A stretch of 64,000 nt of DNA from Lama glama (taxonomy: Eukaryota): positions 47,680,001-47,744,000 of the forward strand of contig CM052816.1 in NCBI GenBank assembly GCA_028534125.1, in the 5' to 3' direction. Position 1 is the first letter of the stretch, and every line of letters starts with the position of its first letter. Shown in pieces: positions 1 to 64,000 of the stretch. The notes under the pieces are model-generated. The model ran no database searches. It worked only from the letters and a program-made list of their open reading frames with translations, and was not told the DNA's origin. The translations under genes and the position numbers were made by a program.

Positions 1-2466
1 TTGCAATTGTGGTTTTCTAATTTCTATAGCTTCCTGCTTTTCTATTTAGAGTAGACCTTTCAATATTTCTTTTAGGATAGGTTTAGTATTGCTGAATTCT
101 TTCAGTTTTCGCTTATCTGTGAAATTCTTTCTCTTGCCTTCTATTTTAAAGGGTAGTCTTGCCAGTTAGAGTACCCTAGGTTGCAGCTTTTTCTCATTCA
201 GGACTCAGAATATATCTTGCCCTTCTGGCCAGCTAGGCTTGTGTACAGAAATCAGCTGAAAGCCTTGTGGGGATTCCCTTGTAACTAATTCTTTGTTTTT
301 CTCTTGCTGCCTTTAAAATAATTTCTTTAACTTTGGCCATCTTAATTATACTGTGTCTTGGTGGAGGTCTGTTTGGGTTCTTCTTGTTTGGGACCCTCTG
401 TTTTTCCTGTATTTGGATATCTGTTTCCTTCTTTAGGTTTGGAAAATTTTCAGTCATGATTTCTTCAAATACCTTTTCAATTCCCTTTGCTCTTTCTTCT
501 CCTTCTGGGACCCATATTATGCATAGGTTGGCATGCTTTATATTGTACCATAAGTCCCTTGTATTGCTTCCATTGGTTTTTTACTTGCTTTTCTGTCTGC
601 TGTTCTGATTGGGTGACTTCTGTTATCCTCCTTCTAAGTCACTTATCTGCATTATCTAGTTTGCTTTTGACGTCTTGTAGCCTGGCTCTTATCTCAGCCA
701 CTGAACTTTCTGCTTTTAATTGGCTCCTCTTTATGGCTTCTATTTCCTTTTTATAGTATTCTCTATCTCTGATCATAGTCTCTCTTATTTCCTTCAGTGC
801 TTTTATCACCCCGTTTTTGAAGTCATGATCTTGTAAACTGTCGAAGTCTATCTCATTGTTCATTCTTTCAGGGGACTTATCTTGTTCTTCTAATTGGGAG
901 TGGTTCCTCTGCTTCTTCATTTTACTTATATTTCTCTGGCTCTGCGGGTTTAGGAGTATCAGTTATCTACTGTGGTCTTGAAGGGCTGGGTTTTATTTGT
1001 TTGTTTGTATTTAAAGTGGAAGTGTTCCTGTATAGACTGTGTGTAACTAATAGTTTTGTTGCAAGTCCTGTTCTTAGTGTGGATTGTTGCCATGTCTTTC
1101 TTCCCTGAGTGTTGGCTGTTATCCCTTTGATTGGAGGTGTGGTTGGTGCTGTGGTGATCAGAGCCTGCCCTGATTGTTGTTGCTGAACAGAGCCTCCTTT
1201 TTTGTTCTGTGGTTGTCACAGCCTTGACAGGGGCCTGGTCTGCTCCCCTGTTGCTGGAATAGAGGCTTCTAGATCCATTTCTGAGCTGCAGTGTGTGGTA
1301 GGCAGGGTTGGAGCAACTTCAGCTGGGAAGAAGAGTTGCTGAGTACACCTCTGCAGGAGATGGCCACTGGAAAGTGCCCTCTGTGGTGTTGTCTGTAACT
1401 TGTTATGAGGGCTTACAAAGTACTCTTGGTTGATGCTACCTTTGGGCCTCGCCTTAGCTGTGGGAATGTCAGCCACCCATTGTGGTGTCCCCCAGGTCCT
1501 GGGCCCCCAGAACCACCAGCACAAACCCCAGGCCCACCTCCACGAATGGTGTGGTAGGTAGCCTGTTGTAAATGTCTGTGCTCGCCCCCACCATGTGCCA
1601 GAACTCTACTCATTGCCTGTTCATCCCAGAGGCATGGGTTCACAAAAGCACCAACAAATCCACCCTCTCTGCCTAGGTCTATAAACAAATCTCAGTCTAG
1701 CCTGCGAAGTTGCAGGGCTCCTGGGTATGGATTCATCTTTCAGCCCTACCTCCATGCAGTAGCAATGACTATGACAGATCCCCACCTGTCTTCTTGCGGG
1801 AACACACCACAATGGAGCCAATTGGAGACAGCAGATTTAGTGTGGCTGCGTTGTGCCCCTCTCTGCCACACATGCAAGCAGTGGTGCCTTCTTATGGGGG
1901 TCTCAGGCTGTTCTGTTCCACACATACCCCCTGCCAGAGCTCATATCACCCGTCAGTCCCTTGAGGCTGCCTTTGTGCATTGGGCCCCAACCGTCTCCCT
2001 GGGCTCATCACCGATCTCCAGCAGCCAGCCCCAGCTTGTCCCTGCTGGCTCACATCTGGGGCTGGGGAATCACAGGGACCTTCCATGCCAGTTTCTCTTA
2101 GTTCTGTCTACCAAGTGGCTGCCAGTTTCTCCTTCAAGCCTTAGAAGTTTCATTTCTTTCCCCAGTGACCTCTCAGCTGGTGAGGGAGTGTCCCAGCTGG
2201 AGAAGGAGTGTCCCAGCATGAGGGTGCCTTTCTTCCTTTGCTCTTCCCTCCCCACAGGACCAGTCCCACACCAATTTTCTTTTTCTTTTTTTTTTCTCTT
2301 ACTGTATTTTATGAGAATCCTCTTACATTTTGAAGCAATACATACTCTACCAGAGTTCAGTAGGTATTCTTTGCGATTCACTGTGTTTGTAGACACAATT
2401 CTTGGTGTATTTGTGGGAAAGGACGAGCTGTGAGCTTTCTACTCTGCCATCTTGGCACCCACCCTC
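1..2466 (-). mobile_element. LINE-1 5' portion (5'UTR plus disrupted ORF1), continuing beyond the left edge
   Basis: Minus-strand 5' end has the YY1-type motif CAAGATGGC (2446-2454). ORF1 starts at 920 (MKKQRNHSQLEEQDKSPE...), continues after frameshifts (ENFPNLKKETDIQIQE...KAAREKQRISYKGIPTRLSADF) and ends ...KEILKGLL* with the stop at 46-48. Confidence 0.95.
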
Positions 2467-5029
2467 TAAAATACACTTTTAAAAAACACAGATCATTAAT
2501 AAAAATTAATTAGCCTTTAAGCCACAGATTCTGTCAGATTTGTGGCTACAGTGGACAACTGGAAGTATCTGGCATAACAGGTGAAGTATGCACAACAAGC
2601 TTAATGATGCAAAGGTATCATGGAATGAAGAAAGAAATGAAGGAATCAAGAGGGAGCTGGCAGGGAGATGCTTCTTTTCAAGTGCATATAAATATATGAT
2701 TGGAAATTGAGAGCCATTTGTAGATGTACTGAACAGAAAGGAAAAAATTGAAGGATGAGAAAACAAACTGGAAATAATTTTGGAAAATGCAAAATGCTTA
2801 AGGCCAAATAAAATGAATCTAAAATTAGTTATAATATTCTGGACAAACAGGCAAGTTGATACTGGAGAGGTATTTCTGATACACAAAGGAAAGACTCTAC
2901 AATAGGTATCTAGCAAAATTTTCCACAGGAAGACAGGATGGTGACTTCATAGAACTCATCAGGACTTGTAAAGTTGCTAGCAGTGGTGTAATGGCAGAAG
3001 AATTCTTCAGTGCAACCCATTCAGCTTAGGTCTCATAATTTTTCCACATTCTGCTGTATAAAGTACTCAATTCTTCTAATGGAGGTTGCAGACTGACAAA
3101 GAGCCTTTGGATGATGCATTTGCAGAATTAGAAATAACGAATGAACAAAGTATAATGATGCTATAATCATCATGCAGTTGTTATGTGAGAAACTCAAATT
3201 ATGGACTTCAGCCACCCAGGGTGACAATGAAGAACAGAATAAATAAGTAGTACAGGACATGGAAGATAGAAACCAGAGAGTCAAAGCCAAAGGAGCATTC
3301 AGCTCCGGCTAGTCCAATCCTGCTCATTCCTACCCCTGCAAAATCACTGCAGTCACTTACGCATATAGGTTTTGTCCTGAAAGCTTTTACCCTTTCATTT
3401 CTTTTTTAAAAAAAAATTTCCAGGTGTCTTGAAGGCAAACAATAAATTTTGGTGGATTTTACTGATCCTCATTTTAAGGTTTTTTAAGATACTAAGACAC
3501 AGGCTTTCTCAAGGTTTTTGTATTATCGCCTCACCAATATTAATATTAGAATTAGAGAAATGTCAGAATTAGACATTCTATTAAAAAATTAAATCTCCTA
3601 GTAATGTAAGAATCTAGGAGAAACTTATTTCTGTAAGGAATGCATGGTAGCATATTTCCTCTTTCTATATAATTTCTAAAACTGAGTTATATATTGATAT
3701 TTACAATTAACTGGTCATTTAACTTGAAAGTTCAGGTAGTTAAGGCTTATTGAATACATTGTAATTGTTATGCTGTCAAGATTTTCTGAAATGTGCTGAA
3801 ATGTTGCAAAGACTATAGCACAGTCTTTTGCCCTTTTTGCCTTATTTCAAGCACCAAGCACACTGGTATAGGAGCCTATACTGAAAAGTCTACATCAGTC
3901 TTCAGTCTTTTATTGTTATTTTATTATTTGTGTGTTTGTTTTTTCCCCTTCCCTCAGTAGCATAGCAAGCTGGTGGTGGGGTAAGTAGATCTCTGAAGGC
4001 GTAGGAAATAAGGGGTATAGTGTCTGTAGAGAATTCAAAACAGTAATAAAACCTACTCAGAGTGGATCTGCTTTTTATTACCACCATGCTCCAGCAATTC
4101 TAAATAATGTGAGTGATAAAGTTTACTCCCCCCAAAATATTTTTTGTATGTTCTGAATAACTGTTGCAGTTATGACCAATTTTCTATAATTAATATGTAA
4201 TCTTCAAATTAGCACAAATGTATTATTTATCCTCTAAAAAAAAAATGCTGTATTCTCCTTAGAAGTTAATTCAGAGAACTCTGTTAGAGTCACCTCCCAT
4301 ATAGATGTGTATTCAGCTACATGCATTTGTTTAGAGAGTAGTTTCCTAAGGTTACAGATTTTTGACTTGTTTCCAGCACTGCTGGTGTCTTCTTCCCCTG
4401 AGATATTCCTGCCTTCAAAGAGTAGACTCAAAATAAACATTGTTCAATCATTGTAAGAACAAAGGAATAGGATTTGAGTGCTCAATTCTGTTGTTCTGTG
4501 ATCACATGGAGTTTTTATTTGTGCTTAAAGAGTTTAAAACAGTGTGCAAATGAAAAAGTAAATGCAAATTTTATAGATGTGAAAAATATATGTGAATATG
4601 CATGAAATATATTTATTTCATTTTATGATCATTACTAACAATAATGTTCTTAAATAAAGGAGGGAAGATATTTTTAAATGGCCTTCTCTAGATAACTAGG
4701 TTCACCAGTGCCCACCACTGCCCTCCTCCCTTTCTAAGCCTCTTTCAATTGATATGTGTAACATTACACTGATTTTGATTAATAGATATTCTGAAAAGAC
4801 ACATATTTTAGAATCTGATTATTGTGACTGAAACAAAAGCATCAAATTAACATTTGACTTAAGGAATACAAAACCAGTTTTAGAATGCCCCCACAAGAAT
4901 AATAACCAAATCATAAATAAGCTATAAATAAACAAATAAACATGTCTATGTATCTGTAAAACACACGGACATATGTATATGTTTATGTGCATATTATTTT
5001 GTATGTCACCGTGGAAAAAATTTAAACAC

Positions 5030-6190
5030 TCTCCTTAATAGATCTTAGGTGAAAGAGGAAATGAAAACTGAAAACATTGGAAAGTACAGAGCATCCAGAA
5101 GTGAGTAGGAATGAGAAGGGCATATGTAACAAATCTGTGAAATGTGGACAAGATAGAATTGAAAGAAAAATTCAGAAGCTTTCATGTTTTTGTTAGAAAA
5201 AACATGTTAATAACAAATAAGTTAAACTTTTAATTAAAGGAGCTGATGGGAATATTAACTCTATATAAAAAAAAGAGAAAATAAAATACAAATAGGATAA
5301 AATAGTTGTAATAGATATAACAAACATGCTAAGAATGACATACTAAGAATTAATAATAATGTTAACTACCTCCTACAAATTAATAAGGAAATGACAAAAG
5401 AAACAATTATTTAAATGAACTAATAATTTGAAAGGGAAAGAAACATAGGAAGTATACTTAAACTCATTTGCAATCATGACATTATAAGCTAAAAAAGAAA
5501 ATAAAACAATTTTCCCATGATATGGGCAAGATTTATTACTGATAAATCAAGTGATAAAAAAGCTGTGGAAAAAAATTAGATTTCTGATACACTGTTGATG
5601 GAGTTTGAATTAGTACAGCCTTTTTCAAAGAAAATTTGTTAGTACTTACCAATATTACAAGTGACCAAACCCTTTTGATCTGGTAATTCAATCTTAGAAA
5701 TTTATTTTACAGAAAGATTTGTTCCCATGTTCACAAAGATATTTATACAAGAATATTCATTACATCATTATGTATAATAATACAAAAGAGGAAACAACCT
5801 AAAAATCAATCAACATGGCATTTTTATCTTATGGAATGTTATGCTGTCATTAAATAGAATAATGCAGATCTGTATGTACTGAAATTAAAACCTCAGTCTC
5901 CCTAATTCTCAAGCACTTTGTTAAGTGAAGAAAGCTAACTCATGAGAAAATGTATAGTGTGATCCCCTTTTTGAAAATAATTGTTTTTAAGTTAAGAAGC
6001 AAATATACATATTCATCCTAAATTCAGTAAATGTGTGGAAAGCAATCTGGAAGAACACACAACAAACTGTTTCTTCTTGGGGTGGCATTAGAATTGGGGT
6101 TGGGAGATAATAGAGGACTCTAATTTTTCATTCCATGTATTTCTGTATTATCTGAAATTTTTATAAGAATGCATAGGTGAAAAATCTAAT
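5030..6190 (+). mobile_element. Old L1 (L1ME-like) ORF2 3' end and 3'UTR remnant
   Basis: A-rich degenerate L1 motifs (actgttgatggagtttgaattagtacagcc; ggaatgttatgctgtcattaaatagaataatgcagatctgtatgtact). Boundaries approximate. Confidence 0.7.
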
Positions 6191-6279
6191 TGTGACATAT
6201 ATGTGATATATATATATATGATAGCACAAGAGTGATCAGTGGAAAACAGCCCAGACACCAACAATAAAGATAAGATAGC

Positions 6280-6480
6280 TGTAGCATGGTCTATAGAACC
6301 AGCTTGCCTGTGTTTAAATCCTGCCATTGTGCGATCTTGGGAAGAGAATTAACCTCATTGTCTCAGTTTCTTCATCTGTGAAATAGGGGTAGTTAATGGA
6401 ACATTATCCTAGTGAATAATGTATAAAACAATCAGACCAGTGTCTAGCATATATAAAGTACTCTTTAGCTATTCTTATTG
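6280..6480 (+). mobile_element. MIR SINE remnant
   Basis: MIR core ttaacctcattgtctcagtttcttcatctgtgaaatagggg, degenerate B box tttaaatcc, and 3' part cagtgtctagcatatataaagtactc. Confidence 0.85.
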
Positions 6481-6798
6481 AATTAGCTATTCTTATTAAA
6501 GTCAATGGAGGAGCATTTCCCAAGAAGAAATTTTTGATACTCTCAAATTGAGACTGGATGAGAATGAAAGGGAACAACTGAGATGTTGTTTTCACATTTG
6601 AAGGGACTGAACCAAAAGATTAGTTAGGTATTGAGTTCTCAGCTTAATAAGGAGCAAAAACTAGGGGCTCCAAAATGCTGATGCTTTTAACAAGAAAAAA
6701 AAAAGGAGTGATGATAATGTAGATTAGTTTCTGGGTGCAGAATTCAAGAAAATGTTTTTAGAATAAAAGTGTTCAGTATGTTTGTATCCTTGCAAGAC

Positions 6799-6999
6799 GT
6801 TTGGTCCTGTCCAAAATGTCCATAAGACATTTGGTTGTTAAGATATTTTGGTTATGCCAAAAGGTCCTTGAAATTTGGTCCTATCAAAAATGTCTGGAAG
6901 CATGTTTGGTCCACACCACATGGTTCTGGATAGGACCAATTATCAAGGACCTTTTGGCATGGACCAAATGTCTTATAGACGTTTTGAACAGGACCAAAC
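6799..6999. repeat. Long inverted repeat made of tandem subrepeats (probable foldback/MITE-like DNA transposon relic)
   Basis: 6799-6835 pairs with 6963-6999 (34/37) and 6854-6885 pairs with 6929-6960 (30/32). The motif TTTGGT(CC) recurs forward in the left part and reversed in the right part. Confidence 0.9.
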
Positions 7000-7994
7000 C
7001 TAACTATTTATAGCAGTGGAAAAGGAAGCAGTGGACAAAAGACTGAAGGTGTGTTGGGAGATGAGAGTGACTGGTGGAAAATGATCCCAGAGGGGACAGA
7101 AGAGATGGAGTCAGTAGCACAGAATGAGGTAGTAGGGAATCATTATTTCCAAATAGGATCTGAAGCATGGGTCCAACATTCTGGAAAGGTAAAACTAACA
7201 CAGAATTATAATCCAGGGTTTGAAATATGCTTTGTACTGAGAATACTTACACATTTGATATAGAGGAAAGGAGCAGTTGCCATGGTGGCTTAGGAGATGG
7301 GTATGGCTATCACACTGAATGACAAATTAGGGCATTAGAAAGAAATTGCAGAGCCTCAGAACCATTGGTGAAAGTTGAAAAGTATTGTGGAGATATGATG
7401 GAAACTTAAATCTAAGTGTGGAAGCTTAAGAAAGAGTGTGCTAAATCAGTCAGTTACAAGAAACTGAAGTTCTAGTGAGATTTTCAAACTTCTCCAGCAC
7501 AGGAACTAATAGAATTGGCAAAAGGAACTATCTACATAAATCTCTAAGGGATTCAGACATTATGTTTCTGTCGTGATCATGTCTTGTAGCATTGTGGTAG
7601 CATTTTGAATACCATGTATTTAATTTATATTTAAAATGCATCCAGTCATAACACACTGCATCTGGTACTATATTTCTTCAATAAAGTAAGGCATGTAACA
7701 TACTTGCTGACCCCCAAATTTCAGTCTGTGTTCATTTTCATAATTAGAAGAGAGACACGGAGAAGAATCACAAGCCATAAGTTCAGCAACTTCATTTATA
7801 ACTGACTACTTATGTCTGTCATGTTCTAAATCCCTTGGCAAAAGATGATACATATGGAAAGGTGAGACCAGGATGAAGAGTGAACAGAGGGAATGAATGG
7901 AATGGGAAGGACATACGACATTTGTTCCTCTACATATTCCAATGTGTCTTTCCCATGCCTAAACTGTTCTAATAAAATTTCTCTTCTTTGGCAG

Positions 7995-8035
7995 GTGTTT
8001 TGGAAGAAAACAGATGAAGAGTGGACAGACACAGA
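7995..8035 (+). other. Candidate 41-nt internal exon of an unidentified transcript
   Basis: CTAAT branch-like motif, tract tttctcttctttggcAG, purine-rich body and donor GA|GTAAGT. No recognised protein. Confidence 0.35.
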
Positions 8036-10224
8036 GTAAGTAAAAAAAAAAAAATGTATGCCTTTGTGACAAGGAAAAGAACTTCCGTGCATGTGTACAT
8101 GTTGTATACGGGTCTTTGAAACTTGTTAGACTGTGTCTCACTTTAAGTAAACTCAACATATGAAAACAATATTTAATATTTGCAAAACACAAATCAGGAG
8201 GTTACCATTTACTTTAGAAAAGACTGTTTGTCATGATTGTTTTCTCTTGAATTTCCTTTGATTAGCAAGCAACCCCAGGGAACTAAACCTAAGACTTGAT
8301 TTACACACAATACTTCAAAAATGTATCAATATCTGCCTAAATTCCAAAAGCAAAAACATATTTATGCCAAATGTGGGTCAGTGATAATATTTTTTCTTGA
8401 TGTCTTCCTAAATGTTATTAGCACTGAAATACAACATGAGTTGTGCACAAACCCTCCAAAGTAATTTTTTTTTAATCCCAAAAATACAAAAAAATCTGAA
8501 TACAAAATCTAACCTTTTTCTCCAGCCTCCCTTGGTTGGGGGTGGAGTGGTGGCAGTTACTGAGTTAAGGCAGCTAGATTGTCCCACAGTTCCAGGTTTG
8601 AATTTAGCCAGTATAGGGCATCTCACCAAGAGAGTGTCAATGTAATTCACAGCAATGAAGGTAAGACTGTCCAGGGTTAGTGGCAAAGCGAGTGAGGAGT
8701 AGAGGATGAAGGGGTTGAACTCATGGGCTCTGGGGTAGGGGCACTGCAGGGTGGGACAGTCTCACTAGCTCCTTGGGGACTAATTACAGTTCTTAGGGTC
8801 TAATGTAGGCAAACATGAGGGTATTTACAAGCCTAATAATCCTTTTGGTGGGTAGAGAGGTTTTCCTAAGCTATTTATAAGTGAAACTAAAAGAATTAAT
8901 GAAGAGGAAGTTTCTGCTCAACAAGTGAATTGGTTGAATTAAAAGTACTTTCTTGCTTTGTCATCTATAAAATTCAAGAAAATGTTTCCTAATATGGGTT
9001 TGAATATCGATTTTCTTTTTCTGATCTTAGATCTCGGTAACACTTAAGAGTGGAAACTTTACCAGGCTTTATCCCTTTTTGATATCTAATTAAACCTGAT
9101 TTAGTGGAGAATTCATCAGCATGCCTTTCCCCTCATATTTCATTTATGGATATGGTCAGACACCCATTTTTACCATGCACTGTATGTTGAAAGATCAAAT
9201 ACATCAGCATAATTTAAATAAATCTGAGCCCTATAAATTCCCACTGGATGCAAGACCACAAATGGAAACAAGAACAAGGGCATGTTCAATGACATTAAAA
9301 TGCAACTAATTTAAAACACAAAGGAAATACATTTCTATGGAGTGCCTAATAAATCTGCAGCACTCATTTCCACAGGATTTTAGTGAGCCAAATACCTCAG
9401 CAAATTTCAAGAAAGAATTATACATTCATAGCATAGGAAAAAAAATACTCGTGACTGTGAGGCTACATGAACTATCAATTTCCATGCTTTCTTTTTGAGT
9501 TGAAAGAAATTCCAGCAAACTTTTCAGATTAGTAAAAATTTCCTTGATAATTAGGGAAAGTGAAACTGTGCTAAAGTAAAACTGTCTTTTGATTTGGAGG
9601 TCTTTGTTTACTTAATTCTTTTATTTGACTGTTTTATTTCAAATAGCACTGGGGATATGGGTATCCCAGATATGGCCAGACTGTTTTCTTGATCTTTGAA
9701 TTGATTATACCAGGAGACCATCAGCATAGTCAAATCAGTCTCCTACAAAGACTGTATGATATGTAAGAACAGTAATTTTTATGGTAAGACAAATAGATTT
9801 GTATAAAAGTATTCCTGGAAGAGAAGAAAAATGATAAAAGAGGGAGTGAATGAGAGCTGGAAAGGAAAAGTAAAGAGCTAGAGATGATAGCATGGCTGGA
9901 GTCACAGAGTGGTTCTGGACCAAAACAGAGATAAGAAATCAAGTTTTGCTAATGAAAGAGCAAAAGCCTTTATTGTCTCTCCTTATTACCATTGTTCCTT
10001 AATGCATAGTCTTCTGTGTATTGTGAATCCCCATGTTTTCATTTTTATTCCTCCTCTCATGCCAGCAATTACCAGAAGAGAGGCGCATGTAAGCCTCCCT
10101 TTATCCAGATGCCTTCTTATGAGTGTCTCTCAGGTTTAAGAAAGTCAGTTGTCCCTTCCTATGAGCCCAGCATTCTGGATGTCATTAGTGAACTCTCTAT
10201 AGTTCCAAGGCCATGATCCTTCCA

Positions 10225-10900
10225 TTGCTTTAAATATTTTGTAAATAATCTATCATCTCCCAGGTGCTATAATAGGCTCTGGAAATATGTCAACAAAATA
10301 GTCAAAAATGTCTGCTCTCGTGGAGCTTATAGTCTGCTGGGAGAGGGGGGAAATGGGAGGGAAGGCAAATAATAAAATAAAAAGTAAAACATAGAGATGA
10401 TAAAACATGCTTGAGAGAAAAACGAAGCAGGAAATACAAGTAAAGTGTGTGTGCGTGCATGCGCAAGTGCACACGTGTAGGCTGGGGAAAGGGTATGGTT
10501 TTAAATGCAGTGGTCAGGAAAATTCTCACTGACAAGTGTCAGTTGAACATTGTACAATGTAAGGACTGAGGATGGCATTAGGATTCAAAGCATAAGGGAA
10601 AAAGGGAATGCAAATTCCCAGAGGCAGATAATGATTCTGGGTTCAATTCTGTTAAAGATGGAAACTCTGGGGAGTCTTGACATAGTCACATCATGATCTG
10701 ACTTGCATTTTAACAAAATCATTCTTGCTTTTGTATTGAGGGTAAATGAATCTGAAACTCTGCGTAGGTAGGTGTAGGGTGGGAAAAGTAGAAATTAAAG
10801 TCGTTAATACAGATGCAGAAGTTAAAAATCCATGATGGGTGATGGCACCTTCCAAAGCATGTGAGAAGTACAATCAAATAGGGGCAATGATGGAAGCTAA
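10225..10900 (-). mobile_element. L2 LINE remnant
   Basis: Typical antisense L2 text (ccaggtgctataataggctctggaaata...tctgctctcgtggagcttatagtct; catgatctgacttgcattttaacaaaatcattcttgct). Confidence 0.8.
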
Positions 10901-13539
10901 TAGGTAAGGGATGGAAAGAGTTGAACTCGTGGAATCCAAGAAAGAACTGTCAGAAAAGTACGAAAGGAAACAACTGTGAAAGGTAGAGGCTATTGGGCTT
11001 CACTAAGGACCCAGATGAGCTAAGACATCATGTATTTGGAGTGTCCTAAATGTGGACTGACAATGGTTGTTTGATAAATTTAGCAGTACTTCTATGCCAG
11101 TAATAGCACAGAAACTTGGTTGAAGAATTGATTCAAAGTTGTGGTTTTGCTGAGCAGGTGCAATAAATAATAACATCAAATAACTGAGATATTGATGATA
11201 GAGAGCTAAGATGGATAAAATACCCATGTGGTTCCAGGCAGGGAAAAGTAAATAAGACCAAAAGGAGGATAAATAATGAAGAAACAGGAATTAAGAAATG
11301 ATGTTTCTAAGAGTTTAAAGAGCAGATTTTGTAGGAATGAAGTTGAGACTGAAGAAAGGAAAGAGTTGTGAGAGAGTGGGATATGGGTGCTTAAGATTTT
11401 AAATGTGGAGTATCATATAAAAAATATAACTATATTGAACTTAATTTAAAGTTGATGTCTTTGCTGAATGTATCTTAGGCTATAGACAATTTTATTTCAT
11501 GATATAGATTTAACCATTCTCATTTAACTGTCGTTGTTGTTGTCATAAAATCCCAAGTTAAAGGATTCGCTTCCAGGCATTTTTGTTAGAGAGAACGTGT
11601 TCTAGTGTGTGTCAACCGAGCACCATGTGCAAAGCTGAAGGGCCCAATGCAGGAAACCTGCCCCCAACTTACAGAATCGTCTTTTCACTAGGCTTATTGC
11701 AGAGTGAGTGGATATGAGCATTTTACTCAAACTTACATAGTTCTAGGGAGTCCAAACATCATGGAAAGAGTTTTGGCTGTGATCAGACCACCAAATGCCA
11801 TCTGAATTTTTTTTCTGTTAAATAGTTTGGAATAACAATATCTACACTCACTTAGCAAAACCAAAGAAAACCAGATACAGACAAGCAAAGATGCTATTAT
11901 TTAAATAGAAATGTGTTGTTTACTACCAAATACGATTATCAAAGATTAGATAGATAGATAGACCTTAGTTTAAATTTTAAACTTAAGTTGAGTAACTCTC
12001 TTGAAGCAGGGTAATGTGGTTGACTAGCTCTGCTTATGCTTCTCCAACTCTTCTGGGCCTTTTTCTAAATCAGCAGAGCAGGGTCTGCCACATGTAGTGT
12101 TCTTTTTCAGAGGGAAAGTTGAAGCAAATTGGCTCATCTTCTCTTAGGTGAAATGTACCACTTTGAGTTTTCTTCTGGTTTCTTTGAGTTCCACTCACTA
12201 AATGTGAACCGAAGTTTTCCACTCCGCACCTGTTTTCCTGGTATTCAAGTCTGTCTTGCTGTGGATTGGATACTCACTACTCACTACATTCTAATTATGT
12301 CTAAAATCAGGACAAAATAACCTCAAAGTTTCCCTTTGATCATTAATTTCCAAGTGTCCCTCTCTAATGTAAACCTGCAAAGAATTTGGTAATTCCCCAC
12401 CGTAGAATGAAGTAAAAATTGTATGGTCCTTCAAGGTAATATTCCTGCAAGTAAATCTAGTAGCACAAACTCCTCCTTTTTCACTTAAACCAAACATCCA
12501 TTTTCCTGCATCATTAATAGAAAATTTACTAAGAGAGAGAAATTCTCATATAAGCTTAATTAGATGTTAAGAGAAATAAGCTAAAAAAAAAGAATTAATG
12601 AAAGAGAAGATAGTATCAGGTATATTTTGATGAATAATGTCTACCAATGTGTTAAATTGGAAATAAAAGAAAAGCTATGCAAAAAAAGAGGGAAAAAAGC
12701 AGAGACAAGAGAAAAGAATAAAGTTCTAGAGGTATAGAAGGAGAAAATGAAGAAAGGAATAAAAGACAACTAGGAGACATAAATTTAAAAAAAGAGAGAA
12801 TAGAAGTTTCCCACCATTAAAAAATATCATTATTATTTTACTAATAATATTAAAAACATTAAATTACAGGGTGATTAGTAAACGGAGATAAAATATTTTT
12901 TGTTAAAATTCTGTTTTCATGCCACTGTATTTTTTATTTTCTGTACTGCCATTAGTAAAAATGTCTCTAATCTCTTTCCTTATGTCATTGGATAGATTAT
13001 TTCATACAGATAAATTCATATGAAAACAGAGTAATCACACAGCATCTCAAGTACAGAGGACTCATTATGTGTGTACATTAATCAGAATATTCAATTCTAC
13101 TTGAATAAACATAATTACAAGGCTAAAATTTTTATATTCTCTGGACGCCTAACTCTTCCATCCATGCTTTAAGATTACCCACTTATTTCAAGTATAATTG
13201 GAATATCCCCCCAAATCTAATGGTTGCCTCTTTATTATAGCCATGTGCTCAGATTTACTCAAATAGAGAACAATTTCTGCAGCATCCTTTAAAAATAAAT
13301 AAATAAAGTATCTGATTGTGATTGCTACTTTGTAGGTCCAGACATTTAACGCATTCTTCCTTGGGAAAAAATAACAACAACGAGGAACAATAATCACAGG
13401 CAAAACTTTGCAACACCAATTGCCTTGAAAAGGAAACAAATATTTCCCACACACACAAGAAAAAAATACTGTCCATTCCTGTCAGCCTTTTCAACCTCTT
13501 TTGTGTTCCAAGAAATTGCGAGTAATGAAAACAGGGCAG

Positions 13540-15400
13540 AGCCAATCAAATGGGTGTGTATACTAGTGCACTGTGAGAGTTGAAAGCTCTGCATTTAAAA
13601 TAAGGTTTATGCATAATTCATAGCCTGTGCATGTTTATGTAAATTACCAAAGGCGGAAGTGTATACGAAGCCAGAATCTGAGGTAAAATGACGATGTTAT
13701 AATATACTGCTGGACTTGCATCTCGCCAATTCAACATAGCCCCGTTATACTATTCTTGAAAATTACATCATGTGCCAGTTCACGCTAGGAAACCTAATAA
13801 AACTTTGAGGCTTACACATATTGTATAGTTTTCAACATTTCTTTCAGATTCAATATATTATTAAACACTGAAACTTAGCCATATATAATTCAGACAGCCT
13901 GGGAATAAAGATGTACATATATATTCCTGTTAATGGGGGTTATAAGTTGGAAGAAATAGAAACAGTGCCTAGAAATTTTATTTAAAGAGAGGGAGCCTTT
14001 AAATGCATGGGGATTTCCACTTTTAAAAAATGGAGGAAATGAACTCTTCCATCATTGGAAACAGAGCCCGTGAATTTTGGAAGGTAAAGTATTATCTGGA
14101 AGGCAACCTCCCACCTAACATGGAACACTGGAGTGGTTTCTGGCTGGTGATATTCAGCTCAGACTCATCTTCTGGGTTAAAGTGTTCTTTTGAATCAGTC
14201 ATTGTGGGCTGCCAGCAGAGAAGAGCTCATTTGCATGAGCTCTCCACCTCCTGGTCAGCTCTGAAAATCTTGGCAGCTTAGCAGTGCAATTGGCAAAGGA
14301 GTGTTTCAGAAAAAAAAAAAAATTAATAAATAAGGGCTTCCAAAGAACACACTGTCGCTGAATTAAGTCCAATGCACCTGAAATTCATTGCTCTCTTATC
14401 TTTTAAATTGTTATAAATATAGCAGGTATTTTAAAGTCATTTCTGTTTATTCCTTTCCTAATGTACTGTGCGAACCATTTTTCACATGTGTTAACGTACT
14501 ATATGCAAATGGCGTTTAATGTGTTGTATTCACAGAATGCATTTACAAATCGTTTTGCGTATGGAAGAAGCAGTTGTTTCACTTTTGCATGTGAAACTGA
14601 AAAGGAGGAGTACTATCACTACATTTCTAAAATGAGAGAAAATTTAAATGGAATGAGGAAAGCCTGCAGATGCTGTAATAGAAAATTTCTAGGTTTCTAA
14701 TTCACCTATTAGTACCTTTTTCTCACTTCATATACTTTCAAAATCTGGTGCTGAATTTCCCTCCCTAAGAATTTTAAGCTCATGTCATTAGAAATAATTA
14801 TCCTTTCCATTATTTGTGCTTAGTTCCACGTGTACTGTTCCTCATAGAAATCAAAAGAAACGTTCAGAAACAGCAAACACTTTAAGGCAAAGCAAAAATT
14901 AATTTAAACATTTGTGCTCCATGAACCACCACAGTAACTGAGAGTAATGTCTCACACATCTAATCATCATGTATTTTATTCATGGCATTTAAAGACTTAC
15001 AAATAATTTGCAACAGAATTTATTTTTATTTTAAATAGTTTTCATACACTAAACTATGTGAAATCACTAGGTGTTTAAAAAATGCAGAGTAGATTAAATA
15101 TTGAGGGTGTATTAAAATTCCATTTTATATAATATTAAATATGTAACAAAAAGAGCATCTCTAATTGTGATAAAAATGATGTGAAGAATGTGTACAACAT
15201 AACGCTTTTATTCTGCTAATTTATAGAAATAGGCCCCTAAATGGTTATTATTTTCATTCCATGTATAGAATGACCAGGAAAAATGCTGGCAATTACTCTG
15301 TGAATGGTGCTCTACCCCGGCATGAAGCTATCACTAATTTGCATATGGCATTGTTGGAAATGAAGCCTGTGACATACAGATCATCATCAACACTGGGAAT
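13540..15400. promoter_or_regulatory. Candidate enhancer region: non-repetitive and POU/octamer-motif rich
   Basis: Octamers at 14229-14236, 14503-14510 and 15337-15344; ATGCATAATTCAT at 13609-13621; ETS-like GGCGGAAGTG at 13652-13661; locally retained CpGs. Motif-based only. Confidence 0.35.
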
Positions 15401-16643
15401 TCACACTGCCAACTGTACCTCCTCACACAAACACATACTGCCACTTATAGATCAAAGGGAGTGTTGCGACTGCAGTCCTGAGCTATTAAAACACATCACG
15501 CTACTGGAATTTTAAACATGTTTTAGAAATGGGGTCTTTATCATTAGAAGGATGGTTTTTTTCCCTTTGTTATGTAAACAAAAGGAATTCTCTTAGATAC
15601 TTAGTCCATGGAAATATTTATCTTTCACTTGCATTGTCGTAGTTTCCCCAGATGAAAAGGGCATATAGTACAAAAATTAAAATTTTTAATTATTTGATGT
15701 TAGTAAACGTACTTGGTATTTTTTTCTAGAACAGGAAGAAGATGTAAACGTCTTCTTTAAATTTAAGAATAAGAAAGAGAAGATCAGAATGTAGACATAA
15801 TCCACTAATTGTTGAGCAGTGGCTTTTAGTAGTTTCCCTGGTGATGTGGGTCCACAGATATAAACTCAGATGAGGCAACTTTTACCTCATTTATCAAATA
15901 AGTAAATAGGCAAAGAGAATTTTATTTTAAATTACTTGGATAATTTTCTGTTTATTTCCCTCATGTTGCATATGGAGTCAGTGATTGACTTATTTCCTAC
16001 TATTCATCTTTACTTAAAAAAAGAAAGAAAACTAAAAATTTTGCTTTGTACATTTTAGAGGACTAAGTGTTTCAAATTTAACATATTGAGGGACTATTAC
16101 TATTTTTTGATTTAAATAAAATTTTTCTCACTGAAAAAATAGTGTTGAATTGCTTATGGAACTTGAGAATTAAGCTCTCAGCAATAAGATATTTTTCTAC
16201 CAAATTTTTGAAGGAAGACATGTGAATGTATGAGAGAATTTATGTCTGCCCTCTGGGACTATCTATAGTAGATTGTTTCTATACATTATATGTCAAGACT
16301 TGCCTATTGAGGCATATATGGCAGGTATGCGCTGGAGTATAATTTATAAAGTATGCTCACAGGGTGTTTCTGTAGTGCCCTCGCCCGTTCCCTAATACCC
16401 TTCCTGTCCTCTAATTTTCATGAGGCTCCGTCGTGCATCTTATTTTCTATTTAGTGAAGAAGCTGGGTGATTGGTTATGGATGATAACAAGAAAAATCAG
16501 TCAAATGTAGACAAGGCTGGCCTGATAAGACTGAAATGAAGTATGCCTTTGGTTGTGTAATAATTTCCAGCTGTGTTCTAGTTTAAGAAAATATCCAACA
16601 TGACACTCCTGGCTTAACTCAGTCACACATTTCATACAGGTAG

Positions 16644-16780
16644 TATTTTTCAGATGACACCACGTTAGAAGGGGTTGCTAACACTTCAGAAGAAAAGATC
16701 AGAATTCAAAGTGACCTCGATAAATTGAAGAAACAGCAGGAACCAGATGAAAATACTGGCTTGTCACAGGTCCTGCGGGG
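16644..16780 (+). mobile_element. L3/CR1 LINE reverse-transcriptase remnant
   Basis: Translates YFSDDTTLEGVANTSEEKIRIQSDLDKLKK, then NQMK in a shifted frame. This matches the CR1/L3 RT segment FADDTKLGG.ANT.EDR..IQ.DLD.L..W...N.M.FN. Confidence 0.8.
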
Positions 16781-16799
16781 GGAGGGAACCTAAGCTAGA

Positions 16800-16880
16800 A
16801 TTCATCCCTCATTTATTTATTCATTCATCAAATATTTATCGATTGCCTACTACATGCCAGCCAGAAGCTAAGTATTGGTT
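16800..16880 (-). mobile_element. L2 3' end remnant
   Basis: cattcatcaaatatttatcgattgcctactacatgccag is the characteristic antisense L2 terminus. Confidence 0.75.
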
Positions 16881-17320
16881 AACACAGATGCATTTTTAGT
16901 TTGGAAATCTGCCCTCCCCTTCAATGACTGGCCCCTTTCAGGAAATCAATCTCTCTCAAAGTTATTTCTTCCCAGTAGACTTAAGGAAAAAAAAGACAAG
17001 CAGATCAAGAAGTATCTGCACCATCCTGATATATACACATCATACATATACATTGTGTGTAGATCCATGTCCATGTGTATCTATATGGTATATAGATATA
17101 TACAAGCTTCATTCTTTTTAAGGGTCACTCACTTTGAGGAGATCAAATGTCGTATTTAATGTTTAACTTTGGTTTACAATAAGGTTATAATGAAAATAAT
17201 TAAAAGAAGATATTTTACTGGTTCACTCTTCATCTGCCAAAATTCAGGAATACTTAATTGACTTCTAAAATTTGATTCTAGTAGTATTCTACCTTTGTTT
17301 CCACCCTGGCTGCCTTGAAG

Positions 17321-17442
17321 AAGAGTAAATCATGCATCCTGGTTTGACTGGGACAGTTTACACCTGCTTTTCCAGCAGAATTATTAATCTCTCTCACTCT
17401 TAGAGGTGATCCATTGAAACAGTAAATTATGTGATCCCCCTA
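17321..17442 (+). mobile_element. hAT-Blackjack MITE, MER94-like
   Basis: Internal text cctggtttgactgggacagt...aattattaat...tcactct...taaattatgtgatcccccta; 8-bp TSD ccttgaag (17313-17320) / ccttgagg (17443-17450). Confidence 0.8.
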
Positions 17443-19697
17443 CCTTGAGGTGTCTCTTCACCTGTACTGAAGCACTGTGCCTTTTGATGGGGTCAAATAA
17501 GATGTCATTCCTGCCCTTGGGGAGTTGGCTGGACACCAGGGCAGACATAAATATCAACAGATCTTTTCGGAGGAAATCCAGATTCTGAAGGATGAACAGA
17601 CTTACAGAAAAGTATGGAAAAAAAGGAGCTAGTGGTCAAGAAGCCATTAAAGCTACTAAATTTGAGAACATAGGCCTGCAAAGCCTGGTGAACAACTTAT
17701 CAGACACACAGTTCATCTTAGAGCAAAAATCACTTTGGTCAGGTATCTTTAATTTGAGAACCAGGTTCCAGAGACAAAACAGGCAGAAATGCTAGTAGTA
17801 TATGACAGTAATACCCATAAATAAATATCTACCTATATATAATGAGAAATAGTTTTATTACTTTTCCAGTCTTTTCACCATTCCTTGAAAATGGCCAGTG
17901 TATATATTTCACTGGTAACCAAAATTTCACAACGGTTCTACCTAGGTTATATTTCTCATAATGTTTTTCTCCTCTCAATTTTATAACCTTAGGTGTGAGG
18001 GAATAAAAGAGTTAAATTTTTAAACAGCCACTGATATGCTCTCTAAAGCAATTATTCCTTCTGTCACCAAGAGATAAATGTACTACCACAAGACATTAAA
18101 ATGTTCTCTTCAAGACTCTAATACAAATTACTGTCAGACCACACCACTTAAAGCCTTCTTCCTCTTATTTAGGAAAGCCAATTCCTTTTGGGTTTTTTTT
18201 TAAACATATAAAGAAGAAAATATCTTGCTCTGAGGATTGCTGAACACATTTTAACAATTTTTAACCCTTTTAAAATAACATTAACTGCTTTTTAACTCAA
18301 CATTCAATACCAAGACTTTCTGGAACAAGTTAGTGAGGAAGAGAGCCTTTGGTATTGGGTGAGTTTCTTATCATATGTTAGGGTTGCAGAGCACTTCAAG
18401 CAATGAAAAAAACTCTAAAGTTTGTCCTAATTCCAAGCAAGCCTCATGAAGAATTTAAACTGCAGGAACTGGTATACAGGTTTACCTCCCTCATAGTCTC
18501 ACCCTAAACAGAAATGATCTCAGGGTCATTCGGAGTATATCAGTGTGCCTACAGATTGTAAACACACACACAATGCATGCATTTAAGTTTGTGACTTTGC
18601 ACTATAATTTTTTCAGTTCCTTGGATCTGTGAAAAGACAAGTCTCATCAGCAACTCATTTTGAGGAAGCTGAAATTAAAAACAGAACTTGTTGGCAGCCT
18701 ATAGGCCGTGAAAACATACTATAAATTAGGCTATGAGCCAAGCAAGGTTGTGAGAGAGCACTGACTTTTTAAAGTAAAGGACTCCAATCTGTAGAGTGAG
18801 AATGACATAGAAAAGCAGAGCACAGAAAAGATGTGACGTAAGCCTGAAAGACGGACCAGTCTTCATGTGTGTTTCCAGACCAGCCTTGCAGGCCCAGACG
18901 CCCACTCTAACCACCAATCCCCTCTAATGAATATACCTTACAGTGCTCTTGTTTTGTTATTTTCAACTAAAAATAAAATCTGCTCAGGAAAAAAAGTGAA
19001 GAATTAAATATATGAGTAAAATGTGGGACAGAGAAGTTGACTATAGCATAGAAGTTGTGGGTTGAAATTAAAAATAGGTTAAATACTATGCCAAGAAACT
19101 TGAAAAATCTGACTTTGAGATTATTTATCATGAAAAAAATCTCTACACTTGATTTGAAAAAATTTTGACCAAGTTTAGAATAGAGGACTTCAAAGTCTTG
19201 GCCTTTCCAACCAAAGATAATTTACACAAGTTATAACAGCAGGAGGAAACAGAGGCATGGAATATTATGCAAGTCATTCTTTCTGTTTGGGGAAATTTTG
19301 TCTACTTTCTATTTTAGAATATTTTATTAGAGTGTATAGAAAACCCCCTCTCAGTGTCATAATTATGAACAGTTATATTTGGATGGTATCACTGTCAATC
19401 ATCATGCTTAGAAAAGAGGGAATCCCATTAGCTCACCTTTTTTCAAAAATAGTCAACAGATTATTTCCCCTGAGTTTGGGCCGTGGACAAAAGATTCTTA
19501 TTGGTAGGCTGTCATGACATTGATGATGAATCTTAACGTATTAGAATTTTGAAACAACCAAAAGCAGCAAAGAGCAAAGACTCAATAATTTATACTATCT
19601 CGTTATTACCTAAAATTAACTCTTTAGATATTACTGCCTCCAAAGTGTATACTTAAAGTGGTAAATTCTATGTCATGTGCTATAATTTAAAAATTAA

Positions 19698-21790
19698 GGG
19701 GAGAGCAGCCAAGATGGTGGAATAGAAAGACCCTGAGGTCACCTCCTCTCGTGACCAAAATCACAACTATCTGTAGAACAGCCATTGGTGAAAGACTGGA
19801 ACCTACCAGAAAAGATCTTCTACAACTGAAGACATGTAGAAGGGACCACAATGAGATGGGTAGGAGGGGTGGACTCGTGATATAATCAAGGGTGGGTGAT
19901 CCACAAACAGGAGAATGATTACAGATATTCCCCCACGGGAGTAAAATTTCTGGGCCCCCTATCAGGCTCCTCTGCCTGGGGGTCCAGCACTGGGAAGATG
20001 CATTTGGCTTTGAAGGCTATCAGGGCTTAATGCAGGAGCCCAACAGGACTGGGGAAACTCACACACGCCAGGACCCAGAGCAGAAGCCTTAATTTGATAG
20101 GAGCCTAGGCCAGACCTACCTGCTGGTCTTAGAGAGTCACCTGGAGAGGTGGAGGGTGGCTTAAGCTCACCCTGGAAACACGGACAGTGGTGGCAGACAC
20201 ATTGGGGAACATTCAGCCATATGAACATTGCTGCTTTGACAGCTGACGTCTTGAATCATTAGCTCCAAGCATCACCCAACAGCCTGCAGGCAACAGTGCT
20301 GGGACATCTGAGGCCAAACAACCAACTGGGCAAAGACACAGCCCTACCCATCAGCAGACAGGCTGCCTAAAGACTTGTGATTTCACTGCCGTCTCTAGGC
20401 ATGTCCCTAGACATGGCCCTGCTCACCACAAGGCTAAGACCCAGCTCCACCTGCCAGTGAGCAGGCACTGGGGCCTCCCATCAGGCAGCCCACACAGGCC
20501 TCTAGGCAACCTCACCCACCAGAGCTCAGATTCCAGAAACAAGAGTCAGAGTAATGATCAAGATGATTGAGAGCTTGGGAGAAGAATGGATGCACAGAGC
20601 AAGAAGTTACAAGTTTTTATTTTAACAAAGAGTTGGGAAATATAAGGAACAACTAAACTTAGCTGAAGAATACAATAACTGAAATGAAAAATACACTGGA
20701 AGGACTCAATAGTAGAATAAATGATTCAGAAGAACAGATCAGAGTAGTGGAAATCACTGCTGCTAAAGAGAAAAAAGAATGAAAAGAAATGAGGACAGTT
20801 TAAGAGACCCCTCAGGTAACATAAAGTGCACTAATATTTGCATTATAGGGGTCCCAAAAGAAGAAGAAAGAGGAAAGAGCCCAAGAAAATATTTGAAAAG
20901 AGAATAGCTAAAAACCTCCCTAACCTTCCCTAACCTTGGAAAGGAAAAGTCACCCAAGTCCAGGAAGCACAGAGTCCCACACAGGTTTAACCCTGAGAAG
21001 AACACAGCAAAACACCTCTTAATCAAACTGACAAAAATTAAAGATAAGGAAAAAATATTAAAGCCAGCAAGAGAAAAGCCACAAATAACATACAAGGGAA
21101 CTCCCATGAGGTTTTCAGCTGATTTTTCAGCAGAAACTCTTCCAGCCAGGAGGCAGTGGCATGACATAAAGTGATGAAAGGGAAAAACCTATGACCAAGG
21201 ACTCTCTACCCAGCAAGGCTCTCATTCAGATTTGATGGAGAAATCAAAAGCTTACACACAAACAAAAGCTAAAAGAATTCAGCACCACCAAACCAGCTTT
21301 ACAACAAATGTTAAAGAAGCTTCTCTAGACAGAAAAAGAAAGGCCACAACTAGAAATAAGAAACCTACAGAATGACAGAGCTCGCCAGTAAAGGCAAACA
21401 TACAATCAAGGTAGGAAATCTTCCACACACTAAGCTGGTAGGGAGGTTGAAAGACAAAAGTAGTAAAATCATCTGTATCCACAATAAGCTAAGGGATATG
21501 CATCTGTATCTATAATAAATTAAGGGATACACAAAAAATTTAGGTGTAAAATATGATATCAAAAACAGTAATCATGAGGGGAGGAGAGTACAAATGCAGG
21601 GTACTTAAAAATGCTTTTGAAATTAAAAGATCAGCAACTTAAAACAATCATATAGACTGCTATACAAAAACCTCATGGTAACTGCAAACCAAAACTCTAT
21701 AAGAGATAAACTCACAAAAAAGACAAAGGCATCCAAACATAACACTAAAAATAGTCATCAAATCACAAGAGAAGAGAATAAAAACTAACT
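19698..21790 (+). mobile_element. LINE-1 with 5'UTR, disrupted ORF1 and inter-ORF spacer, lacking ORF2
   Basis: 5' end gggagagcagcCAAGATGGT; ORF1 motifs (agcaagagaaaagccacaaataacatacaagggaactcccatgaggttttcagctgatttttcagcagaaac); ORF1 stop near 21327; homology ends in A-rich sequence near 21780-21810. Confidence 0.92.
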
Positions 21791-23119
21791 CAAGTTAAAA
21801 AATAAAAAAGGCTTTGTTAACAAAAAGAAAAATCTTTTGACTTGTGAATGGCTCTTAAAATTCTAGTTTTAGAGCCAACCGTTTGTGAAAATAACTCGTT
21901 AACAAATTAGAACCTGAATGGAGAAAGAGAGAGCCCTGATCTAGATTTTCTAAAACAAATCGGTAGGATAAGGTCAGAAGGAGGCAGGCCTTGAGAATTA
22001 GTTTGTGTCATCTCAGGAATGTATTTTAAATAAAGCAAGCTTGGTCCTCAACCCATCTTATTTTTGAGGCTTTATTGCCATTATGGGAAGAGATTAAACA
22101 AATGGCCAAGTAAAAAGAAGAGGAGACAGGTGATAATTAAGGTGGAAAAAATTAATTTTTAAACATTCAGAAGCCTTGAGTACAGTGATCGCTTTGCTAT
22201 AACTGCAGTGATATGAGGACTATTAATTAGTTTGAAAAAAAAAAGAAAGGAAATAGTTTTGGGCACATCAGAGTTAAGCAAAATAATCTTTGCTTAAATG
22301 TTAAAACTGTGGTTAGGATGACTCTTAAACTAAGATCTCCTTACCCCTAAAATGGCATTTTTCAAGAGACCAGATAGCATCAAAACCATATTTGTTCAAA
22401 TGTTTCCTTTTTTTCCCCTTTTGATTAACCATCTGATGCTGAGTGAATTCAGTTATCTTTATACAGGGCAGGCCAGTATGTTACATTTCTCTACCAAAAA
22501 AATGTATGCTGAAGGGAATTAATTCAGCTAAATTCACATTTATGGACTATTTAATGGAGCCTGTGATACCTCTCAATGCTGCCGTGCAAGACAATCTCAT
22601 CCTCTTTCTTTCCATTCACTGTTCTCTGCCAGAAACAACCTTTTCCTCCTGCTTGGTCTCTGTCAAGTATCAAGCAAGATATCATCAATTAAACACTGAA
22701 AGTGATAAGAAATTACCAACTGCCAGATAGTTGTAAAAGCAGCCAGTCTGTTCCCTTAGAAAAAAAAAAAAACCAGCAGACAGAAGCTCCACTTCAAACA
22801 GAATAATATATTTCTAAAGGATTATTTATAACAAAATATTTTCTTCCCCATTTTGTAGAGAATAAAAGACAAAGATATGAAAAAATCATGAGGCTCTGCT
22901 CTTGCTTTGCGTGTTAGTGACATGCTGATCCAAAGGGAAAAAGCTTTGATTAAGGTTCTAGGTAGTAAAGACTTTTTCTGGATTTCCTCCTACTTAACTT
23001 TTCCTTCACAGAAATAACAAATGAAAAAAACCTTGGCTACGAGCACCAGCTCTGAGCAAAGTTGTTCATTAGAAGACCTTTCCCATTGGGGCTTCTGTGT
23101 TTTCTTTCATCACTCCTCC

Positions 23120-24060
23120 CTTGTTGGTAGGATATGTGTTGGTGCAGCCTTTGGGGAATATCTTAAAAATTTGAAATACACGTACTCCTTGATCCTGACA
23201 CCACATAAATATTTCTGCAGGATTGAATTTGAGAAAGAGAAAAATCAGCCCCTGATATCTGGGAACTCACCTAATACTTGGAGTGGGGCCTCGGTGTTTG
23301 TTGTTTGCACTCACAGCTAGGTGGGGGTGTTCTTCTGTTGGAGGTTAAAAAAAAAAAAACAACTCATAGAATGCCAACATCAGACTTTGTGACTGTGATT
23401 AAGTGAGACCAAATTAAAACAAATGAAACAAAAGACAGCATCCTGGAAACTTACCCAAAATGGCCAAACCAAAACCCAAATTCTATACGTGTTTTCTAAC
23501 ACCCTCTTAGTGAGACTCCTCATGGTTCTCTGTGATGTGTGGTCTCCCTTACTGCAACAAGAAAGAAGCCCAGCTTAGTTCCTAGTGATCTTTGGCGGCA
23601 GGGCAGAGACAGTTCTTAGAGAAAGACTGTGTTCAGAGCAATATTTGTAATAAGCAAAAGTTGGGGACAACCTATTCAGAAATATAAAAATGATTCAATA
23701 AGTTATGACACATCCATTACATGAAATAGCCCTTGAGGAGTAAGTTAGATGCATAGTTATTGGGATGGGAGGAAAAGTATCTAAGATGTGCTATTATGTT
23801 GGAGGAATGGGCAAGCAAGTTAAATAAAATCACAAAGAATAGGATACTGTTTGGTTTACAGAAAAACAAATCTGTATGTGTGTGTGTGTATGTGTATGTG
23901 TACAGAAAAAGTTCTGGAAGAATGCACATCAAACTTTTAACAGTGACGGGGAAGGGGTAAAAGAAATTTTCATATTTTACCTTATACACCTATATAGTTT
24001 TGATTTTGACAAGGTTTTGTAATTTTGTAATTTTTAGAAAGGATTATAATTTTTAAAAAT
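23120..24060 (+). mobile_element. Old L1ME-like 3' fragment interrupted by an LTR
   Basis: ttggtgcagcctttggggaa...ccttgatcc on the left resumes as agcaatatttgtaataagcaaaagttggggacaacc after about 23620. Confidence 0.6.
23365..23611 (+). mobile_element. ERVL-class solo LTR remnant (MER54/MER73/MER74-like; family uncertain)
   Basis: 3' end tgtgtggtctcccttactgcaacaag...gttcctagtgatctttggcggcagggcagagaCA resembles these LTR termini. Left boundary uncertain. Confidence 0.55.
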
Positions 24061-24592
24061 GGCTTCTCAATAAACAGATGCCATATGATCACATATGTGA
24101 TGTGTGTATGTGCATTATACATATGGAGGAGGTAATAGATACACATTTCTCTGTATCTGCTTTGTTACTTACATCACAGAAACCCTCCAAATCAACTTAA
24201 CTCAGTATTAGTGAGAGCTACATAATATTCCATAAGAAAGATGCTCAGAAATTATTCATCCGTTCTCCTATTGATAGACATTCGTTTTATGTACTTTTGG
24301 CCACCCACAGGAATACCCACCTGCCACCAGGCTCACCAGCCAGGCAGTCTCAGCAGTATATGTTAAAGAGATTATTCTTTTCCCATTAAATGGTCTTGGT
24401 ATGATTGTTGGGAATCAATTTACCATAGTTAAGTATGAATGTTTTTCTGGACTTTCAATTCTGGTTCATGGTCTGTGTGACTGATGTCAATACCACACAA
24501 AACAGTGGTTTTACCATAGCTGTGTAGGAAGTTTTGATATCAGGAAGTATGAGTCTTCCAACTTTGTTCTTCTTTTCAAGAATGTTGTTGCA

Positions 24593-25080
24593 AATTTGTA
24601 ACAGCGTAGATGAATCTTAGGGGCATTATGCCAAGTGAAATAAATCAGAAGAAGACAGATACTGTATGATTTCACTTACATGTGAAATCTAAAGAAAAAA
24701 ACTTTTAGAAACAAAGAACAGATTGGTGATTGCCAAGTGATGAGGGGTGTAGGGTGAGTGAAGAGGGTGAAGGTGGTCAAAGGGCACAAACTTCCAGTTA
24801 TAAGACGAATGAGTTCTGGGGATATATTGTACAGCCTGGTAACTATAATTAACAATACTGTAATTTATTTTTGAAAGTTGCTAAGAGAGTAGATTTTTAA
24901 AGTTTCTACTATACACACAAAGAAATTGTAACTGTATGAGGTGATGGCTGTTTTAACTAATCTTATTGTGGTTATCATTTTGCAACATATATGTATATAA
25001 AATCACTATGTTGTACACCTTAAACATATACAATGTTATATGTCAATTACATCTCAATAAGGTTGAGGAAAAACTTTTTA
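24593..25080 (+). mobile_element. L1MA-type 3'UTR nested in the older antisense L1
   Basis: Sense 3'UTR text (gggcattatgccaagtgaaataaatcag...tgtcaattacatctcaataa). Degenerate TSD aagaatgttgttgc / aagattattttggc. Confidence 0.85.
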
Positions 25081-25404
25081 AAAAGATTATTTTGGCTTAT
25101 TAGGGTCCCCATATTAATTTGAAGTTTGCTTTTTCAATTTCTTCAAAAAATGCCCATTGGAGGAGGAATTGCATTGAATATATGGATTGCTTTGGGCAGT
25201 ATGACACTATTGTTAAGTCTTCCAGTTCATGAACACATTTAAAAAGATTATTTTGGCTTATTAGGGTCCCCATATTAATTTGAAGATTGCTTTTTCAATT
25301 TCTTCAAAAAATGCCCATTGGAATTTTGGGAGGAATTGCATTGAATATATGGATTGCTTTGGGCAGTATGACACTATTGTTAAGTCTTCCAGTTCATGAA
25401 CACA
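25077..25404. repeat. Tandem duplication of 161 bp + 167 bp
   Basis: 25077-25237 and 25238-25404 differ only by one substitution (gaagTttgc/gaagAttgc) and a 6-bp indel (attttg). Confidence 0.97.
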
Positions 25405-28400
25405 GATGTCTTTCCATGTATTTGGGCCTTCTTTAGTTTCTTTCAGTAATGTTTTGCAGTTTTCAGCATATGAATCTTTTACCTCCTTAGCTATTTTTTT
25501 CCAGGATATTTTATTCATTTGGATAGCATTGTAGATGGAATTATTTACTTCTTTTTCAGATTGCTAATTGTTGATGTATAGAAACACAATGATTTTTGTG
25601 AGTTGACCATTTACCCAGAAATTTTGCTGAATTTGTTTATGAGCTCTAGCAGCATTTTTGTGTGTGTGGCATTTTGGTATTTTCTATATACAGGACTTTA
25701 TCATCTGGAACTAGAAGTAGTATTACTTTTCCTTTCCAATTTGGATGTCTATTTCTCTTTCTTGCATAATTCCAGTACAGTGTTGAATATCAGTAGTAAA
25801 AGCAGGCATCCTTGTTGTATTCCTGATTTTAAAAGACAAGCCTTCATTCTTTCACCACTGAGCATGATGGTAGCTGTGGGTTTTCCATAAATGCTTTCTA
25901 TCATGAGAAGAAAGTGCCTTTCTAACTTTTGATTTAGTTTGCTCTTCTTTTTCTAGTTCCTTAAGGTGTGAAGTTAGATTATTGATTTTTGCTTATATTT
26001 TAAATGCACGCTTTGATTAGTTTCTTACAACAGTTCTGTTTTTCTTCTAGTTCTTTCTTTCCCTGTGGCTTCTGGATCCTCTTAAGTGAGTTAATATTTC
26101 TCTTTGACTACTCACTAGAGTTCAGACAGCCACGGGGGTACCTCAGGTAGTGTCGGTAATCTCAGTGGTCTCGAGCCCTGGGGACAAGCGGCAGAGCAGC
26201 CAGCAAGTCCCCAAGGCCCTGTCTGACAATGGAAGGAGGTCTCTCTGCTTCTAGACCCCTCAACTGCAAGGATTAGTCTTCTAGCCATTCTGTCTTAGGG
26301 TAGAGAGAACTCAACCAGTCTACCTGACAGATTTCCCTATAGCTTCTTAAATACTACGTAAATTAATAGATCCTCTAGAAAAACAGTCCCATGTATCTCC
26401 ATGAGCCATAATTAGTCTAAATATTCTCTCTGATTGTCGCTTTGGGCTTTTTGCAGCTGATCCACAAGCTGTTGTCCATTCCAGGAAGGAAACATTCAGG
26501 ATAGCCCTTTCCATCCACGCCTGGAAGCGCTCAAGGCTTCTAGGGTACTGTCTCCCTCACACCTCTGCCTACTAACCTAGCCACCGCTGACTCAGGAAAG
26601 GTTACCTGAACTGGAGTTAAGAACATGAGGCAACAGTCATGTGTTCCAGCCACCATTTTCCCAGTCACTTAAAAAAAAAAATGTACGTGTTGGTAAAATC
26701 ATCCTCAACCCTGAAGAACAGTTTTGTTAAGTCATACAGCCATCGTTTTTACATTGTAGTGCATCTTAGGGTTTTAAATGGGAAATATGATCAATATTCA
26801 GAAATTTTATATATGGATAAATTTTCAAGTATTCATCTCTACTTTATATAAATAATAATAATAATCACATTCCATAAGTAAATGAATATTAGTGTCATTT
26901 GTTTCTGGAAAACAATGAATTGAGTTTATTGCTATAGTCAAACTATTTTTTTCAACTGATGGGTAACCAAGCATACTACACTTTGGAAGACAAATTCCAA
27001 ATACAGAATAAGAAGGTACAAATTTCTTTAGTATCTCTCCATGTAAAATACAAAGCTTCACTTATTTATTTTCTGAAAATAAAGTCACAGAAAATAATTC
27101 AAGTGAACTTCACAATAAATTTATTAGTCACAAAAACCTACTCAAAGTCATCAGAACCAGTTACTGTAATTTGAACATATACTGTCTTGCAATCTTAATA
27201 ACCTTTATAAGCCAGTGGTTCTTAAATTACATTTTTTTCAGTCAGTAATAATAAGTGGTTTGTTGCAAGCCCTCCAGACTACTTTAAAGTTGTTACAAGA
27301 GTTATTGCACACACTTCCAAAAAATCTATCACAAAGTATATTTTTCCCTAAAAATATTTTTCTCCAGTTTTTGAAATTATGAACAGTGAGTTAATGTTCC
27401 AACTCTCTCTCTCTTGCAACCTACAATATTTTATTGATCATCCAACCACATCAAAATATAAAAGACATATTTCTCATAACTCATACACTTCATAGGAGCA
27501 ATAATTTCTGAATTATCTCAAATCATGCTTGCAAATATGTGTTAAACCCATAACAGTTTCACCATTTTGCTTACAGTAGTCTCAGAAGCCACTCATTTGT
27601 CACCACTCACCTAGCACAATTTTTCACCAGCTAAAGATAGATGAGGAAGTAGGAAGTTGCTACAGATAGTAGCGCATGCTTTATTTGTACTTTGCTGATC
27701 TGTCTTAAGGTTTTTAAATACTTGTTTTTATTGTCTTAGGATGTGCATCTTTTTACAAAGAAGAGAAATAAAACTATTCTGTAATTACACTAGTAACCCA
27801 CGACAAGAAATAAGTGGGGAATTTTGCTTGTATAGCTATACGATCCTCAGATCATCTGATTCTAAATTTTAAAATGAAAAGACACTATCAGCTATAACAT
27901 CTCTGTCTACATCTATACATAATAACTTTAAAAAAATACTAGTTTTAATTCCTATTGAATTGCTTGCTGATACTTATATTCTTCATGATTTTTCTCTATA
28001 AATCTACGTGCTGCTGTTCTTTGTTTATGACACTGTTAGGTAGTATATTACGATTTGGAAATGAAATTGTGGCTGAAAAATTCCAGTGTGCTGCCAGCCC
28101 CACATTTCATGGTGAACAAGGATTAGCTTAACGGCACCCATTCCAGACTCCACCCACAGCTTCTCTAAACCTGTGTCAGCTAATCAGCTCATATGTGCTC
28201 CTAGCACATGAATGATTTTATCTTTAATGACTCTAACATAAAGATAGTAATTATTTATTATGGGAATTTGGGGAAACAAAGAAAACGATAAAAAAAAAAA
28301 GAATGTATGACGTTCATCTGGAAGCTACCTCTACCTTTACATTTCAGTGTCTATTTCTTCATAAACATATGCATACAGGCCACCAAAATCAAGATCATAT

Positions 28401-31400
28401 TATCAACCTGACTTTGTAGGCTACTTTCTGTACTACATATATCTTACAAAACGTTTGAACATGCTGGTGCTTTGTGTATCCTTAAATTGGACTGCTGCGT
28501 AAGTATAGTAGTGACTGTACTAGCATCCCATGCCAGAGTAATAAGTCTGTTTCTTACACATGTGCAAATTGCACCTTGAATTTTGCTTGATTATTTTTAA
28601 TAATCTGTTTCTCTTCTAAGTCACTGGTAAGAATTAGTACACCAATACTTAAACTCATAAAAAATGGGGACTTTAAAAAGTGAAAGCCCTGTTTTTTAAT
28701 TATTAGACTCTGATTTTAAGAGAGTTAAGATTCTGTGAAGAAGCTGGCTTGGGCTACCATATAGGGAAGCTTGTTTTCCTTTCTTTTTCAAAGTCACACT
28801 TAGAAACGAAATTCTAAATGCTGAAACATATTGAAGACCTCAATAATACGTAAAAGTTTAAAAAGTACCAATCATAAGCAGATCATTTTTGTTTTGCCTC
28901 TAATTTACTCAAACACTTGCTTTTACAAAGGATATTTAGAAATTAACTATAAGCCCATTACAGAGCTGAGCTCCATGCTCAGGCATCCTCATGCCTAACT
29001 CAAAATTTTTGTTCATTTACTGCTGCCACTGCTGCTTCTACTCTTGTTGATAAAATTGGTAAGAAAATTATCTTGCTTTCTGCTTCCCTCTTTTGGTCCT
29101 CAATAGCTTGGGGAAGTTAAAGTATATTTGAGTTTTCTCCAAAATAGAGTTCTACAATATTGAATAATAAAACAGAATCTTTTAAGCCTTAGCTCTTGGT
29201 AGAATTATTGAAAAGACTTTAAAAATGGGGCTATACAAATTGAACTAGGTGTGCAATCTCGTGTGTCCAGGCCACAGACAAAGATTGTACAGTGGATAAC
29301 TCACATCCCCTTATTACTCTGGCCTAAATTTCTCTCCATTCTAGTACTCTAAATAACACCTTCTGTCCTTTGCCCTTTACTCTACAGATAATGTCAATTA
29401 CCACTGGTCTTTAAACATCCTTCATTCTCATTAACAACCTATATTCTTTATGATTCAATGTGTCTCCTATGGAGTATCAGTATATTCTTGGTTTTCAACT
29501 TATTACTGGTGGATATTAGGCAAAACACATAGGACCTGAGTGGTATTCCTGAGCCCCAGGTAGTGGGGTCCTTCAGCCTCTAAGTGTGGATTGGCTGGAA
29601 TTATCACCGGTCACCATCTGCAAGTCCTCAGCAGATGGGGCAACTAAAGACAATCACCTCCAAACTGCCAGTGACGATCTCATTTGCAGGCTTCTTCTCC
29701 ATCCTTGCTAATGATGAGAAGGCTAAACCAGTTGGCAAAGTGAAAACTGTTTCAATGGGGAAAGAGCATATATAAAGTTTTGTGAAGCTTCCGAGAGGTC
29801 AGCGTGATATATTACATCACATTTACTGTGATTCTGTTGTACAACATGAGGTCAGTAGGTTTCCTTGGACTCTGTAAATCAGACTGGTTAGTCTTTACTA
29901 GATGATCCCTGTGACTTCATAAAGGCCAAGGCTACATGAGTAGAGGGGTTCTCAACACTAGCAACATGACATTTATTCTTCTCATGTCTTAAATTTCTAT
30001 ATTTTTATATTAAGAATAAATGAGCTTATAACAATTCCTGCAGGCTAGTGTGTGGTCTGTCGCAACAGATTCAGGCAGTGGGGTGTGGAGGAAAGTGGAG
30101 ATGATGACAGAAGAAAAATATCATAGAGGGAGAAAAAGTGGCACCAAATAATGGTCAGAACTACATAAATACAAAATATCTCTGTATGTTCACTTCCTTG
30201 CACAATGTAGGACCCAAATAACTGATTTCCTGTAAAATGTTACATTCACTAGTTGAAATTCACTTCTCTGAGGTTTTGACGGTGAATTGTAAGCCCTGAA
30301 AATAGTTTGCCTCTGTTTCTCTTTCTTAGAAACTCTCTCAATGTAACAGTCTTGTTTTCTCACCCCACTCCAGCCTCCATCAGCATCTCCTTCTATAGGA
30401 ACCATCTTTTTGCATATAATCACCTACTGATATCATCACCGTCTCTTTTCATTTTGCACAAATCCAGTTCAAGCTCTTTAAAGATCCCAGATCTGTGCTG
30501 ATTAGAGTGGCCATCCTAAAGGTATCAGTAAATCAGGCTGCTGCTAAACCAGTGCTCTCAGTGTATTTGAAATGCCCTAGGATGCACAAGGGTATTGAAA
30601 AATATCAACCCTAGAGAACAGAATTTATCACCCCTGTCAAGTAACACTCACGCTGATGAATTCTGACATTCACCTCAATATAAGTCAGACTCCACTTATT
30701 ATTTAATTAGCCAATTCTGTGTAACTTTTGCCATTAAGTTTGATGACATATGCAGCCTCTCTCTTTTCTTGTATTATGGTGTAACCTAACATGAATTAAA
30801 GAGGAATTTAAAATTGAGAGTTCAGTCTTCAGATTCATATATTCTTTGACCTGTAGCTTGGCATCCTTTGGGTGATATGAGTTTCTCGGAGGAGCTAAAC
30901 CCTGTTGTAACATTATAAGGTCTGGTGGCATTTTTAAAATGCAAATTCTTGACATCAAATTGAGAATTATTTCTAGAGGGGGTAGCTTATGAGTACATAA
31001 TGGTGCATGTGATTTATCTGAAACACGATTGTTGTTACTTAAGTAGTCTTTGACTTGAGTATTTTTAAATTGAGAACTGAACCAGATCTCCTACATCTAT
31101 GGGAACAGTTTGGCTGTAGAGTTGAAAGTGCTTCTAATTCCACATCTTGCATAGTTGATGAAGTCGGATCTGTAAGTCTAAAGGGAAAGTGAGTAACCCT
31201 TCAAATCACCAGCCCCTTGCTCCTAAATCTTCCTTAACTAAAAAAGAAGAACCGAAAATCCTGGTGTCTAGAAATGTCTGCATGATACAATGTATAGCAG
31301 CTGTCTTGTTAAACTAATACCCTGCCCTGTATTACATTAACCTGATAGAAATGTCCCCTTCTTTTGTGGAATTTCTCCTTCCCCAACCCATCTGTGTGTT

Positions 31401-31593
31401 TCTAGTGGAAACTACCATTAGTGTACCACTTCCCTAGCTAAAAGTTGGCTGTATCCCTGACTCATACTGAGCCCAACATACTGCCCCGTCTCTGGGGCTA
31501 CAGTGATTGTTCCAACACCAAATTGATGACTTAAGCTGGACCAGAGGACTTCTCTGTAGGACCTCATTATAGATTGTCAGGATCTCCTATTGC

Positions 31594-31670
31594 TTTTTTT
31601 TTTTTAAGTTGAAATATAGTCAGTTACAATGTGTCACTATATATAAAAATAGATTTAAAAAATCAAATTA
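31594..31670 (-). mobile_element. Tiny 5'-inverted (twin-primed) L1 insertion
   Basis: T-run plus antisense L1 terminus ttgaaatatagtcagttacaatgtgtc joined to a sense 3'UTR piece actatatataaaaatagat; TSD ctcctattgc (31584-31593) / ctcctactgt (31671-31680). Confidence 0.75.
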
Positions 31671-31728
31671 CTCCTACTGTTTTTTGAGTTATGTAGATGA
31701 AAGTATTTTAGTCTGGAGTGGTCTAGAC

Positions 31729-31824
31729 CTGTGTTCTCAATCAGGTTTTATTTTTTCCTTTTTTGACGTGGCTACCAGAAAAATTAAATTATGTTTGTGC
31801 CTCTGTACATTTTGTCTTGGATAG
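31729..31824 (+). mobile_element. Internally deleted hAT-Charlie MITE (MER3/MER33-like)
   Basis: Preceded by a Charlie-type target gtctagac. Text ttttgacgtggctaccagaaaaattaaattat...ttggatag parallels the 3' part of the element at 48025-48348. Confidence 0.6.
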
Positions 31825-32175
31825 TACTAAGGTCTGAATGTTTGTGTTCCCCAACAATTCATATGTTGAAACCTATCCCCTGATGAGACGGTATTAAGAA
31901 GTGGGGCTTTTGAGAAGTGATGAGGTCATGAGCGAGATCAGTGTCCTTATAAAAGTAGCCTGAGAAATCTCCCTTGCCCATCCTGCTATGAGACGTTGTA
32001 GCTAGGATACTGCTGTTTGTGAAGCAAAGATAGGGCCTCACCACATAGAACCTAACCACACAGGCACCCCGATCTCAGACTTCCAGCCTCCAGAACTGTG
32101 AGAAATAGACTTCTGCTGTCTGTAAGTCGCTCAGTCTGTGCTATTTTGTTACAGCAGCCTGAATGGACTAAGACA
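31825..32175 (+). mobile_element. MaLR solo LTR, MLT1A-like
   Basis: Starts ...ggtctgaatgtttgtgttcccc...ttcatatgttgaaacc; contains gacttccagcctccagaactgtgagaaata; ends gcagcctgaatggactaagaCA. Confidence 0.9.
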
Positions 32176-32189
32176 CATTGTATCCCATT

Positions 32190-33890
32190 GATGAGCATTG
32201 ATCTATAGATTTAGTGCCATTCCAATCAGAACTCCCATAGGCTTTGGTTAAAAATTGACAGATGGATTATAAAATTCATATTGAAATGCAAAAAACCAAA
32301 AATAGCTCAAGTAATTTTTTAAAAAGAACGATGTTGAGGAACTTTGACATCAAGATGTATAAAGCCACAATAATCAAGACTGTTGTATTTGGCATAAGGG
32401 TATGCAAACAAATCAATTGAACAGAATAGGCTATAAAAATTGACTCATATTTTATAACCTTAGTTTTCAACAAGACATGAAAGTAATTCAATGAGGAAAG
32501 GATAGTCATGTCAACAAATGGTGTTAGTAAGCTGGAGGAAAAAATGAATCTTTATCCTCATCTAATGCAATACACAATAATAATTTGAAAGGAACCATAG
32601 TGCTAAATACGAACTCTAAAATTATAAAACTTCTGGAAGAAAGCATAGGAAAAAAATCTTTGCAACCTTAAGGTTGTTGAAAATTTCTTAGTTAGGACAA
32701 AAAAACATAAAAGACCAAAAATAAAAGATACATTGGACAATTGGACATTATCAACATTTAAACTTCCACTCAATGACAGACACAACTAAAAAAATAAAAT
32801 ACTAACCACAGAGAAAAAGTATATTTTTTTATTTTTATTTATTTTTTGTGGGGGAGGAGATCATTAGGTATATTTATTCACTTATTATTAGCTTTTTTAA
32901 AATGGAGGTACTGGGGATTGAACCCAGGACCTAGTGCATGCTAAACATATGCTCTACCACTTGAGCTATACCCTCCCCCCCCCGAAAAGATATTTATAAT
33001 AAATGCATCCAGCTAAGGACAAGATTCAGAATATATGAAAAACTCATAAAACTAAATAATTAGAATATAAACAGTTTAGTTAAAATCAGCCAGAGGTTTT
33101 AATAGAAATATCATAAAAGAAAATAGATGGTCAATAAGGAAATAAAAAGATGTCCTTAGTCCTAAGTGAAATGCAAAGTAAAACCACAGTGAGATACAGC
33201 ACAAACCCATTAGAACAGGTAAAATATTTTAATAGTACTAAGTATAAGCAAGAATATGGAATAAGAATTCTCATACATAGTTGGTAGGGATGTACAATGG
33301 TTCAAACACTTTGGAAAGCTCTCAGGCAATTTCTTATAAAGTTAAATGTCCATTTACCACCTGATCCAGCAACTCCATCCTTAGATATTTACCCAGAAGC
33401 AATAAAAGCAGGTCTACATAAAGATTTGTTTATGAAGTTTCATAAATTTATTCATAATAGCTCCATATTAGAACAAACCACTGTCCATCACCAGGTAAAT
33501 GAATAAACATTATGATATCCATACAATGGGATCCTACTTAGCAATCACAAGGACTGAACTTCTCATACACTTAACAACTGAATAAGTATCAAAAACATTC
33601 TGCAGAGTGAAAGACTTTGGATGCAAAACAGTATATACCTTTTGATTCATTTATATGAAACTCTTAAAAAAACTAATTTAATCCATAGTGCTAGTTCACT
33701 GGTTGCCTGGGGCTAGAGAGGAGGGAGGGACAAGATAGGGAAGAACACAGGGGAATCTTTTGGGGATGTTGGAAATGGCTACATCTTGATTGAGGTGGTT
33801 GCATGGGTGGATATATATGTCAAAACTCACTAAACTGTTCAATTAAAATGAATGCCTTTATTGTATGTAAATTATACTTCAATAAAATTA
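32190..33890 (+). mobile_element. Old L1 (L1MB-like) ORF2 3' end and 3'UTR
   Basis: ORF 33297-33506 (MVQTLWKALRQFLIKLNVHLPPDPATPSLDIYPE) is the ORF2 C-terminus; ends ttgtatgtaaattatacttcaataaaa. Confidence 0.9.
32827..32983 (-). mobile_element. tRNA-Ala-derived SINE, camelid vic-1 type
   Basis: Minus strand reads ggggagggTATAGCTCAAGTGGtagagcatatgtttagcatgcactaggtcctgGGTTCAATCCccagtacctcc (A and B boxes), then an A-rich tail. Degenerate TSD gaaaaagtatattt / gaaaagatattt. Confidence 0.9.
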
Positions 33891-33942
33891 GAGACTTTGA
33901 AATTGGGAGAACAAAAAAAAATCTTAAGTGGTATCGCCAGAC

Positions 33943-36900
33943 TTTTTTTTTTTTAACATTTTCTTTTATTTTATTGAAGTATAGTTGATTTACAGTATAA
34001 CAGTTTTAGGTGTACAACTTAGTGATTCAAAAATGTTACAGATCATACTCCATTTAAAGTTATTATAAAGTATTGGGTATAGTTTCTGTGCAGTACAATA
34101 TATCCTTGTAGTTTATTTATTTTATACATAGTAGTTTGTACCTCTTAATCTTCTCCATTATTGCCCCTCCTCCTCCTTCTCCCCACTGGTAATCACTCAT
34201 TTGTTCCTTATATCTATGAGTCTGTTTCTGTTTTGTTATATTCATTCGTTTGTTTTATTTTTCAGATTCCACATATAAGTGATAACATACAGTATTGTCT
34301 TTCTCGTCTGACTTATTTCACTTAACATAGTACCCTCCAAATTCATCCATGTTGTTGTAGATGGCAAAATTTCATTAACTTTATGGCTGAGTAGTAATTT
34401 ATATCTTTATATCTCACATCTTCTTTATGCATTCACCTGTTGGTTTGCATCCATTTCTTAGAAATTGTAAACAGTGCTGCTATGCACATTGGGGTGCACT
34501 ATCTTTTCAGATTAGTGTTTTGGGTTTTTTGGATATATATCCAGGAGCGGAATTGCTGGGTCATATGGTAGTTCCGTTTTTAGTTTTTTGAGTAACCTCC
34601 ATACCGTTTTCCGTAGTGGCTGCACCAATTTATATTTCCACCAACAGTGTACAAGGGTTCCCTCTTCACATCCTCGACAACATGTGTTGTTTGTGGTCTG
34701 TTTGATGATAGCAATTCTGACAGGTGTGAGGCGATATTTCATTGTGATTTTATTTACATTTCTCTGACAGTTGGTGATGTTTTGAATCTTTTCATATGCC
34801 AGTCTTCTGCCCATTTATTAATCAAATGGCTTATTTTTTGATAATGAATTGTATGAGCTGTTATATATATTTTGAATATTAACCCCTTATCAGTCATATC
34901 ATTTGCAAATATTTTCTCCCATTCAGTAGGCTGTCTTTTTTTTTATTGATGTTCCTTTGTTATGCAAAAGCTTTTAAGTTTAATGAGGTGCCATCAGTTT
35001 ATTTTTGTTTTTGTCTCCTTTACTTTAGGAAACATTAAAAAAAAACATATTGCTACAATTTATGTCATAGACTATTCTGCGTATGTTGTAGTCTAGGAAT
35101 TTGAAGGTTTTCAAGCATTACATTTAGGTCTTTAATACATTTTGAATTTATTTTTGTGCATGATCTGACAAAATGTTCCAATTTCATTCTTTCACGTGTA
35201 GCTCTCCAGTTTTCCCAGAATCACTTATTAAAGAGACTGTCATTTCCCCACTGTATATTCATCCCTTTCTTGTCATAGATTTACTGACCATAAGTGCATG
35301 AGTTTATTTCTGAACTGTCTACTCTGTTCCATTGGTCTACGTGTGTACTTTTGTGACAATATCATACTGTTCTGATGACCGTAGTTTGTAGTATAGTCTA
35401 AAGTCAAGGAGCATGATAGCTTCAGCTCTGTTCCTCTTTCTCAAGATCCCATTGCCTATTTAGAGTCTCTTGTGTTTCCATACAAATTTTAGAATTATTT
35501 GTTCTATTTCTGTGAAAAATGGCATTAGTATTTTTTAGGGATTGCGTTGAACCTGTAGATTGCCTTAGGTAGTATGGTCATTTTAACAACATTAAATCTT
35601 CCAGTACATGAACACAATATATCTTTCCATCTGTTTGTGTTATCTTAAATTTATTTCATCAGTGTCTCATAGTATTTTGAGTACAGGTTTTTTTTTTAAT
35701 CTCTTTAGATAGATTTATTCCTAGGTATTTTTTTCTTTTTGATGTGATGGGAAATGAGATTGTTTTCTTAAATTCTCTTTTTTTCTAGTTCATTGTTAGT
35801 GTATAAAAATGCAACAGATTTCTGTATGTTAATTGTGTAACCTGTGACCATACCAAAATCATTGATGAGCTCTCGTAGTTTTTTGATGCTGTCTTTAGCA
35901 TTTTCTATGTATGCTATCATGTCATCTGCATATAGTGATAGTTTTACTTTTTTCTTTCCAATTTAGATTTTTAAAATTTCTTTTTCTTGTTTGATCCCTG
36001 TGGCTAGGACTTCCAATGCTATGTTGTATTAAAGTGGTAAGAGTGGCCATCCTTGTCTTGGTCTGGATCTTAGAGGAAATGCTTTCAGCTTTTCACCACT
36101 GAGTATGATGTTAGCTGTAGGCCTATCGTATATGGACTTTATTATGTTGATATATGTCCCCTCTACACCTGGTTTGTCAAGGGCTTTTATCATAAATATA
36201 TATTGAATTTTATCAAATGATTTTTCTGCATCTGTTGAGATCATATGATTTTTATTCTTCAGCTTATTAATGTGGTATATCATGTTGATTGATTTCTGGA
36301 TATTGAAACATCCTTGCATCCTTTGGATAAATCCCACTTGATCATGATGTATGATCCTTTTAATATATTATTGAATTTGAATTGTAATATTTTGTTGAGT
36401 ATTTTGGCATCTATGTTCATCAGTGATATTGGCCTGTAATTTCATTTTTTGTGTGTGATTTTCTTTATCTAGTTTTGATATCAGGATGATGCTGGCCTCA
36501 TAAAATGAGTTCTTTTCATGAAATCTGAATGAAAGCCTTGCCAGGTAGAGTATTCTTGTTGTACATTTTTCCCTTTTATTGCTTTAAAAGTATCATTTCA
36601 TTCTCTCCTGGCCTGCAGATTCTCTGCTGAAAAGTCAGCTTATAGCCTTATGGGAGTTCCTTTGTGTATAATTTGTTGCTTTTCCCTTGCTGCTTTTAAT
36701 AGTCTCTCTTTAACTTTTGCCATTTTAATTACATACATTATATATATCTGCCTTGTACAGAGGCTACTGTCCGTCCACTGGTTGGCAAGACTGGATCATG
36801 AAGTGGCTGGCTATAGAATCCTGGGGCATCCCAGGGCTAGTGTTGTCTCACTGGTGGGCAGAACCAGGTTTTGAGGTGGGTGGTTGTGAGGCTAGGGTTC

Positions 36901-38716
36901 CCACATCTAGTTTAGGCCTGCTGATGCCTTTGTCCTTTTCCTGACATGACTGGTTGTGGATTCCAGGGTGTCCCAAAGATAGTGCTGGCCCACTGGTGAG
37001 TAGGGCAAGATCCCAGGCAGCTAGCTGAAGGGTCCAGGGTATCTTGGAACTGGTGTTGTCTTGCTTTTGGATAGGGCTGTGGCCTGGGGGTCCTGAGGAG
37101 TCTTGGGGCTGATGTCAGACTGCTGGTAGCCAGGACCCATGGCATCCTGGGGCTGGTGCCAGCTTGCTGGTGGGTTGGCTGGGTCCTGACGAAGTAGACT
37201 TCAGGGCTGTGGTGGTTCTGGGGTTGTTGTCCAGCTGCTGATGGATGGGGTCAGGGACCAGGGGATCCTGGGGTCAGTAACCACACATTAGGGAGTGAGG
37301 CCAAGTCCTGATGCTAGTGCCAGCCAACTGGCAGGCTAATCTGGGTCCTAGGATCTCTGGCCCAGAGTTCTCAGAGGTGTTAGACCATGGGTGGGTGGGT
37401 AGGGCCCAGGGCTCAGTGGTGGGTGGAGCCAGGTCCTGGGTTCTTTGACTGCAGCCGTTGGGGCTCGTGGAGCTAGTGTTGGCCTGCTTATGGGCACAGT
37501 TTATTCCTAACACAGCTGGCAGCAGGGTCCAGAGTGTCTCAAAACTTGTGTCAGTCTGTTGGTGTTTGAGGCCAAATCTTGGGGTGCCTGGCTGTGGGGT
37601 CCAAGGTGTCTCAGAGCTGGTGCTGGCTTGCTGGTGGGTAGGCTGGGTCCTGCTGTGGCGCATTGTGGGGCTGCAATGGTCCTGGGGCTGGTGTCCACCT
37701 GCAAGTGGGTAGGGCCGAGGCCCAGGTAGTCCCAGGGCTAGTTTCTGCTCACTGGTAGGGGAAGCTGGTCCTAAGGTTACTGCCAGCTCACTGATGGGTA
37801 GGGCCAGGGCTCAGGGTGTCCAAGGACTGGTACCTGCCCACTGGTTCTGGGGTCTCTGGCTGCAGGCCCTGGAGGTCCTGGGGCTAGTGCTGGTGCACTG
37901 GTGTGTGCTGCCAGATCCTGGGCCTGCTGGTGGACAAGGCCATGTCTCAGCATGGCTGTGGGCTAGGGGGGTCTTAAGGCAGCTTGCCTGCTGGTGGATG
38001 GGGCTGTATTTCTGCTCAGCTAGCTTCTTGGCCTGAGGAAACCTGGTGCTGGTGCCAACCAGTTGGTTGGCAGGGTCAGGTCCTAGTGTTAATAAGCAGT
38101 GAGAAGATTCCAAAATGACTTTTACCAACACTAGTGTCCACACAGTAGAATGAACTCCCCCAAAGGGCTGCCACCAGTGTCTGTGTCCCCACAGTGAGCT
38201 CTAGTTGTCTCCTGCCTCTCTGAGAGGCACTCCAAGATCAGTGGGTAAAAGTCTGACCCAGGATCCTTTCAAATTACTGTTTTTACCTTGGATCCCGGAG
38301 CATGTGAGATTTTCCACGCACTCTTTAAAAGTGGAGTCTCTATTTCCCACAGCCCTCTGGATCTCCCAAAAGTAAGCAAGCCCCTCTGGCCTTCAAAGCC
38401 AAATGTTCTGGGGTCTTCTCTTCCTGGTGCAGAACCCCCGGGCTGGGGATCCCAATGTGGGGCTCATACCTTTTGCTCCTTGGGGAAAACACCTGCAGTT
38501 TTGATTATCTTCCCATTTCTGGATCACCCACTCAGGGTTGTGGGTCTTGACTGTATAGGGATTCTGCCCCTCCTGCCCGTCTCATTGTAGTTCCTTCTTT
38601 ATATCTTTAGTTGTAGATCTTTTCTGCTAGATTCTCTGTAAATGGTTGTAATTTTGTGGTGCCCATGGGAGGAGGTGAGCTTAGTGTCTTCCTACTCTAC
38701 CGTCTTGCCAGGCACC
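33943..38716 (-). mobile_element. LINE-1 retaining both ends but with two large internal deletions
   Basis: Poly(A) end at about 33943; 3'UTR and ORF2 to about 36510 (RT motifs [54 protein letters not shown]); a ~220-bp ORF1 piece at 36515-36735; 5'UTR 36750-38716. Confidence 0.93.
36760..37900. repeat. Degenerate GC-rich tandem array within the L1 5'UTR
   Basis: At least 15 recurrences of a motif like gctggtgcYagcYtgctggtgggtRgggc at irregular 40-140 bp spacing. Confidence 0.85.
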
Positions 38717-40099
38717 TATAAGACTGCTTTTAAATTGTATTTAATGCTCCTACTATAATTTTTATTTAAAGATAAATTAATATCAGCAACATTTCCTTTG
38801 CTGCTTTCTCCTGTATTTCACTTTCTCATAAAATGATCTATTCTCACTTTGTGGTTTTGGTCCATGTTAAGACAGAGTAAAGTTTTGAGGATGGAAAAAA
38901 TTCAGAAACAACTTGAACAGTAGTTCATAAACCTAGGACGTTGATGACTTACTGGCCATTTGCAGAATAATTTTGTTTTAAAGAAGAAAGGAAGAACCTC
39001 CCTCCAGAGTTCCAAGCTCCTGATGCATATCTATAAAGGAAAAGTTGCTTTTGTAGATAGTCTGAGAAATAATTTCCTGGCAGTCAAGTGCTGTAACCCA
39101 CATGCCAGACAGAGAGTCTTTGTAAAAGAATGAATATCCTATCTATAAGACAAATTATTATAGCTATTGTCTTTTTTTTTCCACCAGGGAAAATAAGTTA
39201 TAGAACTTCAAGTCATAAATACATGGATCACAGCTTGTGAGCTTTGTAACATTTTATCAACTATAAAAGAAGTCTAGTGAAGCTAGACATGCATGTTTTT
39301 TGGTTACTCTTTTATGCTATCCTTAAAACTATTGTCTGTCAGTAGCCAAACAAAAACTATTCATGCTAACTGGAGGTGAGAAAGTTCAACTTGTTTATCA
39401 AGAGAGAAATATTTTATTGCTTATATTTTCCACACTGAAGCAAACTGATAAGCTTTAAAAGAGGAAATCCACTCATGCTAGGAATATGATAGAAATTATC
39501 TTTAGGCTTAAACTTTCTTCTTGGTATAGAGAATAACATTTTCAAAATGCATTCTTTGGCATTATGCTAGGGTTTATATTTCTATACATTTAGCAAATAA
39601 AGAATAGTCAAAAAAGTTTTCAAACTGTGTGGATGGATAAAAACAAAAAAGTGTGTATTACTGTCATTTTTATTTGATTATAGGTATACTACGCTCACAA
39701 GTCCAACCTAAACTGTAATCACAGGAATTAAAGCAGATAATAGATAAAGGTCTTCTTAAAAATATGTAGATTTTAAAGTACAGTCAGGTGGTTTCTGATT
39801 CGACATTCATGTTTGTGAATGGCTTGTACATTATAAATGATTCCAATTTAGGATATATTTCAGTCTTCATTCTAACTGGACACCCATTTCCTTTTTGGTT
39901 TTTCCTTTCTTCTACCATCTGCCTCTCAGTATGGTATTGAAGGTGTTTGTCTCTGCAGTGGAAATCACTTTCTTCTCTTTCTTAGCCCCTACCTGTTCAG
40001 CTGGCAGAATGGCTGAATGGCTTATGACTGCTGACATACTTATAATCTTATGACTGCTTATATACTTCCTCCTCTTTCTAAAGTTTCAGATTTAATTGG

Positions 40100-41450
40100 A
40101 ATACTTAGCAATAGGTACAAAAGTACAGTGATGGCTTTAATCTAACATTGATAGAACAATTGATTATCCATGTAGAAGGAAGAAAGAATTATGTCTCTAC
40201 ATTATGCCATATATGAAAGGCATTACCAGAGGAATAAAAATAACGTGTGAAGGATAAATTCTAAACATTTTAGAGAAAATATATTTATGACATCATAAGA
40301 AAAGATTTCTTAAACTAGACATAAAAAGCAATATGTATAAGATAAAAGGTTTAGGAGAAAAATATGACCTCAGGATAGGGAAGAATTTTTTAAGCAATAC
40401 ACAAAAAAATAATAATTAGAAGAGAAGACACTGCTAAGTTCAAATACATTAAAATTAAGAATTTCTGTTCATCAAAATATATATAGAGGAAATAAAAAGA
40501 TACTACAAGCTGAAAGGAAATATTTTCAACAATTAGGCAGGAAAGGTTTAGTAACTAAGTACAGAAAAATTCTTAGAAATACAAAGAAGACAAAAAATGA
40601 GCCAAAAAATATAAAAAGAAAGAAAACAGGTATTTCATAGAAGAGAAAACATAAATAGTTCATAAATATAATAAAAGAGATTCATAACAATCATTAGTTG
40701 TTAGGGAAATGTAAACTATAAACAGTTTGCTATCATTTGACATAATGTCATCACTGGCATAAATTTACAAACCTAACAATATCAAGTATTGGCTGCAATA
40801 TAAATCATCGAGGGATCTTAAACACTTGGTGGAAATGTAAACTGGCACTACCGCTCTGGAGAACAATTTGGAACTATCTTGTACAGGTAAATAATCGCAT
40901 TCTCTGCAACCCAGCAATTCCGCTCGTGGGTATAGAGCATGTGTCTTACACGTGTGAAAAATATATGTACCAGAGCAGTATAGTTAATAACAGAAAACCC
41001 CTGGAAACAAGCTAAATGCTATCGACAGGATAATGAACAGGTATGTGTATGGGTATTTTCCTAACAGAACATTCTTGATAGAATTTATTAGTGAGATGAA
41101 GGAACCATATCTACTTGCTTCAGTGGGGTTGAAGCTTAGACATGTAATATTGAGAGGGAAAGGCAAGTTGTGTAAAACAGTATACCACATGACGCTATTT
41201 TTGTAAAGTTCAAAAAAGCACAATGAAATACTTAATTAGACATATCTATGTGATAAATCTGTTAAAAAGCAAGTAGTTGATAAACAAAGTTCAGGATAGT
41301 GTTTACTTCTTGAAGAGAAAGAGTGGGGGGGAGGAGAGCACAGGTGGCAGCCAAGATTCCTACAATGCTCTCATTCTTAAGTTGGATCGTGATTTCACTG
41401 GTGTTTGACTATATATTTCCATGTATCAAATATTTTGTAACTAAACATTT
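40100..41450 (+). mobile_element. Old L1M ORF2 3' end and 3'UTR remnant
   Basis: cattaaaattaagaatttctgttcatcaaa; ggtggaaatgtaaactggcactaccgctctggagaacaatttgg; acccagcaattcc. Confidence 0.8.
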
Positions 41451-41463
41451 AAAGATAAATGTG

Positions 41464-41859
41464 TGGTATGGGCTGAATTGTCTCTACCCCTCCCCCCACC
41501 AAATTCCTGTGTTGAAGTCCTAACCCCAGGTACCTCTGAATGTGAATGTACTTGGAGATAGGGTCTTTAAAGAGGTAATTAAATCAAAATGAGGTCATTT
41601 GGTGGAGCTAATGCAATACGACTGGTGTCCTTCTGAGAAGAGGAAATTTGAACACAGACATGTACAGAGGGAAGAACATGTAAAGACACAGGGAAAAGGC
41701 AGCCATGTACAAACCAAGGAGAGAGGCCTCAGAAGATACCAGCCAGGCTGACACCTTGGTCTCAGGCTTCTGGCCCCCAAACTGTGAGAAGATATGTTTC
41801 TATTGTTTAAGCAGACAGTCTTTGGTATTTCATTATGGTAGCCCCGGAAAGCTAATACA
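41464..41859 (+). mobile_element. MaLR solo LTR, MLT1B-like
   Basis: TG...CA termini (tggtatgggctgaattg ... gctaataca), perfect 5-bp TSD atgtg (41459-41463 / 41860-41864), typical MLT1 internal text. Confidence 0.93.
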
Positions 41860-42111
41860 ATGTGAGTCCATAAAATAGCATAAATTAAATTACATTTATT
41901 ACTTAATTTTTTTTTTTAGTTATTCGGAAGCTTAATTTATTTCTGTTAACTGGGAACCTAGCCATCATTGCAATGTGTTTGCATTAGGAAATATATTCCA
42001 GGTTTAAAAACAACTAATTTGCAAGTTAACATTTTGGTTACAATCCATTCACACAGTGGGGCTCAGACTTTCTCGTCTCAGCTTTCTTTTGAAGGGCCCT
42101 GATGTAAGGTC

Positions 42112-42247
42112 ATTTTTTAATTTTTAATTTATTTTTAAATTGAAGTATAGTTGATTTATGATGTTGTGTTAGTATGCAGAATCTAAAAAGTGATACAAAT
42201 GAACTCATTTACAAAACAGAAAAAGACTCACAGACATAGAAAACAAA
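42112..42247 (-). mobile_element. Small 5'-inverted (twin-primed) L1 insertion
   Basis: Antisense terminus ttttaaattgaagtatagttgattta...gttagt joined to sense 3'UTR atgcagaatctaaaaagtgatacaaatgaac...acagacatagaaaacaaa; TSD ctgatgtaaggtc (42099-42111) / ctgatgtaagttc (42248-42260). Confidence 0.85.
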
Positions 42248-42324
42248 CTGATGTAAGTTCTTTAAAAGTCATTTTGTTACTCAACCTTGATTTTGGTTAA
42301 AAAGTACCTACTTCTTCATGGGAA

Positions 42325-42826
42325 TGGTGATATTTGTTTCCTTCACAAGGCAGAACCTGAGATGAGGGCCAGGGTGCAGTGGCTTACTTGGGAGGTGATA
42401 CTCAGAAGTAGGAGTGAGGGAGTGGAGAGTGGGACAGAGAAAAAGAGAAAGCCAGTAAAGGGTGTGTTAGGGAGCTGGTGAGTGTTTTGGGCAACTGGAG
42501 CTCCGTACAGCTGGGGACTCTCTGAGTACCCAGGACTTTAGAACTTCCCTCGATGGGTAGGAGGCTGGGGCGTTCATCAACTCCTGTCCTCCACTGGTTG
42601 AGGGTTGCTTCCAGAGATGTTAACTGCCCCACAATTCTACACTGCCCTGCTCCTGGCTGAATGGTCATATGCATGCAAAACACCTAAAATATACAAGCAG
42701 AGCTACCTGGTGGGCACTTAAGGTGGGGCTGCAGTGCTATGCATAGAAACCGTCCAGTAGAGCTTGTCGCTCAGGTCAGGGCAGGCGGAGGGGATGTGTC
42801 ATGGGCACAAAAGGCGTCTGCTACCA
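42325..42826 (-). mobile_element. ERVL solo LTR, LTR33-like
   Basis: aggcagaacctgagatgagg...ttgggaggtgat...gccagtaaagggtgtgtt...tgggcaactggagctc, ending ggcacaaaaggcgtctgctac. Confidence 0.8.
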
Positions 42827-42854
42827 ATGCTCGTTTCACTAGTCTAAAAGCCCT

Positions 42855-44092
42855 GTGTATCCTGAAGCCACAGAACTCTTAGGAGAGAGCAGAGGCAGGA
42901 CACTCTTAGACTTAAATCATAGCAATATTTTTAGACTCTGTCTCCTGAGGCAAAGGAAACAAAAGCAAAAATAAACAAATGAGACCTAATTAAACTTAAA
43001 TGCTTTTGCACAGTAAAGGAAACCATCCACATAACAAAAAGACAACCTCTGGGAGAAAATACTTGCAAATGATATGACTAACAAAGGATTAATATCCAAA
43101 ATTTATGAACAGCTCAATATAAAAAAAAAATAACTCAATCAAAAAAAAAAAGGGGGGCAAAAGACCTGATGGACATTTTTCCAAAGAAGATATACAGACA
43201 GTAAATAGGCACATGAAGAGATGGCTCAAAATCACTAATTATCAGAGAAATGCAAATCAAGACTACAATAAGACATCATCTCACACCTGTCAGAATGGCT
43301 ATCATAAAAAAGTCTACAAAAAATAAATGTTGGAGATGTGGGAAAAAGGGGAAACCCTTGTATACTGTTGGTGGGAGCATAAATTGGTGCAGCCACTATG
43401 GAAAACTGTACGAAGTTTACTCAAAAAACTAAAAATAGAACAACCACATGATTCAGCATTTCTACTCCTGGACATATATCCAAAGACACTAATTCAAAAA
43501 GGTACGCGAACCCCAGTGTACATAGTAGCACTACCTACATAGCCAAGATATGGAAGCAAACTAACCAGCTATCAACAGACAATTGGATAAAGAAGATAAT
43601 GTGGGTGTGGGTGTGTGTGTGTGTGTGTGTGTGCACATACACACATATATACACAATGGAATACTACTCAGCCGAAGAATAATGAAATTCTGCCACTTGC
43701 AGCAATATGGATGGACCTGGAGAATATTATGCTTAGTAAAATAAGTCACACAGAGAAAGACAAATACTGTCTTTTTCTTATCACTTACATGTAGAATCTA
43801 AAAAGTAATACAAATGAATTTATATCAAAACAGAAACAGACTCAGAGAGAGAGAAAAAAACTAGTGGTTACCAGAAAGGAGAAGGGCAAGTTAGGGGTAT
43901 GGGACTAAGAGATACAAACTACTTTGCATAAAGTAGATAAATAACAAGGATATACTGTATAGCATAGGGAATTATAACCATTATCTTGCATTGACGTTTG
44001 ATGGAGTATAATCTGTAAAAAAAAAAAAATACTGAATTGCTATATTGTACACCTGAAACTACTATACTGTAAATCAACTATACTTCAATAAG
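42855..44092 (+). mobile_element. 5'-truncated L1 (ORF2 C-terminus and 3'UTR)
   Basis: ORF 43250-43432 ([30 protein letters not shown]); ends gtaaatcaactatacttcaataa. Confidence 0.95.
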
Positions 44093-44180
44093 GAAGGAAG
44101 GAAAGAAAGGAAAAGAGAAAAGAAAAGAGGAGAGAAGAAAAGGACAGAGAAAGGGAGGAAGGAAGGAAGATAAAATAAAA
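44090..44180 (+). repeat. GA-rich simple repeat derived from the L1 tail
   Basis: (GGAA)n/(GAAAA)n-type purine tract directly after the L1 3' end. Confidence 0.85.
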
Positions 44181-44999
44181 TTAGATGAAAACAGTGGGTT
44201 GTTCTCAGTGGCAAGAAGTATCTTAGTCTGCTACAGGGAGAATGACGTTATTGGGGGAGCAAAAAAGAATCCCAAATATTAGTGCCATGATATCAGCAAG
44301 AAAGATGAATCATAAAAATAAATTAATGCCTACTTGCCTGTTGTCTAGTCAAGATGCAGTAAAGGTGCAAAAAGGCTCACTTGTTGTGAATTAAATACAA
44401 CCAGGCCACAGAATAATTAGAATAGGACCAACTGAATTCTTATCCAATTTCAGGAAAAGGGTGGAGACAGTTCAAGCTAAATGTATAAGTAATGTGAGAA
44501 ATAAATAAGGAAAGTGTATAGAGTTGATATAGATAACAAAATAAAATATCAACCATAAAATATAAAGTTAAAATTAGCTGAATTTTAGAAAAGTCTTTTT
44601 TTACTGATAATAACATCAAATTATAATTCATATTATATAACTAACCTCTTTCCCACTTGATATAAATAAATATCAAATGGCTAAACCTTAGTGCCACTAA
44701 TAACAATATTGACAAAAACAGTGAATGAATTGATGAATCTGACTCCCTGGCATAGCATACAACTTTAGAAACTGGCACATGCTTGTGATTTGCAAATAAA
44801 ACTTATTTTATGGGGGAGCCGTTATCGAAAGAGACTCCTTAGTTAAAAAGAGTCCAGTCTTAACTGACGCTGAAAAATGACACAGAATCATCCTTATTAA
44901 TGTGGTAGAACTTTCTTCCATGCAGAACATGATTTTGAGAAACGCACAGGCATATATTACCACTTCCAGATCAAATTTTTCTTGTGTCCCTGTAAGAGC

Positions 45000-45360
45000 T
45001 TTGCCTTCATTAGCATTTTCCCCGCCTAAATGCCCTCTCCTTTTTTTCTAAGAAGACTAAATTCTTTCCATGCAGCAAGGCCCAGCTCAAATCTGCTTCC
45101 CCTGGGAAGTTGCTCTGTCTCCTTTCATGCCAACACTAGCTCCTACCCTTGAAGCCCATCGCCTTTCTTCAGGTCACTCAGAATTCTGGGTCTCCGTTAA
45201 AGCTGTTTGTGGCCTTTTTCCACCCACTGCATTATAAATCCTCAAATGTAGAATTCACATCTGCTTTGTCTTTGAGTTGCTACTGCATCTTAGATAAGCA
45301 GTTTGCATATAGTAGGAGTATTAAAAAATAATTATTGGCTCAGTAAGTTAAACAAATGAT
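45000..45360 (+). mobile_element. L2 remnant
   Basis: aaggcccagctcaaatctgcttcccctgggaag ... cagtttgcatatagtaggagtattaaaaaataattattgg. Confidence 0.6.
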
Positions 45361-46421
45361 TGTATACCAGTAACACATCACAAATTATTTCAAATTATTT
45401 ATTGCTGCTTGCTTTTGTATCTTAGAAACCACTTTCCTCCCCATACATATAGAAATCTAGTTCTTCTATTAGTCTGATCCATTTTATGGCAGATAATTTC
45501 CACATGAATTCACAAATTGGTTATTGTTAATCATTGACAGTTTGTACTTGTTCAAGTTGTCTAATGAGAATAGGTTCTCAGAAATCCAGTTGAGCCATTG
45601 ATAGAATGAGTAAATGTTAAGAAGCAGAATCGCCAAATGAATTACTTGTATTTTTTTGAAAATAGAAAGCTCATAAATGAGCTTGTGAGCTCACACAATA
45701 GTTCCTTATTTATTCTAAATATCTTTGTAATTATATCCATGGAAGTTATTAAAATTTAGTTGTGATTCTTGCTAGTCAGTCTTTCTAAAAGTGATCTCTA
45801 AATATTACAGGAAATTGGGAGGAAAAGAAATTTTCTTGACTCAGCTAGTTGGCAGAGATAAACCATACATAACCTTTCTCTATTTCTTCTTTGTAATGTT
45901 ATTCAGAGAAAGCAAGTATTTCTCTGTAATCAAGGAAACTGGAATAAAATCTCCTTTAGAAAAAATTTTTGTTTCTTCAGTTTAGTCACTCAATCCAGAG
46001 TGTATGTTTATATTCTAAAAATAGTGGTTATAAAGAAATTTAGCAAAGACCTGGTTTCTGCAAGATATTCTCAATTCTATTATTTTAATACAGCAACCTG
46101 ATGTACTAAATCTGCAAGGAATTTTTTTCCAAGAATATTTTATGGGATCAACAGAATGAGCTAAGTTTGCCACTGGTTTCTATTCTCTGTAATTTTATTA
46201 TCATCAACTTAATTAAAGTCTCCGGGAAGAAATCTGGAAAAGCTCTTATGAGTATTTAAATGTTTTTTCAAGAGCACCTAATATTGAATCCAGAAAACAT
46301 TGCCAATCTATTAACCATTTCAAATGCCGCAAGAGAGAGATTGTTTATCTGACTTACAGGATCAGCATCTTAATTTATAAGGAACTGTACATCACGTGCC
46401 TTTGGTAATATTTTATGTTCT

Positions 46422-48003
46422 TTTTTTTAACATTTTTTATTGATTTATAATCATTTTACAATGTTGTATCAAATTCCAGTGTAGAGCACAATTTTTCAGT
46501 TATACATAAACATATATATATTCATTGTCACATTTTTTTCTCCGTGAGCTACCATAAGATCTTGTATATATTTCCCTGTGCTATACAGTATAATCTTGTT
46601 TATCTATTCTACAATTTCGAAATCCCAGTCTATCCCTTCCCACCCTCCTCCCCCTTGGCAACCACAAGTTTGTATTCTAAGTCTGTGAGTCTATTTCTGT
46701 TTTGTATTTATGCTTTGCTGTGTTTTTTTTTCAGATTCCACATATGAGTGATCTCATATGGTATTTTTCTTTCTCTTTCTGGCTTACTTCACTTAGAATG
46801 ACATTCTCTAGGAGCATCCATGTTGCTGCAAATGGCATTATGTTGTCGGTTTTTATGGCTGAGTAGTATTCCATTGTATAAATATACCACCTCTTCTTTA
46901 TCCAGTCACCTGTTGATGGACATTTAGGCTGTCTCCACATCTTGGCTATTGTAAATAGTGCTGCTATGAACATTTGGGTGCAGGTGTCATCCTGAAGTAG
47001 GGTTCCTTCTGAATATATGTCTAGGAGCAGGATTCCTGGGTCCTATGGTAAGTCTATTCCTCGTCTTTTGAGGAATCTCCATACTGTTTTCCACAGTGGC
47101 TGCACCAAACTGCATTCCCACCAGCAGTGTAGGAGGGTTCCCCTTTCTCCACAGCCTCTTCAGCAGTTGTTGTTTGTGGATTTTTGAATGATGGCCATTC
47201 TGACTGGTGTGAGGTGATACCTCATTGTAGTTTTGATTTGCATTTCTCTGATAATTAGTGACGTTGAGCATTTTTTTGTGTGCCTATTGATCATTTGTAT
47301 GTCTTCCTTGGAGAATTGCTTGTTTAGGTCTTTTGCCCATTTTTGGATTGGGTTGTTTGGTTGTTTCTTATTAAGTCGTATGAGCTGCTTATATATTCTG
47401 GAGATCAAGCCTTTGTCGGTTTCATTTGCAAAAATTTTCTCCCATTCCATAGGTTGTCTTTTTGCTTTACTTATGATTTCCTTTGCTGTGCAGAAGCTTG
47501 TAAGTTTTATTAGNNNNNNNNNNNNNNNNNNNNNNNNNNNNNNNNNNNNNNNNNNNNNNNNNNNNNNNNNNNNNNNNNNNNNNNNNNNNNNNNNNNNNNN
47601 NNNNNNNNNNNNNACACCATTTGCTGAAGAGACTGTCTTTATTCCATTGTATATTCTTGCCTCCTTTGTCGAAGATGAGTTGACCAAAAGTTTGTGGGTT
47701 CATTTCTGGGCTCTCTATTCTGTTGCATTGGTCCATATGTTTGTTTTGGTACCAATACCATGCTGTCTTGATGACTGTAGCTCTATAGTATTGTCTCAAG
47801 TCTGGGAGAGTTATTCCTCCAGCCTCTTTCTTTCTCTTCAGTAATGCTTTGGCCATTCTAGGTCTTTGATGGTTCCATATAAATTTTATTAATGATTTGT
47901 TCTAGTTCTGTGAAATATGTCCTGGGTAATTTGCTAGGGATTGCATTAAATCTGTAGATTGCCTTGGGCAGTGTGACCATTTTAACAATATTGATTCTTC
48001 CAT
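46422..48003 (-). mobile_element. Young 5'-truncated L1 with 17-bp TSD
   Basis: TSD gtaatattttatgttct (46405-46421) / gtaatatttaatgttct (48004-48020). Long ORF2 stretches ([68 protein letters not shown]). Confidence 0.97.
47514..47613. other. Assembly gap (100 N)
   Basis: Run of exactly 100 n inside the young L1. Confidence 0.99.
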
Positions 48004-48024
48004 GTAATATTTAATGTTCTAGAT

Positions 48025-48348
48025 CTGTACTGTCCAATATGGTAACCACTAGCCACATGTGACTAATGAGCACCAGAAATACGGCTAGGCCTAAGTGAGG
48101 TTTGCTTAACTGTACAATACAGGTCAGATGTTGACAACTGAGTGTGAAAAATATAATGTAAAATCTTGCTAATGATTTTTATATTGGTTATATGCAGAAA
48201 TGGTAATATTTTAGATATTTTCTTAAATAGAATATTAACATTACTTTCACCTGTTTTTCCTTTTTATAAAAGCAGCTGTTAGAAAATTTAGAATTTCATA
48301 TGTAGCTTGTGTTTGTGACTCAGGTTGTATGTCTTTTAGATAGCATTG
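48025..48348 (+). mobile_element. hAT-Charlie MITE, MER33-like
   Basis: Starts ctgtactgtccaatatggtaaccactagccacatgtgact, ends ttagatagcattg (degenerate TIRs), 324 bp long, preceded by Charlie-type target ttctagat. Confidence 0.85.
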
Positions 48349-51300
48349 TCCTATGCTTTCACCCAGTTTAGCTGAAATTGTCATTTTTACAGAAATATAT
48401 AACTATTCATTACTCTAGATTTTGCCAATTGTTAGTAAGTTAGAAAATTTAAGAAAGTAGTGGATAACAACTGATTTTTGAAAGATGGGTTACTGTCTGA
48501 GAGGTAATATTTTGGAAAGTGATCATTTCTTTCATCAACAGTTTTTTCAGATATAATGACAGTCTTTTGATTTTAGATTGTGTGCAATACTCAGATACCA
48601 AAATTATACCTGGTTGTGTGGGGTGATTTTTTATATATATATATATTTATATACATATAAATGTATAGTGTTGATCAGCAAATATGGAGAACATTATTCA
48701 ACACACCCCTTCCCATTTAATAAATATTTAATCAGCAGTGACTAATAATCACATCAAACTGTTAATACTCTGATGTCAAGATACCAATAAAAGAAATGAA
48801 GACTTTAAAAGCACTATAAAGAACTAGGACAAAGTTATTAACTTAGAGTGACTTTCTTGCCTTTCCTACTGTATCACTTCATCTACAGACTGGTTTTGGC
48901 CATCAGTGTAGAAAGGATAATTTTAAAAGATTAAAGATATAATGGGAGTTTTTAAAAATAATTTTTTTAAGTCTTAGGGTTTTTGTGGGTTTTGTTGTTG
49001 TTGGTTGCTCATTTAGGGGTTTTTGGTTTTCGTTGGTTTTTTTTTTTTTTTTTTGCAAATTCTTTACCTGCTTTGTCTTTGAGAGAGAAAGCTATTTCTT
49101 GGCTTCATGTCACGAAAAGTGCAAAAGCAGTGATGCCCTAATAGAAACGAGATAGTTTGGGAGGTGTCCATTAACATATAAAAGCATGTTGCACACTTGT
49201 CAGATTTCCAAATTCTTTTTAGACAGTGCTGGTTTGCTGTAATTCCATACACTAGAAATGACTCAGAATCAGATACTTAGCATTCAGATCCTCTGTGTTA
49301 TTTAAACCAGAAGAAAGGAGACATGAGTTGTGGCTAAGTAGTGTGGTTCCCCTTGCATGATTATTGTTGCCAGGGAAACCACTTCGTTCTAATCCTCGTG
49401 TTCAACCTGTCCGTCCCCCTCTCTGGCATCATTGCCTCTCAAGAAGGGCAACATCACAGCATGGCATAAGAACAGGAAACAGAAAGGACGAAACCCAGTA
49501 CATTATCCTGCTACACGTAAACGTTTCTCAGAAAATCTACATGGTAGTGACTTCTAGGAAGTGAAAAGCAGAATCAGTTCTTTAAAATTGCTATATGTAC
49601 GTGCTCTAATGGCTACAAGGTACCACATTCACACATTCAAGTATGCAAAAACACCAATTTCCAAGTCACACTTGTGATTGCAGAAGAGAATGTAATGTGT
49701 CAGGCCTGGACAGGACAGGGCTTGGCAGATCAGAGTACCAGGGCTTGCTGGGTCAGTATGGAGCCCTGTGATCTTTCTGAGAGGCAGAGTCCCTGGCAGG
49801 CAGTGTCATCAGAGAAGTGACTTTGTGGGAGTAGATTCTGAAAACCAGTGTAAGAAGGACTGAGCCTCCTCTGGTCTCGGGATCAGGCTGAGGTATGAAA
49901 CAAACCAGCTAGCCAAATATGAGCATCATCCTGAGTAAATAAGAAGAAAGCTGACCCATGCTGGGAGACATACCACAGGTCACAAAGGTAACTGTCCTTA
50001 GAAATGCAATATTGGCTTCCTCTTGGACATCTTAGCAACACACTCAGACACCCAAACTGGCTCTACAAAACAAGCAAAAACCAGAACTCTGAAAGTGATA
50101 ATACACAGTAACTACTTTGAATGCATACAGTTGAAAGCACAGTTCCACTATCATCTGTGCATCTGTAAGACATCAGATAATCAATTCCTCTACTGCTTTT
50201 TTGTTTTACTCTGGTGTTCTGGTATTGATTGCTTTTCCTGTAAACATTTGTTAAATTGAACTGAATGTACAAAACTTAGTATGGCAAAGGATAAACAAAG
50301 TCTACCAAATTCCGAAGTCAGTGGTGATATAAAAAAACTGTACCCAGAGTAGATAATTGTGCAAGTAACTCAGCTACAAGACTGCCAAGAGTAAATTAAA
50401 GTAATTTAAAAGAACCATAAAAACCAAAACTTACTTATATGAACCGCGTGTACGCATGGGTACAGCTTGGTCAAAGACTACTTTCATGACGCTATTTAGT
50501 CAGTCAGCTTCCTCTATTCTTTATAAACCTGAGACTTCATCTTACACTGCACCTACTGCCTTATACACATGCTTGTGTCTTCTTGAATGATCATAGAGGG
50601 TGGTCCCTGGACATTGCTACCTATAAAGAGCTCCTAGGAAGACCTCCTGAGATGACCACACTAACCTAAAAGGTTGTCTTTTTTAGGATCTCAAGGTGAT
50701 ATTCTGTGTCAACCCACAATGCAATCACTGGAACACCATACCAAAATGTAATAGTAACCTATCGAATGTACAAAACCAGAAGCAAGATGTCTCAAAATCT
50801 GTCAACCCCATCAGAACCAAAATTCATCCCTCAGTTTCTTGACTGCTCTTATGAGCAGTCTCTCTAGAGACCTTCAAAGTTTCCTCTTGTAGACATCTCC
50901 AAATTGTCTTCTAGAACTCTTTTTTTACATGTTTTTGTCATCAGCTTTGAGAATTTTAAATATATCTGAGAACTCTGAGAGGGAAATCCAAATTTATTTT
51001 TAAGGGTTATGAACAGGAAAATAGTAACTTGCTATTGACCATACTAATTTCAATTCCAGTTTTTTTCTACATAAAGGCCATCTTTCCAGTGACCTAATAC
51101 TAAATACAGGATTCCTTGAAAATCTAATTTAGTGGCAAATGTAATAAATACCCAATTCCCATGCAATATAGGAGCTACTTAGTCATTCACGCCAATAGAG
51201 AGAGAAAAAAGAGTCAAGTAACATTCAAAACTGTCTAAACATGACCTGTTTCTGCTCCCCAAATGTAGCTTTAGCATCATAGCACCAAAGAGTTAGTTAG

Positions 51301-53444
51301 ACGCAAAACAAGCTACAAAGTTGTCTGCCTTTATTTTAATCCATAATCTGATGCAAGTGTACAGCCCTTTGTGATGTTGTCTTCCTTCTACCCATAATTT
51401 CCTAATAGAATTAAAACCTCATCATTTAACTACTAAGCACAAACCACAAATAAAATTTAGGAACTTGGTTCTCATAGCCATCCATCATTAGGCATCAGCT
51501 CTGTGTTTGACCAGTCAGGGCACAGACAACTTGCAAATGTTTTAATTAACTTTGTGGTTTGTTTGATTAGTTCAAGTATCAGTCACTGATGCATGGAAAC
51601 AACAGAGCTAATCAAAGAGGCTACACATGTGGTGAAGTAATGTTCAATGTTTTACGTAACCTGCAGTGGGACAAGAATTTATGTTGAGATTTGTACTCTT
51701 TCCTTCACTACCTCGTGCCCAACCCCAATCCCCAGCGCGAGTGCATTTGAGTACATCCTCTTTAGCTTCTCCTGTTCCCTGCTCTCCGAGAGAAAAAGGG
51801 CTAAATCTATTCAGTCTGGTCTTAAGGGAAACAGTAAAAGCCAAGGATAAACTTCACAGGACGCTAATGTGGTGGAGAGGTGGTGAGGTGTCTAGGAGGC
51901 TGTGGGGAAACAGAGCAGGATGAGGAGGAAATTCAGGGAGTGTGAGTCTGTGTGAGAAGATTGGAATCCCCATTTAGGGTGATCTTGACATGCCACACCA
52001 ATGCAGGACTAGACCCTTTGGGTCTCAGTTTTCTAAGCCTTCTACATAATAGTAAATATCCATGATATTCAGGTCCTAAATTTCTTTAAATGAAATTTCT
52101 CAAGCCCAGGGTTTCCTCGGGGGGGGGGGGAAGGCTAAAGAAAATTCACAAAACAATTCCATAACTTGGAAGACTGTGGTGGTGGCACCATGTTCATGTG
52201 TGACAGTCAGGTGTGCCTTATCTGCTGGTGGCCTGCGTATTGTGTCTAAAATCATCCTTGCACACCCAAGCCACAGCCTGGGCAGCAGCCGAGTCTGCCT
52301 AACATGAGCGCTTCCTCCAGCCCCTCCTTGCCTTTTACACTTTTCTTTCTCTCCAAGTCGCCCAGAGCCACATTTTAATAAGTGACCTTCAACAAGCTGA
52401 ATAATTTCTTCAGTACAGGGGTACATTCAAAAGCCTTGGAGGATTTAGCTGTAATAAGTAGTCCTAGCAAATATACGGTCTTATGAAGCCTTTGAAGTCT
52501 CTAAAAACTTCCCTTAAATAGCCTCAATTGAAGGTTCGGGCTAGATGATTTACAGAGCCCCTTGCAAAGCAAAAATCCTATGATTTGGGATCAGCAGAAC
52601 CAGCTGAATATTACAGCTTACTGCAGTTAATATAGCTTTTCCATCTTTAAGAGTACTTTTGGATCCAAAACAGGCTGCTTGAATTGTTCTGCTATTAACT
52701 ATTAATTAATGTCCAGTCTGCACTGGGCCGGGAGCAAAACCAAACAAGGCAGAGATTTCTATTCTCATGCCCTTAAAGAATGATCTGATAAAAGTTTTCC
52801 GTTAGATGCAATTAGAAAACCTGGTACAGTACGGCAAAGCCGAAGATATTTTCTTGTGACTCTAGATTGTGTCATTTAGCAGACTCAGGGTTTGTATTTT
52901 TCCTTCCACAAACCCTGTACTTCACTTACAGCTCATACCTTCCACATCTATTTCTGTTGATTTTATAAACAAGTTTGAAAATAATGTAACAAAATGTTCC
53001 TGCTATTTCATTTTTCAGTTAAGGATGTCAAATATCAGAGAAATCTCTGGTTGGTTGAAGAATTAGATTTCTTACCATATGTGCTGGGAATACCAGTTTT
53101 TGAAATCTTCAAGGACTTTTTACACTAATCATTGCCTTTTAAAACAGTAATTGCATATTTTATCATGTACAGCATCTATGGCATGATTTTTGGAGAAATA
53201 AAATTTTAAAGCACAATCACAAACAATAAATACATAAGTAGAGAATCAGCATCAATAGAAAGCATAGAAATTAACAGAAAATTAAATTATAAAAATCAAT
53301 TTACTGAATAACCAATTCCTGAATGGAAAATTGACTGATCAAATTTACCAATAACTTGTTTTAAGAAATATTCTTAAATATTTAGAATATATTTAATGAA
53401 AATGAATCTTTTAAGTATATCTATTGAATGAATCTTTTTTTCTC

Positions 53445-53635
53445 CTAACAATATGTCAGGCAGTATTTTAAGTACTTTACATAAATTAATTTATGTACTC
53501 TTTGCGTCAGTCCTATAAGGTGTATATTGTAATATTATGTCTATTTCTAGAGAAAAATAGAGGCACAGTTCTGTGAGTAATTTTCCCAAGGTCCCACGGC
53601 CAAAGCTGCAGAGTTTGGCCCACTTTACCACTCTG
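53445..53635 (-). mobile_element. MIR SINE remnant
   Basis: tatgtcaggcagtattttaagtactttaca...aaaatagaggcacag...taattttcccaaggtcccac. Confidence 0.75.
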
Positions 53636-54639
53636 GCTCATAAAACGACATTCACAGAAATTATATTGACGTGTTTATTTAATAATGTATTCAGTATATC
53701 AAAATAAAAGGAGATTAAATCAGTGGTTACTCTTTGTTTTCAGAAGTTTGAATATATCTTAAAATACTGCTAGGGAGAATATATCCATTGACTAAAATTT
53801 GAAGAGAACATATTTGTATTTACTGAATACATTTAAGAAGAATATTCCTTAGAACACACCACCACTGTGTTGTATTCATTAGAAGAGAGTCACTAAATAA
53901 AGAGAGAAATTAAGCTTCACTTCTTGAAGGGAAAATCGAAGAATTTGTCGACATAAATTTAAAACTACAGAAAGAAAAATTAATCAAGAGAAAATCTTAA
54001 ATATAGATGATTTGCTATGAGGTAAAGCTAAGAATACCATAGATTAGATGTCCTATGAACACTTTATCGAGAATAGGAATTTTCTTTTAAAATATTTTCT
54101 GGTAAAAAAAAAGAAGATAAATATTCAGTTTACTGTCTGTTTAAAAAAATTTTCTAATGCTAAAATTTCTGCAACTATGGTCAAAGGCAGGGAATGTTTA
54201 GGGCAAGAAGCCCTTGTCTGTGTAACTCAAAGAACCAAAATCTACTTCGTGATGAGATTATCGATTTGGTGCCCTGATAGCCCACCAAGGCAATTCCTTG
54301 GGAGGTAGGGTAGCACTTCTGACCAAGGTGCGCAGATTTTATAAAATTATTTCAATCCTAATCCGTTTTGGACTGTCTATAGGACATTATCTATTTTTCC
54401 CCTCTCAATTCTCTTAAATCTCTTCCTGAATAAGTCATTAGGCCCCCACAAAGAATTGTGTTAGTCATCCTGGAGGGAAATTTAAGAATCAGACGTATGT
54501 AACTCCTTACTGTGTTTATTATAAAAATGACTGTGATGATGTTGCCCATTTCTTTATGTAGTGTGCTCTTTACGAAGACCAGAGTCCTTCCTCATCTCAG
54601 TATCAGGGGGAAAAAATGGATTTCTCCTATGCAATTGAT

Positions 54640-55300
54640 TTATTTTTGTCTCAACGACACCTTGAGTGGAACCTAAACTCATAATCTCCTAATTTTTTTT
54701 TCTGTTCTGATATTCCGTATTGATGGGTAGCCTTTGTATCTATTTGGTTGTGCAAGACAGAAACCTGGAATGGTCCTTGACTTTTCTTCTTGCCCATCTC
54801 ACATATCCAATTCATCATCAAGTCATGTTGGTCTTGCCTCCTAATTATATTCCTCCTCCTATCTCTCCAGCTCCAGCACAATAATCTTGATCCAGAATAC
54901 CACCATCTCTCAGTCATATTCTATACTAGTCCCCAAAGACTTATAGCATCTACTGTCACCAACCAATCCATCATGCTCCATGCTGCAGCCAGAATCATTT
55001 TTAAAACATAAATTTAATCATGTCATCATCTGACTTAAAATTTTTCTGTTGTTTCCCATCACTCTTACAGTAAAGACAAAAGTTGTTAACACAGCAAGTC
55101 CCTGTGGTCAAGCTCCAGCCTCATTTCCTGTTCTCCTCACCATGCCATAGTATAGTCCTGCAATGGCAGGGACTGTGCCCATTTCATTTACCACTTTATC
55201 CCACAGTCTGCTTGAACACCTGACACATGCCAAGTGCTCAATATGTAGTTATATAATACATAATTAAAAGGAATAATTAAAAGATTGAGTGAATAAATCA
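54640..55300 (+). mobile_element. L2 LINE 3' remnant
   Basis: agaaacctggaatggtccttgac...catatccaattcatcatcaagtc; gcagccagaatcatttttaaaacataaatttaatcatgtca; cctgacacatgccaagtgctcaata. Confidence 0.85.
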
Positions 55301-56339
55301 ATCAGATGAGTCTGTTCACAATCCACTGGACACACTTCGTGTATTTTTCTATCACGGACTTCTATCTCAGAGTTCCCTATCTAAATCTTATCCATCCTTT
55401 AATTCTCAGATCAAATGTCAATTTCATCAAGAAGACTTCCTTGATTTATCTAGTGGAAAATTCTTAAGTACCCTATTATAAAATCCTGAGTACTTCTTGT
55501 ATACTACATGTAATATGTAATCATCTGCTTAAATATCTTTAATTTGACTAATATGGCCGATCAAACTCCACAGTCCTTGAAGGCAAGTGCTGAGGTTTTG
55601 CTTCTAAGTGTTCTGCACATCACCTAATAGCCACATCTGCATGTAAGTGTATGTGCTCTACTTGACTGAATGATCTGATTGACCGATCTGGCAACATCTG
55701 GATGATTTTTCCTGCCACTAGAGCAACTGTTGTGATATTAGAAAGAGTGGATGAGGCCAATAAAAATGTGATGGCCCAGTAAAAATGTTGGTTAGGCAAT
55801 ATATCTCTTGAAGCTAGCTTTAAGTATCAAGAATAAGAGACTTATTTGGCCTATAAATTTTTGTTGGTTTTCTAAACTCAAATGTCATAAAATCTACTTC
55901 ATAGCTACAAAATGTGCTGTGGCTGGGTGTTTTTAAGAATTACCTAAGATTTATACTAAAGAAATTTTCCAAAAGACTAATACGTGTACCACTGGGGACA
56001 GAAAAGTTGATTTTAGGTGCCATAGAGACAGGTTGTTTAAAAAATCTTTAATTGTTATGAATATATTTTAATGTACACTAGAAAAAATAAACTGTCACAT
56101 CAACACCATAATTGTCACTGTTAATATTGCTTTGGATGGGGTTGAGAAATAAGCATTTCTGTTTTGAAAGTAATAACTTTAAATTAAAATAGTAAAATAA
56201 TGTGTGCTATCAGATATGGCCACAACCATGACTGAAGCTTGAGAAATGTTATTTTAGAGACCTGAAATATTAGTCTAACTCATTCTTGAAACCTCCTAGA
56301 TTCTCACCACTATGGAGTTAATATTTGAGTCTTGAACTT

Positions 56340-56830
56340 TCACTCATTTGTCAGATATTTATGGAGCAATGCTGTATGTAAAGCTCTAGGCTGAAAACTG
56401 GAGAAATAACATGATTAAGAAAGTTTCTTCCCTCAAATAATTCACAACTCCAAAAGGAAGGCACTATGGACAAAAATAAATAAACCCAGTGGAAGTGCCC
56501 TCACAAAAGGACAGCTATTGAAGGATCATTTGTGAAAGGGTAAAAAGGTAGGAATAATCAGTCCTGCTTGGTGAAGGAGGTGTCCAAAAAAGGGAATTGT
56601 TAAGAGGAGCTGCATCTGAGAGACTGGGTAGGTGTTCACTGGTCGAACAAGTGAGGGCACATCATTCAGGTGAAGACAAAAGTCTGTCAAGCCAGAGAGA
56701 CATCTATGACAGGAAGTAATCCCAAATAGGGGAGCAGGGTGCACAGTAGAATAGGGGCTGGAAACTGAGGCAAAAGAGGCAGGTAGAAACCTAGTATCCT
56801 GTGCCAAGGAGTCATTTCTATACTTCAAAG
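56340..56830 (-). mobile_element. L2 LINE 3' remnant
   Basis: cactcatttgtcagatattttatggagcaatgctgtatg...ctaggctg followed by purine-rich antisense L2 body. Confidence 0.7.
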
Positions 56831-57269
56831 GTGACAAGAGGACCAATACATATGATAGATGCACAATCGAATTTCTATTTAAAAATCATAATAATGCCAG
56901 AGGATTTTTTTATTCTTGTGAATTTCAATGCAAGAAGTTCCCAAAATACTTTTCCTAGCAATGCTTCTCTTAGAAAAAAAATTTCTCCAAAACACCCAAA
57001 AGTGAAATTTGAAGAAGAGACTCAGACTGATGTGAGATGAAGAGAAACTTAAACTATTAGAGGAAAAAAAAATCATCCATCTCTCTGGCTTCCATCTCCA
57101 GTTCTGAGGGTCTCCCCTGTTTCTTAAGGAAGTCAGTTCCTAATCATCTGCTCCCTCCCAGGCATCTACCATCCTGCTCCTTTCGCTTTGGTATTTCCTG
57201 AAACATCATAGCATTTCTGTAATCTTTTATTGACTAAATATATAGATCAAGAACTTATAAAAATAATTT

Positions 57270-57976
57270 GCCATAAATTGTGGCAATACTTTTTTTTCAA
57301 ACCAGCTCCTAGAGTAATGGAAATAAAAGCAAAAATAAGTAAATGGGACCTAATTAAATTTAAAAGCTTCTGCACAGCTAAGGATACCATCAACAAAATG
57401 AAAAGGCAACCTACAGAATGGGAGAAAATATTTGCAAATGATGCAACCAACAAGGGACTAATTTCCAAAATATACAAACAGGTCATACAGCTTAATATCA
57501 AACAAAAACAAGCAACACAATAAAAAAATGGACAGAGGACCTAAATAGACATCTCTCCAAAGAAGGTATCCACATGGCCAACAGGCACATGAAAGGATGC
57601 TTGACATTGCTAATTATTAGAGAAATGTAAATCAAAACAGTGAGGTATCACCTCACACCAGTCAGAATAGCCATCATTAAAAAGTCTACAAAGAATAAAT
57701 GCTGGAGAGGATGTGAAGAAAAAGGAACCCTCCTACACTGTTGGTGGGAGTATAAATTGGTGCAGCCACTATGGAGGTCAGTATGGAAGTTCCTTATAAA
57801 ACTAAAAATAGATTTACCATGTAATCAGCATTCCTACTCCTGGGCATATATCCAGAGAAAACTCTAATTCAAAATGACATATGCACCCCAGTGTTCATAG
57901 CAGCACTATTTACAATAACCAAGATATGGAAACAACCTAAATGTCCATTGACAGAAGAATGGATAAAGAAGATGTG

Positions 57977-58028
<52 letters not shown>

Positions 58029-58508
58029 GAATATTACTCAGTCATAAAAAAGAATGAAATAATGCCATTTGCAGCAACATGGATGGACTTAGAGATTATC
58101 ATATTAAGTAAAATAAGTCAGACAAAGAGGAATCATATGATCTCGCTTATATGTGGAAACTTAAAAAAAGAAGATACAAATTTTATTTACAAACCAGAAA
58201 TAGACTCACAGACATAGAAAACAAACTATGGTTACCAGGAGGGAAAGAGAAGGGGGAGGGATAGATTAGGAATTTTGGACTAACGGATATACATTACATT
58301 TATATATATATAAAATAGATAAACTACAAGGACCTACTGTATGGCACAGGGAACTATATTCAGTTTCTTATAATGAGCCATAATGGTAAAGAAGTATATA
58401 TGTATGTATGTATATGTATAACTGAATCACTTTGCTGCACACCTAAAACTAACATTGTAAACTACCTGTCAATAAAAAATAAGAATTAAAAAAATAAATT
58501 TTAAAAGA
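57270..58508 (+). mobile_element. 5'-truncated L1 (ORF2 C-terminus, 3'UTR and A tail)
   Basis: ORFs [89 protein letters not shown]. Possible TSD aaaaataatt. Confidence 0.96.
57979..58026. repeat. (AC)n microsatellite
   Basis: Uninterrupted AC run of about 24 units inside the L1. Confidence 0.98.
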
Positions 58509-58644
58509 AAAAATAATTAAGCATTACAATATAAAACATAAATATTTTTGGTCATTATTCGGATTTTATAGTCTAGGAAATTTTTTCTGTGAGTGAAAGA
58601 AATGGAGACTTCACATCTTGACATTGATTTTACATTAATCAGGT

Positions 58645-58690
58645 CAGTGGTTCTCAACCTTGACTGCATTTTGGAATCACCTGAGGAATA
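58645..58690 (+). mobile_element. MER5A-like hAT MITE, left part
   Basis: TIR cagtggttctcaac followed by cttgactgcattttggaatcacctgagga. Confidence 0.8.
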
Positions 58691-59091
58691 TGACAAACTT
58701 TTGCCAAGTCACAAAGAGAGAGAGAGTCTTAAAAAAAAAATACATATGCACCATAACTAAGTAAAAAGACAAATGACAAAGGAGGAGAAACTATTTATAA
58801 TACTAATATATTAAATATTTTTTAAAGAACAGAGAACAAAATTTAGAAAAACAGGCAAAAGGCATCAGCAGACATTCAAAACAAGATGTAGAAATGGCTT
58901 TTAAATATGTGAAAAGCTGGTCAGTTTCACTTGTAGAAAGATAAATACAGATTAAATTATACTGAGATAATATTCCATACCTCTCAAATTAGCAAAAATT
59001 CTAAAATTGGATATTGTATCCTGTTGCTGAGGCTATGGGAAAATAGGCAGTCTCATACTTTGCTGATAGAAGGGCAAAATGACATAATATC

Positions 59092-59485
59092 TGTTGAAAT
59101 AAATTTCTAAGCCCAAGACAGAGCCAGTCCTACAATTTTTCACCTGAAAATTCAGCAAGTCAAATTTTTGTGTTTCTATGAGGTGATCTACCTGACCAGA
59201 AACACAGTATATTCGGTTAGACAATCCTCGAATGCCTACCCACTCTGAGCTCTGTATTGCCTTCTCTGTTTGTGATCTTTTGAGGGCAGATATGCAGTCC
59301 CAGCCAATCATGCCCCATCTCCATGTTGCAGCTTCCAACACTCTAAAATCCGTCTTGCCCACCATCCCTCAGGCAGGGTGCCCCATTGCTTATGAAGCAC
59401 TGTGCTTTCCCAATCTATGGTTGTTTTCCCTTGAGTAAAGGACATCAAATTTGTTACTAAGTTGTTTTATTTTTGTCATTTGACA
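59092..59485 (+). mobile_element. ERV1-class solo LTR (MER34-like; family uncertain) nested in L1MC
   Basis: TG...CA termini (tgttgaaataaat ... gtcatttgaca), about 394 bp, 4-bp degenerate TSD tatc/catc; L1 text resumes on both sides. Confidence 0.65.
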
Positions 59486-59846
59486 CATCTAAGGAGAATT
59501 TGACAGCACCTAACAAAACTACATATGTATTTTACCTTTGACACAACAATCCTATTAAATCAAGGAATTAACATTAAAAATGCATCTGCAACACTTGAAA
59601 AAAATATATGCACAAAATGATTTACTGCAACGTTATTTGTAAAAGCAAAATATCAAAAAACTCTAAATTTGTATATGTAAGACTTTGATTAAATAAACCA
59701 TCTGTCCACACCATAAAGAGCTATGACTAAGTAGCTGTAAAAAAGCAGGTGGAAGATGTCTAAGTACCGATAGGTATGGAGTGATTTCCAGGATTATCCA
59801 TAAGAGAAAAACAATCTTAAAAAAAAAAACAAGGTTATATGGGATA

Positions 59847-59847
<1 letters not shown>

Positions 59848-59927
<80 letters not shown>

Positions 59928-59980
59928 TCATACATATATATACGCATATACATATACACATATGCATATATATACACACT
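59848..59980. repeat. (AC)n microsatellite with AT/AC compound tail
   Basis: About 33 AC units followed by a degenerate (AT/AC)n tract. Confidence 0.98.
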
Positions 59981-61774
59981 ATAAACTTTTATGAAAGAAA
60001 GCATAATAAGAGTATATTTTTATATTGTATATAGAGTCACTTTTTGCAAAAATAAATACAAGAACCATACACCAGAAAATAATGAAATGATTGCCTAACA
60101 AAGAGCAGGTGGGAAGAGATAGGGAAGCAAATGAAACTTCTCTGATATTATCTCTTTTTATAGTTTTGATTTAGTAAAATGTTCATGTTTTATGTCTTCC
60201 CCCAAATCAAGCAAATAGTAAAAAAACTGAATAAAAGAAGAATCAAATGAACCTGTCAATGTATCAAATTCATAATCACACAGAAGGAAAACTGAATTAA
60301 TTCAATTAACTTTTGAACACTGGAACATATTCTAAGGATCAAAGAAACTGCAAAGATCTCTTGAACTTTATTCAGTAGGTCCATTGTTGGCAATAGTAGT
60401 GTAGGTGTAGAATTCCAAACTATATTTCATGATTTTTTAGGTCTGAGAAATGCGTAAACATTTAGTATGGTTGGGAATGAGTATTTTACATACTGAACAG
60501 AGGATGAAGAGGAATAAAACCCATAATAGAGATATTCATGTGAATTCTTAAATATACATAAAATTCTGATTTTTGTCCACTGAACAGCCCTAGAAATGAT
60601 GATCCCAGTAGCATAGAAGCACACCAAGTACTCACATCAAAATGCCATTTCCCACTTAAAAGAGCCAGGGCATTGGAAAAAAACAATTGATTCTGGTATG
60701 GAGCAGGAAAAACACGACATGAGATTAGAATATCCTGTTGCACCAGAAAAAAAAAATGTTTCCCCAGTATTGAGTGGGGCAACGTGGAGAGGATATAGAG
60801 CCATTTGAAGCAGCTCCCATGGGTCAAGTTTGGGAGAACATGAGCATTAAAATGAATAATGACAGATACTGAATATGACATTGAATTTTAAAAACCCAAA
60901 TACATATATGCAAATTAAAGAAAATGGTGGGAGAGAAAGAAGAGGTCTTCTTTAGATTTCTTTAGAATTCCAACTTATAAATGTAAAAGTCATAATAAGA
61001 ATTTTGAAAATCATCGTTTTACCAACACCATTGTAATAACTGATTCAGGTGAGAATTAATAATGGGTGCAAAAGCCATCAGGTGAAAGATTTTGGGGGAA
61101 CGGCATGTTGATCCAGTCTCAAAGTGTCACCTCATTTATGAAGTTACTAATCACAGAGTTAAAGGTTATATTTTATTGTAGAAATCGTGAACTAAGGGAT
61201 CAGAGCTAATATTGCCAATACTGGGATAAGCCACATCATGTGCCCTCAGATATGGACAGTCTTCCTGCCAAAAATATTTAACCTAATCTAACCATGAAGA
61301 CAAATCATACAAATCCAAGTTGAAGGACAAACCCAATTTCATGAAGGTCAGTGACAGGCTGGAGAGCTGTTCTAGTTTAAAGGAGAAAAAAAGAGAAAAG
61401 GCAAATTAGTATAACATGAGGTATTTGATTGGATCCTGAGTCAAAAAGAAGTTGTAAAGGACATAATTGAGATAAGTGGAGAATTTTTAATATGGACCAC
61501 GTATCAGATAATGATCTATCACTGTTAAATTTCCTGAGTGTTATTGTGTTGTGCTTATATAGAAAAATGTCCTATTCCTTGAGTTACATGAGAAAATATT
61601 TGGAGGTAAAATTTCATAAATTGAGAGTAAGTTACTCTCAAATGTTTCAAGAGTTAAAAAATATTAATACTTACACAAATAGAGAGCTAAAGCAAACATT
61701 GCAAGGGGATATAGATGTTAATTTACTATTCTAGCAGATAGTTTGTAGCCTTGACAGTTTTTCAAAATGTTGGA

Positions 61775-61890
61775 AAAACATTGATGCCTGAGTCTCATCC
61801 CCAAAATTTCTAATTTCCTTGGTTGGGGGTGGAGCCTAAACCTGGAGATTTTTGTAGCTCACCAGATTGTGCTTAAGTTGAAAACCACTG
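61775..61890 (+). mobile_element. MER5A-like hAT MITE, right part
   Basis: aaaacattgatgcctgagtctcatccccaaaatttctaatttccttggttgggggtggagcct...gttgaaaaccactg; this TIR is complementary to the one at 58645. Confidence 0.8.
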
Positions 61891-64000
61891 TGATAGTTCA
61901 AAAGTATCATTTTACAAATATGAGGGCGGCAGGTGGGGAATTACAACTCCTTGAGCCTAGCAGTTCTTGAGCTCTAAACTACATGCAGGCACTTTTATAA
62001 GTGCTTAACATGTATTAATTGGCTACATTCATGAACAGAATAGGCTGTAGGCTTGAATAGATATTTGATTTTAGTCTGTTCATTTTTACAAGATATATCT
62101 GTGAGTGATTTACTTTGCACCAGAAACCCAAACCATTCCATCCCATAAATAAGATCAAACCATTTAAAAAAGCATCTGCCTGGAATATGCAAATGATCAC
62201 GCCAGAGAGTTAAAATTTGAGAACCTTATGTGAAAAACACTCAAATTATATGTGGTCGTGATATATATCAGTGAAAGGGCAAGAGTTTTTCACACAAAAA
62301 TATATTAATGCAAGAAAAGAGATGGTAAAATATGTATACAGTTACCCCAATCACTGAGAAAGTGACAGACATATAAATTTCTAAAATCAATAATTTAGTA
62401 AAAAATCAACCTTTATATCTGACCTTCCCCCAGAATAAAAAAGTTAAGGTTAAAATCTCAAGTTCAGTTATTATTTTATGTTACATTTTAAAAAATGTTT
62501 AATGGATGATACATCAACGGAACTTTATATCTCTCTGGCCAAGTATAAAATTTAGATTTCATTTGTCCCTGATTTCAGGAATTTGTGTTACTTGCTATGG
62601 GAAAATTAGACATCATTTGAAGCTCTAATTACATCTTTTTTTTTTTGCCCTGATATTTCTCAGCTGGCTAGTCAATGTCCTTGCCCTTTCCATGTTTTTG
62701 AATGTCAAAAATTAAACTAGATAAACAGCGATATTTCTACATAAGGAAATTTCATGTGAAAAATAGAAAATACTCTCAGTATAACAGATTTCACAATCTC
62801 TGAGTTCTTGTAGCCTCAAGTGATATACTTTATTGTTATCTTAATAATTAAATTTATCATTTAACAGAAGTGTAACCTTTAGCCAAACACAAATAATTTG
62901 TTCTACTCCTTTACTGCATGTGTGTTAGAAGAGTTCTAGTTGCATGGCTAAAATGCAGTATCTAGTGCTTATCTTAAGTACATACAGAATGTTTATCTTA
63001 CAGTATCCCTAAGAAACAAATTTTATTTGGCTATTACTTCAAAGATTATCCCCATAAATACATTAGCCAAATCAATTCAGTCCTACAGTTGTTAACTAGA
63101 AAAACATGAGACTTCTTCTCCCACTTGCCTCTTCACTACATCGGCCTCCCAAGGCCAGAGAGAAGAATGGTACATTATTTAAGAGCAATAATACCCAGGT
63201 TTTGATTTTTGTCATATGCAGCTCAGGAAGCAGCTATAAGAAACATAGGAATCAGTTACTTACTAATATCTAGTAGGTTTAGGAGGTACAATGTGGAAGT
63301 GGAAATTAAATGAAAATGGGGACTAAATGGAAAGAATTAATACTAAGCAAGATTTTGGGTAATGGTGGCCTTGAAAATTGTAAGGAAGGAAATCACTTCT
63401 CATCTGCTTTATGGATTTAGTCTTTTCTGTCCCTGAACGGTAATACTTGCCCTGGGACGGGGAGGTGAGTGTGTGTGAGTGTGTATGTGTCTGTGCTTGG
63501 GTATAATTCAACAGCTACTCACTAAACACTCAGTGAAGATGTCCATCTGCAACTCACACCATTTGGGAGACTGTTGGAGACAAGCTTGGAAAGGCCACAC
63601 CTGCCCTGGACCTTTTTATGAGATCTGAAGTGTAAGCCAAATTGGAACTTCCTTTTTGAGCCCCCGGGGGATTCTTCTAACTCATACTTGGGAGAATATA
63701 CTTCTGGAAGAGAAGGAAATAGATTCTGGAGTAAACTGACCCCTTGTGGATAAGGTATATAGTTTCTAACAGTAATTGGAGAAATTTCCAAGGAAAAATT
63801 CTTAGAAATCTGGAGATAGAATGAGGCTGGAAATGGGCACACCTTCCCAGGAGGACCCTCAGGAAAGGTGGACGTTCTTGGGAGCTCTCCCTTTGGACCA
63901 GGGGAAGCCGTATCTAACATACTCACTTACAGTTCTTTCTCCATTACTTTTAGCTTCTGTTAACCCTTTAGTAAATTCAGATATGACTTAACTTTGGTTG

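Follow-up and report, generated by a model that had tools for sequence, protein, structure and literature searches.

Foldback transposons are mostly of the Mutator class, with some exceptions, and in Galileo the additional repeats of the foldback arms are described as additional transposase-binding sites (PMC4079207). Tm1 of root-knot nematodes is a Mutator/Foldback element with arms of tandem repeats, non-inverted ends, target duplications of 8-10 bp and an arm identity of about 93% (PMC3169594). Muta1 of Aedes aegypti is reported as a type 2 foldback MULE of the Phantom group, whose arms consist of 12-bp subrepeats; it has more than 300 non-autonomous derivatives, and its DDE transposase mobilises derivatives that keep the subrepeat arms, with target duplications of 8-9 bp (PMC5225508). 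Ricksha, Ricksha_0 and Ricksha_a are given as the only human MuDR entries in Repbase (PMC5753468), and their identity as MULEs has been questioned (PMC6446971). MER135 is listed as an unclassified mammalian repeat (PMC5753468); it is the source of miR-224 (PMC10671384) and is also treated in PMC10637000 and PMC13739402.

The element described here occupies positions 6788-7004 of the window, by which we mean the whole 64,000-nucleotide stretch of Lama glama DNA that was analysed. It is a real and striking foldback palindrome of 217 bases, to which no strand is assigned. Its extent covers both the hairpin and the repeat array, and its ends, which we infer from a linker-like left end and a candidate target duplication, are uncertain by about 2 bp. 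The initial annotation had placed it at 6799-6999, which describes the hairpin well, but the array runs on to the left as far as about 6788. At the right, five unpaired bases (7000-7004) follow the hairpin, and the ends are thus asymmetric.

The two arm blocks pair at 64 of 69 positions, as had been claimed (34/37 between 6799-6835 and 6963-6999, 30/32 between 6854-6885 and 6929-6960), and the TTTGGT(CC) and GGACCAA boxes lie where they had been located. In the whole register, set by hand, 75 of 84 positions are paired, leaving nine mismatches. Two details of the earlier description were corrected. The bulge in the left arm is present but measures 16 nt (6836-6851), not 18, since the other two positions are T-G oppositions; its sequence duplicates, in tandem, the head of the second repeat unit. 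The inner region had been taken for a loop of about 43 nt; a bulge of 9 nt is followed there by an 8-bp stem and, past a further bulge of 2 nt, by a 3-bp stem with a terminal loop of 6 nt (6910-6915), and the inner stem of the central unit also appears in the MFE structure.

Folding of RNA from both strands, which the initial annotation had proposed as a check, bears out the hairpin: the segment 6780-7020 reaches -117 kcal/mol (z -13.0) on one strand and -113 kcal/mol (z -12.5) on the other, and none of 200 shuffles is as stable on either strand, which rules out an effect of composition. Among 1270 segments of 200 nt taken over the 64 kb, the element ranks first for fold stability (-109 against a mean of -38) and, with a G+C content of only 40%, it out-folds segments above 60%. 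The strength of this hairpin follows from the two-armed foldback design. The direct repeats of the left half alone score 34, against a best score of 24 in 500 shuffles, all of which they beat; the array is absent from the output of Tandem Repeats Finder. Exact matches to TTTGGTCC number eight in the 64 kb, five of them inside the element, which retains two CpGs. GGACCAA occurs three times on each strand within 6788-7004; we take this motif to be a seed match of miR-133, and its copies are probably a by-product of the repeat box. No other strong inverted repeat of short range is present in the window. A second, weak one lies at 33859-33997 (68% identity, E 0.002) and consists of A-rich and T-rich runs between repeat ends.

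The design is one of seven units of about 30 bp, three per arm round a self-paired centre (in order A1, A2, A3, A4, B3, B2 and B1). On the plus strand, A1 (6794-6823, about 30 bp) is an imperfect palindrome round the TTTGGTCC box; A2 (6824-6869) carries the 16-nt duplication of its own head, and the bulged bases 6836-6851 remain unpaired; A3 (6870-6896) ends in nine bases (6888-6896) that have no partner, its mirror unit being shorter by 9 nt. The central unit A4 (6897-6926, no strand) folds on itself, with 7/8 and 3/3 positions paired round the terminal loop. On the minus strand follow B3 (6927-6944), the shortened mirror of A3, and then B2 (6945-6974) and B1 (6975-6999), the mirrors of A2 and A1. 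The arms therefore differ in length at three places (the 16-nt duplication and differences of 9 and 2 nt). Mirror cores are identical at 21 of 24 positions for A1/B1 and 20 of 24 for A2/B2, whereas other pairs share 9 to 19; the units were thus already distinct by the time the mirror arose or was homogenised for the last time. The third mirror pair, A3/B3, shares 15/24 in its ungapped core, no better than non-partners; the low figure is due to the 9-nt gap, and at face value it counts against a foldback transposon.

This architecture, long inverted arms made of tandem subrepeats, is that of the foldback structural class. The left end (6788-6798, plus strand) is linker-like, overlaps the head of A1 and has no partner at the right end. 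The right end (7000-7004, plus strand) is also non-inverted, and its first four bases, taken with 6999, resemble the Tm1 terminal motif A2 (PMC3169594), a resemblance only. For the ends as we place them, both stretches outside the arms are thus short, unpaired and non-inverted, a sub-TIR arrangement known from some members of the Mutator/Phantom superfamily. The MITE-like members of Tm1 likewise have tandem-repeat arms, short asymmetric non-inverted ends and no coding capacity, and the Tm1 target duplications of 8-10 bp compare with a candidate of 8-9 bp here; the Tm1 unit, however, is 13-15 bp long, whereas ours is about 30 bp and itself palindromic, and Tm1 has many copies and a known transposase (PMC3169594). 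The llama element is essentially devoid of a middle domain, and the likeness to Tm1 seen here is one of design. Muta1 shares subterminal tandem repeats with linkers, 8-9-bp duplications and non-autonomous derivatives, but differs by its 12-bp units, symmetric ends and active transposase; a 7-base stretch of a Muta1 terminal primer is common to the element's box, a weak match that may be due to chance (PMC5225508). The element does not look like a Tc1/mariner MITE of the MADE1 type, with a TA duplication beside symmetric terminal repeats: no TA adjoins the paired arms at 6798 and 7000, and the two ends are not alike. The foldback reading fits better now that the non-inverted ends and the seven-unit design have been recognised.

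No target-site duplication had been seen previously. We find a candidate, decayed one of 8 to 9 bp, with its left copy at 6779-6786 and its right copy at 7005-7012 (both plus strand), identical at 6 of 8 positions, both differences being G/A; however, random flank pairs are equally good in 70% of cases at 6/8 and in 88% at 6/9, so that taken alone the candidate is at chance level and counts against a transposon. The initial annotation had spoken of an adjacent MIR and old L1. The immediate flanks look to us like a relic of an L2 LINE rather than an old L1: judged by sequence and translations, both the left flank (6480-6778) and the right flank (7013-7300) presumably belong to one minus-strand L2 copy, which is interrupted by the element and resumes in register across the two 8-mers. 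If this L2 reading holds, the 8-mers would be the target duplication. Pfam finds no family in six flank frames (three per flank), and the flanks have no convincing match elsewhere in the 64-kb window; the L2 host is thus confirmed by neither, which weighs against the proposed insertion. An old L1-like piece does lie about 1 kb left of the element; its identity to two L1 ends of the window is 59-60%. The stretch 10260-11400, which we take to be another probable L2 relic in the same orientation, does not match the flanks.

The reading that we hold to be probable is that a small DNA transposon of the foldback type, non-autonomous and most likely belonging to the Mutator/Phantom class, has left one dead copy here. 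With its long inverted arms and almost nothing between them, it would be a derivative reduced to its two arms, and the arrays of roughly 30-bp subrepeats would have served as repeated binding sites for the transposase of a larger partner element. This transposase would have excised the element and inserted it at this site, probably within a pre-existing L2 relic, giving a target duplication of 8-9 bp. After insertion, the copy would have accumulated substitutions, CpG decay, the 16-nt duplication and the 9-nt and 2-nt arm differences, and would have been dead since. The hairpin, the unit structure, the asymmetric ends and the presence in several independent DNA sets are observed, and the transposon origin, the target duplication, the L2 host and the lack of present function are proposed on that basis. 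The foldback DNA-transposon relic of the initial annotation is therefore partly supported: the anatomy fits, and the origin is still deduced from it.

Traces of the element were sought in other data. At least 19 DNA runs (nine studies, six organism labels) hold 75-96% of 24 sampled words from 6760-7040; one may be the source sample, and the others speak against an assembly artefact. No RNA run is among the holders listed, and one run with a share of 0.08 was left out of account. Self-searches found no second copy within the 64-kb window. Viral scans with three patterns returned 4, 1 and 3 loci and a metagenome scan returned 27; all 35 are single-motif matches with no array or matching hairpin. 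The lack of a second copy in the window or among these 35 loci counts against a transposon, but the viral and metagenome collections hold little mammalian DNA and their blank says little. No MULE DDE transposase lies within the element. The Pfam curated cut-off was reached by none of 149 frames searched (out of 158 non-repeat frames of at least 58 aa), with four weak sub-threshold matches, and no host exon was recognised.

Some other features of the window were recorded along the way. An 84-aa open frame at 12291-12545 (minus strand) looks exon-like and gave no useful match in PDB, Pfam or Atlas. The sole Rfam match at threshold in the window is tRNA-like (32903-32975, minus strand, 45.3 bits); we take it not for a gene but for the head of a tRNA-derived SINE of camelids. 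Between 33900 and 58500, several opposed L1 ends make up the window's long inverted pairs, and a gap of 100 N lies near 47510-47610.

No Rfam family reaches its gathering threshold over the element, known microRNA families included. The best look-alikes are MIR2630 (48.8 bits, E 5.8e-9, gathering threshold 144) and MIR2655 (gathering threshold 122). Like the element, these are hairpins of about 200 nt with repeated TTGGTCC/GGACCAA boxes, but the scores lie far below the thresholds of 144 and 122 bits, which makes this a likeness of design and not of membership. Both are, we assume, plant families derived from MITEs.

Could the element be an ordinary copy of a catalogued palindromic mammalian repeat, whether MER135-like, an unclassified MER, X_DNA or Eutr family, or a family of an uncurated library? 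This explanation overlaps with our preferred one, and we consider it very unlikely. MER135 is similar to the element in its size and its long-hairpin build. Repbase holds many unclassified mammalian families of DNA type, MER135 included (PMC5753468), and a survey of camelids reports 64-96 MITE families per genome, of which 1-3 are labelled 'Mud' (PMC8605555). However, mir-224, the model of a MER135 instance (PMC10671384), is absent among the 12 and 11 Rfam matches listed, up to E 10, although this model covers only part of the family. Element words were found in no relevant paper text, only as single 12-mers in ten papers unrelated by title, which also speaks against a catalogued repeat; repeat databases and most subscription papers lay outside this search, which is therefore no evidence of novelty. 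The element motifs are likewise absent from the supplements of PMC3500645 and PMC6446971, and no mammalian family of this kind is described in the literature searched, from which most subscription papers were missing. A search against a repeat library could well give the element a name, and its family may be contained in the camelid libraries of PMC8605555.

A local origin without any transposon is another explanation, and one that we regard as improbable: a small palindrome would have been duplicated in tandem, and one or more template switches during replication would then have copied the array in inverted orientation. Template switching is reported to give perfect stems in a single event, of 28 and up to 83 bases (PMC10710096). 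Such an origin would explain why the arms are so alike, why the window contains one copy and why no clear target duplication is seen, and the 16-nt duplication is evidence that slippage occurred here. Against it, the units do not match the present flanks. Compared with about 2.8 kb of flank, five of six units score no higher than shuffles do, and the score of the sixth, A3, is reached by 4 of 100 shuffles, so that the approximately 217 bp look inserted rather than copied locally. Several events would also be required (a palindromic seed, three to four diverging duplications and then, with one unit at its centre, the inversion of about 100 bp), and the flanks appear to be one interrupted older repeat.

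Is the close match between the arms compatible with a relic that has evolved neutrally? The arms differ at 9 of 84 positions, or 5.8% per arm after correction, and their identity (89-93%) is higher than in any of the 25 longest dispersed pairs of inverted repeats that the window contains (71-88%). Insertion at the early placental level corresponds to an expected arm difference of 20-25%. The probability of so small a difference is 0.018 at 20% and 0.0009 at 25%, a poor fit to a neutral early-placental relic, but 0.17 at 15%. Decay looks further advanced in the bulged copy and in the candidate target duplication than in the arms, on very few sites. No second MIR copy was matched in the window for use as an age benchmark. 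The high identity indicates either that the element is fairly young or that its arms were homogenised, and for the latter template switching would suffice (PMC10710096). The initial annotation had attributed the symmetry to conversion between the arms or to selection; maintenance of this kind would be called for only if the insertion is old (P 0.001-0.02), the arm identity being unremarkable in a younger one.

The same figures bear on the possibility, which we find doubtful, that the sequence is derived from a transposon and is now selected, either for its long double-stranded RNA stem (an editing substrate or a precursor of small RNAs) or for protein-binding sites in symmetrical array. For an old insertion, nine mismatches in 84 are too few, and the arms stand above all 25 of the dispersed inverted pairs compared. 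The paired copy of the duplicated A2 head also matches the other arm at 13 of 13 positions while the bulged copy has changed, though the numbers are small. There is a precedent for constraint in a palindromic family, since 179 of 504 MER135 copies are reported in conserved regions (PMC3500645). On the other side, a younger insertion or template-switch correction from arm to arm accounts for the identity with no need of selection, three length differences between the arms have been tolerated, and there is neither an Rfam family at threshold nor a host exon. The nine mismatches show no strand bias in G-U compatibility (three on the plus strand, two on the minus strand, four on neither). Selection on RNA is unsupported, given this lack of bias and the lack of a host exon in 149 frames, and the RNA hairpin suggested earlier thus gained nothing from our analysis. 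The arrayed protein-binding site, also suggested earlier, is best read as the original array for transposase binding and not as a present host function.

Within the foldback reading, the Mutator class would be the probable assignment. The Ricksha group invites comparison, no other placental elements of the proposed superfamily being catalogued (PMC5753468). A survey in which vertebrate Mutator elements are unconfirmed weighs against the class (PMC6446971). We also considered that the element might represent an uncatalogued mammalian family of Mutator/Phantom foldback MITEs, a conceivable but unlikely case. Such a family would either have been active within about the last 30-40 million years, a date obtained from the 5.8% per arm with an assumed neutral rate, or be older with arms kept matched. 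In most mammals other than bats, DNA transposons are generally regarded as quiet at that time. The ends and repeat unit of Ricksha presumably differ from those of the element.

A single relic is of little importance by itself. If orthologues were found to have changed on both sides of pairs, the locus would offer a clear example of a transposon whose arm array has been retained as a long hairpin. If it belongs to an unnamed Mutator-class foldback family, it would bear on whether vertebrates truly lack Mutator elements, the question raised in PMC6446971. It would also be relevant to DNA transposons that were active late or that entered hoofed mammals by horizontal transfer. Should the family prove to be uncatalogued, the element would define, at the level of sequence, the ends of a Mutator lineage in mammals, the existence of which has been doubted.
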